This document shows, one piece after another, positions 1 to 64,000 of a stretch of 64,000 nt of DNA. A model generated the notes under the pieces. It ran no database searches, had not been told where the DNA came from, and was given only the letters and a program-made list of their open reading frames with translations. The stretch covers positions 5,343 to 69,342 of the forward strand of contig JAKSUC010000011.1 of NCBI GenBank assembly GCA_024413595.1, written 5' to 3'. The number at the start of each line of letters is the position of its first letter. Position 1 is the first letter of the stretch. The stretch comes from Bacteroidales bacterium (GTDB lineage Bacteria; Bacteroidota; Bacteroidia; Bacteroidales; UBA3824). A program made the position numbers and the translations under genes.

Positions 1-113
1 ATAAGGTCAGAAACAGCTTGTTCAAGTTTTTCTTTAGTCATAGCTGCAATACCAATACCTTGATAGATAAGTTTTTTAATTAAACCATCAACATTATCTT
101 TGTTTTCTTCCAT
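1..113 (-). CDS. 5' part of a phasin/PhaF-like (polyhydroxyalkanoate synthesis regulator family) small protein, running off the window edge
   Basis: Reverse complement from ATG at 113 reads MEENKDNVDGLIKKLIYQGIGIAAMTKEKLEQAVSDL, matching the KK-x-x-x-G-I-G-x-A-x-x-T-K-E-K pattern of this family. Confidence 0.55.
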   Translation of the reverse strand, partial: MEENKDNVDGLIKKLIYQGIGIAAMTKEKLEQAVSDL

Positions 114-464
114 TTTTTTGAATTTTTAAAATTATAAAATAATAGTTGCACCAAAATGCTTAAAATGTAAAATCAAAGATATGAATTTTTTTTTGAATAT
201 TAAATCATAAAAAAAATAATTTTTTTTATCACTATATATAATAGAAAACTCAAAAAAAATAAATCATAAAAATAATTTTTTAAAAAATGAATGCAACATA
301 TTTTTTTAGTTGCCGTTTATTGATTTTGTAATTTGAGAAAATAAAGGGTATTTAAAATTTAACAAAAAATAAAACTACGAAAATTGACTTTTTTAGTCAT
401 AGTTCGTAAATTGCATACGAGATTACAATTAATTTAATTATAAACAAACAAATTCTACAAAAAA

Positions 465-1274
465 ATGAAAAAATTTTTAAGCGTAGCAACATTTGCAGCT
501 CTTTGCTGCATGGGTTTAATGACAACCACTACAATGACATCTTGTTCAGATGACGATTCAACAGACAGTGCTCCAGCAATTGATGAACAAATCAATTTCA
601 GCGATTTAGTAGCAGTAGCAAAACCAGACGGAACAATCGAAATTTCAGGTAATGTTACAGCAAACACAAAAATCAAAACATTGGAATTACAAACTCCAGA
701 TGGTAAAACAATCGTTGACTTAAAGAAAGAAGGTGATCAATCAAAAGCTAAAGCTATTGATGAAGCAGGTGAAAAACAAAAAACTTTCACTTTAGCAATT
801 CCAACAACTCCAGTAGCTGTTCAAAAAATGGTTTTAGTTGGTAAAACAAGAGGAGACAAAAAAGCAAGTGCAGAAATTGGACAAGATTATTCATTTGTTT
901 GCGGAGCTGGTTCAAAATCAAGTGAAGGTTCTTATGTATCATTAGTTAACAAGAAAAACTACAAAGTAGCTGATGTAAAAGAATTAACAGAAAAAGTTAT
1001 TGATTTAGTTTGTCTTGATGATAAAACATTCCAAGTACCTTCTGCTGCAAAAACTCAATATGCAAATGCATTTGGAAAATCAGCAGTATTTGATTCTAAT
1101 GGAAAATCAGTAGACGCAGCTGCAAGTGGTACTATTATCACATCAACAGGTTGTATTGCTACATTCAGCGCAACAAATGCTGCAAGTGGTGATTACGATG
1201 TAACTATTTCAGGTGTAGTTATCGATTCTAAAGTTTTCAAAATTGATGCTTCAGGCGTAAGTCTACACAAATAA
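465..1274 (+). CDS. Hypothetical surface lipoprotein
   Basis: 269-aa ORF; signal peptide ending MTSC followed by acidic SDDD (lipoprotein export-type signal); terminator downstream. Confidence 0.75.
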   Translation: MKKFLSVATFAALCCMGLMTTTTMTSCSDDDSTDSAPAIDEQINFSDLVAVAKPDGTIEISGNVTANTKIKTLELQTPDGKTIVDLKKEGDQSKAKAIDEAGEKQKTFTLAIPTTPVAVQKMVLVGKTRGDKKASAEIGQDYSFVCGAGSKSSEGSYVSLVNKKNYKVADVKELTEKVIDLVCLDDKTFQVPSAAKTQYANAFGKSAVFDSNGKSVDAAASGTIITSTGCIATFSATNAASGDYDVTISGVVIDSKVFKIDASGVSLHK

Positions 1275-1300
1275 TTTGAAATAACAAATTATTAAAATAT

Positions 1301-1332
1301 AAAAGCTATCCATTAATTTGGATAGCTTTTTT
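1301..1332 (+). terminator. Rho-independent terminator
   Basis: AAAAGCTATCCA-ttaatt-TGGATAGCTTTT followed by a T tract. Confidence 0.8.
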
Positions 1333-1364
1333 TGTAATTTTTTTTGAAAAATAAAAAAAAGAAA

Positions 1365-1372
1365 TAATTTTG
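1365..1372 (+). promoter_or_regulatory. Bacteroidetes sigma-70 -7 element (TAnnTTTG)
   Basis: TAATTTTG about 70 nt upstream of the ATG at 1441. Confidence 0.5.
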
Positions 1373-1440
1373 CAACATTAAACCTCAAAATCAAATAAAA
1401 TAGCTTCAATAATTTTTATATTTAACTTTAAAAAAACAAA

Positions 1441-2802
1441 ATGATGAAAAAAAAATTCAAGCCATTATTCGTAGCAATGCTTTTCACATTTACTTTTAGC
1501 GCAATGTTCTGTTCTTGTAACAAAGATGATGATGACAACAATCCTAAAGACAATCCAAAAGATGAAACACAATTAAAAAAACCAGGAACTTTAATAAATT
1601 GTAAATGGGACGTAGATACTAAAGATAATTTTTTTGGAGATATAATAGAACAACTAATAGAAGACAAAAAATCTATAAATTATATAAAAATAGATGTAAA
1701 TAGCAAAGAAGAATCTTCATTTATTGTTGGAGGAGAAAATAGTGATTGCGAAACTATATATGCTGTATTAACAGGAGATACTTTAAAACTTAGTACACGA
1801 GCAGATTCTATTTATACAAATAAGTATGCAGGTAGAATGTTTAATTCTTTTACAAATGCGAAATTCATAAATCTCGAAAAACTCAATGTTAGTAAAACTG
1901 AAGATTTTTCATATATGTTTAGTAGTTGCAATGCTATTGAAAAACTCGATTTGTCTTCGTGGAAAATGGATAAAGCAATAAATCTATCTCACATGTTTTA
2001 TTCTTGCGAATCTTTAAAAGAAATAAATCTTTCTAATTGGAAATTAATTTATTGCGAAGATATGAGTTATACTTTTGCATATTGTAAATCTTTAGAAAAT
2101 TTAATATTTGATAAATCAGGAATAAGTTCAGAAAATTTAGAATCAACTTTTTATGGATGCTCAAGTTTAAAAAGTATAGATTTATCAAATTGGTATTGTC
2201 CATTTTGTACTAAAGCAAATGATATGTTTTACAAATGTACAAATTTAGAATCTGTAAATTTAGAAACAATAGATTTACAAAGTTGTGAAGATATGTCAGG
2301 CATGTTTTGCAATTGTGAAAATATAAAAAGTATCGACATGTCAAAATTAAACACAATTAAATCATTATCCTTTGCAGGAATGTTTGCCAATTGCAAAAAA
2401 TTAGAAAAAGTAGAATTTCCATCTAATGTATTTGGATTAAACAAATGCGAAAATTTTTCACGAATGTTTTTTAATTGTTACGAATTAAAAGATATAGATT
2501 TATCAAAATTATCAGTAATAAAAGGAACTGATTTTTCAGAAATGTTTTATCAATGTAAAAGTTTAGAAAAAGCAGATTTAAAAAAATGGCAATTATCAGG
2601 AAGTGATGTGTTGTATGATATGTTTTGTTATTGTGAAAATTTAAAGGAGTTGCGAATGCCAATTTCAAATCTATCAGACAAAGCTCGTTTAGATGGATTT
2701 TTGTATAAAGTAACAGCAAAAGTAATTTGCAATAAAGATACAAAAGCAAAATTATTAGCACAAAATAATAAATTTGCTGGCTCTTGGGAAATAACCGACT
2801 AA
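1441..2802 (+). CDS. BspA-like / DUF285 leucine-rich-repeat surface lipoprotein
   Basis: Lipobox CSC-NKDDDD; about 11 repeats of ~26 aa of type MFxxCxxLxxIDLSxW. Confidence 0.85.
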   Translation: MMKKKFKPLFVAMLFTFTFSAMFCSCNKDDDDNNPKDNPKDETQLKKPGTLINCKWDVDTKDNFFGDIIEQLIEDKKSINYIKIDVNSKEESSFIVGGENSDCETIYAVLTGDTLKLSTRADSIYTNKYAGRMFNSFTNAKFINLEKLNVSKTEDFSYMFSSCNAIEKLDLSSWKMDKAINLSHMFYSCESLKEINLSNWKLIYCEDMSYTFAYCKSLENLIFDKSGISSENLESTFYGCSSLKSIDLSNWYCPFCTKANDMFYKCTNLESVNLETIDLQSCEDMSGMFCNCENIKSIDMSKLNTIKSLSFAGMFANCKKLEKVEFPSNVFGLNKCENFSRMFFNCYELKDIDLSKLSVIKGTDFSEMFYQCKSLEKADLKKWQLSGSDVLYDMFCYCENLKELRMPISNLSDKARLDGFLYKVTAKVICNKDTKAKLLAQNNKFAGSWEITD

Positions 2803-2966
2803 CCAAAATTTAAAGTACAAAAAAGCCATCCGCACCAAAAATGCGGAGTTTTTTATTTTTAACATTTTTTACACAATAAAATTTATTTTTTTGCATTATA
2901 AAAATGTTTCATTAGAAAAATATAACTTAAATTTTATTATAAACAATTCAATAACACTTTCAAAAA

Positions 2967-3911
2967 ATGAAAAAATTCAATTTTATGCCATTTATAATGG
3001 CAATTTTATTGACAAGTATGTCAATATTTATAACATCATGTGATAAAGATGATGATGAAAATACGCCTTCAAAAACAACACAAAAATCATCACCACTAAT
3101 AGAATCAAAATCATTTCAAAACAAATTAGAAGGTAAATATAGCAAAAGTGTATTTGAAATAAAATACATAAAATTTGAAAATCATACAAAAGAAGCAGAA
3201 AGTGATAGATTTACAACACGTTTATCATCAGAAGACAGCGAAACACCAATTTTTAGTATAATATCAGACGACACTTTAAAAATCTGTACACCAACAGATA
3301 GTATTATTTTACCAGAAAAATGTGATTATTTGTTTAGTAAATTTGAAAAAGTAGAAGAAATTTTAAATACAAAAATATTAAACATTTCAAAAGTAACAAG
3401 TTTAGAAGGAATGTTTTCTACATGTAAATCATTAACTAAAATAGAAGATATTGAAACATGGAATGTAGAAAATGTAGAATATTTTTCAGGAATGTTTTAT
3501 GCTTGTACAAAACTACAAAATATAAATATCGAAAATTGGAAAGTGTCAAACAAAGCCAAAAAATTTGATTATATGTTTTCACAATGTGGAGTAGAAAAAC
3601 TAAATCTAGAAAAATGGAATACAGAATCGGTAGAAACCATGGAAAATATGTTTTATATAAGTAAAATAAAAACATTTTCAGGCAAAGGCTGGAATACATT
3701 AAAATGTAATAATTTTACAAACATCTTTGACAAAACAACAATAGAAGAATTAGATTTAACCAATTGGAAAATAAACGACAACGAAGAAACACAAGAATCT
3801 GCCAAAAGTATGATTTCAGGTTCACAATCAATACATATAACCTGTTCAAAAGAAATACAATCAATAATAAAAGTCTATTTAGCAGGAGCAACATGGACAC
3901 TAGTAGACTAA
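2967..3911 (+). CDS. BspA-like / DUF285 LRR surface lipoprotein (shorter paralog)
   Basis: Lipobox ITSC-DKDDDE; repeats such as WNVENVEYFSGMFYAC, WNTESVETMENMF. Confidence 0.8.
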   Translation: MKKFNFMPFIMAILLTSMSIFITSCDKDDDENTPSKTTQKSSPLIESKSFQNKLEGKYSKSVFEIKYIKFENHTKEAESDRFTTRLSSEDSETPIFSIISDDTLKICTPTDSIILPEKCDYLFSKFEKVEEILNTKILNISKVTSLEGMFSTCKSLTKIEDIETWNVENVEYFSGMFYACTKLQNINIENWKVSNKAKKFDYMFSQCGVEKLNLEKWNTESVETMENMFYISKIKTFSGKGWNTLKCNNFTNIFDKTTIEELDLTNWKINDNEETQESAKSMISGSQSIHITCSKEIQSIIKVYLAGATWTLVD

Positions 3912-3930
3912 AATAGTAATACACACACAA

Positions 3931-3964
3931 AAAAAGAGACATAATAAATTATGTCTCTTTTTTT
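3931..3964 (+). terminator. Rho-independent terminator
   Basis: AAAAAGAGACATAAT-aa-ATTATGTCTCTTTTT. Confidence 0.8.
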
Positions 3965-4087
3965 ATTTAATCTCAATATTAAACAAAAATAAAAAAATTA
4001 ATGAAAAAATCACTTAAAAACGTCAACCTATTAAAAAAAAGTTGTATATTTGCATTATTAAATAAGTAATAACCAAAGACTAAAAAC

Positions 4088-4468
4088 ATGGCAGTAAGAA
4101 AAAAGGGACCAGCTCCCAAAGAAGGAAAACAAAGTGCAACCAAAAGCACATGTAAAAAAGCTATTGAAACCGAAGAGCAAGAATCAATATTTAGCTCTAC
4201 CAAAGTTAAAACATTGTTTTCAATAACAAAAGAAGAAGCAAATAACGCAAAAACTGTTACACTCGCTGGTGATTTTAACAATTGGGACAAAGAAATCACA
4301 GTAATGAAATACGATTGCAGAGCCAAAATTTTCAAAGCAGAAATTGAGCTAGAAAAAGGCGTTCATCAATTTCGTTATGTATTTGATGGCAAAGTATGGG
4401 GCAACGATCCAAAATATCCTACTGAAGAAAATGATTTGGGTGTAAACTCAATTATTGAAGTAAAATAA
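4088..4468 (+). CDS. Isoamylase early-set / CBM48-like glycogen-binding domain protein
   Basis: VTLAGDFNNWD and HQFRYVFDGKVWGND motifs; TATATTTG promoter element at 4045-4052. Confidence 0.8.
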   Translation: MAVRKKGPAPKEGKQSATKSTCKKAIETEEQESIFSSTKVKTLFSITKEEANNAKTVTLAGDFNNWDKEITVMKYDCRAKIFKAEIELEKGVHQFRYVFDGKVWGNDPKYPTEENDLGVNSIIEVK

Positions 4469-4556
4469 TTTTTGGAAAAAAAGTTAAAAAAAGCAAAATG
4501 ATATTTCATTTTGCTTTTTTTTTTGAACTTTGCAATTTGAAAACAAATTTGATAAA

Positions 4557-5318
4557 ATGAAGTTAGAAGCACAACACTTAATAAAAATATACGGTAAAAG
4601 AACGGTAGTAAAAGACGTATCCATAAATGTTTCGCAAGGAGAAATAGTAGGATTGTTAGGACCTAATGGAGCAGGAAAAACCACCTCGTTTTATATGATA
4701 GTTGGTTTAATAAAACCCAACGGAGGAAATATATTTCTTGACGATACAGAAATAACCAAACATCCGATGTATCGAAGAGCACAACTAGGCGTTGGATATT
4801 TACCCCAAGAAGCCTCAGTTTTTCGTCAAATGAGCGTTGAAGATAATATTAAATCAGTGATGGAAGTTCGCGGATTTAGTAAAGAATATCAAAAAGAAAA
4901 ACTTGAAAGTTTAATAGAAGAATTTGGATTAGGAAGAATTCGCAAAAGTTTAGGAATACAATTATCAGGAGGAGAACGCCGTAGAACCGAAATAGCTAGA
5001 GCATTGGCAGTAGATCCCAAATTTATATTGCTAGACGAACCATTTGCAGGTGTTGACCCAATAGCAGTAGAAGATATTCAAGGTATAGTTGCAAAACTAA
5101 AGAACAAAAACATCGGAATTTTAATTACCGACCATAATGTTGATGAGACATTACAAATTACCGACCGAGCATATCTGCTTTATGATGGTAAAATATTACA
5201 AGCTGGAACGCCAGAAGATTTGGCAAATGATCCAGAAGTTAGAAGAGTTTATCTTGGTAAAAACTTTGTTTTAAAACGTCCAGCATTTGTAACTCAAAAC
5301 AATACAAATGCAGACTAA
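4557..5318 (+). CDS. lptB: LPS export ABC transporter ATP-binding protein
   Basis: [62 protein letters not shown]; ATG at 4557 preferred over the upstream TTG. Confidence 0.95.
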
Positions 5319-5373
5319 CAAGAAATATATCCAAGTAATCAAGAAATATCAAATAATAATTAATTCAACAACA

Positions 5374-6150
5374 ATGGAATTAAAACTTAAAAAACCAATA
5401 GCCTTTTTTGATTTAGAGGCTACTGGAATAAATGTTTCAAGCGACAGAATAATAGAGATTTGTGTATTAAAAATAAATCCAGATCATACCGAAGAAACAT
5501 TTGTATCAAGAGTAAATCCACAAATGCCAATTAGCAAAGAAGCAATAGAAATAACAGGAATTAAAGACGAAGATTTAAAAGATTGTCCAACATTTGCAGA
5601 AATAGCACCACGATTAAACAAGTTTTTAGAAAATTGTGATTTTGGAGGATTTAATTCCAATAAATTTGATATACCAATGTTGGCAGAAGAATTTTTGAGA
5701 GCCAACATAGATTTTGATATGCGCAAACGTCATTCAGTAGACGTACAAGTGATATATCACAAATTAGAACAACGAAATTTAACGGCTGCATATAAATTTT
5801 ATTGCAACAAAGATTTAACCGAAGCCCATACCGCAATGGCAGATACCAAAGCAACTTACGAAGTGTTAAAAGCACAGTTAGATAAATATCCCAATGATAT
5901 AGAAAACGATATAGAAAAACTTGCAACATTCTCAAATCAAACCAATTGTGTAGATTTTGCAGGTAGAATAATATATAACGAAAAAGGCGAAGAAATAATT
6001 AATTTTGGTAAATATAAAGGTGTAAAAGTAGAAGACGTTTTCAAAAAAGAGCCTGGATATTATGCGTGGGTAATGAATGGAGATTTTCCATTATATACAA
6101 AAAAAGTGTTAACTGCCTTAAAATTACGAGGAGCTGCATTTAATAAATAA
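5374..6150 (+). CDS. DEDDh 3'-5' exonuclease (DNA polymerase III epsilon-like)
   Basis: FFDLEATG, FNSNKFDIPML, AHTAMADT motifs, C-terminal NFGKYKG; start MELKLKKP at 5374. Confidence 0.9.
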   Translation: MELKLKKPIAFFDLEATGINVSSDRIIEICVLKINPDHTEETFVSRVNPQMPISKEAIEITGIKDEDLKDCPTFAEIAPRLNKFLENCDFGGFNSNKFDIPMLAEEFLRANIDFDMRKRHSVDVQVIYHKLEQRNLTAAYKFYCNKDLTEAHTAMADTKATYEVLKAQLDKYPNDIENDIEKLATFSNQTNCVDFAGRIIYNEKGEEIINFGKYKGVKVEDVFKKEPGYYAWVMNGDFPLYTKKVLTALKLRGAAFNK

Positions 6151-6279
6151 AAAAAAATAAAAAAAATTACCTTTTTTTGTAACAGTTTCAAAAAAAAACT
6201 GTATAATTGCACAGAAAATAGTAATGGAAAAACCAATACTACATAAAATAAATTAATAACTCTCTAAAATAAAATAAAA

Positions 6280-6669
6280 ATGGCTGAAGAAAATGCAAAT
6301 TTAGGAGAAAATACTCCTGCCAATGTAGAACCAACAAGTTCTAATGATAAAACTAATGGTATATTATGTTATTTAGGAATTTTAGTATTGATTCCTTTCT
6401 TAACAGTAAAAGAAGGTCAAAGAAGTGAATACCTAATTAAACATTTACGTCAAGGTTTTGGTTTACTTATCACAGGAGTTGCTGCTTCTATAATTAAAGT
6501 ATTATTATCAATGATTAGTAGTACATTTGGCGGATTAGTATATATGGTATTAGGTATATTAATCTTTGTAATGTTCATTTGTGGCCTAATTAATTCAATT
6601 AAAGGGCAATACAAAGACCTTCCTATATTAGGAGGATTTTTTGATAAAAATTTAACTTTTATAAAATAA
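6280..6669 (+). CDS. DUF4870-like small membrane protein
   Basis: GILCYLGILVLIP...HLRQGFGL...KDLPILG; three hydrophobic segments. Confidence 0.7.
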   Translation: MAEENANLGENTPANVEPTSSNDKTNGILCYLGILVLIPFLTVKEGQRSEYLIKHLRQGFGLLITGVAASIIKVLLSMISSTFGGLVYMVLGILIFVMFICGLINSIKGQYKDLPILGGFFDKNLTFIK

Positions 6670-6686
6670 TAAAAGTTTAAAAACAT

Positions 6687-6722
6687 AAAAAAAGCTGGCA
6701 AAATTTTGTCAGCTTTTTTTTA
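6687..6722. terminator. Bidirectional terminator between convergent genes
   Basis: A tract-GCTGGCAAAA/TTTTGTCAGC-T tract. Confidence 0.75.
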
Positions 6723-6736
6723 TTAATTAATTTTTG

Positions 6737-8650
6737 CTATTCTACATTAATAATTTCATAATCACCAGATTCATTTAGTTTTACGATTCCGTCATCAATC
6801 ATATTTTTTAAAACAGTTAAAATTTCGTCAGGTTCAAATTTTAAATTATATACAATATCATTAAAGTTTTGAGGAACGTTTTGAATATATTTATAAACAG
6901 CATCAAAAATTTTTTCAAAAACGTCACCTTCAATTTCTTTATTTTTTTGAGATTTACAAACGTCACACTCACCACAATTTTGCGTGTTAGTTTCTCCAAA
7001 ATATTCAATCAACTGACGACTACGACATTTATTATTATTAACACAATATTTAATAACAGCATTAATTTGTTGAGTGTATCTATCTTTTAATAAATCATAG
7101 CTTTCAGGCGAAATAATAAGATTTTTTTCATCGAGACGTTCTTCGGTAAAAAATAAAAAAGGAGTCTTTTTTTGCGGAATGTAACTTATAATTTTTTGAG
7201 AAGCCATTTTTTTTAAAAAGTCAATAATAGTATCTTTGCTACATTTTAAATTATTGGCAATAGCTTGTTCATCAATTTCGGCATAATTTCCAAAAAGCCC
7301 AGTATATCCACGTAACAAAGTTTTAATTAAAGCATCAAGTTTAGCATTAGCCACTTGAAATTTGTATAAATCATCACGATTAATATTAAACATAACGCGA
7401 GAACCTACAAAAACTTCTTCAGTAGTTTCGATATAACCATTTCGTTGAAGAATTTTTAAAGCCCCCATACATTGCATAATGTTAAGGTTATAACGTTCAA
7501 CAAAATCACCTAATTTAAATTCAAAGGCTTTTCCTTTAGCAGCGCCAATAGGAACTTGGAAATAATTACCTAAAGCATTATAAATATTTTTGATATAAGA
7601 TTTAGGAGGAAACGAATTAGTAATATTACGTCTAAGATTTGCAATATCATTTTCATCATAAAGCAAAATTGCGTATGCCGTTTTTTCGTCACGACCGCCA
7701 CGACCAGCTTCTTGAAAATAAGCTTCTAAACTGTCAGGAATATCAAGATGAGCCACAAAACGCACATCAGGTTTATCAATTCCCATTCCAAAAGCGTTAG
7801 TAGAACAAATAATTCTAGTTTTGCCATCTTTCCATTGTTGTTGTCTAAAGTCTTTGTAAGCTTGAGTTAAACCAGCATGAAAATAGTCAGCAGAAACACC
7901 ATTTTTTTGAAGAAATTCAGCAGCTTCTCTAGTTTTTTTTCTGTTACGAACATAAACGACGCCAGTACCTGGTTGATTTTTAACAATTTTCATCAAATAA
8001 CTATATTTATCAACCACATGTCGAACAATGTAAATAAGATTTTTACGAGCGAAACTCTTTTTAAAAAGATTTTTTTCTTTAAACAAAAGTTTATCTTGAA
8101 TATCATCAGCCACTTGAGGGGTAGCAGTTGCAGTTAAAGCTAAAACAGGAACATTAGGTAAAAATTTTCTGACATCAGCAATTTTGAGATACGAAGGTCT
8201 AAAGTCGTAGCCCCATTGCGAAATACAATGAGCCTCATCAATAGCTAAAATATTAACATTAATAGATTTAAGGCGTTCAAGAAATAGCTCAGTAGATAAA
8301 CGTTCCGGAGAAATATATAAAAATTTTGTATTACCAAAAGTACAAGAGTCAAAAGCAGCTTGCATTTCTTGAAAAGTTAAACCAGAATAAATAGCAACTG
8401 CTTTGATATTACGTTTTTTTAAATTTTCAACTTGATCTTTCATTAAAGCAATCAAAGGAGTGATAACAATACACACTCCATCCATGCTTAAAGCTGGCAC
8501 TTGAAAAATAATACTTTTACCACCGCCAGTTGGCAAAAGGCCTAAAGTATCTTTTTTATCATCGGCAACAGATTTAATAATATCTTCTTGTAGAGGACGA
8601 AACGAACTGTATCCCCAATATTTACGCAATATGTCGGTATATATACTCAT
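6737..8650 (-). CDS. recQ: ATP-dependent DNA helicase, RecQ family
   Basis: LPTGGGKS, DEAHCISQWGYDFRPSY, ALTATAT, QEAGRGGRD, Zn-binding CRSR..CGECDVC; start MSIYTDIL at 8650. Confidence 0.92.
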   Translation of the reverse strand: MSIYTDILRKYWGYSSFRPLQEDIIKSVADDKKDTLGLLPTGGGKSIIFQVPALSMDGVCIVITPLIALMKDQVENLKKRNIKAVAIYSGLTFQEMQAAFDSCTFGNTKFLYISPERLSTELFLERLKSINVNILAIDEAHCISQWGYDFRPSYLKIADVRKFLPNVPVLALTATATPQVADDIQDKLLFKEKNLFKKSFARKNLIYIVRHVVDKYSYLMKIVKNQPGTGVVYVRNRKKTREAAEFLQKNGVSADYFHAGLTQAYKDFRQQQWKDGKTRIICSTNAFGMGIDKPDVRFVAHLDIPDSLEAYFQEAGRGGRDEKTAYAILLYDENDIANLRRNITNSFPPKSYIKNIYNALGNYFQVPIGAAKGKAFEFKLGDFVERYNLNIMQCMGALKILQRNGYIETTEEVFVGSRVMFNINRDDLYKFQVANAKLDALIKTLLRGYTGLFGNYAEIDEQAIANNLKCSKDTIIDFLKKMASQKIISYIPQKKTPFLFFTEERLDEKNLIISPESYDLLKDRYTQQINAVIKYCVNNNKCRSRQLIEYFGETNTQNCGECDVCKSQKNKEIEGDVFEKIFDAVYKYIQNVPQNFNDIVYNLKFEPDEILTVLKNMIDDGIVKLNESGDYEIINVE

Positions 8651-8827
8651 ATTTACAAAGATAATAAATATAAATTTAATCATTAAAAAAATAATCTTAT
8701 TATTTAGTCAAATTACGTTAAAAAAGATGGTCAAAGATGAATAATTTACTAATTTTGTCAAAATTTCCGATTTTATGACTTTGTCGGAATTTAAATTTTA
8801 ATAATTTATTGTTGAATATTATTAAAA

Positions 8828-10777
8828 ATGAGAAAAATATTATTTATATTAAGCATTTTATTAATTACAAAATCAAACCTATTTTCACAACAAGGAGAAT
8901 GTATATTTACAATAGATAATAGTTTAAATGTATATTCCGATGAATTTATGAGAGAATGTTCTTCTATAATTAATTTTGAAGATACAACTGGCATAAACGA
9001 AATGTTAAATAATTATGCAGATTATAGATTGCAAATATACGAAGCATATCAAAAAAAATTGGATACAACAGCCGAAATACGTTCAGCAATAGAATACTAC
9101 AAAAATTATTTAGTAGTAAAACATGTAGCAGATAGCAAAAAATCACAAGAAACATTTAATAAAATATTTAAAGATTCAGAAAAACAATATAGAGTATCTC
9201 ATATTCAAATAAATATAAATGATTTATTATTAAACGATTCATTAGCTGCGTATTATAAAGCCGAAAAAATCAAAAATAGAATATTAGGAGGTCAAAAGTT
9301 TGAACTAGCAGCACGTCAAATGTCAGACGATCCCTCAGCAAATTATAATGGTGGCGACTTAGGATATTTAACAATTATGCAAATGCCAGGTAAAGATTTT
9401 GCGAAATATGTTGTTGAAAATAAAGATAATAATGAAATTTCATCACCAATAAGATGTGGAAATTCTTATCATATAATAAAAGTTGTAGATTGTAGACAAG
9501 TAATTGATAGTGTGTCGATATCTTGTATAAAATTAACCAAGACTCATAAATATAGAATTGACGACTCGTTACAAACATTAGCTAATGAAATTTGTGAAAA
9601 ACTAAAATCAGGAGAAAACTTTTTTAATCTACAAAAAAAATATTCTGATGATAAAGCAACCCATAATTTAACATTGTTTGAAGCCATAGATAAATATGGA
9701 ATAGAAATATGTGATTTAAAAAATGAGGGAAATACATATTCAAAACCTATAAATTTTTATGATGGATTTTATATTGTAAGATTAAATTCATTAACAAAAA
9801 CACCTATAGATGAAAAATACAAAGAAAAAATATATTCACAATATTTATTAAGTGACGTATTTGAAAATTATATGTTAGAATTTTTAGATAGTATAAAAAA
9901 TGTTTCAGGTTATACAAAATTAGGAGATTACTCAATATTAAGCAAAGCAATATCAGACTCTTCAATTTATAATGGCAAATGGATTCCCGAAGATGGATTA
10001 TTAGTATTATCAGATAATTTATTTAGTATTGGAACACAAACATATACGATAGGTGATTTTGCTAGATATATTTACGAAACACAAAAAAAGTGTTCAATGC
10101 AAAAAATAAATTCATATTTAACCTATAAATACAATGAAATGGTAAATTATGAAACATATAAACAAGCAATAAAGATGTTATCACGAAAAAATAAAAATTT
10201 TAATATCCAAATTCAAGAATATACCTATCCCCTATTATATCAAAAAATAAAACAATATCACTTATTAACAAATAAAAACATAGATTCAAGTGAAATATCA
10301 GAATATTATGAAACTTGTAAACAAAATTATCTGAGTGGATATAAAATACATATTAGATTTTATGACTATTTAAATGAATCAAACTATAAAAAAGCTAATA
10401 AATTTGCACAAAAATTATCAGAAAATCCCAATATGGCAATAGATTACAATTTAATAAAACCATTAGAAACAGATACATTTCAATTGGGACAAAATAATAA
10501 AGCAGATATAATATTAAATGGATTTAATATAGGCCAATATTCATATCCAGCCGATAGAATAATAAAATTAGAAAATCAACATAATTTGGCAATAATAACA
10601 CTAATATCAGAACCAGAACCATTGCCATTATCAGAAGTATATCAATCAGTATATTCAGAATATTTAAAACATAAAGAAGCAAATTATACAAACACATTAA
10701 AAACAAAATACAACATACAAATAATACCAGAAGCAAACCAAATATTATCAAACGCAATAATAAATTACAACAAATGA
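8828..10777 (+). CDS. Periplasmic parvulin-type peptidyl-prolyl cis-trans isomerase
   Basis: Signal peptide; FELAARQMSDDPSANYNGGDLGY...YHIIKV rotamase motif; second degenerate domain. Confidence 0.8.
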   Translation: MRKILFILSILLITKSNLFSQQGECIFTIDNSLNVYSDEFMRECSSIINFEDTTGINEMLNNYADYRLQIYEAYQKKLDTTAEIRSAIEYYKNYLVVKHVADSKKSQETFNKIFKDSEKQYRVSHIQININDLLLNDSLAAYYKAEKIKNRILGGQKFELAARQMSDDPSANYNGGDLGYLTIMQMPGKDFAKYVVENKDNNEISSPIRCGNSYHIIKVVDCRQVIDSVSISCIKLTKTHKYRIDDSLQTLANEICEKLKSGENFFNLQKKYSDDKATHNLTLFEAIDKYGIEICDLKNEGNTYSKPINFYDGFYIVRLNSLTKTPIDEKYKEKIYSQYLLSDVFENYMLEFLDSIKNVSGYTKLGDYSILSKAISDSSIYNGKWIPEDGLLVLSDNLFSIGTQTYTIGDFARYIYETQKKCSMQKINSYLTYKYNEMVNYETYKQAIKMLSRKNKNFNIQIQEYTYPLLYQKIKQYHLLTNKNIDSSEISEYYETCKQNYLSGYKIHIRFYDYLNESNYKKANKFAQKLSENPNMAIDYNLIKPLETDTFQLGQNNKADIILNGFNIGQYSYPADRIIKLENQHNLAIITLISEPEPLPLSEVYQSVYSEYLKHKEANYTNTLKTKYNIQIIPEANQILSNAIINYNK

Positions 10778-11649
10778 AAACAATGAAGAAAACAATTTTA
10801 TATGGTACACTTATAAGCATAATGTTATCATCATGCAATCAAGAAAACAATATGTTAGAAAACAAAACACCATTAGTAAAAGTCTACGATCAATGTCTAT
10901 ATTATGAAGATTTAGGAGATTTAGTACCCGAAGGCACATCACCAGAAGATAGTGCAGTAAAAGTAAAAAGCTATATAGACATTTGGGCAAGAAAACAATT
11001 AATGATAAAAAAAGCAGAATTAAATTTAAGTACAGAAGAAAGAAATGTAGAACGACAATTAGAAGATTATCGAGCAAGTTTATTAATATATAAATATAAA
11101 GATAAATATTTAGGCGAAAATCTCGACACCATAATAAGAAAAGAAGATGCCGAAAAATATTATAACGAACATCCAGATGATTTTAAACTTCAAAGGAATG
11201 CAGTAAAAGCCATCTATGTAAAAGTACCTATAACATCAACAGATATAAACAAAATAAAAACATTATTAGATTATCGCTCCGAAAAAGATTCTTTAAATTT
11301 ATATGAAATATGTTTAGAGAATTCAGCGAAAATAGAAAATTTTGATAATGAATGGCAAACAATATCAATAGTTAGCGACGAAATGCCAGAAATAATAGAC
11401 GATAATTATGACAAAATAAAAGCTAAAGGAACAATATCACAAAATGATGAACAATATTGTTATTTATTAAAAATCAAAGATTTTTTGCCATCAGGTTCAA
11501 TAGAACCATATAGTATGGCACAAAACAAGATTTCAAGTGTATTATTAACATCAAGAATGAGTGCATTGATAAACGACTTAGAAAAAACAATATACGACAA
11601 TGCAATAAATAGTGGCAATATAGAATATTTTGACAATAATAAAAAGTAA
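10774..11649 (+). CDS. PPIase-associated lipoprotein (surA operon)
   Basis: Lipobox LSSC; LVKVYDQCLYYEDL..YIDIWARKQL..QLEDYRASLLIYKY typical of this Bacteroidetes family; position before surA. Confidence 0.7.
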   Translation: MKTMKKTILYGTLISIMLSSCNQENNMLENKTPLVKVYDQCLYYEDLGDLVPEGTSPEDSAVKVKSYIDIWARKQLMIKKAELNLSTEERNVERQLEDYRASLLIYKYKDKYLGENLDTIIRKEDAEKYYNEHPDDFKLQRNAVKAIYVKVPITSTDINKIKTLLDYRSEKDSLNLYEICLENSAKIENFDNEWQTISIVSDEMPEIIDDNYDKIKAKGTISQNDEQYCYLLKIKDFLPSGSIEPYSMAQNKISSVLLTSRMSALINDLEKTIYDNAINSGNIEYFDNNKK

Positions 11650-11657
11650 AAAATAAA

Positions 11658-13103
11658 ATGAGACATATAATACGATTATCAATAATAACATTAATATCAA
11701 TATTATTTGCACAAAACGCATCTTCACAAGATACAACAAAAAATGCGAATAATATAGTACAATCAAAAGAAGCAATACCAACAACTCCAATTAGTACAGA
11801 TACAATAATATTAGATAGAGTTGTAGCAGTTGTAGGTAACAAAATAATATTAGAATCACAAGTAGAAGCCCAATTGCAACAAGCACAAGCAAGAAATCTG
11901 AAAGTAACCAAAGGAAAAGTATTTGAAGATTTATTATATCAAAATCTCTTGATAGCACAAGCAGAAATAGATAGTATAGATGTTCAAGTAACCGACAAAA
12001 TGGTAGAAGAACAAGTTACAGAAAAATTAAATAGTTTTATAGATGAAATGGGCGGTGTAGAAAAAATGGAAGAATATTTTAATAAATCACTAGCCGAAAT
12101 CAAAGAAGATTTACGTGATGCAACACGAGATCAATTAATAGCCCGCCAAGAACAAAACGAAATAACCAAAGATGTGAAAATAACTCCAGCAGAGGTAAAT
12201 AAATTTTATAAAAATTTATCAAAAGATTCGTTACCATTAATAGATTTGGAATTTGAATTAAACGAAATAGATTTTCATCCGATAATATCCAAAGCAGATA
12301 AAGAAGAAGTAAAAAAACAATTATTGAAAATAAAAAAAGAAGTAGAAACCGAAGGCGCATCATTTGAAACCAAAGCGATATTATATAGCGATGATCCAGG
12401 ATCATCAGCACAAGGCGGAGAATTAGGTATGATGTCACGCGGAGAATTAGTTCCAGAATTTTCAGCAGCAGCTTTTCAATTAAAAAAAGATTCAATATCA
12501 GATGTAATAGAAACAGAATTTGGATTTCACATAATACAACTGATAGATCGCAAAGGAGAAAGAATAAACGTTAGACACATATTACTAAAGCCAAAATTTT
12601 CACAAGAAGCTAGAATAAAAGCCAAAAATCTTGCAGATAGTGTTTATAATGCTATAATAAACAAAAATATCAAATTTGAAGATGCTGCAAAATTATATTC
12701 AACAAATGAAAATACAGGGAAAAATGGAGGCGTAAGAGTAAATCCATATACAAGTTCTACAAAATTTACAGTAGAAATTTTACAACGTATATCACCACCA
12801 GACTATTATTACTTCAAAAATTTAAAAGAAGGAGAAATAACCAAACCATTTGAATCATACGATGAAAAAGGAAATTATACATACAAAATAATAGAAATAA
12901 AGTCAAGAGTAGAACCTCATATTGCAACAATAGAAACAGATTATCAAGTGATTCAAGATATGGCATTAAGTCAAAAAAATAATAATCAATATGATAAATG
13001 GATAAATGAAAAGTCAAAATCAGTATATGTAAAAATCAGTAAAGAATACCAAAATTTAGATTTTAAATATACAGGATGGTTACATCAAGATATCGAAAGA
13101 TAA
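11658..13103 (+). CDS. surA: SurA-type chaperone / peptidyl-prolyl isomerase
   Basis: LDRVVAVVGNKIILES N-domain; two parvulin domains (YSDDPGSSAQGGELG, ETEFGFHIIQL). Confidence 0.85.
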   Translation: MRHIIRLSIITLISILFAQNASSQDTTKNANNIVQSKEAIPTTPISTDTIILDRVVAVVGNKIILESQVEAQLQQAQARNLKVTKGKVFEDLLYQNLLIAQAEIDSIDVQVTDKMVEEQVTEKLNSFIDEMGGVEKMEEYFNKSLAEIKEDLRDATRDQLIARQEQNEITKDVKITPAEVNKFYKNLSKDSLPLIDLEFELNEIDFHPIISKADKEEVKKQLLKIKKEVETEGASFETKAILYSDDPGSSAQGGELGMMSRGELVPEFSAAAFQLKKDSISDVIETEFGFHIIQLIDRKGERINVRHILLKPKFSQEARIKAKNLADSVYNAIINKNIKFEDAAKLYSTNENTGKNGGVRVNPYTSSTKFTVEILQRISPPDYYYFKNLKEGEITKPFESYDEKGNYTYKIIEIKSRVEPHIATIETDYQVIQDMALSQKNNNQYDKWINEKSKSVYVKISKEYQNLDFKYTGWLHQDIER

Positions 13104-13135
13104 TTAATTGTCTATTAACTTATAAAGTATAAAAA

Positions 13136-14101
13136 ATGGAACAATATAACAACACAGTAGATGCTGCTGATGCTTTAAAACAAAAACATGATTTACTAAT
13201 AAATGAAATAGGGAAAGTTGTTTACGGACAAAAAGATGTAATCGAACAAGTTTTAACTGTGATATTTAGTGGTGGACATTGTTTACTAGTAGGAGTTCCA
13301 GGCTTAGCCAAAACACTATTGGTAAACACAATAGCAAAAGTGTTGGATTTAAAATATAAAAGAATTCAATTTACACCCGACCTTATGCCGTCAGATATAA
13401 CAGGAAGTGAAATTCTTGACGAACAAAAAAACTTTAAATTCTTAAAAGGTCCAATATTTGCCAACATAATTTTAGCAGATGAAATAAACAGAACACCACC
13501 CAAAACACAATCTGCACTACTAGAGGCAATGCAAGAACATACGGTAACAGTTTCTGGTATAAATTACAATCTTGAAGAACCATTTTTTGTATTAGCAACA
13601 CAAAATCCAGTAGAACAAGAAGGCACCTATCCCCTACCAGAAGCACAATTAGACCGTTTTATGTTTAATGTAATATTAGATTATCCATCAACAGAAGAAG
13701 AAATAACAATTGTAAAAAATACAACACGAGACATTGTTCCACAACCCAATAAAATAATTTCATCAGAAGAAATAATCTATTTTAGAGATTTAATAAAAAA
13801 AGTGGCAATATCCGACAATGTAATAAAATATGCAGTAACATTGGTTAGTAAAACACGACCCAACACTCCAACTGCCGATCAAATAGCAAATAAATATTTA
13901 AATTGGGGAGCAGGTCCACGAGCTTCACAATATTTAATAACAGGAGCAAAAACCTACGCATTATTACATGGTAAATATTCACCAGATATTGAAGATGTAC
14001 AAGCAGTAGCCTTGCCTGTATTGCGTCATAGAATTATTAAAAACTATCAAGCCGAAGCAGAAGGAATCAACGAAGATCAAATCATAAAAATGTTATTATA
14101 A
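13136..14101 (+). CDS. MoxR-family AAA+ ATPase
   Basis: GVPGLAKT, RIQFTPDLMPSDITG, ADEINRTPPKTQSALLEAM, ATQNPVEQEGTYPLPEAQLDRF. Confidence 0.93.
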   Translation: MEQYNNTVDAADALKQKHDLLINEIGKVVYGQKDVIEQVLTVIFSGGHCLLVGVPGLAKTLLVNTIAKVLDLKYKRIQFTPDLMPSDITGSEILDEQKNFKFLKGPIFANIILADEINRTPPKTQSALLEAMQEHTVTVSGINYNLEEPFFVLATQNPVEQEGTYPLPEAQLDRFMFNVILDYPSTEEEITIVKNTTRDIVPQPNKIISSEEIIYFRDLIKKVAISDNVIKYAVTLVSKTRPNTPTADQIANKYLNWGAGPRASQYLITGAKTYALLHGKYSPDIEDVQAVALPVLRHRIIKNYQAEAEGINEDQIIKMLL

Positions 14102-14157
14102 AACATATTCATAATATATAAATTAATATTTTTTTATAGCATTAATATTTATAAAAA

Positions 14158-14202
14158 AAAAAAAATCATACATAATCATTTTTGTATTATGTATGATTTT
14201 TT
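14158..14202 (+). terminator. Rho-independent terminator after the MoxR gene
   Basis: AAAATCATACATAAT...ATTATGTATGATTTT inverted repeat. Confidence 0.7.
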
Positions 14203-14323
14203 AATTTAACATTAAATCAAATTACTTCTAAAAAATTTTTTTATTTAATAAATCAACTTAATTTTAAATAAACATAGTTAATAATTATTAAATTTGTAAA
14301 GTTAAAACGCTAGCAATTTTTCT

Positions 14324-14353
14324 ATTTTATTTCATTTTATTTCATTTTATTTC
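14324..14353. repeat. Tandem repeat (ATTTTATTTC)x3
   Basis: Three exact 10-bp copies at 14324, 14334 and 14344. Confidence 0.85.
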
Positions 14354-14526
14354 GAAAATAGATTCAGTAAAAATATTTTTGATTTAATATATATTTTTTG
14401 TTATACAAATCCAGATTTTTTTTTGCACAAATTAACATTTAAAAACCGCCATACAAGTACACGAATTACGTTTTTGTAACATTTTCAAAAATTAATGAAA
14501 CATAACAAAATTAAATCAAAATCATT

Positions 14527-14540
14527 TGTAACATGTTACA
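14527..14540. promoter_or_regulatory. Perfect 14-bp palindrome TGTAACATGTTACA, candidate repressor operator of the PUL
   Basis: Self-complementary; lies ~25-35 bp upstream of the TACTTTTG -7 element (14564-14571); related site TTGTAACATTTTCAA near 14474. Confidence 0.55.
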
Positions 14541-14563
14541 TTGTTTATTTTAACCTATAAGAA

Positions 14564-14571
14564 TACTTTTG
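14564..14571 (+). promoter_or_regulatory. Putative PUL promoter -7 element
   Basis: TACTTTTG matches TAnnTTTG. Confidence 0.5.
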
Positions 14572-14854
14572 CTTATTAAAAAATACAAAAAAAATTAACA
14601 CGACCGATGTTCCTTTACTTATAACTTACAAAAAAAAGACAACAAGTAAAAAAATAAACATTAATACTTGTTTATAAATAAATAATACTTAAATTAATTA
14701 AAATATGTTATTAGACGATAGTTAAAACTCAAAATTTCGAATAGGGAAATAAGATTTTTCTATTCAAAATTCCCAAACAACAGGATATTATCCTGTTCCC
14801 TCTCATCCAAATATTGGAAATCTTAGTTATTAAATTAGGTAAAACTAAATTTTT

Positions 14855-17800
14855 ATGAAAGACAGTTTAAAAAAAGGCGATTGCTTTAAAAGAATTGCAA
14901 GAAGATTTATTCTGGCTTTTTTGCTAATAATCACTTGCAGTCAAATTCAGGCGCAAAACGGTAAAAGAATTACTGGTATTGTAACTGACGATAATGCGCA
15001 ACCATTGCCTGGCGTAACAGTAATGGTTCAAGGTACCACTGTAGGTACAATTACCGATTTAGACGGTAAATACGTAATAACAGCTTCAAATGGAGCAAAA
15101 TTAATTTTTACATTTGTAGGTTACGAAGAACAAATCGTAACCGTAGGTTCAAGTTCTACATATAATGTAAGTATGAACGAAAACACCTCAGAACTAAATG
15201 AAGTAGTGGTAGTAGGTTATGGACAACAGAAAAAAGCAAATGTTGTTGGAGCTATATCACAAACCACAGGAAAAGTGTTGGAACGAGCTGGAGGAGTTAG
15301 TAATATTGGAGCAGCACTAACAGGAAACTTGCCAGGAGTAGTAACAACCCAAGGAACAGGTATGCCAGGCGAAGAAGATCCAAAAATTGTTATTCGTGGT
15401 GTATCATCATGGAATAGTACAGAGCCTCTTGTATTAGTAGATGGAATTGAACGTTCAATGAACTCAGTAGACATCAGTTCTGTAGAAAGTATATCAGTTT
15501 TGAAAGATGCTTCTGCCACAGCAATTTATGGAGTTCAAGGAGCCAATGGTGTAATTCTTATCACAACTAAACGAGGTAAAGAAGGAACTGCACATATAGA
15601 AGGTGGTTTTAGTACAACAATAAAATCACCATCAAAATTGCCAAACAAATTGGATTCTTACGATGCTTTAATGGCAAGAAACGAAGCAATAGAGCATGAG
15701 TTGTCTTTAAATCCAGATTCATGGCAATATATTCGTTCAATGGATTTTATTAATAATTATCGTAACCAAACCACAGTTGAACAACAAGAACGATATGCAA
15801 ATGTAAATTGGCAAGATTATTTGTTTAAAGATTATGCATTATCATATCAAGGATATGTAAATATAAGTGGAGGAACAAAAGCGGTAAAATATTATGCAGC
15901 AGCTGATTATGTAAACGAAGGCGACTTATTTAGAATTCAAGACAATGGTCGTGGATATGATTGTGGATATAATTATCAACGTATAAATGTACGTAGTAAC
16001 TTAGACTTCAACATTACAAAATCAACACTATTCAAAGTAAATATTGCAGGAAGCAATGCAATAAAGAAAAATCCATGGTCAAACATGGTAAACAATGAAT
16101 GGCAAATAGGTCAACAATGGGCAGGAGCATATAATATTGCCCCAGACGTATTTTTAGGTAAATATAGCGATGGAACATGGGGTTTTTATCCAAATGCTTC
16201 AAACGTTTCAAACTCAGCTGAAAACATGTCGTTAGGAGGAGCTACCCAAACTGCAACCACCACAATTACAACAGACTTTACCTTGGAACAAGATTTAGAC
16301 TTCTGGGTAAAAGGCTTAAAACTAGTTGGTAGAATTTCATGGGATAATAAATTTGTAGAAGGAAGTCGTGGTATCAACGACCTTTATAATTCTACACTTC
16401 ACAAATGGATTAACCCAGAAACAGGACAAGAAGTATATAAAGAAACCACAACAGGCTACGAAAAATTCAAATTTTTTGAAGGACGTCAATGGTCAACATC
16501 AGCAGGAGGAGTTGATAATAATCAAACATTCCGCAAATTATATTATCAATTTCAAATTAATTACAACCGTAAATTTGGCAAAAACAATGTTGGTTTAATG
16601 GGTGTATTTGACCGCAACGAAGAAGGAACAGGTAGTGCAGTACCATCGTTACGTGAAAACTGGTCATTCAGAGCTTCTTACGATTGGGATGGTAAATATT
16701 TTCTAGAAGCAACAGGTTCTTATAATGGTTCAGAAAGATTTGCCGACAAAAACAGATTTGCCTTTTTCCCTGCAGTAGGTGTTAACTGGATTATTTCAGA
16801 AGAACCATTCATGAAAAATCTTAAAGATAAACACATGATTGACATCTTAAAAATCCGTGCTAATGTTGGACAATCAGGTTCAGACTTTTTAATGTTTGAA
16901 CGTTGGATGTATTTAACCCAATGGGAATATGGAGAAAAAGTTAAAATGTCTAATTTACACGAAGAATCAATTTATGAACGCTATCGTGAAAGTGTATTAG
17001 GAAATGAAGATGTACATTGGGAAGTATCTACAAAAGCAAACATAGCATTAGATTTTAATGTATATCACGGAATATTTTCAGGAAGTATCGATTTCTTTAA
17101 AAACCATCGTACAGATATTCTTATTAGAGGAGTAGATCGTTCAGTTCCTGATTATTTTGGAGCAACACCTCCAACAATTAATAAAGGAGAAGTTGACAAC
17201 CAAGGTTTTGAATTAGAATTAAAAGTTGATAAAACATTCCAAAATAAAATAAGAGTTTGGGGTAATTTTAACTTAACACATAACGAAGACGAAGTTAAAG
17301 TAAAAGATGATAAAGAATTAACTCCAAACTACCAAAAAGCTGCAGGCTATGCCAATGATCAATACAAATCACATCTAGATGCAGGATTCCTAAATAATTA
17401 CGACCAAGTATATGGATCACCAGCACACGATATTAATGATAATCAAAAACTTCCAGGAGATTTATATATCATCGACTTCAATTCAGATGGTATAATAAAT
17501 ACAGAAGACGAAGCACCAATAGCATTTTCAAGCAATCCACAAAACACTTACAATGCGACAATAGGTGTTGAATATAAAGGATTTAGCTGTTTTGCACAAT
17601 TCTATGGAGTAACCAATGTTACACGTGATGTTGTTTTACATAGTTTAACAGATTATATGGACAATGTTTACGATTTAGGAGATTGGTGGTCAGCTGATGG
17701 AAGTGGAGAATTTTCAGTTCCACGTTGGGCAACATCAGTAAATTATAATGATGGAACCAACTACTTATATGATGGTAGTTTTATTCGTTTGAAAAACGTT

Positions 17801-17998
17801 GAATTAGCTTATCAATGGAATGAAGGATGGATAAAAAAACTAGGTATGTCATATTTTAAAGTATATGTCAACGGCAATAACTTATGGTTATGGACACGTA
17901 TGCCAGACGACCGTGAAGCCAACTTAGGTGGAGGTGGTATGTTAGGTGCATATCCAACAGTAAAACGTTATAATATTGGTGTTAAATTCGCATTCTAA
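14855..17998 (+). CDS. susC: SusC/RagA TonB-dependent transporter (XusA-like)
   Basis: LNEVVVVGYG, SISVLKDASATAIYGVQGANGVILITTKRG, C-terminal YPTVKRYNIGVKFAF. Confidence 0.95.
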   Translation: MKDSLKKGDCFKRIARRFILAFLLIITCSQIQAQNGKRITGIVTDDNAQPLPGVTVMVQGTTVGTITDLDGKYVITASNGAKLIFTFVGYEEQIVTVGSSSTYNVSMNENTSELNEVVVVGYGQQKKANVVGAISQTTGKVLERAGGVSNIGAALTGNLPGVVTTQGTGMPGEEDPKIVIRGVSSWNSTEPLVLVDGIERSMNSVDISSVESISVLKDASATAIYGVQGANGVILITTKRGKEGTAHIEGGFSTTIKSPSKLPNKLDSYDALMARNEAIEHELSLNPDSWQYIRSMDFINNYRNQTTVEQQERYANVNWQDYLFKDYALSYQGYVNISGGTKAVKYYAAADYVNEGDLFRIQDNGRGYDCGYNYQRINVRSNLDFNITKSTLFKVNIAGSNAIKKNPWSNMVNNEWQIGQQWAGAYNIAPDVFLGKYSDGTWGFYPNASNVSNSAENMSLGGATQTATTTITTDFTLEQDLDFWVKGLKLVGRISWDNKFVEGSRGINDLYNSTLHKWINPETGQEVYKETTTGYEKFKFFEGRQWSTSAGGVDNNQTFRKLYYQFQINYNRKFGKNNVGLMGVFDRNEEGTGSAVPSLRENWSFRASYDWDGKYFLEATGSYNGSERFADKNRFAFFPAVGVNWIISEEPFMKNLKDKHMIDILKIRANVGQSGSDFLMFERWMYLTQWEYGEKVKMSNLHEESIYERYRESVLGNEDVHWEVSTKANIALDFNVYHGIFSGSIDFFKNHRTDILIRGVDRSVPDYFGATPPTINKGEVDNQGFELELKVDKTFQNKIRVWGNFNLTHNEDEVKVKDDKELTPNYQKAAGYANDQYKSHLDAGFLNNYDQVYGSPAHDINDNQKLPGDLYIIDFNSDGIINTEDEAPIAFSSNPQNTYNATIGVEYKGFSCFAQFYGVTNVTRDVVLHSLTDYMDNVYDLGDWWSADGSGEFSVPRWATSVNYNDGTNYLYDGSFIRLKNVELAYQWNEGWIKKLGMSYFKVYVNGNNLWLWTRMPDDREANLGGGGMLGAYPTVKRYNIGVKFAF

Positions 17999-18008
17999 AA
18001 TTTGAGAA

Positions 18009-20015
18009 ATGAAAAATATTACTTCTATATTATATAAAGGTGTTTTAGGTGCTTTGGTTACCTTTTCAATGACAAGTTGCGAAGACTACCTTGAAAAAGA
18101 ACCTGATACAGATATTTCAGAAACTGAAGCATTTAAAAACTTTACAAATTTTCAAGGTTTTGTAGAACAAAACTATGGAAATATACCAGACAAAGAATCA
18201 TGTAATTGGTGTCCATCATGGAACTGGGGCGATGACGAAATATTCAACCCAGAAGCAGATAGCCGTTTAACACACCAAATGGATATCGGCAACTTTAAAG
18301 CATGGACAACCACAGGAAATTGGCTATATAAAAACGATAACAATCTTACCGATTATGGTAACACATTTGCACACTCACTATATCCAAGCATGTGGTATTG
18401 TATCCACGTTTGTAATGTAGGTATTCATCAATTAACCGAAGAAAATAATTTTCTAGGCTCAGAAGAAGAAAAAAATCTTCTTTTAGGACAATTATATTTC
18501 TTCAGAGCATGGTGGCACTTTGAAATGATAAATTATTTAGGAGGGTTACCATATATTGATAGAGATTTAAGTCAAGAAAAAGTTGTTGACGAAGAACGTC
18601 TTTCTTATTTAGATTGTGCTAAAAAATGCGCAGAAGACTTTAAACGTGCTGCTGACTTGCTACCAGTAAATTGGGACGAAACCACAACAGGAACTGCAAC
18701 AAAAGGCAAAAACGAAATTCGTATCAACAAAATCATGGCACTTGGCTACTTAGGCAAATGTTATTTATATGCTGGTAGTCCATTATCAATTAATGGTGCA
18801 CAAGTAGGTGGTTCTCATACCTACGATTATGATTCAGAATTGTGTAAACAAGCTGCAGAAACATTTGGTCAAATTTTAACTATGGTTGAAAACAATTCTT
18901 GTCAATATTCCTTAGTTAGTTTTGAACACACTGATATTTATAACCATAAAAATGGTGAAAATATCATGGAATACTCACAATTGTTTTATACAATGAAAGC
19001 AAGTGGACGTCTTCCAGGCTTAACAGAAGTTATTTTTGGTGGACCATCTTATAGTGGAGATTTCAATTATAGTAACTGGAACAACTCAAAAGTTTGGGGA
19101 CCTAAAAACGAAAAAATTGTTGAGCATGATAACGTTATTCACCAACCAACAGCCAACTATGTAGAAAATTATGGAATGGCAAATGGACTTCCATTACATG
19201 ATCCAGAATCAGGATTTGATCCACGTCATCCATGGAAAGATCGTGACCCACGTTTTTATCATGACATAGTTTTTGATGGTTTCCAATATGTAAATGGTTC
19301 AATGAACAACGAAGCCCAAGAATATTTACGATATTGCAGTCTTTATACAGGTGGAGACATGCGAAGTGTTACAATTGCAAGTCGCACTGGATATTTCACA
19401 CAAAAACTTGTTCCTCACACATGTAATGCAATTGACGGTGATTATAACTGGGGTTCTTCACTACAAACACACCTTTCATATATGCGTCTTGCCGATATTT
19501 ACTTAATGTATGCAGAAGCAGGAGCAGCTATTCAAGGTAGTAGTTATAAAAGTACAAATTGTAGTTTAACAGCACTTGATGCTATTAATAAAATTCGTAA
19601 ACGTTGTGGAGCAGGCGAAGTTGCCGAAAAATTCGTATCAGATCAACATAAATTTATGGACGAAATTCGTAGAGAACGTGCCGTTGAGCTTTCGTTTGAA
19701 GGTCATCGTTTCTGTGATTTACAACGTTGGTTATTATTAACAGAAAAACCATATACCCAAAAATACTCTGTTGAATTTGATAGAGTTTACAATGGAAACA
19801 AAGTTGATATTTCAACAAAATTAGGAAAAGCAAAATCAGAAGAAATGGATATGTTTTATCGTAATGATAAAAAAGATCCTAAAGATGCTGAAGTTGCGAA
19901 CTATAGATTAGTTGAGATATTAACACGTAATTATGATGCAAGACACTATTGGTTCCCAATTCCTATTGACCAAACTTACTATTCTTCTAAATTCCAACAA
20001 AATCCTGGATGGTAG
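18009..20015 (+). CDS. susD: SusD/RagB glycan-binding lipoprotein
   Basis: TSCEDYL lipobox, RLADIYLMYAEA, IRRERAVELSFEGHRFCDLQRW, QNPGW end. Confidence 0.93.
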   Translation: MKNITSILYKGVLGALVTFSMTSCEDYLEKEPDTDISETEAFKNFTNFQGFVEQNYGNIPDKESCNWCPSWNWGDDEIFNPEADSRLTHQMDIGNFKAWTTTGNWLYKNDNNLTDYGNTFAHSLYPSMWYCIHVCNVGIHQLTEENNFLGSEEEKNLLLGQLYFFRAWWHFEMINYLGGLPYIDRDLSQEKVVDEERLSYLDCAKKCAEDFKRAADLLPVNWDETTTGTATKGKNEIRINKIMALGYLGKCYLYAGSPLSINGAQVGGSHTYDYDSELCKQAAETFGQILTMVENNSCQYSLVSFEHTDIYNHKNGENIMEYSQLFYTMKASGRLPGLTEVIFGGPSYSGDFNYSNWNNSKVWGPKNEKIVEHDNVIHQPTANYVENYGMANGLPLHDPESGFDPRHPWKDRDPRFYHDIVFDGFQYVNGSMNNEAQEYLRYCSLYTGGDMRSVTIASRTGYFTQKLVPHTCNAIDGDYNWGSSLQTHLSYMRLADIYLMYAEAGAAIQGSSYKSTNCSLTALDAINKIRKRCGAGEVAEKFVSDQHKFMDEIRRERAVELSFEGHRFCDLQRWLLLTEKPYTQKYSVEFDRVYNGNKVDISTKLGKAKSEEMDMFYRNDKKDPKDAEVANYRLVEILTRNYDARHYWFPIPIDQTYYSSKFQQNPGW

Positions 20016-20036
20016 TAGATACAATAGATGTTTTAA

Positions 20037-22901
20037 ATGAAAAAAGTAGAAAAAATGAAGAAATTCAAATCAATATTTATAACATGCTCTATGGTAGCTG
20101 CAGTTTTACCAACTACTACCATAGCCCAAACACCAGAAGAAGATTCTGTAAGCAACGAAATTGCTCCAGAAATGGTAAACATGGCCTTTGGTCAAGTTGA
20201 AGCACAAGATATTCTTGGAGGTGTTTCTTATATCAATGTTAGAGATTATAATTACAAATACGAACGCGATTATTCATTAGAAGGAATTACTGCTATGACA
20301 AGTGGTTTTAATGGTAATGCAATTCGTGGATGTCAAAGTGTTCTTATACTTGTTGATGGAGTTCCTCGTAATGCAAACAATGTTTTGCCAAGCGAAATAG
20401 AACAAATCACTGTATTAAAAGGTCCTGAAGCATCTATTCTATATGGTAGTGCAGGTGCAGACGGAGCTATAGTTATTACAACACGTAGAGGTAAAGTGGA
20501 CGGATTAGAAATTACAGCCAATGTAAAAACTGGCTTTAATGTAATGAAAAATAGTCTTCCTCAATATCTAAATTCTGCTGAATATATGGATACATACAAC
20601 AAAGTTCGTATTGCAGAAGGAAATGATCCTTTATATTCAGAAGAAGATATATATTATCATAGTACTGGCGAAAATCCATATCGTTACACAGATATCGATT
20701 ATTACTCTTCTGACTATATAAAAAAATATTATAATTATACTGAAGGAACAATCGAAATGGACGGCGGTAATGAAAAAGCTCATTTTTATGGTAATGTAGG
20801 ATATTACAGAAATGGCTCATATCTTAACTTTGGAGAAGATAAAAATGCAGGCAACTCTCGTTTAAACATTAGAGGAAATGTTGATGTTGATATTACTAAA
20901 AGTATAACAGCTTTTATCAATGCAAATACAACATTCTATGATGTAAAAGGTTCAAACTCTAATTATTGGAGTGCAGCAGCAACAAATCGTCCAAATTATC
21001 CAGAAAATGCAGCTCCTCTTATTCCAATTAGTTATATAGACGAAGAAAATGATAATGCTTTAAAAATTATCAATTCTTCAAACAATATTATTGATGGAAA
21101 ATATTTTTTAGGTGCTACACAATCAACAAAAACTAACACAATAGCAAATATTTATGCAGCTGGTCACCAAAAATATACAGATCGTCACTTCAATTTTGAC
21201 GCAGGTGTTAATGCTAATTTAAAATCATTATTAGACGGTTTATATTTTAAAGCTACATTTTCTGTTGATTATTCAACATCATACACTGCTTATTTTACAG
21301 AAACATATGCTTCATACGTTCCAACTTGGGGTAATATGAATGGTGAAGACAAAATTATTTCTGTAGAAGTTATGAATAAAGATAAAAAATCAGGAAAACA
21401 AAACATTACAGGTAGTAGTAGTGACCGTACTATTGGAGCAAACGCATTGTTTGGCTACAAAAAATCTTTTGGTTTACACAATGTAAATGCTCTATTAACA
21501 GGAAATGCTTATCAAGAAACAATTTCTGGTCAATATCACAGAGAAACAAACGTTGCATTATCTTTCTTAGGTAGTTACAATTATGATCGTAAATATTATA
21601 TAGATTTAGGATTAGCAATGCCTCATTCAACAAAACTTCCTGAAGATAATAGAAATGGATTAAGCAAATCAGTTTCTTTGGGTTGGAATATTGCAAACGA
21701 AGATTTCTTAAAAGGTAATTCTATTATTAGTAGTCTTTCAATTTATGGTTCTGCATCTGATATTGAAGAAGCAAAACACATTTCAGACTATTATATGTAT
21801 GAAGGTTCTTGGGATACAGGTTGGGGCTATGGTTGGGCCGATGGTAACGATGGACAATATACATATTGTACAGCAGGTGCAAACTATTCTCTAGACTATA
21901 TCAGAAAGAAAACATTATCAGGTACTTTAAAAATCGGATTTTTAGAAGACATGATTAAACTTGAAGGTTCTTACTTTACAAGTACATGGGAAGGTTTAAT
22001 CACAAAAGTTTCTACAAAATATCCAAACTTCTTAAATAATGGATGGCCTTCTGTTTCATTTGTTCCTTACGAAAACTACAACGACCAAAAACGTTGGGGA
22101 TATGAAATTGGTCTTGAATTTAATAAACAAATCAATGAAGATTGGTCTGTTGGTTTAGGAGCTTATTCTACATGGTATGATACAGAATACACCAAACTAG
22201 ACGAAATTCACGATTATGATTATCAATATCGCGAAGGTACTTCTATTAATAGTGCTTGGGGTTACAAATGCGCTGGCATATTCCAATCGCAAGAAGAAAT
22301 TGATAACTACACCAATGCTGAAGGTAAAAATGTAGTTCAAAAATTAGGAGCAACACCTGTTCCTGGTGATTTGAAATACATAGACCAAAACAATGATGGC
22401 GTTATTGATTCACAAGACCAAGTTTATTTAGGAAGAATAGACGATCCATTTAGACTTGGTGTTAATTTAACTCTTAAATATAAAAACTTTACATTATTTG
22501 CCATAGGATATGGATATTTTGGAGGAATTTATTTTAAGAGTAATTCATATTATTGGATGGATGGCGTTGACGCTAAATATTCAGTTATAGCTCGTGATTG
22601 TTGGACAGCAGACAATCCAAATGCTAAATATCCAAGACTTACAACAGGTTCATCAGCCAACAATTATCAAATTTCAGATTTTTGGCAATTTGATTGGAAT
22701 GAATTCAATCTTTCTGTTGTTCAATTGTCTTATGAATTTCCTAAAGAAATGTTTGCAAATTCATTTATCAAAGGCATTTCTGTTTATGGACAAGGTGCAA
22801 ACTTATTCAAATTCTCAAAAGAACGCGAATATATGGAAACTTATATAGGTTCAGCTCCTGCTAGTAGATTCTTTATGGTTGGTGCTAAGTTAACTTTCTA
22901 A
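20037..22901 (+). CDS. susC: Second SusC-like TonB-dependent transporter (XusC-like; lacks the N-terminal CarboxypepD-like domain)
   Basis: EIEQITVLKGPEASILYGSAGADGAIVITTRRG, PGDLKYIDQNNDGVID, terminal Phe; start may be 20055. Confidence 0.9.
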   Translation: MKKVEKMKKFKSIFITCSMVAAVLPTTTIAQTPEEDSVSNEIAPEMVNMAFGQVEAQDILGGVSYINVRDYNYKYERDYSLEGITAMTSGFNGNAIRGCQSVLILVDGVPRNANNVLPSEIEQITVLKGPEASILYGSAGADGAIVITTRRGKVDGLEITANVKTGFNVMKNSLPQYLNSAEYMDTYNKVRIAEGNDPLYSEEDIYYHSTGENPYRYTDIDYYSSDYIKKYYNYTEGTIEMDGGNEKAHFYGNVGYYRNGSYLNFGEDKNAGNSRLNIRGNVDVDITKSITAFINANTTFYDVKGSNSNYWSAAATNRPNYPENAAPLIPISYIDEENDNALKIINSSNNIIDGKYFLGATQSTKTNTIANIYAAGHQKYTDRHFNFDAGVNANLKSLLDGLYFKATFSVDYSTSYTAYFTETYASYVPTWGNMNGEDKIISVEVMNKDKKSGKQNITGSSSDRTIGANALFGYKKSFGLHNVNALLTGNAYQETISGQYHRETNVALSFLGSYNYDRKYYIDLGLAMPHSTKLPEDNRNGLSKSVSLGWNIANEDFLKGNSIISSLSIYGSASDIEEAKHISDYYMYEGSWDTGWGYGWADGNDGQYTYCTAGANYSLDYIRKKTLSGTLKIGFLEDMIKLEGSYFTSTWEGLITKVSTKYPNFLNNGWPSVSFVPYENYNDQKRWGYEIGLEFNKQINEDWSVGLGAYSTWYDTEYTKLDEIHDYDYQYREGTSINSAWGYKCAGIFQSQEEIDNYTNAEGKNVVQKLGATPVPGDLKYIDQNNDGVIDSQDQVYLGRIDDPFRLGVNLTLKYKNFTLFAIGYGYFGGIYFKSNSYYWMDGVDAKYSVIARDCWTADNPNAKYPRLTTGSSANNYQISDFWQFDWNEFNLSVVQLSYEFPKEMFANSFIKGISVYGQGANLFKFSKEREYMETYIGSAPASRFFMVGAKLTF

Positions 22902-22914
22902 TTATTTAAAGATT

Positions 22915-24714
22915 ATGAATAATAAATTTTTAAAATACGCTTTTATACTTGTAGCTGGATGTTCAATAACATTTACTGCATGCGATGATGTTTTCGAACC
23001 TATCATTGAAAACAACAAAGGTATGGATATGGTTGTTGAAAATGGAGACTATATCGGTGGCGTTCTTGGTTATGCGTATGCAACTTTACCATACAATTCT
23101 AAAAGTGATTGGGATGTTGCTACCGACGATGCTACAACAAATGATGCTAATAGTGCTTATGTAGCAATGTCCACTTCTTGGAGTGCTCAAAACTCACCTA
23201 TCAATCAATGGCAAACACGTCTTTGTACTATCAACAATTTGAATATTTATGTTGCCAACAACGACGGTGTTGAATGGTCTTCTGATGAAATAGCTAACCA
23301 ACTTTACACAATTCGTGGTAGAGGTGAAGCTTATGCTTTACGTGCATTAAATATGTATTATTTGTTAATGCTTCATGGAGGAAAAAGTTCGGATGGGCAA
23401 TTTTTAGGATTTCCATTGTTTACTGAACCATTCCCTGATGGTTTTGATTACAATATGCCTCGTGCAACCATTCAAGAATGTGTAAATCAAATTTATGCTG
23501 ATCTTGATGCTGCAATTAGCATTCTTCCTGAACAATATACTGATATTGACAACGATAGTCAAGTTCCTGAACAATACAAAGCATTAGGAGCTTCTGCAAG
23601 TCAATACAATAGAGTTTTTGGTGCACACTTAAAAGGACGTGTTGATCGTACTATTGCAGAAGCAATAAAATCTCAAGTAGCCTTATTAATGGCTAGTCCT
23701 GCATTTGAAGGAGCAACAAGCATCAATTATGATGAAGCTGCCAAACTAGCTGGTAACGTTTTAGCTAAAATTGGTGGTATTAATGGTTTAGATCCTAAAG
23801 GAAACACTTGGTTTTGTAACGAAGAAATCGATGGTCTTGGTGGAGGTGTTAACCCTAAAGAAATTCTTTGGCGTGGCAATCTTGACCGTAGCGATGCAGA
23901 TTATGCTTTAGGTAGCGACCAAGAAGTTAACAACTTCCCTCCTACTCTTAACGGAAAAGGAAGAATTAACCCTTCTCAAAACCTTGTTGACGCATTTCCT
24001 ATGGAAAATGGATTTCCAATCACATCTTCAAATTCAAATTACAATCCTCAAAATCCATACGAAGGACGTGACCCTCGTTTAGCTAAATACATTGTTTATG
24101 ATGGTGCTAAACTAAGCAATAAAGCAATAGAAACTGGTTCTTATTCAGGAACTACCGATGGCCTTAGAAAATCAGATAATGCTACTATCACAGGTTATTA
24201 TTTAAGAAAACTTCTTCGTGAAGATGTTATTATTTCTAACTCTGGTGATAAAACCACACGTCCTCACTATCATGCACGTATACGTTACACTGAAATCTTC
24301 TTAAATTATGCAGAAGCAGCCAACGAAGCTTGGGGACCTAATGCAGATGGAGGTTTCGGGTTCTCTGCTTTTGACGTTGTAAAAGCTATTCGCCAACGTG
24401 CTGGTATCTCTGGTGGTGATGGTTACTTAATGCAATGTACTTCTAAAGAACAATTAAGAGAACTTATCAGAAACGAACGTCGTATTGAACTTTGTTTCGA
24501 AAATAAACGTTTCTGGGATTTACGTCGTTGGAATCTAACTGAAAAAATGAACGAAACTGTAAAAGGTATTAACATCACAAATGACGGCACTCAAAAAGTA
24601 TACACTATTATTGATGTTGCAAATCGTTCTTATCAGCCATATATGATATATGGTCCTATTCCAAATGATGAAATCACAAAATGGTCTAATTTAGTACAAA
24701 ATCAAGGCTGGTAA
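22915..24714 (+). CDS. susD: Second SusD-like lipoprotein
   Basis: TACDD lipobox, RYTEIFLNYAEAANE, IRNERRIELCFENKRFWDLRRW, QNQGW end. Confidence 0.92.
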   Translation: MNNKFLKYAFILVAGCSITFTACDDVFEPIIENNKGMDMVVENGDYIGGVLGYAYATLPYNSKSDWDVATDDATTNDANSAYVAMSTSWSAQNSPINQWQTRLCTINNLNIYVANNDGVEWSSDEIANQLYTIRGRGEAYALRALNMYYLLMLHGGKSSDGQFLGFPLFTEPFPDGFDYNMPRATIQECVNQIYADLDAAISILPEQYTDIDNDSQVPEQYKALGASASQYNRVFGAHLKGRVDRTIAEAIKSQVALLMASPAFEGATSINYDEAAKLAGNVLAKIGGINGLDPKGNTWFCNEEIDGLGGGVNPKEILWRGNLDRSDADYALGSDQEVNNFPPTLNGKGRINPSQNLVDAFPMENGFPITSSNSNYNPQNPYEGRDPRLAKYIVYDGAKLSNKAIETGSYSGTTDGLRKSDNATITGYYLRKLLREDVIISNSGDKTTRPHYHARIRYTEIFLNYAEAANEAWGPNADGGFGFSAFDVVKAIRQRAGISGGDGYLMQCTSKEQLRELIRNERRIELCFENKRFWDLRRWNLTEKMNETVKGINITNDGTQKVYTIIDVANRSYQPYMIYGPIPNDEITKWSNLVQNQGW

Positions 24715-24745
24715 TAATATTATTAATTTGAAAAATTCACTTAAA

Positions 24746-25768
24746 ATGAAGATAAATAAATTATTATGTGGAATGTCGGCTATGGCTTTATTAGCTTTGC
24801 CGTCTTGTGAAAATGGCGATAGAGATTTTCCTGATTTTGATGGAGGTGCAACTGTATATTTTGCATATCAATATCCCGTTCGTACTATTGTTTTAGGAAA
24901 TGATACATACGATACTAAAGCTGACAATGAACATCGCTTTGCAATTTACTCTGTTTCTGGAGGCACATACGATGGAGTTACTGCTAGCGTTGGTTTCGGT
25001 ATCGAAGAATCTCTTTGCAACAATCTCTATTTTGATCAAGATAAAAATGAACCTGTTAAAGCAATGCCACAATCTTATTATTCTTTAGGTTCTGAAGTTC
25101 TTCAGTATAACAAACAACAAAACACTTATGTTGATGTTCAATTATCTGACGAGTTTTTTGCAGATCCTAATAGTTTAAAAAATACATACGTTATTCCTCT
25201 TAGAATGACAAGTGCATCTGGCAATGTTTCTATTTTAGAAGGTTCTTCAATGGTTGAAAGTCCTGTTTGGCAAAATGCTAATGATTGGAATACGCTTCCA
25301 AAAAACTACGTTTTATATTGTGTTAAATTTATCAATAAATATCATGCTAATTATCTTCGTCGTGGTGTTGATAATATCACATATAATGGAAACACAGATA
25401 CAAAAATTCGTCACAATGGTGTTGAAAAAGATGAAGTTTGTTCAACAAAATCATTATCTTTAAATTCTGTTGAATATCCTGTATCTACTTTATTAGCAGA
25501 TGGAACCTCTGTCACCTGTAATCTTGTTCTTGATTTCGATGCAAATGGAAATTGTACAATAAAAGGCGATGGAAAATACGAAGCTTCTGGTTCTGGTAAA
25601 TATTGTGAAAATTCTGAAATCAAAGCTTGGGGTAATAAAGATAGAGATGGATTATATCTTGATTACACTATTGATTTTGGCGAACGTCAAATCTCTACTA
25701 AAGATACTCTTGTATGGCAAAGTCGTGGAGTATCTATGGAAACTTTCAGCCCTTATTATATTCAATAG
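24746..25768 (+). CDS. PUL surface lipoprotein (DUF1735/DUF5627-like)
   Basis: PSCEN lipobox, VYFAYQYPVRTIVLG, YVIPLRM; position between susD and GH10 as in xus clusters. Confidence 0.75.
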   Translation: MKINKLLCGMSAMALLALPSCENGDRDFPDFDGGATVYFAYQYPVRTIVLGNDTYDTKADNEHRFAIYSVSGGTYDGVTASVGFGIEESLCNNLYFDQDKNEPVKAMPQSYYSLGSEVLQYNKQQNTYVDVQLSDEFFADPNSLKNTYVIPLRMTSASGNVSILEGSSMVESPVWQNANDWNTLPKNYVLYCVKFINKYHANYLRRGVDNITYNGNTDTKIRHNGVEKDEVCSTKSLSLNSVEYPVSTLLADGTSVTCNLVLDFDANGNCTIKGDGKYEASGSGKYCENSEIKAWGNKDRDGLYLDYTIDFGERQISTKDTLVWQSRGVSMETFSPYYIQ

Positions 25769-25784
25769 TTAAAATTTGATTACT

Positions 25785-28043
25785 ATGAAAAACATATATA
25801 AATTTTTATCTTTAGCTACTATTTTAACTTCGTTTTCGGCTTGTATTGACGATCCATACGAAGAATATTCGGTAGAAAAACCTCAAAGTATTTCAGAATA
25901 CGAATATCTTAAAGAATATGATGTTCTTAAAAATTATCTACCAAACGATAATTTCAAATTAGCTTCTGGAGTTTCTGCTACAGATTTTGTTAATGGTGGA
26001 ACATGCTATGTGTTAGCAAAAACTAATTTTAACGAAGTTGTTGCTGGTAACGAAATGAAATATGGTTCTTGCGTTGCCGACAATGGTACAATGAACTTTG
26101 TTACTGTTTCTGATTTTGTAAATTTAGCTAAAGAAGCAAATCTTTCTGTATTTGGTCATACTCTCTGTTGGCACGCTCAACAAGGTCAATATCCTAAAAC
26201 TAGTGTTCTTGGTCACATAACAGAAAGAAAACTCGTTGATAGAGACGTTACTGATGCCGACAATACAAATCCTGTTTGTACATGGAATGGAGGACAAGGT
26301 GAATTTACTTCTACTGCAGAAGGTCTTCACGTTGTTTCTCATAAAACCGCAAATTTTTGGGATGTTCAATTTTGGAATAGTGTAGGTGCTAAAGACCTTA
26401 ATCCTGATTTTACATACACAATTAAAGTTACTATTGATTCTAAATCTTATCAAAACAAGATGAACTTTAAACTTGGAGATTGGGGAGGTGGAATTGAAAC
26501 TCAACTTGATGTTATTCTTGGTACAAAAACTTATGAATTTCAAGGTTCTCCTGCATCAAAAATTGGAAATGCAGACCTTATGCTTCAATCTGGATTTGAC
26601 GAAGGCGAATACATTGTTAAAGAAATCAAAGTTACACACCACGAAAATTTTTGGGAAGGTGGTACTAAAGTTGTTGAAAATCCTTACAAAAAAGAATTAA
26701 TCACAAACGTTGATAGTGAAGGAGAAAACACAAACTTTTTTGCTAACGATAAAGTTTCTGGTATATCTACTGGTAAAGCAGATGTATTTAATGATCCTAC
26801 TCAAGGTAAATGTTTTGTTGTTCACAATAAAGACGTTGCAACATGGAGTTGGGATGCTCAATTCTTTATCAATGTTGATCACAAATTTACAACAGGAGAA
26901 AAGGCAACTCTTAAAATGAAGATTAAAGCCGACACTGAAATGGACGCTGATGGTTGTCAAGCTCACGTTGGACCAGGTAACTATAAACACTGGGCTTTCT
27001 TTGATTCTCCTCATTTCACTACTGAATGGAAAGACTACTCTTCTACTATTACAATCACTGCTGATCAAAATGAAGTTACTTGTGTTGCTTTCAATCTATC
27101 AAAAGGTGCTCCTAACGTAGATGATAACACAACAGGACCTGTTACACCAAACAACTATTATTTTGACGACATTCAAATTATTGTTGAAGGCGTAACAAAA
27201 GAAACCGTTGAAGATCGTATTCCTCAAACAGAAAAAGAATTATACGATACTACATATCGTGCTCTTGAAAAATTCATTTCTGGTATAATGACTGCTTCAA
27301 ACGGATATGTTAAAGCTTGGGACGTTGTTAACGAACCTCTTTCGGGTGAAGATAAAGATGGTGATGGTAAATACGACCTTCAATCTTCTAAAAACGTGAG
27401 CGAAGATGATGCTAAAGCCAACTTCTATTGGAGTGATTATCTTGGCGACACATACGTTCGCGATGCAGTTGCTTTAGCTCGTAAATATGGTAGTGCTACT
27501 GGTGCTGACAATCTACAACTTTTTGTTAATGATTACAATCTTGAATCTACTTGGGATAATAATCAAAAACTTAAAGACCTTATTAAATGGATTGAATATT
27601 GGGAATCTGACGGAGTTACAAAAATTGATGGTATTGGATCTCAAATGCACATCAGTTACTACTCTGATCCTGAAAGCCAAAAGTCGCAAGAAGACCACAT
27701 TGTTGAAATGTTAAATTTAATGGCTGCTTCTGGTAAATTATGTCGTATATCTGAACTTGATATGGGATATGTTGACGGTAAACAATTTGCTGGACAAACT
27801 ATTAAAACTACAGAAATGACTTTAGAAATGCACAAACAAATGGCTGAATTTTACAAATTTATTGTAAAAAAATATCTTGAAATCATTCCTGCAAGTCAAC
27901 AATATGGTATTTGTCAATGGTGTCCTACAGATAGTCCTGCAAACTCTGGTTGGAGAGCTGGAGAACCTACTGGTTTATGGAACGAACAATACAATCGTAA
28001 ACCTCAATACGCTGGTTTCGCTGAAGGTTTACAAAACAAATAA
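25785..28043 (+). CDS. GH10 endo-1,4-beta-xylanase lipoprotein with inserted CBM4-like modules (Xyn10C-type)
   Basis: GNEMK and GHTLCWHAQ before a ~350-aa insertion, then WDVVNEP, NDYNLE, GIGSQMH, ISELD. Confidence 0.9.
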   Translation: MKNIYKFLSLATILTSFSACIDDPYEEYSVEKPQSISEYEYLKEYDVLKNYLPNDNFKLASGVSATDFVNGGTCYVLAKTNFNEVVAGNEMKYGSCVADNGTMNFVTVSDFVNLAKEANLSVFGHTLCWHAQQGQYPKTSVLGHITERKLVDRDVTDADNTNPVCTWNGGQGEFTSTAEGLHVVSHKTANFWDVQFWNSVGAKDLNPDFTYTIKVTIDSKSYQNKMNFKLGDWGGGIETQLDVILGTKTYEFQGSPASKIGNADLMLQSGFDEGEYIVKEIKVTHHENFWEGGTKVVENPYKKELITNVDSEGENTNFFANDKVSGISTGKADVFNDPTQGKCFVVHNKDVATWSWDAQFFINVDHKFTTGEKATLKMKIKADTEMDADGCQAHVGPGNYKHWAFFDSPHFTTEWKDYSSTITITADQNEVTCVAFNLSKGAPNVDDNTTGPVTPNNYYFDDIQIIVEGVTKETVEDRIPQTEKELYDTTYRALEKFISGIMTASNGYVKAWDVVNEPLSGEDKDGDGKYDLQSSKNVSEDDAKANFYWSDYLGDTYVRDAVALARKYGSATGADNLQLFVNDYNLESTWDNNQKLKDLIKWIEYWESDGVTKIDGIGSQMHISYYSDPESQKSQEDHIVEMLNLMAASGKLCRISELDMGYVDGKQFAGQTIKTTEMTLEMHKQMAEFYKFIVKKYLEIIPASQQYGICQWCPTDSPANSGWRAGEPTGLWNEQYNRKPQYAGFAEGLQNK

Positions 28044-28060
28044 TTAATTTTACTTTTTTA

Positions 28061-28095
28061 TCCGATTGAACATATTTTGTTCAATCGGACTTTTT
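28061..28095 (+). terminator. PUL terminator
   Basis: TCCGATTGAACA-tattt-TGTTCAATCGGA plus T tract. Confidence 0.75.
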
Positions 28096-28167
28096 ACTCA
28101 ACTATTAAGTATTTAAATTGATATATTTTTAAACTTTTATCAACCTGTTTTTTTTAGAAACAATCAT

Positions 28168-28202
28168 AAAGGCTTTACATAAATATTTGTAAAGCCTTTT
28201 TT
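28168..28202. repeat. Palindromic hairpin element (copy 1 of a family also at 54131 and 50140)
   Basis: AAAGGCTTTACA-taaatatt-TGTAAAGCCTTT. Confidence 0.7.
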
Positions 28203-28291
28203 ATACATAATAAGCAAATTGAATATTAAAAACTAGATATAATAATAATTTTTGTAACTTTGCACACAATTGAAAAATAGATATTTATTTC

Positions 28292-29989
28292 ATGAAATAT
28301 ACTAATATAACAGGTGCAGAAGCAATAACTCTTGCTTTAATAGAAGAAAATATACAAGTAATATTTGGTTATCCCGGAGGAGCCAATCTTCCAATTTATG
28401 ATTCATTTTATAATCACGAAGATAAAATTTCACATATATTAGTACGTCACGAACAAGGTGCAGTTCATGCTGCTGAAGGTTATGCCGAAGCATCTGGACA
28501 TGTAGGAGTTTGTATGGCAACTTCTGGTCCTGGAGCAACAAATTTTTTAACTGGAATTGCTGACGCAATGCTTGATAGCGTTCCAATTGTTTGTATCACT
28601 GGACAAGTTAATTCTAACGAATTAGGTTATGATGCTTTTCAAGAAACTGATGTTGTTGGTTTTTCGATGCCTGTTACAAAATGGAATTATCAAATAACCA
28701 ACGCCGACGAAATAGCAGAAAACATTGCTAAAGCATTTTATATTGCACGTAGTGGACGTCCAGGACCTGTTTTATTAGATATAACAAAAAATGCACAAAC
28801 TTCTATCATTAAAGAATTTGAGTATAAAAAATGTACCAAAATTGACAGTTATCATCCTAAATGGAAACCTCGTTTAGACAAAATAGAAGGCGCAGTAAAC
28901 TTACTTAACAATGCAAAACGCCCATTTATGGTGGTTGGGCATGGTGTTTTACAATCAAAATGTCGTGAAGAAATTAGATATATAGCCGAAACACTTTCAA
29001 TGCCAGTTGGTTGTACATTAAAAGGATTAACCGCATTTGCCTCTGATCATCCACTTTTTGCAGGAATGGTTGGTTTACACGGAAACTATGCAGCAAATAT
29101 GTTAACAAACGAATGTGACGTTTTATTGGCTGTAGGAATGCGTTTTGCCGATAGAGTTACAGGTAACGTAAAAAAATATGCAAAAAAAGCCAGAATTATT
29201 CATATTGATATAGATTCATCTGAAATTAATAAAGTTATACAATCACGAATACCTATAAATTCAGATGCAAAATCAGCATTAAAACTCATCAACGAAAAAA
29301 TATTGCCCAAAAATAATCCAGAATGGCTAAACTTGATGGAAACTTATAAACAAAAAGAATATGAAAAAGTTATCAAACAAGATTTAGATCAACATTCCAA
29401 AGAATTAAGAATGGGACGAGTGGTTGACGCCGTTTCAAAACGTTTACCAATGGGGGCAGTTTGCGTTACCGACGTTGGACAAAATCAAATGGCTGCTGCT
29501 AGATATTTTCGACATACAATTTCAGATTGTTTAATAACAAGTGGAGGACTTGGAACTATGGGTTTTGCATTGCCAGCTGCAATTGGTGCTGCTCAAGCTA
29601 TCAAAGGTTGCAATATTATTACTTTTATGGGCGACGGTGGATTCCAAATGACTATCGAAGAGCTTGGAACAATTATGCAATATCATCTTCCAATCAAAAT
29701 TATTTTATTAAACAATAATTATTTAGGTATGATTCGTCAATTACAAGAATTATATTATAAAGATCATGACTATTTTGAAGGTTTAATAAACCCTGATTTT
29801 GTGATGATTGCAAAAGCGTATCATATTCCTGCAAAAAAAGTTACAACTCAAGAAGATTTAAATCTTGCAATAGAAGAAATGTTAACAACTCCAGGACCAT
29901 TTTTTATAGAAGCTCAAGTTGAAAAAAAAGCAAATATATATCCTGTTATTCCAGCAGGTTGTGGCGTTGGTGAACAAAAACTTGAATAA
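28292..29989 (+). CDS. ilvB: Acetolactate synthase large subunit
   Basis: FGYPGG, RHEQGAVHAAEGYA, TSGPGATN, DVGQNQM, GDGGFQM TPP motif; TAACTTTG promoter at 28255. Confidence 0.93.
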   Translation: MKYTNITGAEAITLALIEENIQVIFGYPGGANLPIYDSFYNHEDKISHILVRHEQGAVHAAEGYAEASGHVGVCMATSGPGATNFLTGIADAMLDSVPIVCITGQVNSNELGYDAFQETDVVGFSMPVTKWNYQITNADEIAENIAKAFYIARSGRPGPVLLDITKNAQTSIIKEFEYKKCTKIDSYHPKWKPRLDKIEGAVNLLNNAKRPFMVVGHGVLQSKCREEIRYIAETLSMPVGCTLKGLTAFASDHPLFAGMVGLHGNYAANMLTNECDVLLAVGMRFADRVTGNVKKYAKKARIIHIDIDSSEINKVIQSRIPINSDAKSALKLINEKILPKNNPEWLNLMETYKQKEYEKVIKQDLDQHSKELRMGRVVDAVSKRLPMGAVCVTDVGQNQMAAARYFRHTISDCLITSGGLGTMGFALPAAIGAAQAIKGCNIITFMGDGGFQMTIEELGTIMQYHLPIKIILLNNNYLGMIRQLQELYYKDHDYFEGLINPDFVMIAKAYHIPAKKVTTQEDLNLAIEEMLTTPGPFFIEAQVEKKANIYPVIPAGCGVGEQKLE

Positions 29990-30001
29990 ATTTTAAAAAT
30001 T

Positions 30002-30565
30002 ATGAGACAAAAAAACGATACAATTATAAAACGTAGATACACTTTATTAATATATACAGAGAACCATATTGGTTTATTAAACAGAATTTCAATTATATTT
30101 ACTCGTCACAAAGTAAATATTGAAACTCTAAATACATCATCATGTATGCACAAATCGCTACATTCTTTTGTAATAACTATAAACACAACCAAAGCACAAG
30201 CAAAACATCTTTGTAAATGTATCGAAAAACAAGTAGAAGTTGCCAAAGCTTTTCTTTATCGTGAAGATCAAATTATTGCACAAGAAGTTGCCTTGTACAA
30301 AATTTCATGTACCGAAAAACAACCTTTTTCAAAACTACAAAACATTATTAGAACAAGCAATGTTCGTGTTTTAGCCGTTGAAGGTGATTTTATTGTGTTA
30401 GAAAAAACAGGAACTCAAATTGATACTCAAGATTTTTTAAAGAAACTAAAAGATTTTGATGTTCGCGAATTTATTCAATCTGGTAGAGTAATAGTTACTC
30501 GTCCAATGGGTAAACTTCAAGATGTTCTTGCAAAAATGGACGAAGACGAAGAAAAAGACTTTTAG
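30002..30565 (+). CDS. ilvN: Acetolactate synthase small regulatory subunit
   Basis: ENHIGLLNRISIIFTR..NIETLN ACT domain; directly downstream of ilvB. Confidence 0.9.
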   Translation: MRQKNDTIIKRRYTLLIYTENHIGLLNRISIIFTRHKVNIETLNTSSCMHKSLHSFVITINTTKAQAKHLCKCIEKQVEVAKAFLYREDQIIAQEVALYKISCTEKQPFSKLQNIIRTSNVRVLAVEGDFIVLEKTGTQIDTQDFLKKLKDFDVREFIQSGRVIVTRPMGKLQDVLAKMDEDEEKDF

Positions 30566-30664
30566 TTTGATTTATTCTGCAACCTTTTTTTTATTGTAAA
30601 TCATCAAAATAATCACTAAATTTGCAAAACGAAAACTTAAAATCTTATTCTTAATTTACAAATC

Positions 30665-31636
30665 ATGGCAAGAGTAGTTAATCCGATATATGATACAGTA
30701 TTTAAATATATAATGCAAGACCCACGTGTAGCAAAAGTCTTGATTGGTAATATTTTGAATACAAAAATTGTTGATATTTCAATGAACAATAATGAATATT
30801 CTACAACATTACCTAACGGAAAACATATATTTAAATTAGATTTTTCGGCAACAATTCTTAATAAAGACAATCAAAAACAATTAATACATATTGAAGTTCA
30901 AAAAGCCTTAGAAAGTGGTGAAATTATGCGTTTTAGAGAATATCTCGGGGCTTTATATATGGATAATACTAAATGTGATAAAGAAATAATTTCAACTTAT
31001 AAAGGTAGAACTAAAGAAATAGATCATCCTTATCCAATACATTCAATTTATATTTTAGGACACGAACTTGGTGATGGATTGAAATATTCGGTAATGAAAG
31101 GTGAAAATATATTTTTTGACCAACAAGGAAACGTTATAAACGTTCCAGAAAACAATGATTATATCAAAGGTTTAACACACAAAATCACATTTGTGATAGC
31201 TCCACTTACTAAAAATAATGTTAAAACACATTTAGATAAGTTATTAACCATTTTTTGTGAATGTAATCCACAAGATCCAAAACAAGAAATTGAAATCGAC
31301 GAATATTTTGACGACTCTGAAGATTATAAAATTTTGATAAAAGCACTTCAAAAAGCATCTGGTGATAAACAATTGCAAGGTAACTTAAGTTTAGAACAAC
31401 ATGCTTGGAAAAATTTTATTGATTTAGAAAATGAAAATAATGATTTAAAAGAAATTGTTGGTGAACAAAAAAATCAATTAATTGAACAAAAAAATCAATT
31501 AATTGAACAAAAAAATCAATTAATTGAAAAAGATAAAAAAATAGCAAAAAAACTATATACATTAGGAAATAGTCTTGAAGAAATCTCTGAATTTTTATCA
31601 ATTGATATTCAAAATGTAAAAGAATACTTAAAATAA
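30665..31636 (+). CDS. Rpn / PD-(D/E)XK nuclease family 'transposase-like' protein with coiled-coil tail
   Basis: NPIYDTVFKYIM start, LDFSAT..IHIEVQKA..MRFREYL, heptad tail EQKNQLI x3, terminal IAKKL..G.SLEEISEFL HTH-like segment. Confidence 0.75.
   Translation: MARVVNPIYDTVFKYIMQDPRVAKVLIGNILNTKIVDISMNNNEYSTTLPNGKHIFKLDFSATILNKDNQKQLIHIEVQKALESGEIMRFREYLGALYMDNTKCDKEIISTYKGRTKEIDHPYPIHSIYILGHELGDGLKYSVMKGENIFFDQQGNVINVPENNDYIKGLTHKITFVIAPLTKNNVKTHLDKLLTIFCECNPQDPKQEIEIDEYFDDSEDYKILIKALQKASGDKQLQGNLSLEQHAWKNFIDLENENNDLKEIVGEQKNQLIEQKNQLIEQKNQLIEKDKKIAKKLYTLGNSLEEISEFLSIDIQNVKEYLK
31463..31525 (+). repeat. In-frame 21-bp tandem repeat x3 (GAACAAAAAAATCAATTAATT)
   Basis: Three exact copies encoding EQKNQLI. 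Confidence 0.92.
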
Positions 31637-31749
31637 CAAAACAATTTTTTATAGAAACAACATAAGAAACTATAACATCAATTTTTTTTAGTTATTTTTC
31701 AATTATTTTCATATTTCTTATTAAATTGCGAAATATTTAATAAGGAAAA

Positions 31750-34700
31750 ATGAAACTAAAAATATATAAAGCCTCTGCAGGAAGTGGTAAAACCTATAAT
31801 TTAACAGAAAATTATTTAAAATCAGCATTTAAACAATCGTCAGCTAATAGTCAATTATATTCGGCTTTTGCTGATTCAATGGCATTTAGCAAAATTTTGG
31901 CTGTTACTTTTACAAACAAAGCAGCAGGCGAAATGAAAGATCGTATTCTAAAAGAATTAGACAAACTGATTTTAAACGAAAAAAGTAGTTATATTCCTGA
32001 ATTACAAAAGATTTTTCCTAAATTTAAAGAAACTGACATAAGAAACCGAGCACGTCAAATTAGAACAGCAATTCTTCATAATTATACCGATTTTAATTTA
32101 AAAACTATAGATTCGTTTGTTCAAAGAATAGTTCGTGCATTTTGCTACGATATCAATGTTGATAGTGGATATCGTATTGAAATTGATGACGATAAAGTTA
32201 TTAATGATCTTTCTGAAATTTTGTTCTCAAAAATTGACGAAGACGAAAATTTGCAAAGTCAAATGTTGAATTTAGCAGAACAAAATATTGACGAAGGTAA
32301 AAATTGGGATTTTAGAAACCATATTAAACAATTAGCAAAACTGATTTTTACTGAAAAGTTTAAAGAATTAGAAAACAACGAAAATATTGCAGACGAATAT
32401 CTTAGAAAAGAATTTTATGCTAAAATTTCTAAAGACATCAACAATATCTTTGAGTCGTATCAATCACGCTGCAAATCAATAGCTCAACGAAGCAAAGATA
32501 TTTTTAATACATTATTTCATAATTATGCAAAAACGCCAGAAGCATTAGGAAGTAAAGTTAATCCTATCTATAATTATTTAGTAAATTTTTTGATTAGCAA
32601 AAAAATAGACGATTTAATCCCAAAACCTACAGTAGTAAATTCAATAGACAATTTTGACAAATACCTCACAAAAAAAATAGAACCAGAACAAAAAGACTTT
32701 TTGCAAGCAGTTTACGTAAATATAAATCCATTAGTAAAAGAAGCTGTTGAATTATATGAAACTGAATACATTGATTTTATAACAGCAAAAATTATACGTG
32801 ATGATTTTTACGCATTTTCATTAATGGGCGATTTAGCTTCATTATTACCAACTTATCGTCAAGAAAATAAAATGATGCTTGTGAGCGATGCTACTGTTTT
32901 TTTAAATAAAATCATACAAGACAATGATGCTCCATTTATTTACGAACGTGTAGGAAATAAATTTGACCACATTTTTATTGACGAATTTCAAGATACATCA
33001 GGCTTTCAATGGCAAATTTTTAGACCATTAATAGAAAATACTCTTGCTCAAGGATATGATAATATGATTGTTGGTGATGTTAAACAATCTATTTACAGAT
33101 TTAGAGGTGGTGATTGGACTTTGCTACATTCTAAAGTTGAAGAAAATATAGGGAAAAGTTATATCGATTATAAAACTCTAGACACAAATTGGCGAAGTAG
33201 AAAAAATATTATTGATTTTAACGACACTATATTTTTATCAGCTGTTCAAATATTAGAAAACCACGATGACAAAGATAAACCTCTAGATTATACAGAATTA
33301 AAAGATATTTATTCTGATAGTTTTCAAAAATCACCTAATTCACCTAAAATTGGAGGTAAAGTAAAAGGTGTATTTTTTGAAACAGATAAAAAATCTAAAA
33401 AAAGCAAAAAAAGTCAAACAGAACAAGAAGAAACTAACACACAAGATATTAAAACAAAAATCAATGAAAAATATCCTGATTTAGAAATAATATTACCATC
33501 TGAAGAAAAGAGTGAATTTGAAATATTAGCATTGAATTCAATGGCTAAAGAAATCGACACTTTATTAAAATCAAAATATCCAGCAAAAAATATATGTATT
33601 TTAGTTAGAAAAAGACAAGAAGCTGAACTAGTTGTTAATTTTTTATTAAAATATAAGTCAGAAAAACAAGACGCAAAACAATATGATGTTATTTCTGCCG
33701 ACTCATTATATATTTCAAATTCACAAATAGTAACAATTGCAATCAATGCAATGAAAGTTGTAAATAATCCCAACGATTCTATTGCAAAATCAAAACTAAT
33801 ATTCTCATACTCAAAACTGATAAATTCACCTAACACAGACGATGCAATATTTAAAGCTGCATCAAGCGAAACTTTGCCTAAAGGATTTTTACCTGACGAA
33901 TTTTCTGATATTTCAACTAATTTTTCAAGTTTACCATTATATGATTTATGCGAAAAAATTATATCTATTTTTGATTTATATAAATTTATTCACGAGTCAG
34001 AATATTTGAGAACTTTTGAAGATTGTGTATTAGAATTTACAAAAAAATACACATCTGATTTATCTAGATTTATTAAATGGTGGGACGAAAGTGGAATAAA
34101 AACTTCAATTCAGCCTTCCGACAATCAAAATGCTGTAACTGTGATGACAATTCATAAATCAAAAGGATTAGATTTTGGAACTGTATTTATTCCATTTTGT
34201 AATTGGAATATGGAAGAAAACAATCCTTTAACTCCTAAATATATTTGGGTTACCACTCAAGGGAACAACAAATTTTCAAATTTACCAACATTACCTGTAA
34301 AATATAGTAGCAATTTAGATAAATCCCACTTCAAAACTTCATATTACGAAGAAAAACGAAACATGTATGTAGATGCTTTAAATACATTATATGTTGCATT
34401 TACTCGCCCTGTTGACGAACTATACTTCTATTGCGAAATTCCACAAAAAGAAACTATAAAAAATATAGGTGATATGTTGTATTTTTTAATGAAAGATAAT
34501 GTTAACATAAATAGTGAATATCCCATTGTTTCATTATCAGATCATTTTAACGAAAGCGAAAATATCTATTTATCAGACAAACAACACACAATAGACATAG
34601 GACGAAAACAACCAGAAGGTGAAAAATTTCAAATATCACCATTTAAAAATTCATCTTGGGACAATAAATTATCGATAAAATATCATTCATCAGATTTTTT

Positions 34701-35166
34701 TATAAAAAGCAACGAATTTATTCAAGAAAGAATAAATTATGGTTCGTTTATGCACAATATATTATCCAAAATTGAAGTAAAAGAAGACTTACCAATTGTT
34801 TTAGAAGAATTAAAAATGCAAGGACGAATAACCGAAGAACAAAAAATAGAATTAAAACAAAAACTAGAAAAAACCTTTGAAATTCCACAAGTTAAAGAAT
34901 GGTTTAGCAATAAATGGACAAGTATAATAACCGAATGTGCATTATTAACCACAGACGGAAAAATTAGAATCCCCGACCGAGTTATGGTTTCACCAAACGA
35001 AACAATAGTAATAGATTTTAAATTTGGCGAACATCATGACGAATATTTTGACCAAATAAAAGAATATGCTAATTTATTATCAAGCATGAAAAATCCAATT
35101 TATCCAAACATAAAAGCCTACCTTTTTTATGTAGAAAGTGGCGAAATAATCTATGTTGATAAATAA
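31750..35166 (+). CDS. UvrD-family helicase-nuclease (AddA/RecB-like)
   Basis: ASAGSGKT, VTFTNKAAGEMKDRI, IDEFQDTS, VGDVKQSIYRFRG, MTIHKSKGL, YVAFTR; C-terminal RIPDRV..IDFKFG nuclease. Confidence 0.9.
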   Translation: MKLKIYKASAGSGKTYNLTENYLKSAFKQSSANSQLYSAFADSMAFSKILAVTFTNKAAGEMKDRILKELDKLILNEKSSYIPELQKIFPKFKETDIRNRARQIRTAILHNYTDFNLKTIDSFVQRIVRAFCYDINVDSGYRIEIDDDKVINDLSEILFSKIDEDENLQSQMLNLAEQNIDEGKNWDFRNHIKQLAKLIFTEKFKELENNENIADEYLRKEFYAKISKDINNIFESYQSRCKSIAQRSKDIFNTLFHNYAKTPEALGSKVNPIYNYLVNFLISKKIDDLIPKPTVVNSIDNFDKYLTKKIEPEQKDFLQAVYVNINPLVKEAVELYETEYIDFITAKIIRDDFYAFSLMGDLASLLPTYRQENKMMLVSDATVFLNKIIQDNDAPFIYERVGNKFDHIFIDEFQDTSGFQWQIFRPLIENTLAQGYDNMIVGDVKQSIYRFRGGDWTLLHSKVEENIGKSYIDYKTLDTNWRSRKNIIDFNDTIFLSAVQILENHDDKDKPLDYTELKDIYSDSFQKSPNSPKIGGKVKGVFFETDKKSKKSKKSQTEQEETNTQDIKTKINEKYPDLEIILPSEEKSEFEILALNSMAKEIDTLLKSKYPAKNICILVRKRQEAELVVNFLLKYKSEKQDAKQYDVISADSLYISNSQIVTIAINAMKVVNNPNDSIAKSKLIFSYSKLINSPNTDDAIFKAASSETLPKGFLPDEFSDISTNFSSLPLYDLCEKIISIFDLYKFIHESEYLRTFEDCVLEFTKKYTSDLSRFIKWWDESGIKTSIQPSDNQNAVTVMTIHKSKGLDFGTVFIPFCNWNMEENNPLTPKYIWVTTQGNNKFSNLPTLPVKYSSNLDKSHFKTSYYEEKRNMYVDALNTLYVAFTRPVDELYFYCEIPQKETIKNIGDMLYFLMKDNVNINSEYPIVSLSDHFNESENIYLSDKQHTIDIGRKQPEGEKFQISPFKNSSWDNKLSIKYHSSDFFIKSNEFIQERINYGSFMHNILSKIEVKEDLPIVLEELKMQGRITEEQKIELKQKLEKTFEIPQVKEWFSNKWTSIITECALLTTDGKIRIPDRVMVSPNETIVIDFKFGEHHDEYFDQIKEYANLLSSMKNPIYPNIKAYLFYVESGEIIYVDK

Positions 35167-35390
35167 AAACACCAAAAAATGACGAAAAAAATAAGAAATC
35201 ACTATTTTTTAACATAAAAATAATTTATAGAAAAAATACATTAACAATAATAATCTTTACATTTGCATCAAAATTCGAGAAATAAAATAGTTCGCCCGAG
35301 ATGGGTAAAACATTAATATTAAGTACATTATTTTTAAATAAAATTGTTTTCATATCTTGTTTGATTTTAAGTGTTATTTTTTTTTGAAAT

Positions 35391-35417
35391 AAGTCCGGAA
35401 ATTCGCCGGACTTTTTT
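35391..35417 (+). terminator. Terminator-like hairpin immediately upstream of the DUF4301 start
   Basis: AAGTCCGG-aaattcg-CCGGACTT plus T tract, ending ~6 nt before the ATG at 35424. Confidence 0.6.
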
Positions 35418-35423
35418 AATTTT

Positions 35424-36986
35424 ATGGCAAATTCAAAACACCTTAGTATGTATAATAAAAGCGACATCGAATATTTCGAAAATATGGGAATTTCAACAGC
35501 TGAAATTGACCATCAAATCAATTGTTACAAAAGCGGATTTCCATATATGCAACTAATACGTCCTGCCACTGCAAACGACGGTATTAGATGTTTCAGTAAA
35601 GAAGAAACTGAAAAATACGCACAAAAATATGTTAAGGCGTGCAACAACCTAAACGTAGTTAAATTTGTGCCGGCTTCAGGAGCTGCTTCTAGAATGTTTA
35701 AAGATTTATTTGTTTTTGTTTCTGAATTCAACAATTCTCCTGAACAAAAACTTAAATTTAATGATGCTCATTCTCCTGCAAGAAGATTTATCGACAACAT
35801 TGACAGATTTGCTTTTTACGACAAACTTCAAAAAATTGTTTATTCAAAATTTGGATTGTCGATAAAAGAAATGTTGCAAGATCACAAACCTAAAGAATTG
35901 GTTGAATGTGTAATAACTTCTGAAGGTTTAAATTATGGAAATTTGCCTAAAGCATTAATTGATTTTCATAGATACAAAAATTCTTCGCGTACTCCTTTTG
36001 AAGAACACATTGCGGAAGGCATGTTGTATGCTTCTACTAACAAAGAAGTTAAAATTCATTACACTGTTTCTCCTGAACATTTAAAACTTTTCTCTGATTT
36101 TATTGAAAATATTCGTGAAAAATACGAAGAAAAATTTTCATGTAAACTTAATATTTCGTTTTCTACTCAAAAGAAATATACAGATACTGTTGCTGTTGAC
36201 GAAAACAACGAAATTTTTAGAAATGATGATGGGACTCCTCTTTTACGTCCTGCAGGTCACGGTGCTTTAATCGAAAATCTCAATGATTTAGATGCTCAAA
36301 TTGTTTTTATAAAAACTATCGACAATGTTGTTCCTGACAACAAAAAAGAACCTACTATTCTTTATAAACAAGCTTTAGCAGGTTATTTATTAAAAACTAA
36401 AGAAAATATTGATGATTATATAAAATTATTAGAAGATAATCCTACAAGCAAAGTTTTAGACGAAGCATACATTTTTGTTTCTAAAAAACTTTGTACTGAA
36501 TTTGAACCTTCATTTTTATCATTACCAAACAAAGAAAAGGCAAAAACTTTATTATCAAAACTTAAACGCCCTCTTAGAGTATGTGGAATGGTTAAAAACG
36601 AAGGTGAACCTGGAGGTGGTCCATTCTGGACTAAAAATTCTGATGGAACTATTTCGTTACAAATTGTTGAGTCGTCTCAAATCGATAAAAACGATGAAAA
36701 TAGTATGGACATAATGAAAAAATCAACTCATTTTAATCCTGTTGATTTAGTTTGTGACCTTACTGATTGTGAAGGCAAAAAATTTGATTTACGAAAATTT
36801 ACTGATCCAAAAACTGGGTTTATTTCTAACAAATCAAAAAACGGTAAAACATTAAAATCTATTGAACGACCAGGATTGTGGAATGGTGCAATGTCTGATT
36901 GGAATACAATTTTTGTTGAAGTTCCTATCGAAACTTTTTCTCCTGTTAAAACAATTCTTGATTTACTTAGAGAACAACATCAATAA
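35424..36986 (+). CDS. DUF4301 family protein
   Basis: KFVPASGAASRMFK, RPAGHGALIENLN, CGMVKNEGEPGGGPFW, ERPGLWNGAMSDWNTIFVEVP. Confidence 0.88.
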   Translation: MANSKHLSMYNKSDIEYFENMGISTAEIDHQINCYKSGFPYMQLIRPATANDGIRCFSKEETEKYAQKYVKACNNLNVVKFVPASGAASRMFKDLFVFVSEFNNSPEQKLKFNDAHSPARRFIDNIDRFAFYDKLQKIVYSKFGLSIKEMLQDHKPKELVECVITSEGLNYGNLPKALIDFHRYKNSSRTPFEEHIAEGMLYASTNKEVKIHYTVSPEHLKLFSDFIENIREKYEEKFSCKLNISFSTQKKYTDTVAVDENNEIFRNDDGTPLLRPAGHGALIENLNDLDAQIVFIKTIDNVVPDNKKEPTILYKQALAGYLLKTKENIDDYIKLLEDNPTSKVLDEAYIFVSKKLCTEFEPSFLSLPNKEKAKTLLSKLKRPLRVCGMVKNEGEPGGGPFWTKNSDGTISLQIVESSQIDKNDENSMDIMKKSTHFNPVDLVCDLTDCEGKKFDLRKFTDPKTGFISNKSKNGKTLKSIERPGLWNGAMSDWNTIFVEVPIETFSPVKTILDLLREQHQ

Positions 36987-37068
36987 AATTATATAAGTAA
37001 AGTAAAAAATATTTTGATTTTTTACTTTACTTATTTTCTCAAAAACAGAAAAACAGAAAAACAACACA

Positions 37069-38337
37069 ATGTCGCTATTATTAAAAAATGGAACATATAT
37101 AGATATAAAAAATCTAAAATTTTATTCTACAGATATACTTGTAGATGAAAAAACAGAAAGAATACAATTATCTATAAACAATCCATTTACACAAGAACAA
37201 ATAGAAAATGTACAAATAGAAGATTGCACAGGAAAATATATAATGCATTCTTTTGCAGATGGATTTTTACGTCCAGGACTATCATTTTCGTTTGTCAACA
37301 AAAATTACGAAATAAGTCAACCTACATATTTTAAATATGTTAGTAATATATTGTGGAATATAGACTCACAATTAGACAAAGATTTATTGTATGCTTCGTC
37401 GCTATACGCAGCAATGATGTCGGCTAAAAATGGGACAACTTTTGCTATATGTAGAAATGAAACTTCAAAATATATAGAAGGTTCATTATCCACAATAGAA
37501 GAAGCATTTAAACAAGTTGGAGTATCAACATTGTTATCATTTTCAGCAAGCGAAGCCAATGGATACGCCACAGCCGAAAAAATTATAGCAGAAAATCAAA
37601 ACTATTTAACAAATCATCAAGGTCTAATGGGAATTGCAGCTTCTTATTTAGCAAGTGATGATTTATTTGAAACAATATCAAATATTTGCAAAGAAAACAA
37701 TAAAGGTATTATAATAAATACCGCCGAAGATAATATAGATCAAACTAATACAATGCGCGATCATCATAAAAGTGCAATAACTCGCATTTTTGATAGTGGT
37801 TTAATGGATTATAATTCTACCATATTATTAAATGCCAATTATTTGAATGATGAAGAACGTTGTTTTATAAAAAACAAGCCAGCTTGGATTGTTCAAAATC
37901 CATACGGAAATTTAGAAAGAGGTATTATTCCTTTTAATTCAATTTGGCTTGGAAACAAAATTATGATTGGTTCTGACTTTACTCAACAAAGCATTTCGCA
38001 ATGTATGCGTATGGCGTATATGTTATCACTAAATACTGATAATAAAATTAGTGATATAGAAGCTTTTAATAGAATGAATGCAGTACACAATTATATTAAC
38101 GATAATAATTTTATTGGCGATAAAGAAAACAATTTAATAGTGTTTTCTAATAATACACCAATAGAACTTAACTCAGAAAATTTTATCAAACATATTGCCT
38201 ATAATTTTAATGATAGAGATATTAATTTGGTAATTTCTGATGGTAAAATCATTGTTAAAGATAATAAAACTACTTTGATAGACGAAAAAGAAGTAATGAA
38301 AATTTGTTCTGAACAATGTAAAAGAATTAAAAGTTAA
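37069..38337 (+). CDS. Amidohydrolase-superfamily protein (SsnA/chlorohydrolase-like), metal ligands apparently degenerate
   Basis: LLLKNG, IEDCTGKYIM, ILWNIDSQLD, AKNGTT, WIVQNPYGN, IMIGSD, VISDGKIIV framework; no HxH motif. Confidence 0.7.
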   Translation: MSLLLKNGTYIDIKNLKFYSTDILVDEKTERIQLSINNPFTQEQIENVQIEDCTGKYIMHSFADGFLRPGLSFSFVNKNYEISQPTYFKYVSNILWNIDSQLDKDLLYASSLYAAMMSAKNGTTFAICRNETSKYIEGSLSTIEEAFKQVGVSTLLSFSASEANGYATAEKIIAENQNYLTNHQGLMGIAASYLASDDLFETISNICKENNKGIIINTAEDNIDQTNTMRDHHKSAITRIFDSGLMDYNSTILLNANYLNDEERCFIKNKPAWIVQNPYGNLERGIIPFNSIWLGNKIMIGSDFTQQSISQCMRMAYMLSLNTDNKISDIEAFNRMNAVHNYINDNNFIGDKENNLIVFSNNTPIELNSENFIKHIAYNFNDRDINLVISDGKIIVKDNKTTLIDEKEVMKICSEQCKRIKS

Positions 38338-38376
38338 TAATAATAGTTTCAGTAGAAACTAAAAAACAATAATAAT

Positions 38377-39462
38377 ATGTTTAAATTCCTACTAAAACCG
38401 ATATCATGGATTTATGGAATGGTGGTGGCCATTCGTAATTTTTTGTATGATAATAAAGTATTAAAATCACATGAATTTGAAATACCAGTGATTTCAGTAG
38501 GAAATATTGCAGTTGGCGGAACAGGTAAAACTCCACATACAGAATACATAGTTAATTTACTAAAAGATTTATACAACGTTACAATACTTAGTAGAGGTTA
38601 CAAACGTAAAACAAAAGGCTATATTAAAGCTACAAACGAAAGTACTGTAGCTGAAATAGGCGATGAACCAAAACAAATGTCTATAAAATTTAAAGATCAA
38701 GCTAATGTTTGTGTTTGTGAAAATAGATGTAAAGGAATTAAAAATATACTAAAAGAACGAAACGAAAAACAAGTTGTAATTCTTGATGATGCATATCAAC
38801 ATCGCAGAGTTACACCTAGATTAAGTATATTATTAACCGACTATAATAAACCATTTTACGAAGACTCTATGCTTCCATACGGAAATTTACGTGAACCTTC
38901 AAGCCGTTATAACAGAGCTAACATAATTATTGTTACCAAATGTCCTGACAATCTGAAACCAATAGACCGAAGAGTTATTTCTAAACATATAAATTTATTG
39001 CCATTTCAATCAATTTATTTTACCAACTTTAAATATTTAGAAATTAAACCAGTATTTTCAGAACAAACTCAAACAGAGATAAATAAAGACACTGAAATAT
39101 TATTAATAACAGGAATTGCAAATCCTACAACATTAATTCAACATATTCAAAACAAATATTCACAAAAAATCACTCATATTAAATTTGCAGATCATCACAA
39201 TTTTAGTAAACGTGATATTAACAAGATTACAGAAAAATTCGTATCTTTATCACAAAACAAAGTTGTTATTACAACAGAAAAAGATGCAGTTAGACTAATG
39301 GAACAAAACTTTGAACCAACTATCAAAGAAAAAATGTATTATATTCCAATAGAAATCAACTTTGTTTTTGACGACGCAGATAAACTTAATTCACAAATAA
39401 TTAAATATGTTGAAGAAAATAAAACAAACTATCGATTACATACAACAGTGCATCAATTTTGA
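38377..39462 (+). CDS. lpxK: Tetraacyldisaccharide 4'-kinase
   Basis: VISVGNIAVGGTGKTP, LSRGYKR, GDEP, LDDAYQH, FADHH, TTEKDAV. Confidence 0.93.
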   Translation: MFKFLLKPISWIYGMVVAIRNFLYDNKVLKSHEFEIPVISVGNIAVGGTGKTPHTEYIVNLLKDLYNVTILSRGYKRKTKGYIKATNESTVAEIGDEPKQMSIKFKDQANVCVCENRCKGIKNILKERNEKQVVILDDAYQHRRVTPRLSILLTDYNKPFYEDSMLPYGNLREPSSRYNRANIIIVTKCPDNLKPIDRRVISKHINLLPFQSIYFTNFKYLEIKPVFSEQTQTEINKDTEILLITGIANPTTLIQHIQNKYSQKITHIKFADHHNFSKRDINKITEKFVSLSQNKVVITTEKDAVRLMEQNFEPTIKEKMYYIPIEINFVFDDADKLNSQIIKYVEENKTNYRLHTTVHQF

Positions 39463-40216
39463 GCCAGAAATCGGTATAGTACTTGGCACAGGTTTAGGAG
39501 CTTTAGCCAACGAAATTAAAGTTGAAAAAGCTATCCCCTATTCAGAAATTCCTAATTTCCCAGTTTCAACTGTTCAAGGTCACAAAGGACAATTAGTATT
39601 TGGAACTTTAGGTGGTAAAAAAGTGGTTGCAATGCAAGGTCGTTTTCACTATTACGAAGGCTACACAATGCAACAAGTTACATTTCCTATCAGAGTATTA
39701 AAATTTTTAGGTATTAAATTATTGATACTTAGCAATGCTTCTGGTGGAATGAACACATCTTTCCGTGTAGGAGATATTATGGTGATAACCGACCACATAA
39801 ATCATTTTGGAACCAATCCATTAATAGGACCAAATGATGATGAATTAGGACCTCGTTTCCCTGAAATGAGTTGCGCTTACGACCGAAAATACATAAAACT
39901 TGCGTTTGAAATTGCAGAAGAAACCAACATTCATCTTCAACAAGGTGTTTATATGGGTGTAACTGGACCTACTTACGAAACTCCAGCAGAATATCGTTTT
40001 TATGCAAAAGCAGGAGCTGATGCTGTTGGTATGAGTACTGTTCCAGAAGTAATTGTTGCTCGTCACATGGATTTACCATGTTTTGCACTTTCAATTATTA
40101 CAGATATGGGAATTGGTGCTATAGAAAAAGTATCTCACGAAGAAGTTCAAAAAGCAGCTAATGCCGCAGAACCTCGTATGACTACTATCATTAAAAAATT
40201 AATTGAAAGAATTTAA
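39407..40216 (+). CDS. punA: Purine nucleoside phosphorylase I
   Basis: GIVLGTGLG, MQGRFHYYEGY, GPTYETPAE, AVGMSTVPE. Confidence 0.93.
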   Translation: MLKKIKQTIDYIQQCINFEPEIGIVLGTGLGALANEIKVEKAIPYSEIPNFPVSTVQGHKGQLVFGTLGGKKVVAMQGRFHYYEGYTMQQVTFPIRVLKFLGIKLLILSNASGGMNTSFRVGDIMVITDHINHFGTNPLIGPNDDELGPRFPEMSCAYDRKYIKLAFEIAEETNIHLQQGVYMGVTGPTYETPAEYRFYAKAGADAVGMSTVPEVIVARHMDLPCFALSIITDMGIGAIEKVSHEEVQKAANAAEPRMTTIIKKLIERI

Positions 40217-40233
40217 TTCTAATTTTAAAACTT

Positions 40234-40271
40234 AAAAAACATCAATTACATTGTGTAATTGATGTTTTTTT
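40234..40271 (+). terminator. Rho-independent terminator
   Basis: AAAAAACATCAATTACA-ttg-TGTAATTGATGTTTTTT. Confidence 0.8.
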
Positions 40272-40446
40272 ATATAAATACTTCAAAATAATAAAAATAA
40301 CAGAACTATAAGACATAATGATTAAAAAAAATTTAAACAAATAAATTTATCAATTTATACAATTTTTTAATTCCTAAGTTTTAATTATCAAAATCTTTTA
40401 ATACTTTTGCGCAAATAACAATATGTGCATATAAACACTAATAAAA

Positions 40447-41781
40447 ATGTTTGAAAGTTTAAGCGAAAAACTCGAGCAATCTTTTAAAAAGATTAAAGGA
40501 GATGGCAAATTAACCGAGATTAACGTTGTTGATGCTTTAAAAGAAGTACGTAGAGCATTGTTAGATGCAGACGTTAATTATGATATAGTAAAAGATTTTA
40601 CAAATAAAGTTAAAGAAAAAGCTTTAGGTTCTGAAGTTCAAGGTGATTTAAAACCTAATCAATTAATGATTAAACTTGTTCACGACGAGTTGATTACATT
40701 AATGGGAACTTCTGAAAGTGAAGTAAATTTAAAAGCTGATCCTGCTATTATTCTTATTGCAGGTTTACAAGGTAGTGGTAAAACCACTTTCTCTGGTAAA
40801 TTTGCTAACTTTGTTAAATCAAAAAAAGGTAAAAAACCTTTACTCGTTGCAGGTGACGTTTATCGTCCTGCGGCTATTGATCAGTTAAAAGTTTTGGCTG
40901 ACCAAATTCAAGTTCCTGTTTACACTCAAGATGGTGAAAAAAATCCTGTTAAAATTGCTAAAGACGCAATAAAACAGGCTAAACAAAATGGCAACGATGT
41001 TGTTATCATAGATACTGCTGGACGTTTGGCTGTTGATGAAGAGATGATGAACGAAATCTCTAATATCAAAAAAGAAACAAATCCTACAGAAATACTTTTT
41101 GTTGTTGACTCTATGACTGGTCAAGACGCAGTTAACACAGCAAAAGCTTTTAATGATCAATTAAATTTTGATGGTGTAGTTTTAACAAAATTAGATGGTG
41201 ATACACGTGGTGGTGCTGCGTTGTCTATTCGTTACACTGTTAATAAACCTATCAAATTTGTTTCTTCTGGTGAAAAAATTGACGCCTTAGATATCTTCTA
41301 TCCTGCTCGTATGGCTGATAGAATTTTAGGTATGGGTGATATTGTTTCTTTAGCAGAACGTTTACAAGCTCAATACGATGCCGAAGAAGCTGCAAAACTT
41401 CAAGCTAAAATTCGTAAAGATCAATTTAATTTCAACGATTTTCTTGCTCAAATTCAACAAATCAAGAAAATGGGTAATCTTAAAGATTTAGCTTCTATGA
41501 TACCAGGTGTTGGTAAGGCTATCAAAAATCTTGATATTAGTGACGATGCTTTTAAAGAAATTGAAGCTATCATTAAATCAATGACACCATTTGAACGTGA
41601 AAATCCTCAAGTAATTAATGGTTCTCGTCGTCGTAGAATTGCTGACGGTAGCGGAACTGACGTAGCTGTGGTTAATCGTTTATTAAAACAATTTGAAGAA
41701 ACCAGAAAAATGATGAAAATGTTAACTGGTGGAGGCGGAAGACGCTTAGCTGGTTTAATGTCTGGTTTTAGAAGAAGATAA
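40447..41781 (+). CDS. ffh: Signal recognition particle protein
   Basis: GLQGSGKTT, DVYRPAA, DTAGRL, TKLDGDTRGGAAL, RMADRILGMGD, Met-rich C-terminus; TACTTTTG promoter at 40402. Confidence 0.96.
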   Translation: MFESLSEKLEQSFKKIKGDGKLTEINVVDALKEVRRALLDADVNYDIVKDFTNKVKEKALGSEVQGDLKPNQLMIKLVHDELITLMGTSESEVNLKADPAIILIAGLQGSGKTTFSGKFANFVKSKKGKKPLLVAGDVYRPAAIDQLKVLADQIQVPVYTQDGEKNPVKIAKDAIKQAKQNGNDVVIIDTAGRLAVDEEMMNEISNIKKETNPTEILFVVDSMTGQDAVNTAKAFNDQLNFDGVVLTKLDGDTRGGAALSIRYTVNKPIKFVSSGEKIDALDIFYPARMADRILGMGDIVSLAERLQAQYDAEEAAKLQAKIRKDQFNFNDFLAQIQQIKKMGNLKDLASMIPGVGKAIKNLDISDDAFKEIEAIIKSMTPFERENPQVINGSRRRRIADGSGTDVAVVNRLLKQFEETRKMMKMLTGGGGRRLAGLMSGFRRR

Positions 41782-41857
41782 ATAAACATAAAAAAGAAAG
41801 TAGAAATTTATTTTTCTCCTTTCTTTTTTGTTTTTAAACAATATAAATATTTTTATT

Positions 41858-42721
41858 ATGACATTGATTGATGGTAAAAAAACTTCTTCTGAAATAAAAG
41901 CAGAAATTGCTGAAGAAGTAAAAAATATGATAGCATCTGGCAAAAAAGCACCTCATTTGGTTGCTGTTTTGGTTGGTCATGATGGTGGAAGCGAAACTTA
42001 TGTGGCTCACAAAATTAAATCGTGCGAAGAAGTTGGTTTTGTTTCTACTTTAATTAGATTTGAAGACAATGTTTCAGAAGAAGAACTACTTAAAACCGTT
42101 GATAAATTAAACAATGACGCAGATGTTGACGGTTTTATTGTTCAATTGCCTCTTCCAAAACATATAGATGAACAAAAAATAATAGAAGCAATAAATCCAA
42201 ACAAAGATGTTGATGGATTTCATCCTGTAAATTTGGGTCGTTTGGTTGCTGGACTTGACACTTTTGTATCTGCAACACCTGCTGGTATTGTTGATCTTTT
42301 AAAACGTTACAATATTGAAACAGCTGGTAAACATTGCGTAATTATTGGTAGAAGCAATATTGTGGGTCGTCCGTTGAGTATTCTTTTAAGTCAAAAAGGT
42401 ATAGATTGTACAGTTACAGTATGTCATTCAAAATCTGAAAACTTAAAAGAAATAACAAAAACTGCTGATATTCTTGTTGCAGCAATTGGACGTCCTGGTT
42501 TTGTTACTGGTGATATGGTTAAAGATGGTGTTACTGTTATTGATGTTGGAACAACACGTGTTAAATCTGATCAAACAAAATCTGGTTGGAAACTTAAAGG
42601 AGATGTCAATTTTGAAGAAGTTTCTCCAAAAGCATCTTTTATAACACCAGTTCCTGGTGGAGTTGGACCTATGACAATTTGTTCTCTTCTTAAAAACACA
42701 TTAAAAGCTGCTAAAAAATAG
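41858..42721 (+). CDS. folD: Methylenetetrahydrofolate dehydrogenase/cyclohydrolase
   Basis: [34 protein letters not shown]; ATG at 41858. Confidence 0.95.
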
Positions 42722-42973
42722 TTTTTTAAGATAAATAGTAAATCTGAATTACAAATCCAGAACTTTAAGTTTCATAATATGAATTTGTAATTCGGATTTT
42801 TGGTATTATTTCAATCGATTTTATTAATAAAAAAAATTACTATTTTTGTATCTATTTAATATTGAAGTTTAAGTTTTGCAAGTTATAGAAAGCAATTTAC
42901 AAGATAATAAAGTTCTTCTAGGAATGGAAAATCATTGTTATTTCCTATCCTAAAAAAAACTTATTAAAATAAG

Positions 42974-43059
42974 TTGTGTAATTTTGTGAAAATTCAAGAT
43001 TTGAATATTTGTAATATTTATAATTGATACAATAATTATCTAAAAAATAATTAAAATGG
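42974..43059 (+). repeat. Duplicated promoter/5'-UTR, copy 1 (before the AAA-ATPase)
   Basis: 82 bp ungapped match (10 mismatches by manual count) to 44391-44472, both followed by ATGG; contains TAATTTTG. Confidence 0.88.
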
Positions 43060-44276
43060 ATACAAAAACTTATAGACGAAAACTACCACAAGGTTTATCA
43101 TCATTTGCAAAACTTCGCGAATTGAAATGTTTGTATGTTGATAAAACTGAAATAATATGGAATTTAGTAAATTGTGATAGTTATATCAACTATTTAAGTC
43201 GTCCACGAAGATTTGGAAAAACAATGCTTGTTGATACCTTACAATGCTATTTTGAAGGTCGTAAAGAATTGTTTGAAGGATTAAAAATCAATAATTACGA
43301 AAAAGAGTGGAAACAATATCCTGTAATCAGATTAGATATGTCGAATGCAGGTGCGTCTGCCGAATCTTTAAAATCTTTTTTTGATAGAGAATTTCAATAC
43401 TTAGAATCTAAATATGATATTACTATAAAAGAAACTGATAGTTTAACTGTTAGGTTTAATAGTATTATAAAAAAAGCATATCAAGACACCAAAAATAGAG
43501 TTGTTATTTTAATCGACGAATATGATTGTCCGTTACAACACTCTTGGCATACACCAGAACATGAAAAATGTACTGCAATTTATCGTGATGTTTTTGCAGT
43601 ATTGAAATCGGCTGACGCATACGAACGTTTTGTATTTATTACTGGAATCACTAAATTTACTCAAATATCATTGTTTTCAGTTCTTAACAATTTAAACAAT
43701 ATAAGTTTCTTGCCTAATTATGCTGAAATTTGTGGAATTAGTAAACAAGAATTATTAGATAATTTTCAACCTGAAATACAACTTCTTGCAAATAAATTTA
43801 AATGTAGTTACGATAATGCAGTATTAAAACTAAAGGAAAATTACGATGGTTATCATTTTAGTGATGAAAATATGACCGACATGTTTAATCCATTTAGTTT
43901 AATAAATGCTTTGGCAAATCAAAAAATTAGTAACTATTGGATAGCATCAGGAGCCACTTCTATGATTTATAAATTTGTAACTGATTTGGATATAAATATT
44001 GACAAATATGATAATTATTTGATAGAACGTGACACTTTAGAATCTTCTGATGTAAGTTGCGGTGATAACGGATTATTCCTTTATCAAACTGGGTATTTAA
44101 CCATTAAAAGCTTTGATGATGACGTTTTTATTTTAGGTTTTCCTAACAAAGAAGTTAGAAAAGCTTTATATAAATTTGTTTTGCCATCGTTAACAATGCG
44201 AGCTCAAAATATTGTTTCTTCTGAGCAAACACAATTGATTTATAATTTAAAACAAGCCAATATTCCAGAACATTAG
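43056..44276 (+). pseudogene. AAA-ATPase-like protein, C-terminally truncated (lacks the usual PD-(D/E)XK nuclease domain)
   Basis: LYVDKT, SRPRRFGKT, ILIDEYD, FITGITKF, YDGYHF, LYQTGYLTI, FPNKEVR, then stop at 406 aa. Confidence 0.7.
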
Positions 44277-44390
44277 CTCTTATATACTTATTATTAATAA
44301 AAATTTTTGGAGGTATTGTTAAGTAGCAAAATTCTAAATTACACTCTCAAAAAAAACTTTTACCTAAAAAAATCTTTATTAATAATAATA

Positions 44391-44476
44391 TTGTGTAATT
44401 TTGTGAAAATTCAAGTTTTGAAAATTTGCAAAACATATAATTGACACAATAATTATCTAAAAATAAATAAAAATGG
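44391..44476 (+). promoter_or_regulatory. Duplicated promoter/5'-UTR, copy 2 (before ilvC)
   Basis: TAATTTTG at 44396-44403; paralogous to 42974-43059. Confidence 0.85.
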
Positions 44477-45516
44477 CAAAGATGAATTTTGGCGGAGTTA
44501 TAGAAAACGTTATGACCCGCGACGAATTTCCTTTGGAAAAAGCACGTGAAATTTTAAAAAACGAAACTATTGCAGTTATTGGTTATGGAGTTCAAGGTCC
44601 TGGTCAATCACAAAACCTTAGAGACAATGGTTTTAATGTTATTGTTGGACAACGTGCTGGAAAAACTTTTGACAAAGCAATAGCTGATGGTTGGCAACCT
44701 GGAGAAACTTTATTTAGCATTGAAGAAGCTTGTCAAAAAGGTTCTATTATAATGTGTCTATTGTCAGATGCAGCTGTAATGTCGGTTTGGCCTACATTAA
44801 AAAAATATTTAACCGCAGGAAAATCTTTATATTTTTCACATGGTTTTGCTATCACTTGGAACGATCGTACTGGTGTTGTTCCTCCAAAAGATATTGACGT
44901 TATTATGGTTGCGCCAAAAGGTTCAGGAACTTCTTTACGTACAATGTTTTTAGAAGGTCGTGGTTTAAACTCTTCTTACGCAGTTTATCAAGATTTCACT
45001 GGCAAAGCTCTTGAAAAAACTTTAGCTCTTGGTATTGGTATCGGTTCGGGATATTTGTTTGAAACCACATTCCAACGTGAAGCTACATCAGATTTAACAG
45101 GAGAACGTGGTTCTTTGATGGGTGCTATTCAAGGTTTATTGCTTGCTCAATACGAAGTTTTGCGTGAAAACGGACACTCTCCTTCTGAAGCTTTTAACGA
45201 AACTGTTGAAGAATTAACACAAAGTCTTGGTCCATTGTTTGCTAAAAACGGTATGGATTGGATGTACGCAAATTGTTCTACCACTGCTCAACGTGGGGCT
45301 TTAGATTGGATGGGGCCATTCCACGATGCTATTAAACCTGTGGTTCAAAAACTTTATGCTAGTGTTAAATGTGGTAACGAAGCTCAAATTTCTATTGACT
45401 CTAATAGCAAACCTAACTATCGTGAAGGTCTTGAAAAAGAATTAAAAGCACTTCGTGATAGTGAAATGTGGCAAACGGCTGTTACTGTTCGTAAACTTCG
45501 TCCTGAAAATAACTAA
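44473..45516 (+). CDS. ilvC: Ketol-acid reductoisomerase
   Basis: IAVIGYGVQGPGQSQNLRDNG, FSHGF, VAPKGSG, SDLTGERG, CSTTAQRGALDW. Confidence 0.95.
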   Translation: MAKMNFGGVIENVMTRDEFPLEKAREILKNETIAVIGYGVQGPGQSQNLRDNGFNVIVGQRAGKTFDKAIADGWQPGETLFSIEEACQKGSIIMCLLSDAAVMSVWPTLKKYLTAGKSLYFSHGFAITWNDRTGVVPPKDIDVIMVAPKGSGTSLRTMFLEGRGLNSSYAVYQDFTGKALEKTLALGIGIGSGYLFETTFQREATSDLTGERGSLMGAIQGLLLAQYEVLRENGHSPSEAFNETVEELTQSLGPLFAKNGMDWMYANCSTTAQRGALDWMGPFHDAIKPVVQKLYASVKCGNEAQISIDSNSKPNYREGLEKELKALRDSEMWQTAVTVRKLRPENN

Positions 45517-45539
45517 TTTTTAGTTTAGATATTTTTATT

Positions 45540-45575
45540 AGCGTTGATTTTCTTATAAAAGTCAACGCTTTTTTT
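45540..45575 (+). terminator. ilvC terminator
   Basis: AGCGTTGA(T)TTT..AAA(G)TCAACGCT plus T tract. Confidence 0.7.
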
Positions 45576-45581
45576 ATATAT

Positions 45582-45802
45582 TTATAATTTGTCATAGCCG
45601 CCATTGCTGATTATCGAAATGATTTCTTTGAGAGGAATCAAAGAAAAAATCTGAGAAAAGATTGTCTGTCCGAAATATTTGTAATTTTGCCCATAGTAAC
45701 ATGTTTTTGTTTAGCGACTGAAAGTTACCAAAAAAAAACGGGCTGCCTAATTATGGCAGCCTTATTTTTTATTCGATTTTTTATTTTTCTCGGACACTAA
45801 TA
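45582..45802 (-). mobile_element. IS4-family (DUF4372-type) insertion-sequence end remnant with a frameshifted transposase N-terminus
   Basis: Terminal repeat TATTAGTGTCCGAGA (rc of 45788-45802); ATG at 45694 gives MGKIT, then after a 1-nt frameshift KYFGQTIFSQIFSLIPLKEIISIISNGGYDKL*, resembling the GQ-x-IFSQI-x-x-LIP...YD start of DUF4372 transposases. Confidence 0.65.
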
Positions 45803-45882
45803 ATATTTTATCACTGTTATAAGTCAATTTTTTGATTATATTTGCGATAACTTTTTTTTATAACTTATTAATACTTATTTAA

Positions 45883-47514
45883 ATGAAAAAATTATTGATT
45901 TTAACACTAATTCTTTTTTTGACATTTAGTGTTTCTTTTGTTTATTCGCAAGGATATCGTAATCCTATTCTTCCGGGTTTTCATGCTGATCCAAGCGTAT
46001 GTCGCAATGGAGATGATTTTTACCTTGTAAATAGTACTTTCCAGTATTTTCCTGGAGTACCAGTGTTTCATAGCAAGGATTTAATTCATTGGGAACAAAT
46101 TGGCAATTGTTTATCACGACAATCACAATTAGACCTTTCTGGACTTTATAGTCAAGCAAATCCTGAACTTGGTTGGACAAATGGTGGAGTCTATGCCACT
46201 ACAATTCGTTGTCACAAAGGACGTTTCTATATGGTTACAACGGTTTTCCCTTCGCGACGTCATTTTTATGTTTGGACAGATAACCCAGCAGGTGAATGGT
46301 CTGAACCTATTGTTATAGACTTTGCTATAGGTAGTTGCGACCCAACACTCTATTTTGAGGACGACAAATGTTATTTTATTTGGAAAGAGGGCGATATAAA
46401 GATATGCGAAATTGATGTTGAAACAGGTAAACAATTAGGAGAGATTCATCACCTTGGAACAGGGCTTGGTGGACGTTATCCAGAAGGTCCGCATATTTAT
46501 AAGAAAGACGGTTATTATTATATGATGTTAGCCGAGGGTGGAACAGAGCAAGGTCATCAGGTAAATATTCTTCGCAGTCGCAGTCTCTTTGGACCATACG
46601 AGTCAAACCGCGCTAATCCTATACTCTCTCACTTTAATATGGAAATGCAGAATAGTGAGATTCAGGGTCTTGGACATGCCGATTTTGTTCAAGCACCTGA
46701 TTCTTCATGGTGGATGATATGCCTTGGATACCGTACAAGTGGATATCTTCTTCATGTTATGGGACGCGAAACATTCCTTGCTCCTGTCCGTTGGGACAAG
46801 AACGCTTGGCCTGTAGTAAATGGTAACGGTACACTTAGTATTGATATGCAGTGCGAGACATTACCTCAAGTATTAATGCCAACTGACCCTAAAAAAGAGG
46901 AGTTCAACTATGTAAAACGCGATACACCTGCCGATAGTTATCATTCGATAGGACTTCCTTGGGGCTGGCATGGTATAGGTAATCCTGACCTTAAATGTTA
47001 CTCGCTCACCGAGAGAAAAGGTTGGTTACGTTTGTATCCTAAATCAACAACACTTGATGAGGCAACATCGCCAACATTTGTTGCTCGTCGTCAAACTGAG
47101 AAGAAGTTTTCAGCTACCGTATTGTTAGATGCTTCAGAAATAAAAGAAGGAATGCAGACTGGAATAACAGCTTATGCAGCTCCACTAAATCATTATGATA
47201 TATTGGTGGAACGTAGAAATGGCAGTCTTTTGGTACGTCCTAATATTCGTCTTGGAGAACTTGCTCATTCTCAACAAGAAATTAAGTTGAACAACTCTAA
47301 AGTGTATCTCCGAATTGCTTCTGATGCTGTATATTATACTATGGAATATTCTATTGACGGCAAGAACTTTAAAACACTTGCTAAGATGGATTTTCGTTAT
47401 CTAAGTACAGAGGTGATAGGAGGGTTTACTGGCGTGATGTTAGGAGTGTTTGCTCAGGGCGACAGTAAGAACGGAGTTGCTGATTTTGATTGGATGGAAT
47501 ATATAACAGAATAA
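45883..47514 (+). CDS. GH43 beta-xylosidase / alpha-L-arabinofuranosidase
   Basis: Signal peptide; YRNPILPGFHADPSVCR, YPEGPHIYKKDGYYY, GHADFV; C-terminal GGFTGVMLG...ADFDW beta-sandwich. Confidence 0.92.
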   Translation: MKKLLILTLILFLTFSVSFVYSQGYRNPILPGFHADPSVCRNGDDFYLVNSTFQYFPGVPVFHSKDLIHWEQIGNCLSRQSQLDLSGLYSQANPELGWTNGGVYATTIRCHKGRFYMVTTVFPSRRHFYVWTDNPAGEWSEPIVIDFAIGSCDPTLYFEDDKCYFIWKEGDIKICEIDVETGKQLGEIHHLGTGLGGRYPEGPHIYKKDGYYYMMLAEGGTEQGHQVNILRSRSLFGPYESNRANPILSHFNMEMQNSEIQGLGHADFVQAPDSSWWMICLGYRTSGYLLHVMGRETFLAPVRWDKNAWPVVNGNGTLSIDMQCETLPQVLMPTDPKKEEFNYVKRDTPADSYHSIGLPWGWHGIGNPDLKCYSLTERKGWLRLYPKSTTLDEATSPTFVARRQTEKKFSATVLLDASEIKEGMQTGITAYAAPLNHYDILVERRNGSLLVRPNIRLGELAHSQQEIKLNNSKVYLRIASDAVYYTMEYSIDGKNFKTLAKMDFRYLSTEVIGGFTGVMLGVFAQGDSKNGVADFDWMEYITE

Positions 47515-47541
47515 TAGACATTAATACTTAAATATCACGTT

Positions 47542-50022
47542 ATGAAAATTAAATTTTATGCTTTGTGTGCATTTCTGACGGCATCATGTTTTGCCAATGC
47601 ACAAGTTGTTATAAATGTGGATGCCTTGCAGAAAGGTCCCGAGATTAGTCCTACTCATTACGGTATTTTCTATGAGGATATAAACCATGCTGCCGATGGT
47701 GGACTATATGCAGAACTTATTCGCAATCGTTCGTTTGAGGATGATTCCATGTTGCCAGATAATAGCGGAAAAATTAGTAATTGGAATGCTGTTGGAAAGG
47801 CTAACATTTCTCTAACTCAGAATAATCTTCTTAATAGTGTTCAGCATAATGCACTTGACCTAAAGTTGACAGCTTCTGGTGATGGTGTACAAAATGAGGG
47901 TTTTTGGGGAATGAATGTGGTTGCTGGTCAGAAATATCAACTCTCGTTTTTTGCCAAAAGTGACCAAGGTTTCAAGGGTACTCTAAATGCAAAACTTGTA
48001 TCAATACAGGGAAATGTGTTGGGCAGTGTAGCAATTAATGTGAAAGCGTCTGTAAAATGGCAAAAATATACCGCCACCATAACCGCTACGGGAAATGATC
48101 CCAAGGCACAATTTGCACTTATCACCGATAAAGCAGGACAACTTCAACTTGATGTGATAAGTCTTTTTCCTCCAACGTTTAAAAATCGTCCAAACGGAAT
48201 GCGTCCTGATTTAGCTCAGATGCTTGCAGATATGAATCCACGTTTTATGCGTTTCCCAGGTGGTTGTTTTGTAGAAGGACAGAATAGTCCTGACAATGCT
48301 TTTCGTTGGAAACGTACAATTGGACCTATTGAAGAACGCGAAGGTCACGCCAATATTAATTGGGGATACCGCACTTCTGACGGTATAGGTTTTCATGAGT
48401 ATTTGCAGTTGAGTGAAGATTTGGGTGCAAAACCGCTTTTTGTGGTAAATGTTGGTATTTGGCATGGTGGCTGCGACCCATACGACAAGATTGACAGTTG
48501 GATTCAAGAATGTTTAGATGCATTAGAATATGCCAATGGTGACGTATCAACTCCATACGGAAAATTAAGAGCCAAGAATGGTCATCCTGAACCTTTTGGA
48601 CTTGAGTATATCGAGATAGGTAACGAAAACTACAACTTTAATATGGATAATAATTCTGATCAATCTGATCATTATCCAGAACGCTATATTCAATTTTACA
48701 ATGCTATTAAGGCAAAATATCCAAACGTGAAATGTATTGGAGATGTAGAGGCGTGGAGTACCGACAATCCAACTTGGCGAAATAGCCATCCTGTAGATAT
48801 GGTTGACGAGCATTATTACAGAAATCCACGTTGGTTTGCCGAACGTTTTAACAAGTACGATAGTTATCCACGAAATCAGCACAAAGTTTATGTTGGAGAG
48901 TATGCCGTTACAAGTCAGTTTGGAGAAATTGGCAATCTTGATGCAGCACTTGGAGAGGCTGTATTTATGATGGGCATGGAAAACAATTCAGATGTTGTGG
49001 CAATGAACTCTTACGCTCCAATTTTTGTAAACGAAAACGATGCGCGTTGGCGTCCTGATATGATACGTTTCAACTCGTATCAAAATATGGGAACTCCTTC
49101 GTATTATATTCAGCAACTTTTTTCAAACAATATTGGCACAAGAGTTATTAAAACAGATTGTACTTGGAATTTGACTAACCCTCAGCCAAAGGTAGAAGCA
49201 CCAAAACCTGTTCAAGTAGGTGTGGCTTCATGGAATACAAACGTTCATTATCGCAATCCACAACTTATTGTTGATGGTAATTTTATTCCGATTGATGATT
49301 TCAACAAATGGGAGTCGATTAGTGGTAATTGGACTGTGGAAGATGGTCAGTATGTTCAACGTTCTAACAATATGCCTGCACTCAGCGTTTGTCCTCAGCA
49401 GATAAATTCTAAAAAGTATTCATATAAGATACAAGCTATGAAAGAATCTGGAAACGAAGGATTTATTCCAGTTGTAGGATATACCGATAAGCGAAACTAC
49501 GATTGGTACAACGTTGGAGGATGGAACAACACCTTAAAAAGTGTTGAGCAGACAACTGAAGGTAGCAAAGGACAAATTGCTAAAGATAAGCGTTTTAGAG
49601 TAGAGGATAACCGTTGGTATAATCTTCAAGTAGATGTTGATGGTGATAGCATTTTCTGTTATATGGAAGGTGAACTTGATTTTGCCTGCAAACGTCAGAA
49701 AGGTGGAATGTTAGAGGGCGTATATGCAACTACCACAATCGACGAGGCTCAAAAGATAATGTACGTGAAAGTAGTGAATATTGGAGATGGTAGTGCTTCT
49801 GGAACTATTAATCTAAAGAATTGTGAGGTTGATAAATCGTCTTCTTCAGCTGTAACCATTACAAGACTTGCTTCTGCCAAAAACACCGACGAAAACACAC
49901 TCGACAATCCAAAGGCAATTTTCCCACAAACAAGCGACATTTCCTCTGACGCGTCAAACAATGTTGTTAACTTCAATGTGATTCCTTTCTCTGCAAATAT
50001 TATCAAAATAAAATTGAAGTAA
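47542..50022 (+). CDS. GH51 alpha-L-arabinofuranosidase with extra beta-sandwich domains
   Basis: GIFYEDINHAADGGLYAELIRNRSFE, RFPGGCFVEG, IEIGNEN, DEHYY, VYVGEYA, SYAPIF. Confidence 0.92.
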   Translation: MKIKFYALCAFLTASCFANAQVVINVDALQKGPEISPTHYGIFYEDINHAADGGLYAELIRNRSFEDDSMLPDNSGKISNWNAVGKANISLTQNNLLNSVQHNALDLKLTASGDGVQNEGFWGMNVVAGQKYQLSFFAKSDQGFKGTLNAKLVSIQGNVLGSVAINVKASVKWQKYTATITATGNDPKAQFALITDKAGQLQLDVISLFPPTFKNRPNGMRPDLAQMLADMNPRFMRFPGGCFVEGQNSPDNAFRWKRTIGPIEEREGHANINWGYRTSDGIGFHEYLQLSEDLGAKPLFVVNVGIWHGGCDPYDKIDSWIQECLDALEYANGDVSTPYGKLRAKNGHPEPFGLEYIEIGNENYNFNMDNNSDQSDHYPERYIQFYNAIKAKYPNVKCIGDVEAWSTDNPTWRNSHPVDMVDEHYYRNPRWFAERFNKYDSYPRNQHKVYVGEYAVTSQFGEIGNLDAALGEAVFMMGMENNSDVVAMNSYAPIFVNENDARWRPDMIRFNSYQNMGTPSYYIQQLFSNNIGTRVIKTDCTWNLTNPQPKVEAPKPVQVGVASWNTNVHYRNPQLIVDGNFIPIDDFNKWESISGNWTVEDGQYVQRSNNMPALSVCPQQINSKKYSYKIQAMKESGNEGFIPVVGYTDKRNYDWYNVGGWNNTLKSVEQTTEGSKGQIAKDKRFRVEDNRWYNLQVDVDGDSIFCYMEGELDFACKRQKGGMLEGVYATTTIDEAQKIMYVKVVNIGDGSASGTINLKNCEVDKSSSSAVTITRLASAKNTDENTLDNPKAIFPQTSDISSDASNNVVNFNVIPFSANIIKIKLK

Positions 50023-50045
50023 ATAAACATAAATACTTTTTAATG

Positions 50046-50084
50046 TGAGTTCAACGAATTAATAATTATGGTTCGTTGAACTCA
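50046..50084 (+). terminator. Stem-loop after GH51
   Basis: TGAGTTCAACGAA...TTCGTTGAACTCA 13-bp inverted repeat (no clear T tract). Confidence 0.6.
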
Positions 50085-50100
50085 TGTTATAATTAAGAAT

Positions 50101-50249
50101 TATTACTGTCCGAGATAAATTCCAAAAACTTAATACGAAGGCTCTACAAATATCCGTAGAGTCTTTTTTTTGAATATTTAACGGATTATGTAAATATAAA
50201 GTTTATTTTTATCTGCGGGTCGAAAAAATTGTTTTCTCGGACACTAATA
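50101..50249. mobile_element. MITE-like non-autonomous element with 15-bp terminal inverted repeats related to the IS4 end at 45788-45802
   Basis: Left TATTACTGTCCGAGA versus rc of right end TATTAGTGTCCGAGA (14/15); right end TCTCGGACACTAATA identical to 45788-45802; internal hairpin at 50140-50163. Confidence 0.7.
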
Positions 50250-50299
50250 GTTTATAATCTAATTTTTATAGGCAAAAGTTATGTTATATATCATTTTAA

Positions 50300-52065
50300 C
50301 TAGACTTTTGATACTCATAAACTATTTTCTAAAAAAATGAATTTTTATTTAATAACTCATAAAAATCTCATTAAATCATAAGCATTAATATTAATGTTCA
50401 ATAAATAATTTTGACATATTTAAAAAAGAATTATTTAGGAGTTCGATTTTGTAACATATAATATTAGGTTCAAATTTTAGTGTTAATATTTAAAACCATA
50501 AAATACAAGGCTTGTTGTGATATAGATTACACAATGAGCAACAAAGTATAAAGACCCTATATTAATAGCAAAGTATATTTTCATATAGCTTTAGGAGTGG
50601 ATTTTTAATACTTTTATATTAAAATATACAATATTTACTCTTAATACGTATAGAAAATATACTTTTTTTCAAAATATAAACACTATAAACTTGGTTGTTA
50701 AAATAAATTGCATAAAAAATAAGTACTCTAAATTCGATGCAATAAATATTAGTGTAAAGAAAAATAGCTTATATTTAGAAGCAAAGAAAATTTTGACCAA
50801 CCCTAAGCCATTAGGGTTAGTTGTAAGTTGTATTGCCACAAACCATGAAGCCTCATACTTAATCACGCTGAGCTACGCTATATAGCTATAGGTGTTGATT
50901 TTTGGAGATAAGTAAATTTATGTAAAATATAATAGCTAGATTTTTAACGTTATAACTCTTTGGATATAATATCTAGTGGTCTAAATTAATAGTTTAGAGG
51001 TTAATAATCTAACCCTAAGAGCTCTATTTTTTGAAAAAATAATTCTTGACATAAGGCTAACCTCTAAATATATATAATTTGTAACTTATGCAACAAAGTA
51101 TGAGGTGTTAGGGTTAATCACTTAGTGGTAAAGTGACAAGGTATGAGGTTGTATGGTTTGCCATTCAAACACTTGACATAAGGCTAAATGAGTCATTTTT
51201 TTTTGGTGACCAGCTCAATATATAGCTAAAGCAGAAATTTTTTAACGCTCAAACGCTCAGCATGAGGCTTTAGCAGAAATTTTTTAACGCTCAGACGCGC
51301 GGCATAGGGCTAGAGCATAAATATTTTGACGCTCAAACTCTCAGCATAAGGCTAAAGAATAAAATTCTTTAAACTGAGAGAAAAAGTGATAAAGTATGAG
51401 TTTTCATGGTATATCGGTTAGTGGCTAAGTGATTAAATACGGGAGGTCGTATTTTACCACTTAGAAATTAGGCAACAAGAAATTACGCCTAAAGCCTGCC
51501 TACAAGCTAAAGAGCGTTAAAAAAAAAAGTCTCAAGCCTACCTCATTTCGGCGGGACAAAAAAATATTATTTCTCAAGCCTTATGCAGAAAATCCGGGCA
51601 AAAAATAAATTCTTCTCTAGCCCTATAACAAGATACTTGGCAACAAAAATTTTCTTCTTCAGCCTATTGCATAGGTTTATTACTACATAAATGAAGAGGT
51701 CGATGCTTGTAGCTGAGCAACTGAACAAAATTGAGAAAAATGATAATGACCCTATTTTTTTTTGTTTTTTAAGTGTTAAAGACGTAATATTTGATGCAAA
51801 GAGTTTAAGCGACGAAATTAAAGCCATAATATTTTACATCAAGAAACTTTGCATCAAAATTAAAGGTCTAATATTCGATGCTGAGAATGTTAGCATCCAA
51901 AATAAAGGTCTAATATTCGATGCAAAGAGTGTAATCATCCAAAATCGAGCAATAATACTTTACACAAAAGTTATTGCACCCAAATTGAAGAACTCAATTT
52001 GTGATGCAATAACTCAATGTTGAAAAATATTAGCCATTATACTTTACACAAGATTGTTGTTAATA
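50300..52065. repeat. Degenerate 42-bp-period repeat array with orientation switch, no credible long ORF
   Basis: Units start at 51225/51267/51309/51351; reverse-complement-related units at 51489/51531/51573/51615/51657; AAAGGTCTAATATTCGATGC at 51862 and 51904; ACTCATAAA at 50313 and 50355. Confidence 0.75.
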
Positions 52066-52126
52066 AAAAAAAAGTAGTTTTTAGGGGTGTGGTCTAGTAT
52101 AATTGGAAAATTAATAGAAATATGAG

Positions 52127-52351
52127 TTAATATAATTACGAGTTACGAATTACGAGCTAAGTAATTCAAAATTCAAAAATGAATATGTAGCTGAAAGAAT
52201 TTGTGTTTTTTTTTAACATTTTTTATAAATATTTCGTATTTTTGAATTGGAAAAGAAAAAGCTTAATATAATTACAAGTTACGAATTACGAGCTAAGTAA
52301 ATCAAAATTCAAAAATCAAAATTCTAAATTCAAAAATCAAAATTCAAAAAT
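52127..52351 (+). repeat. Two 54-bp direct repeats built from heptamers (TTACGAR, TCAAAAW)
   Basis: 52127-52180 and 52263-52316 differ at 2 positions; the second continues with further TCAAAAT/TCAAAAA-type units to ~52351. Confidence 0.85.
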
Positions 52352-52367
52352 TAAAAAATATATTTAT

Positions 52368-54110
52368 ATGAAAAAAACATCATTATTATTATCTACATTA
52401 GCTGTAATATTATCAGCATGTGGAGGAGGTTCGGGCAATTCAAATAGTGTTCAGAATGTTCAAGGAGAAGGTGAAACCGAAAGTTTAAAACCTCAAAAAG
52501 AAATTCATGTGTCAACTGCAGAAGAGTTTATAAATGCTATTGGCAATGATACTCATATTATTCTTGATGATAATATCTTAGATCTTCAAAGTATTGTGGA
52601 TTTAAAAGTTCAAAATGGTAAGATTTCTAAAGTTGAATATGAAAATGAAGATTATAGAAAACCTATAAAACAAGATAATGCAGTTGTTGCTTATGGATAT
52701 GGTTCTTATAGCAATAATCAATTAAACTTTATGTCTTTAAACAATTTTACAATTGATGGAGGTAAAGATAGATATTGTATTTGTTTAGACTCATACGAAG
52801 CAGATGTTCTTTCTTTTGTATTTTGTAAAAACATTACAATCAAGAATATTATTCTTGGTCACGAACCAACAGCTGGTTGTGCTGGTGGTGTAACTAAATT
52901 TTTTGAATGTTCTAATGTAACAATCGAAAACTCTCAATTGTTTGGTTGTGGCGAAATTGGTATTGATGCTACAAAATGTAACAATTTTACTGTATCTAAA
53001 TCTGATATTTTTGATTGTTCTTATGCTGGTATCGAAGTAAATGATATTAGTAACTTTGCCTTTAATAATTGTAATTTTGCTGACTTAGATACAGATGTTC
53101 TTAACTTTTGGGAAGATTGTAAAGATGTAGTTTTCAATAATTGTGTGTTTGATGTTGAAAATTATGAAACAAATAATCCAAATGCAAATAAAATAACCTA
53201 CAATAATTGTAAAGTAGATACAAGCCTTAATTTCCCTGATTTGTGGTCTGAATTAGTTGGTGGTTTTGGTTATGATGGTTATTATGAAGGAGAAGAATTT
53301 GAGTATTATGGTGATAATCCAGATGAAGGACCAGATCCTGTTGAACTTGAATTTGATGATGTTAAAGGTTCTTTTTCAGACAAAGTAATTCATGTTAAAA
53401 CAGGTCAAGAATTTATCAAAGCTCTTGGAAATAATAGAACAATTATTGTTGATAATGATATATTAGATTTTTCATATTGTCTAGGAGATTTAATCGACAA
53501 TGGCGAAATATCACAAGAATCAGAAGGAAAACCTGCAATTCCTGGTATATATTGCACCGACAATTTTGATGGTTGGGGTCTTAAACTAAGTCATATTTAT
53601 AATCTTAAGATAGAAGGTAAAAATAAAGAGACACATATTCAAATAGAACCCAAATATGCAGATGTTTTATATTTTGAATTTGCTAAAAATATAGAACTTA
53701 AAAATCTAAAACTAGGACATAAAGAAAAAGGAGATTGTGAAGGAGCTGTATTACATTTTAATTCATGTCAAGATATAGAAATAGAAGATTGTAAACTCTA
53801 TGGATGTGGAGTTCAAGGAATTTTTGCTGCGTATTGTAATAATATTGATGTAGAAGATACTGAAATATATGAATGTAGCGAAACAGGTTTGTATTATAAT
53901 GTAGTTAAACAGAGTAAATGTAAAAATTGCAAATTCTATCAACTTGCAAATCCTTTGATTTTAACTAATAGCTATGTAACATTCAAAAAGTGTAGTTTTG
54001 ATGTTGAATATTGGAATCCTGATTATACAAACAATGGTTCTAAAGATAATCCAGTTGTATTCGATAATTGCGATATTAAATATAAGAATGTGATGGAATA
54101 CGGAGACTAA
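52368..54110 (+). CDS. Lipoprotein with two tandem right-handed parallel beta-helix domains
   Basis: LSAC lipobox; halves begin IHVSTAEEFINAIGND / IHVKTGQEFIKALGNN and share ADVL.F, LGH...GC.G.V, L.GCG..GI. Confidence 0.75.
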   Translation: MKKTSLLLSTLAVILSACGGGSGNSNSVQNVQGEGETESLKPQKEIHVSTAEEFINAIGNDTHIILDDNILDLQSIVDLKVQNGKISKVEYENEDYRKPIKQDNAVVAYGYGSYSNNQLNFMSLNNFTIDGGKDRYCICLDSYEADVLSFVFCKNITIKNIILGHEPTAGCAGGVTKFFECSNVTIENSQLFGCGEIGIDATKCNNFTVSKSDIFDCSYAGIEVNDISNFAFNNCNFADLDTDVLNFWEDCKDVVFNNCVFDVENYETNNPNANKITYNNCKVDTSLNFPDLWSELVGGFGYDGYYEGEEFEYYGDNPDEGPDPVELEFDDVKGSFSDKVIHVKTGQEFIKALGNNRTIIVDNDILDFSYCLGDLIDNGEISQESEGKPAIPGIYCTDNFDGWGLKLSHIYNLKIEGKNKETHIQIEPKYADVLYFEFAKNIELKNLKLGHKEKGDCEGAVLHFNSCQDIEIEDCKLYGCGVQGIFAAYCNNIDVEDTEIYECSETGLYYNVVKQSKCKNCKFYQLANPLILTNSYVTFKKCSFDVEYWNPDYTNNGSKDNPVVFDNCDIKYKNVMEYGD

Positions 54111-54130
54111 TTAAACAAAATATTAATAAA

Positions 54131-54163
54131 AAAGGCTTTACAAATATTTGTAAAGCCTTTTTT
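54131..54163. terminator. Bidirectional terminator (hairpin family copy 2)
   Basis: AAAGGCTTTACAAATATTTGTAAAGCCTTT between convergent genes. Confidence 0.8.
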
Positions 54164-54227
54164 ATGATTAAAACATTGTAAAATAGAATTTTGTAAAAAT
54201 AAATTACAATATTCTAAATATTACAAA

Positions 54228-54449
54228 TTAGTATTCATCTTCGTTAAAAAAGAAATCTTCTTTACTAGGATAGTCTGGCCAAATATCTTCGATACCGTCG
54301 TATATTTCACCGTCATCATCGATTTCTTGTAGATTTTCAATCAATTCCATAGGCGCTCCAGATCTAGTTGCATAATCGATTAATTCATCTTTGGTTGCAG
54401 GCCATGGAGCATCTTCGAGTTTTGTTGCTAATTCAAGTGTCCAGTACAT
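54228..54449 (-). CDS. DUF2795 domain-containing protein
   Basis: MYWTLELATKLEDAPWPATKDELIDYA...IWPDYPSKEDFFFNEDEY, a highly conserved Bacteroidetes 73-aa protein. Confidence 0.92.
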   Translation of the reverse strand: MYWTLELATKLEDAPWPATKDELIDYATRSGAPMELIENLQEIDDDGEIYDGIEDIWPDYPSKEDFFFNEDEY

Positions 54450-54636
54450 AGTATTTTATATGTTTTTGAATTGTTAATATTCCTATTTTTAAAAAATCGC
54501 AAATATATGTAATTTTCTTTTTAAAATCACAAATTATGCCATCTCTTTTTTTATTTATAAAATATTATTCTTGTTGCGTACAATTACGTACTATTATTAA
54601 TAAAGTTTCTAATTGGTTGAAATTTTTGAAATATAT

Positions 54637-55923
54637 TTAAAATCTTGCAGTAGTAACCTCATCAAATCCCCAAATAGTTACAGGTACACTATCACCACCT
54701 TTAACAGAGTGCATAAAAGCTTCAGAACTTGTTGTGAATTTATGAGCAAATGTGTTTATTAGTTTTTCGGCTTCGTCTTTTAAAGTATTATCAACGCGTT
54801 TGGCTTTTGCTGCATAATCGGCTGCCACCCAATAAATTTTGCTACGTTCAAATTCGTCTGCTATATTAGATGTGGCAACATTGCCATATATTGTTGATAT
54901 CAATATAAATGATTTTCCATTTTCTGAATTTAGTTCTATTGATTTTTTTAATTGCGAAATTGCACTTTGATATTGTTTTCTGCTACAATTTACTGTTGCA
55001 AGATTATAATAATGTTCTGATTTTTGAATATTTTCGGTTTCTTTATCTATTGCTTCTTTATAATATTCAGCAGCTTTGTCAAAATTTTTATTGTTTTTGA
55101 AATATTTAGCAATTGCACTTGCTGCTTGAGCTGTTGGATTTAAAGCGTACATTTTTTCAGAAACTTTGGCGTAAGTTTCACAATTATCACAATTTAAACA
55201 TTCTAATACATTATAAATGGCTTTATTTTCGTTTTCATTATCATTTACTTCAATATTATTATCAAACAATTTTGCCAATTCTGTTTTGTCTAATTTTTGA
55301 GTTTTTTTGTTAACAGATTGAATTATAGTAGAAACATTTTCAGAATATTTTTGATCTTGATTAAAAGATTCTTTAGAAATATTCATTAAAGTTTTGATAG
55401 CATTATTATAATAATCTTCATAAGAAATTTGTTTGGCTATAACTAAACTAGTTGCAAGTTGAATGTATGTAGAAGCTATACTTAAATCAGGATTAAAATT
55501 ATACAATTTAATAGATTGATTTAATAAATTGTATGCCTCAAAATAAGCAGAGTCAGATTTACGAAGTTTCATAATATCAATTCCGCATCTACCTAAGACA
55601 TTTGCACTATCACCAAAATATTGCATACGCTGAAAATAAATTGTTTTTAAAGTGTCAACATACGCATTGATTGTATCAGTGTTTGATGTTTTTGAAATAA
55701 AACCTTTATAAAGTTTAACACCATCAAGATACACGTTTTTGCTTTTTTCAGGATATTTTGAGAAAATAATTTTGAAAGGTTCGCGTGCATAATTATATGC
55801 TTCAACATCTAAAAGCGATTTATAAAGCGAATAATTAACATTATAATCGTTAACGTTGTCTTCTTGACTAAATAAACTATTAGAGCATACAACTAATACT
55901 AATAAAATAAATACCTTTTTCAT
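54637..55923 (-). CDS. Secreted tetratricopeptide-repeat protein
   Basis: Signal peptide; TPR-like helices AAEYYKEAI, AISQLKKSIELN; IYWVAADY. Confidence 0.75.
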   Translation of the reverse strand: MKKVFILLVLVVCSNSLFSQEDNVNDYNVNYSLYKSLLDVEAYNYAREPFKIIFSKYPEKSKNVYLDGVKLYKGFISKTSNTDTINAYVDTLKTIYFQRMQYFGDSANVLGRCGIDIMKLRKSDSAYFEAYNLLNQSIKLYNFNPDLSIASTYIQLATSLVIAKQISYEDYYNNAIKTLMNISKESFNQDQKYSENVSTIIQSVNKKTQKLDKTELAKLFDNNIEVNDNENENKAIYNVLECLNCDNCETYAKVSEKMYALNPTAQAASAIAKYFKNNKNFDKAAEYYKEAIDKETENIQKSEHYYNLATVNCSRKQYQSAISQLKKSIELNSENGKSFILISTIYGNVATSNIADEFERSKIYWVAADYAAKAKRVDNTLKDEAEKLINTFAHKFTTSSEAFMHSVKGGDSVPVTIWGFDEVTTARF

Positions 55924-56022
55924 TTTTCAATTTTTCATTTTAGTTACTAATCGATACAATATTACGGACTAATAAAAAGAATGTTATTTAGTAATTATCA
56001 AATAAATATTAAAATGAAGTGC

Positions 56023-56058
56023 AAAAAAAAAGAGAGTTAATTTAAATTAACTCTCTTT
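56023..56058 (-). terminator. Terminator after the LysM gene
   Basis: AAAGAGAGTTAATTT/AAATTAACTCTCTTT palindrome with an A tract on the + strand. Confidence 0.7.
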
Positions 56059-56080
56059 ATATTATTTGGTAATATAACAA

Positions 56081-57922
56081 CTAATCAGCTTGTTCTAATT
56101 CAAAATTGTTACCATATCTAAGAACGAAAGTAGATTTGTTTTCAAACCCACTTGTTGGATTTACTCTTTGAAAATCGAATTTATAAATTAACCCATTTTC
56201 TTGACCTTCATCACAGAATTGGAAATATTTACCGTGTTTAACTAATTTAGAAATAAAATAGTCTGCAATATCATAACCACTAAATCCATAAATACCAGGT
56301 TCAATGTTAAAGAATTCTCTAAAATCAGACACAAACATTTTAACCTCAGTTTTAGAATAATCAATAAAACTATTAGAACGATAACAGAAATTCATATTTT
56401 GAAGAAATTCTACATCAATATTCACATATTTTTCCCAACTTTGAGAACCAAACAAAGTAACTTTGTATTTATTAGTTTTAACAATAGTAGCTAATTGATT
56501 AACAACTTTAGTGATAAAAACTTCGTCGTTGCTAGGAATAAGAATAACATTGTTTTTAGCCAAATTCATAGCTTCTTCCACTCTAGAAATACCACCATTA
56601 TGAATATCAATTTCTTTAAAAATCATATCAGGAACATTTTTGTCAGAAAAATAACTACGAGTTAAATTGTCGCGATAAATTTTTGTCATTTCAATTTCAG
56701 AAGCAGAACCATTATGAACTACAACTATATTTGAATTAGATAACTGACTAAAGAAATCTGTTGTTTGAGCAATTGAAGTGGCTGTTGATGGAGAAAATTG
56801 ATATAGATAAGGATTGTTATGAAGAATTTCGTTTTTTTGAGCAAAAGGCGAAATCATAGCTATTTGATTTTCTGTAGAAAAACGTGCTACTTTAACAACA
56901 TTATCAGTATAAAGAGGACCAATAATTAAATCCATCTTTTTTAATTCAGGTTCAGTTAATATTCTGTCGGTTGTAGCAAAATTATTTTCGGTATCATAAA
57001 CATATAAACAAACTTTTTCACCATTGTTTTGATGTTTTTTTATAGCTAACAATACACCATTATAAAATTCAAAAATTCTTTCGCTATTTTTAATTAATTG
57101 TTTTTTATCAGGTTCTGATTTAACGCTTTCACTGATAGAAGCATTATCATTAATAAACAAAGGTAAAAGAAGAGCAATTTTAAAAGTTTTAGAATTTTGA
57201 TAATGATAATCATCACAAGGAATATAATCTTCTTTTCTTTTAGCACGGTCTTTAATTAAGTCTATTTCGTCAACCTGATTTTCTGCAATATCTTCTAGAT
57301 TTTTATCATCAGCAATAATACGAGGTAAACGAATAATAGTACCTTGAGGAATACCATTTTTTAAAGAAGGATTATATTTAACAATTTCGTCAATTTCGAT
57401 GCTATATCTTTCACTAAGAGAAAGCAAAGTTTCGTTTTGTTTAGCAGTGTGATAAACAAATTCGGCATCTTGACGATCAGGTTTACCAGGATTTCCCACA
57501 GGAATTTTTAAAACAGTACCAGCTTTTAATCCCGCCTTTGTTGAAGGATTATATTTATAAATATCATCTTCAGTAACTCCATATTGTTTACAAATAGAAT
57601 ACATTGTTTGTTTACGTTCTACAGTATGGTAAACAAATTGTTGAGTATATCCTGGAGTGGTATTTTCACCCATAACAGGAATTTTGATACGAGTACCAGG
57701 AGTCATTTTTCCAACAAGAGCTTTGTTTTGCATATTGATATCTTGGATAGAAACACCATATGCACGAGCTATTGCGTCAACGGTTTCGCCATCTTTAATT
57801 GTATGGAGATAATATTTTGTACCAAACAATTGAACAAAAACTTCTGATTTTTTAACGTTTTGAGCATTAAGTATTGTTATAGAAAACAATACAACCCCGA
57901 TTAATAATAATATTTTTTTCAC
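56081..57922 (-). CDS. LysM x3 peptidoglycan-binding protein with periplasmic-binding (PBP1-like) C-terminal domain
   Basis: HTIKDGETVDAIARAYGV, HTVERKQTMYSICKQYGV, HTAKQNETLLSLSERY; KIALLLP, EFYNG, DLIIGPLY. Confidence 0.85.
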   Translation of the reverse strand: MKKILLLIGVVLFSITILNAQNVKKSEVFVQLFGTKYYLHTIKDGETVDAIARAYGVSIQDINMQNKALVGKMTPGTRIKIPVMGENTTPGYTQQFVYHTVERKQTMYSICKQYGVTEDDIYKYNPSTKAGLKAGTVLKIPVGNPGKPDRQDAEFVYHTAKQNETLLSLSERYSIEIDEIVKYNPSLKNGIPQGTIIRLPRIIADDKNLEDIAENQVDEIDLIKDRAKRKEDYIPCDDYHYQNSKTFKIALLLPLFINDNASISESVKSEPDKKQLIKNSERIFEFYNGVLLAIKKHQNNGEKVCLYVYDTENNFATTDRILTEPELKKMDLIIGPLYTDNVVKVARFSTENQIAMISPFAQKNEILHNNPYLYQFSPSTATSIAQTTDFFSQLSNSNIVVVHNGSASEIEMTKIYRDNLTRSYFSDKNVPDMIFKEIDIHNGGISRVEEAMNLAKNNVILIPSNDEVFITKVVNQLATIVKTNKYKVTLFGSQSWEKYVNIDVEFLQNMNFCYRSNSFIDYSKTEVKMFVSDFREFFNIEPGIYGFSGYDIADYFISKLVKHGKYFQFCDEGQENGLIYKFDFQRVNPTSGFENKSTFVLRYGNNFELEQAD

Positions 57923-58018
57923 TTTAGTATTAAAAATTTGCAGTTTATAATTATGACAAATGTATAAAAAAAATTAATTAAAGATTTAAAATCTTAAAAT
58001 TTACACTTTATCTCTTAA

Positions 58019-58531
58019 TTATTTTCTAAAAATAAAAAATTGAGAAAGAATAATAAAAATAGAAGAGCAAATAGTAGTAAAAAATATATTAATTATCAAA
58101 TTATAGAAATCAAAAAAGCCTATTGAGTTTATTAAAAAATAAACAAAATGATGAATAGCAATTAAAGTAACACTATATTTAATAAACCAATTCATACCTA
58201 AATAAGAAACGTAAGGCAAAAGACCAGATTCGTAGCCATCACGCGGAGAAAGAATATTTAAAATACCAGGACGTGCAAAAGCCATAACCACAGTAGCCGC
58301 AGCATTTAATCCAGGAGTATCGGCAAACACATCGATAGAATAACCTAAAATAAAAGCAAAAACTAATTGTAACCAATTTGGAACTTCAAATGGCACAATA
58401 AGAATAAACAAAACATAAAACATCGGAGTTATTCCAACTTCACTAATTTTTATGTTGCTAAAAACTAAAACTTGAATTAATACTAAAAAAAAGTATGCAC
58501 CTAATAATTTTAAATATCCTCTTATATCCAT
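58019..58531 (-). CDS. mreD: Rod shape-determining protein MreD
   Basis: Hydrophobic; IQVLVFSNI, YVLFIL..P, DVFADTPGLNAAA; follows mreC. Confidence 0.85.
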   Translation of the reverse strand: MDIRGYLKLLGAYFFLVLIQVLVFSNIKISEVGITPMFYVLFILIVPFEVPNWLQLVFAFILGYSIDVFADTPGLNAAATVVMAFARPGILNILSPRDGYESGLLPYVSYLGMNWFIKYSVTLIAIHHFVYFLINSIGFFDFYNLIINIFFTTICSSIFIILSQFFIFRK

Positions 58532-59368
58532 TTATTGTACAAATTTTGACTCTTGTGACTCTAATTCAATTTGTTCTTGTTGAAACAAATTATCAATAAC
58601 AAACACTTTTGATAAACATTTCATATCAGTGATATATTTAACCTTGATGCTATAAAAATTATCATCGCCATTTTTATGGAAATCTTCAATTATAGCAACT
58701 GGTAAATTTGGAGGGAAAATAGCAGAATAACCACTTGTTACAACAGTGTCACCTTTGTTAATTTCAATATGATTAGGAATTTCGTGAAGAGTTGCAGTAT
58801 GATAATCAATGCCATCCCACGTTATAGAACCATAAAAATTGTTGTTTTTTAGTTTGGCACTAACCCCAACTTTATTGTTCAATATAGAAATAACTAAAGA
58901 AAAATGTTCAGACGTATTAACCACAATACCAACCACGCCAGCAGCCGAAACTACTGCCATGTCAGGATGTACACCATCTTTTTCACCAACATCAAGAGTA
59001 AGAAAATTATTACTACGATTAACTGAATTTTTTAAAACAGATGCAGTAATGTATTTGTATTTTAAAACTCCAAGCGAGTCAACGGCATCATTAAATTTAG
59101 CAGTATCAAGAATATAGGCATCTTTGCTTTTTTGTCTAATTTGAGCAAGTTGTTCGATAAGTATATCATTTTCACCTCGTAGATTAAAATATTTAACATA
59201 TTTCCACGAAGCGTTATAAATATTACCTGCGATATAATTAGCCGACGTAAAAAAAACGCTATTTCTTTTAATGTCGCCACCAATAGCCAACACTAAAGCA
59301 ATAGTTTCTAAGATAATAAATACAATTTGGAAATGAATTTTCTTTAAAAATCGTAATAAACTTTCCAT
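58532..59368 (-). CDS. mreC: Rod shape-determining protein MreC
   Basis: NFLTLDVGEKDGV, GVVGIV, GDTVVTSGYSAIFP. Confidence 0.9.
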   Translation of the reverse strand: MESLLRFLKKIHFQIVFIILETIALVLAIGGDIKRNSVFFTSANYIAGNIYNASWKYVKYFNLRGENDILIEQLAQIRQKSKDAYILDTAKFNDAVDSLGVLKYKYITASVLKNSVNRSNNFLTLDVGEKDGVHPDMAVVSAAGVVGIVVNTSEHFSLVISILNNKVGVSAKLKNNNFYGSITWDGIDYHTATLHEIPNHIEINKGDTVVTSGYSAIFPPNLPVAIIEDFHKNGDDNFYSIKVKYITDMKCLSKVFVIDNLFQQEQIELESQESKFVQ

Positions 59369-59401
59369 ATAACAAAGTTTAATATGAAAACAAAAATAAA
59401 A

Positions 59402-59462
59402 ATTGAAAAGTTAAAAAGTTGAAATGAAAATTATCTTTCATTTTCAACCTTTAACTTTCAAC
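59402..59462 (-). other. Long intergenic stem-loop between mreB and mreC
   Basis: TTGAAAAGTTAAAAAGTTGAAATGAAAA pairs imperfectly with TTTCATTTTCAACCTTTAACTTTCAA. Confidence 0.55.
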
Positions 59463-59484
59463 AAAATTTTATTTTCAGCATTTG

Positions 59485-60507
59485 CTATTTAAGCAAGAAT
59501 GGGAATTTATCAACGTTTTTAAGCGCAATACCAGTACCACGAGCCACAGCGTGTAATGGATCTTCAGCCACTTTAACAGGAAGGTTAGTTTTTTCAGACA
59601 AACGTTTGTCTAACCCTCTAAGCAAAGCACCACCACCAGTTAAATGAATACCATTTTTGAAAATATCGGCGTAAAGTTCTGGTGGAGTTTGTTCCAATAC
59701 ATTAAGGATAGCAGCCTCAATTTTACCAAGAGATTTATCAAGACAGTGAGCAATTTCTTGATAAGAGATAGGAATTTCAACAGGTAAAGCCGTCATTTGG
59801 TGAGGTCCACGAACCATATAATCAGCAGGAGGATCTTCCAAGTCAGTGATTGCCGAGCCAACATTAATTTTGATAGCTTCCGCAGTACGATCAAAAACTT
59901 TAATATTGTGTTGATGACGCATATATTCCATAATATCTTCGGTAAAATCATCACCAGCAATACGAATACTACGGTTACAAACAATACCACCTAAAGAAAT
60001 AACAGCGATTTCTGTAGTACCACCACCTATATCAACAATCATGTTTCCTTCTGGAGCTTCAACGTCAATACCAATACCAAGCGCCGCCGCCATAGGTTCA
60101 AAAATCATCCAAACTTCACGAGCACCAGCATGTTCAGCCGAGTCGCGAACAGCACGACGTTCAACTTCGGTACTACCTGAAGGAATACCAACAACAATTT
60201 TTATAGAAGGATTAAAGAATAGTCTTTTAGTATTTCCCATTTTTATCATACCGCGGATCATCATTTCAGCAGCTTTAAAGTCTGCGATAACTCCATCGCG
60301 TAATGGGCGAATAGTTCTAATGTTTTCGTGTGTTTTACCATGCATTAATTGAGCTTTGATACCAATTGCGATGGTTTTTTCAGAAAGATGGTCGATTGCT
60401 ACAATCGAAGGTTCGTCAACAACAATTTTATCATGCATTATGATAACCGTGTTGGCTGTACCCAAGTCCATTGCCAATTCCTGAGTTAAAAAAGAAAATA
60501 ATCCCAT
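59485..60507 (-). CDS. mreB: Rod shape-determining protein MreB
   Basis: DLGTANT, RPLRDGVIADF, EPMAAALG, DIGGGTTE, TGGGALLRG. Confidence 0.96.
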   Translation of the reverse strand: MGLFSFLTQELAMDLGTANTVIIMHDKIVVDEPSIVAIDHLSEKTIAIGIKAQLMHGKTHENIRTIRPLRDGVIADFKAAEMMIRGMIKMGNTKRLFFNPSIKIVVGIPSGSTEVERRAVRDSAEHAGAREVWMIFEPMAAALGIGIDVEAPEGNMIVDIGGGTTEIAVISLGGIVCNRSIRIAGDDFTEDIMEYMRHQHNIKVFDRTAEAIKINVGSAITDLEDPPADYMVRGPHQMTALPVEIPISYQEIAHCLDKSLGKIEAAILNVLEQTPPELYADIFKNGIHLTGGGALLRGLDKRLSEKTNLPVKVAEDPLHAVARGTGIALKNVDKFPFLLK

Positions 60508-60544
60508 GATATATTTTTTGTTTTTCTTGTTTCTATATTAATCA

Positions 60545-62077
60545 TTATAATTTTAAATGTCTATTACCAGTAAATAACATTGAAATATTGTTTTTATTAC
60601 AAAAATCAATAATTTCATTGTCATGTATGCTTCCGCCAGGTTGAATAATGCTAACAATACCTTCTTGATTTGCTAATTTTACACAATCGTCAAATGTAAA
60701 AAATCCATCAGAAGCTAAAACTGCATTATTAATGTCAAAACCAAAACATTTTGCTCTATCTATTGCAATTTTTAGAGCGTCAATTCTAGCGGTTTGACCA
60801 ACTCCTAACGCTAACATTTGATTGTCTTTTGCTAAAACAATAGCTGTAGACTTACAATGTTTTGCTATTTTGTTTGCAAAAACCAAACTTTCAATTTCTT
60901 TCTGGTTTGGTTTTGTATCTGTTACAATTTTATATTCGTTGTTAAGTTCTGTTTTTAAATCACGATCTTGATACAAAAAACCGTTTAAAGCAGATCTTAA
61001 ACTTGTTGTAGGCAACTTAGTATTTTTTTGACAAAGAATAATTCTATTTTTCTTAGTTGCCAAAATATCAATAGCCTCATCGCTAAAATTAGGCGCAATA
61101 ATAACGTCAGAAAAAAGACTATTTATTTCTTGAGCCACGTCTTTAGTGATAGTTCTATTTGTGATAATAACTCCGCCATAAGCAGAAATAGGATCACAAG
61201 CAAGACATTTTTGCCATGCTTTTAGCAAATTATTATCACAAGCCACGCCACATACATTAGTATGTTTAACAATAATAAATGTTGATTCAGAAAATTCGTT
61301 TATCAAATTAATAGCTGCGTCAACATCTAAAATATTGTTGTAAGACAAATCTTTGCCATTAAGTTTATCAAACATAGATTCAATGTTGCCAAAAAACATT
61401 GCTCTTTGATGTGGATTTTCACCATAACGCATTGTTTGATTAATATTTTCTGCAACGCGCAAACAATCATGAAAATTGTTTCCGCCACCGTCAAAATATT
61501 GAAATATTTTTGTGTCGTAATATGCAGAAATGGCAAATGCTTTTTTTGCAAGATTTCTTCGTTGTTCTAACGAAGTTACACCATTTTGACTTTCTAATAT
61601 TTGAAATAATTCGTTGTATTGTTCAATCGACGAAATTATAACAACGTCATTATAGTTTTTGGCAGCAGCTCTTATTAAAGCACTTCCTCCAATATCAATA
61701 TGTTCTATTATTTCTTGTTCTGTAAAATTTTGATCCACAGCTTTGTCGAATGGATATAAATCAACAATAACAAGATCAATGGTTGGTATCAAATATTTAG
61801 CAGTGTCAATGGCATCGTTTCCATTACTTCTACGTGAAAGAATTCCACCCATTATTTTTGGATGAAGAGTTTTAACACGTCCATTTAAAATTGAAGGATA
61901 GCCAGTAACACTTTCAACAGATTTACATTGAATGTTTAACTGTTCAATATATATTTGAGTTCCTCCCGAAGAATAAATATCAACTTCTAAATCTGCAAGT
62001 TTTTTGACAATGATATCAAGCCCAGTTTTATTATAAACTGAGATTAATGTTGAATTTATTTTTTTGTCAAAACTCAT
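60545..62077 (-). CDS. purH: Bifunctional AICAR transformylase / IMP cyclohydrolase
   Basis: LISVYNKTGL, GRVKTLHP, IDIGGSALIRAAAKN, RYGENPHQ, LSYNNILD, IIQPGGS; ATG at 62077. Confidence 0.92.
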   Translation of the reverse strand: MSFDKKINSTLISVYNKTGLDIIVKKLADLEVDIYSSGGTQIYIEQLNIQCKSVESVTGYPSILNGRVKTLHPKIMGGILSRRSNGNDAIDTAKYLIPTIDLVIVDLYPFDKAVDQNFTEQEIIEHIDIGGSALIRAAAKNYNDVVIISSIEQYNELFQILESQNGVTSLEQRRNLAKKAFAISAYYDTKIFQYFDGGGNNFHDCLRVAENINQTMRYGENPHQRAMFFGNIESMFDKLNGKDLSYNNILDVDAAINLINEFSESTFIIVKHTNVCGVACDNNLLKAWQKCLACDPISAYGGVIITNRTITKDVAQEINSLFSDVIIAPNFSDEAIDILATKKNRIILCQKNTKLPTTSLRSALNGFLYQDRDLKTELNNEYKIVTDTKPNQKEIESLVFANKIAKHCKSTAIVLAKDNQMLALGVGQTARIDALKIAIDRAKCFGFDINNAVLASDGFFTFDDCVKLANQEGIVSIIQPGGSIHDNEIIDFCNKNNISMLFTGNRHLKL

Positions 62078-62110
62078 GTCTAAAATTTGCAAATATATTA
62101 ATAAATTTAG

Positions 62111-63667
62111 TTATTGAGCTAACATTGCTTTAATTTCGTCAGCCAATTTAGATAATTCTACTTCTTTTTGAACTTTGCTTTTCCATTCGTTTTTGTCAGC
62201 AATAGAATTAGCAAGTTCTTTACCAAGTTTTAAATTTTTAACAGAAGCAACCCCTTTTTGAGCTTCGTCACCACCAATAATAATAGCCACAGGACAATTA
62301 TTTTTGTCAGCGTATGCCATTTGATGTTTTAAACCACGTTTAGCACCGTAATAAATTTCAGTGTCGATTCCAGCTTGACGTAATTGCATTGCTGTTTTTT
62401 GATATAATGGCATCAATTCATCGTCAAAAACAATGATAATTGCAGGTCCGTCAAAAGATTCAGGAGCTTGACCTGTTAAAGTTAATAATTCTGCTAAACG
62501 GTCAACACCAATAGAAGCACCAGTTGCGGGAACTTTAACACCAAGAAGATTTTCAACAAGTCCATCGTATCTACCACCTCCACAAATAGAACCAACTCTA
62601 CGTTCACGACCTTTTTCGTCTTTGTAAGTTTGTAAAGATTCTACTTCGTAAATTGGACCAGTATAATATCCTAAACCACGAACCATTCCAGGATCAAGAA
62701 TTGCAACTTCTTCATTATAACCTAAATCACGAAGAATATTGTCAATTTTTTCAAGTTCTTCAACACCTTCTTTATAAGTTGAGTTTTCAAAAGCAGGTTT
62801 AGATTTAAGTTTATTAATAACTTCTATACGTGAAGAATGTTTTTCAAAATCTTTGATAAATTGGATAATAGTATCAACATCGTTGTTGCTTAATCCTAAG
62901 CCAGGAATTTGAGCACCCGACACATCGTCTACCCTACCCTTACCTAATTCATTAGCAACAGCATCAATGCCAATTTTATCAAGTTTATCAATAACTCTCA
63001 TCACAGCCATTTCTTGTTCTTTGTCGGTGATTCCCGAAAAAGCAAGAAGACCGTTAACAACTTTTCTATTATTGATTTTAATTAAATAAGAACCTCTTTT
63101 AAGACCAATATTTTCAAGAGCTTGCGACAAAATCATACAATTTTCAGCGTCAGCACTTACATCTTCAGCCCCAACAGTATCAAAGTCCATTTGCCAAAAT
63201 TCACGAAAACGTCCTGGGTCTAATTTAGCTTCAAAACGATAAACAGGACCATATTGATAACGACGAAATAGATTAGTTTTACCTTGAATTTCGCCTCTTA
63301 AATGTTGTTGCCAAAGACTTTCGGCATAAACACGAGCTAATGGAGCAGTTAAATCATAACGCATTGCAACGTAGTGATTTTCCATTAAAACACGATTTTC
63401 TGCATCGCGTAATTCTTTACCATTAGTATCAAAAATTGGTTCTTGTTCAGGATTTTTAAATGAATAAACTCCTTGAGCAACACTATCTGCATCAGGAAGA
63501 TATTTTCCTAAACATTCAGCATATTCTAATATTGGAGTGTCAAATCTACTAAAGCCAAAACGGCGGTAAATTTCAGTTGCTCTATCTATAATTAATTGGC
63601 GTAGAATATTCTGACGCGGTGTTATATCTCTAAAGCCTTTAACTTTTTGCGGAACTATTCCTCTCAT
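62111..63667 (-). CDS. hisS: Histidyl-tRNA synthetase
   Basis: KGFRD, MRYDLTAPLAR, GRFREFWQMDFD, VRGLGYYTG, GGGRYDGL, GASIGVDR, anticodon-binding domain. Confidence 0.93.
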   Translation of the reverse strand: MRGIVPQKVKGFRDITPRQNILRQLIIDRATEIYRRFGFSRFDTPILEYAECLGKYLPDADSVAQGVYSFKNPEQEPIFDTNGKELRDAENRVLMENHYVAMRYDLTAPLARVYAESLWQQHLRGEIQGKTNLFRRYQYGPVYRFEAKLDPGRFREFWQMDFDTVGAEDVSADAENCMILSQALENIGLKRGSYLIKINNRKVVNGLLAFSGITDKEQEMAVMRVIDKLDKIGIDAVANELGKGRVDDVSGAQIPGLGLSNNDVDTIIQFIKDFEKHSSRIEVINKLKSKPAFENSTYKEGVEELEKIDNILRDLGYNEEVAILDPGMVRGLGYYTGPIYEVESLQTYKDEKGRERRVGSICGGGRYDGLVENLLGVKVPATGASIGVDRLAELLTLTGQAPESFDGPAIIIVFDDELMPLYQKTAMQLRQAGIDTEIYYGAKRGLKHQMAYADKNNCPVAIIIGGDEAQKGVASVKNLKLGKELANSIADKNEWKSKVQKEVELSKLADEIKAMLAQ

Positions 63668-64000
63668 GTTTTATAATTTTTTTTCTAAAATGGGCTTTAA
63701 CCCTAATTTTTTCCAAAAGTATAAAACATTCTATTTTTTTACTAATAGAAAATGATTTTTTTTTATTTTTTTTTTTAGTTTTTTATTTTATAAATATTGC
63801 TTGGGTTGTTTGGGTTGATTTATTTTTGATTGTAATATTATAATTTCCTGTTTTAAGGTCAGAAATATTAATATTAATTGGTTGATTTTGTATAATATCA
63901 ACATTTATTTTTTTTATCAATTGCCCAATATTTGTTGATATAATTATTTCTGATATACCTAATGTTTCGGAAGAACTAATATAAATATTATTTTGTGTAG

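Follow-up and report, generated by a model that had tools for sequence, protein, structure and literature searches.

A mirror-image array of 42-bp repeats, probably a decaying minisatellite, in a Bacteroidales genome

Background

Does a gene-free interval filled with degenerate 42-bp repeats hold an undescribed kind of genetic element, or is it one more product of the processes that multiply short sequences in bacterial genomes? The question is raised by a gap of ~2.3 kb (50023-52367) in the compact genome of an uncultured Bacteroidales bacterium of the gut, 88% of which lies in long open frames. All coordinates refer to the window, the whole 64,000-nt stretch of contig JAKSUC010000011.1 (assembly GCA_024413595.1) that was analysed, unless another contig is named. 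A preliminary description of this DNA singled out 50300-52065 as its best candidate for an undescribed element, a non-coding array of about 40 units with switches of orientation, and proposed that it might be a helically phased DNA-architecture array, a processed repeat RNA, or a relic or reservoir of repeat-protein cassettes.

Several known systems offer points of comparison. Bacterial variable-number tandem repeats (VNTR) and minisatellites, MIRU among them, consist of head-to-tail non-coding units of tens of bases that arise by slippage or recombination, their defining property being a copy number that varies from strain to strain. The sopC centromere of the F plasmid is composed of 12 repeats of 43 bp, each with a conserved inverted-repeat binding site, and lies beside the sopAB partition genes, and the Foldback transposons of eukaryotes carry long terminal inverted repeats built of tandem subrepeats. 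Two families from Porphyromonas gingivalis are closer to the present case in host (PMC4596501): PgRS (MITE464), in which a MITE bounded by terminal inverted repeats and present in many dispersed copies encloses tandem direct repeats of 41 nt, and BrickBuilt, a MITE with a 23-nt minisatellite and a leader and tail with inverted-repeat ends, which is present in 19 copies per genome and has shown promoter activity in Escherichia coli reporters.

Results

Extent and composition of the array

The 42-bp periodicity claimed in the preliminary description is far above chance, with lag-42 identity reaching z = 12.4 over the whole gap and 11.6 over 50300-52065 and with harmonics at 84 and 126. The motif coordinates that it quoted were all exact on re-check: ACTCATAAA at 50313 and 50355; CTTGACATAAGGCTAA at 51045 and 51172; AAAGGTCTAATATTCGATGC at 51862 and 51904, with TTCGATGCAA at 50733; TTTTTTAACGCTC at 51238 and 51280, with its counterpart GAGCGTTAAAAAA at 51512; and GCATAAGGCT at 51344, with its counterpart AGCCTTATGC at 51577. 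The proposed extent stands from ~50660 on and fails to the left of it, where no 42-bp period is found at 50300-50650 (sliding-window z < 2.3) and lag-42 z is -0.4 over 50023-50700, so that the ACTCATAAA pair falls outside the periodic domain. That domain, ~50660 to 52065, is ~1.4 kb long and contains three strong local lag-42 windows (51118-51412, 51454-51706 and 51748-52000) and one weak window (50656-50866, z 3-4). The estimate of 40 units was too high: about 20 are recognisable and the domain has space for ~33, and TRF by itself makes two calls, of only 3.5 and 4.1 copies. The predicted sub-periods of 21 and 7 are absent, with z = 0.3 at lag 21 and z = 3.2 at lag 7, the latter lower than at the side-lags 43 and 85.

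The units stand head to tail with no spacers between them, the whole unit is repeated, and identity from unit to unit across the array is now only ~50-85%. A CRISPR array was considered and rejected, since the units abut at 42 bp and repeat over their whole length, and the true CRISPR periods of this genome are 64-66, 72-73 and 77. A REP or BIME cluster was likewise set aside, the units being mostly non-palindromic and the sequence single-copy.

Four blocks can be distinguished, together with a central hairpin and a motif outside the array register whose copies form separators between the blocks (Table 1). In block A, TRF reports 51225-51372 at period 42 (3.5 copies, 77% matches), the core units have 32-36 of 42 bases in common, the local lag-42 z rises to 13, and ACGCTCA is present twice per unit. 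In block B, whose units share 20-25 of 42 bases, the core AGCC[TC] recurs at 51493, 51535, 51577, 51619 and 51661, in exact 42-bp steps. Block C, overlapped by an open reading frame of 110 aa, is reported by TRF at 51785-51957 (period 42, 4.1 copies, 70%), and its units share 22-35 of 42 bases. In block Z many unit pairs show an in-register identity of 20-22/42, for which the 99.9th percentile of shuffles is 21, and lag-42 z is 3-4.

Table 1. Parts of the periodic domain and associated motifs (window coordinates)
Feature	Position	Strand	Description
Block Z, outer left arm	50679..50972	+	~7 highly degenerate 42-bp slots
Block A, inner left arm	51141..51392	+	6 slots; well-kept units at 51225, 51267, 51309
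Central hairpin at symmetry centre	51416..51455		~16 pairs, one bulge
Block B, inner right arm	51477..51686	-	5 units; reverse complement of A
Block C, outer right arm	51771..52064	-	7 slots; best pair at 51855, 51897
Non-array "punctuation" motif AAAGTATGAGG...CACTTAGTGG...	51093..51160	+	two partial copies
"Punctuation" motif, more copies	51386-51432; 50839-50866	+; -	all copies: repeat families D5, D6; inverted pairs I5, I6, I25

Mirror symmetry

The orientation switch between blocks is stronger than had been claimed. Blocks A and B match as reverse complements with z = 16.3 against shuffles and z = 0.9 in direct comparison; aligned over 121 columns, 51559-51678 and the reverse complement of 51251-51370 are 67% identical. 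The outer pair behaves likewise, Z against C giving z = 8.8 as reverse complement and 5.6 directly, with the best alignment, 50895-50972 against 51787-51864, at 69%; the unit profile of block C also matches the minus strand of block A at 51348-51324 (E = 2.8e-4 within the gap). Inverted 24-mer windows number 294, where five shuffles gave 7-28, and two residue classes of (i+j) mod 42 take in 186 of them. With both the inner pair A/B and the outer pair Z/C related as reverse complements, the domain is therefore a nested degenerate palindrome of ~1.4 kb, Z-A-hairpin-A'-Z'. At its centre 51400-51480 folds as DNA to -9.8 kcal/mol on the minus strand (z = -4.6; plus strand z = -3.0), and the hairpin there is the apex of a long A:B fold. 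The anti-diagonal centres of the inverted matches span 51380-51507. Block A has stops in all six frames, and the earlier picture of a non-coding 42-bp array with blocks running both ways holds. Mirror-image arms recur elsewhere in the same genome, at C145:820-1319 (reverse-complement score 53 against 14 direct).

Genomic setting and searches for other copies

The array lies between an arabinofuranosidase gene upstream and a beta-helix lipoprotein gene downstream. The nine neighbouring genes scanned with Pfam yielded only glycoside hydrolases, the beta-helix lipoprotein, TPR, LysM, MreC, KARI and an ATPase, with no DNA-binding, partition or replication gene among them, in agreement with the earlier statement that no cognate enzyme gene adjoins. 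The nearest relatives of the KARI, at 95-96% identity, are in Bacteroidales MAGs. A MITE-like repeat occupies 50085-50270, ~400 bp to the left of the array, and a heptad tract lies at 52299-52359. GC skew and gene orientation switch at ~54.2 kb, 2-3 kb from the array; this switch could mark a terminus, with only 11 kb of contig beyond it.

Within the 3.94-Mb, 94%-complete assembly, unit profiles and BLAST recovered only this locus, and the flanks of the periodic domain are not repeated elsewhere in the genome. When the gap was compared with 40 relatives by BLAST, no convincing match to the array appeared, the only hits being the MITE (50085-50264), the heptad tract and a few short AT-rich pieces; AT-rich pieces of 26-86 nt in 14 of 300 genomes of the order (E = 2.6e-5 to 8.7e-4) were taken as low-complexity chance. 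Motif scans over the genomes of 185,579 species found 25 and at least 119 loci, scattered over many phyla; among the matches listed, every locus had one match only and none was tandem. Nothing similar was found in collections of plasmids and phages. Attempts to locate the orthologous position through the flanking genes failed: identity to the downstream lipoprotein does not exceed 43% across 24 genomes of the genus, and for the upstream arabinofuranosidase the ceiling is 42% within the genus and 74% among 80 metagenome loci, none of which holds a 42-bp array. An orthologous locus in a sister species was thus not found among genus genomes and metagenomes, and because of this the decay and origin discussed below are read from within the locus only.

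Variation between samples

In three gut metagenomes the array is ~99% identical and its unit count unchanged, a comparison of copy number that consists of low-depth contigs only. Contigs from three DNA runs in three studies extend over 51155-51975, 51374-52078 and 50557-51128, ungapped and with 3-6 substitutions. Between samples the array has 6 substitutions in 821 nt, and the flanking genes have 4 over 344 nt and another 4 over 283 nt. A 44-bp deletion allele (51338 to 51383) appears in one contig each of runs X1 and X17, with 32 letters on the shorter side of the junction. From X17, a run recorded as RNA, there is also a contig of 241 nt that matches 51441-51681 with a single mismatch, although RNA libraries may contain DNA and such contigs carry neither strand nor end information. 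The same run has no contigs over the rest of the array or most of the upstream gene, which at its low depth is not evidence of absence.

A preferred unit length in this genome

TRF finds 6, 8 and 7 non-coding arrays in this genome with periods of 41, 42 and 43, and none with periods of 39-40 or 44-47. Thirteen of the 14 sequence families with units of 38-47 bp have units of 41-43 bp, and these are mutually unrelated. A second peak of unit length lies at 19-22 bp, the lengths in between being avoided, and ~0.95 Mb of related contigs show peaks at 22 and 44 bp. Many of the other arrays are 88-100% alike between units, against 50-85% here; young 41-43-bp arrays lie, for example, on contigs C24, C53 and C152. 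Arrays of this kind break short-read assemblies: among the 27 with units of 41-43 or 83-85 bp, 14 touch a contig end. Four of the 27, all of one unit family, lie within 500 bp of one MITE-like family (genome background 1%). We found no description of this pile-up of unit lengths in the literature searched, where the only published cases found were those of P. gingivalis, with units of 23 and 41 nt. We know of no mutational explanation for so sharp a preference across unrelated arrays; a protein or some constraint from selection might lie behind it.

Discussion

Origin of the array

We read 50660-52065 as a single-copy, species-specific, non-coding 42-bp minisatellite that was locally amplified, then inverted, and is now decaying, and we put the probability of this reading at roughly 0.6. 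On this account a 42-bp unit would have been amplified head to tail through slipped-strand mispairing or unequal recombination, and the same process, with its fixed unit length, would have built at least 13 other, unrelated 41-43-bp array families of the genome. The mirror arms may have formed by an inverted duplication, through template switching at the central hairpin; alternatively, a palindromic seed may have grown outwards on both sides. Later, once homogenisation had ended, the units would have diverged by point mutation. The array today is most likely inert spacer DNA that yields neither protein nor conserved RNA, with a copy number nearly fixed within the species.

Some observations stand against the decay reading. 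A compact genome has kept a gene-free gap of 2.3 kb; the array is no more substituted between samples than the flanking genes, and neutral junk need not stay so alike, although the sameness may simply mean that all samples belong to one young species. The RNA-library contig of 241 nt and the sharp 41-43-bp preference also stand on this side.

The array is a further case of the fixed-unit-length non-coding repeats common in Bacteroidales and not a new kind of element; among described repeats, PgRS (41 nt) and BrickBuilt (23 nt) of P. gingivalis come closest to it. PgRS shares with it a Bacteroidales host, non-coding tandem direct repeats of about equal unit length and a lineage-specific unit sequence that finds no match outside the lineage, whereas the present array is single-copy, lacks MITE ends, is far more diverged and has mirror-image arms. 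BrickBuilt is likewise an intergenic, spacerless minisatellite of the Bacteroidales, with a 23-nt unit near the 21-23-bp peak of this genome, but it differs in its leader and tail with inverted-repeat ends and in its dispersed copies, neither of which was found here. Because the genome holds many unrelated 41-43-bp arrays and P. gingivalis supplies a published precedent (PMC4596501), the label of undescribed element is unsupported.

The array also resembles a VNTR in its head-to-tail, non-coding units within the 10-100-bp range; its unit count is constant in the low-depth contigs of three runs from three studies, except for the 44-bp deletion allele.

Alternative readings

An unlikely alternative is that the array was a phased platform for a protein, with one site per 42-bp unit and the two arms facing each other, in the manner of plasmid centromere or iteron arrays. 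The unit corresponds to four helical turns and is held at 41-43 bp in 13 unrelated families, core motifs such as the five AGCC[TC] occur once per unit at exact spacing (ACGCTCA being doubled in block A), and the mirror layout is seen again at C145. sopC has a similar unit (~43 bp, four helical turns), yet the units here are degenerate, only 4 of 20 (A3, C3, C5 and C6) fold better than 95% of shuffles at the best rotation of each, and no partition gene, or other DNA-binding or replication gene, is among the nine neighbours. A-tracts show no 10.5-bp phasing over the array (R = 0.12, p = 0.68), which leaves helically phased architecture, as first proposed, without positive support, and no related array occurs in any other genome searched. 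With the units diverged to 50-85% identity, most binding sites would be lost.

A transcribed non-coding RNA, either a ~500-nt imperfect hairpin running through A, the centre and B or a smaller RNA of hairpin and block B, with an antisense, regulatory or processed role, seems to us quite unlikely. It would account for the contig in X17, subject to the limits given above, and for the folding of 51150-51700 (plus strand z = -5.1, minus strand z = -5.4) and of block C (z = -3.8 and -6.1 on the two strands), but equal folding of both strands is what a DNA palindrome is expected to show. Rfam gave no family match over 49500-52900 at E up to 1, and no homologues were seen. No terminator-like sites were found inside the array, and sigma-70-like sites number 15 against 16.9 expected from shuffles, a comparison tempered by a consensus that does not cover Bacteroidota promoters. 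The processed repeat RNA of the preliminary description accordingly gains nothing positive. Three chance-level Rfam matches, two to snoRNAs and one to an sRNA, were discarded, being far under gathering scores and all outside the periodic domain.

We regard as very doubtful the derivation of the array from a foldback-type mobile element or MITE remnant with long terminal inverted repeats of tandem subrepeats. Its mirror arms are composed of subrepeats, and the genome has MITE-like repeats, one of them adjacent and one family enriched near arrays (4 of 27 against 1%); the locus, however, is single-copy, the adjacent MITE is complete in itself and has no sequence in common with the array, and neither a target-site duplication nor terminal repeats common to another locus were seen. 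The neighbouring MITE was also considered as a carrier of the array and rejected, only 4 of 27 arrays, all of one unit family, lying near its family.

The weakest candidate, a relic gene (or cassette reservoir) for a protein of 14-residue repeats, is already largely refuted: the period is divisible by three (42 bp = 14 codons) and the 110-aa frame over block C has a 14-aa periodicity, but that frame is the longest present, as the claim of no long ORF implied, and has no Pfam match, a search of 5.8 billion proteins gave it no homologue between 60 and 193 aa long, block A has its stops, the check on differences between units proposed earlier showed no codon-phase or third-position bias, 0 of 31 stop-to-stop peptides match Pfam and 0 of 31 the rest of the genome, the arms are oppositely oriented, and sister arrays have periods of 41 and 43, impossible as coding repeats.

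Implications

Beyond the minisatellite reading, it is conceivable, though we think it improbable, that the array is a fossil of an undescribed length-measuring process or protein in Bacteroidales that makes non-coding repeats almost only in units of ~21 or ~42 bp (two and four helical turns) whatever their sequence, with mirror arrays born of a central hairpin, here and at C145:820-1319, as its signature. If that were true, arrays could serve as phased binding platforms while young; and as the skew and orientation switch is 2-3 kb away, this one might also have a part in organising the chromosome or arresting forks.

Taken as a decaying minisatellite, the locus itself matters little; what it contributes is one data point on the unit-length pattern. 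As a long, old, mirror-image example it indicates that such arrays can persist and invert and are not purged, and, set beside the young arrays of the genome, it supplies a time axis for modelling how they originate, from 95-100% identity between units when young to 50-85% when old.

Extent and anatomy of the array

The array lies within a 2.3-kb gene-free gap (50023-52367; 27% G+C). Over this gap the identity at lag 42 stands at z = 12.4 against shuffled sequence, with harmonics at 84 and 126, and the motif coordinates of the preliminary description all proved exact on re-checking. The 42-bp periodicity reported there is real, but its extent is smaller than the 50300-52065 proposed: a sliding window of 126 nt picks up a strong signal at 51118-51412, 51454-51706 and 51748-52000, a faint one at 50656-50866 and none at 50300-50650, and 50023-50700 gives a lag-42 z of -0.4. 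Tandem Repeats Finder (TRF) by itself detects just 3.5 copies (51225-51372) and 4.1 copies (51785-51957). Together the window signal and the TRF extents place the periodic domain at ~50660-52065, which fits ~33 units, ~20 of them recognisable, rather than the ~40 first estimated. The sub-periods that had been predicted at 21 and 7 bp did not appear, lag 21 giving z = 0.3 and lag 7 reaching z = 3.2, a value that the side-lags 43 and 85 both exceed. A phased protein-binding platform is an unlikely account of the array.

When the domain is divided into 42-nt slots, with 51225 setting the register, four direct-repeat blocks emerge, here called Z, A, B and C (see table).

Features of the gene-free gap and its borders (window positions)
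Feature	Position	Strand	Remarks
Arabinofuranosidase gene	47542-50022	+	826 aa; left neighbour of gap
Stem-loop	50041-50089		perfect, 19 pairs; z = -5.5; directly past arabinofuranosidase stop codon
MITE-like dispersed repeat	50085-50270		~185 bp
MITE terminal inverted repeats	50092-50118 and 50232-50258
MITE internal terminator-like hairpin	50137-50166		followed by T-run
Block Z	50679-50972		in-register identity 20-22 of 42 (shuffle 99.9th percentile 21)
Block A	51141-51392		in-register identity 32-36 of 42, three core units
Central hairpin	51416-51455		~16 pairs; minus-strand z = -4.6
Block B	51477-51686		in-register identity 20-25 of 42
Block C	51771-52064		in-register identity 22-35 of 42
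Punctuating ~40-nt motif	50839-50866, 51093-51160, 51386-51432		unrelated to the units
Direct repeat, 60 nt	52127-52186 and 52263-52322		93% identity; 136 bp spacing
Heptad (7-nt) tract	52299-52359		TCAAAAT / AAATTCA type; periods 14 and 21 too
Beta-helix lipoprotein gene	52368-54110	+	580 aa; right neighbour of gap

Blocks A and B are reverse complements of one another (z = 16.3, versus 0.9 for the direct comparison, against dinucleotide shuffles), the best local alignment pairing 51251-51370 with 51559-51678 at 67% identity over 121 columns; the orientation switches noticed earlier are this mirror symmetry of the blocks. Blocks C and Z are likewise related, with a reverse-complement z of 8.8 and a direct score of 5.6, the latter arising because C units are partly self-complementary, and the C-unit profile also matches block A on its minus strand. 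A count of inverted 24-mers with 17 or more matches gave 294, compared with 7-28 in five shuffles; 186 of them belong to two (i+j) mod 42 classes, whose centres of symmetry lie at 51380-51507, the site of the central hairpin. The inverted block pairs and this hairpin together make a nested, degenerate palindrome, Z-A-hairpin-A'-Z', punctuated by the ~40-nt motif.

RNA folding and coding potential

Folding is strong on either strand, both for the segment running from A through the centre to B (z = -5.1 and -5.4) and for block C (z = -3.8 and -6.1). Two-strand folding is what a DNA palindrome yields, and so no strand-specific structure is indicated; only four of 20 single units beat 95% of shuffles as hairpins, most units not being hairpins, and a search of the array against Rfam returned no known RNA family. 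From a sequencing run recorded as RNA (X17) comes a 241-nt contig covering 51441-51681; its presence in that run does not show transcription. A transcribed hairpin or antisense RNA is quite unlikely.

The array does not code for protein. No open frame runs through block A, which has stops in all six frames, and the 110-aa ORF over block C belongs to no Pfam family and has no homologue at E <=0.01 among the 60-193-aa proteins of a 5.8-billion-protein collection. That the array is a relic or reservoir of repeat-protein cassettes, as had been suggested, is hardly credible, since none of 31 stop-to-stop peptides of at least 25 aa matches Pfam or, by tblastn, the rest of the genome, and in A, B and C the differences among units show an even spread across the three codon phases. 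Periods of 41 and 43, which cannot be codon repeats, occur among the sister arrays of the genome.

Neighbouring elements

BLAST returns 58 hits to the MITE-like repeat beside the array, spread over 39 contigs and often close to their ends; two further species of the genus (G001 and G006) carry copies that are 92-98% identical. The repeat has no sequence in common with the array, and on these comparisons it is treated as an independent insertion; of the 27 arrays whose units measure 41-43 or 83-85 bp, only four are found within 500 bp of its family, all four of one unit family. In Porphyromonas gingivalis, PMC4596501 describes BrickBuilt, with a 23-nt repeat, and PgRS/MITE464, with a 41-nt repeat. 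Those repeats lie within MITEs, whereas the array here did not behave as a member of a MITE family; although mirror-symmetric, it is very unlikely to be a foldback-type MITE remnant.

The stem-loop past the arabinofuranosidase gene is probably its terminator or stabilising hairpin. The heptad tract lies immediately upstream of the lipoprotein gene, and similar tracts match in 15 of 24 genus genomes and in several other families. One contig of run X1 has a 36-bp joint that goes back at this tract, suggesting a copy-number variant, and a contig of run X6 steps back 136 bp (52262 to 52127), suggesting an allele with an additional 136-bp copy of the direct repeat. Both GC skew and gene orientation switch at ~54.1-54.6 kb, from plus-strand genes with positive skew (~9 kb to 54 kb) to minus-strand genes with negative skew up to the contig end; with just 11 kb of contig beyond, the switch may mark a replication terminus or merely a local change of gene orientation.

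Uniqueness and population variation

The source genome (G000), whose contig C13 supplies the window (5343-69342), is a 3.94-Mb draft of 195 contigs, 94% complete, in which neither unit profiles, proposed earlier as a means of finding further arrays, nor BLAST located a second copy. Neither 40 relatives nor 300 genomes of the order yielded a convincing match to the array core, and plasmids and phages yielded none; scans with two motifs over one genome per species gave, among the matches listed, only single and scattered ones, and the orthologous locus was not found among the relatives' genomes and metagenome loci searched. The KARI protein of the window has its closest relatives (95-96% identity) in uncultured herbivore-gut Bacteroidales, and the array stretch is found in runs from animal gut metagenomes. 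Three DNA runs, each of a separate study, supply low-depth contigs that span 50557-51128, 51155-51975, 51374-52078 and other pieces with 3-6 substitutions each and no gaps, a density about that of the flanking genes. A single contig in each of X1 and X17 jumps from 51338 to 51383, omitting 44 bp; such an allele would have lost roughly one unit by deletion.

A class of arrays with 41-43-bp units

A TRF census of the source genome retained 782 non-overlapping arrays, which were split by overlap with long open frames. The non-coding ones concentrate in two ranges of period, 19-22 (n = 88) and 41-43 (n = 21), with none at 39-40 or 44-47, six at 83-85 and four at 53 bp; the 22 with periods of 38-47 form 14 sequence families, 13 of them at 41-43. 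Of the 27 arrays having units of 41-43 or 83-85 bp, 14 reach a contig end. Census peaks at 64-65 and 126-130 were set aside as a CRISPR array on contig C57 (37.7-54.7 kb; ~29-30-nt repeat, 64-66-bp period, ~17 kb). Further CRISPR arrays lie on C68 (32.5-37.4 kb; ~36-nt repeat, 72-73-bp period) and C136 (12.1-13.9 kb; ~47-nt repeat, 77-bp period).

A second locus, C145:820-1319 (also C32:4629-5140), carries two 43-bp arrays in mirror-image orientation, with a reverse-complement score of 53 versus 14 direct and 65% identity over 203 columns as reverse complement. One of these arrays lies between short inverted repeats of TTAACATTTGTTAAC type. Across 948 kb of sequence drawn from loci of relatives and metagenomes, the non-coding arrays group at 22 bp (n = 13, all of different sequence) and 44 bp (n = 3). 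These adjoin arabinofuranosidase relatives (loci L066, L070, L073, L074, L100, L101 and others), and several 22-bp units have palindromic cores, for example TGCAAACGTTTGCA and AAATCAATTTGATTT.

Origin of the array

The best-supported reading, to which we give a probability of about 0.6, is local amplification followed by inversion and drift. A 42-bp unit would have been amplified locally by slippage or unequal recombination; inverted duplication at the central hairpin, or growth in two directions from a palindromic seed, would then have produced the mirror image; and, once homogenisation had ceased, the units would have drifted. The data directly show the blocks, their symmetry, the absence of coding and the single-copy state, whereas we infer this order of events, and also that the array is now inert. 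The array, put forward earlier as a candidate undescribed element, is instead a Bacteroidales non-coding minisatellite, a known kind, and is unusual solely in its length, age and mirror symmetry. Our literature search found no relevant general description of a unit-length rule in Bacteroidales, and the interest lies not in this locus but in a question about the class, namely why unrelated arrays of this order keep to units of ~21 and ~42 bp.
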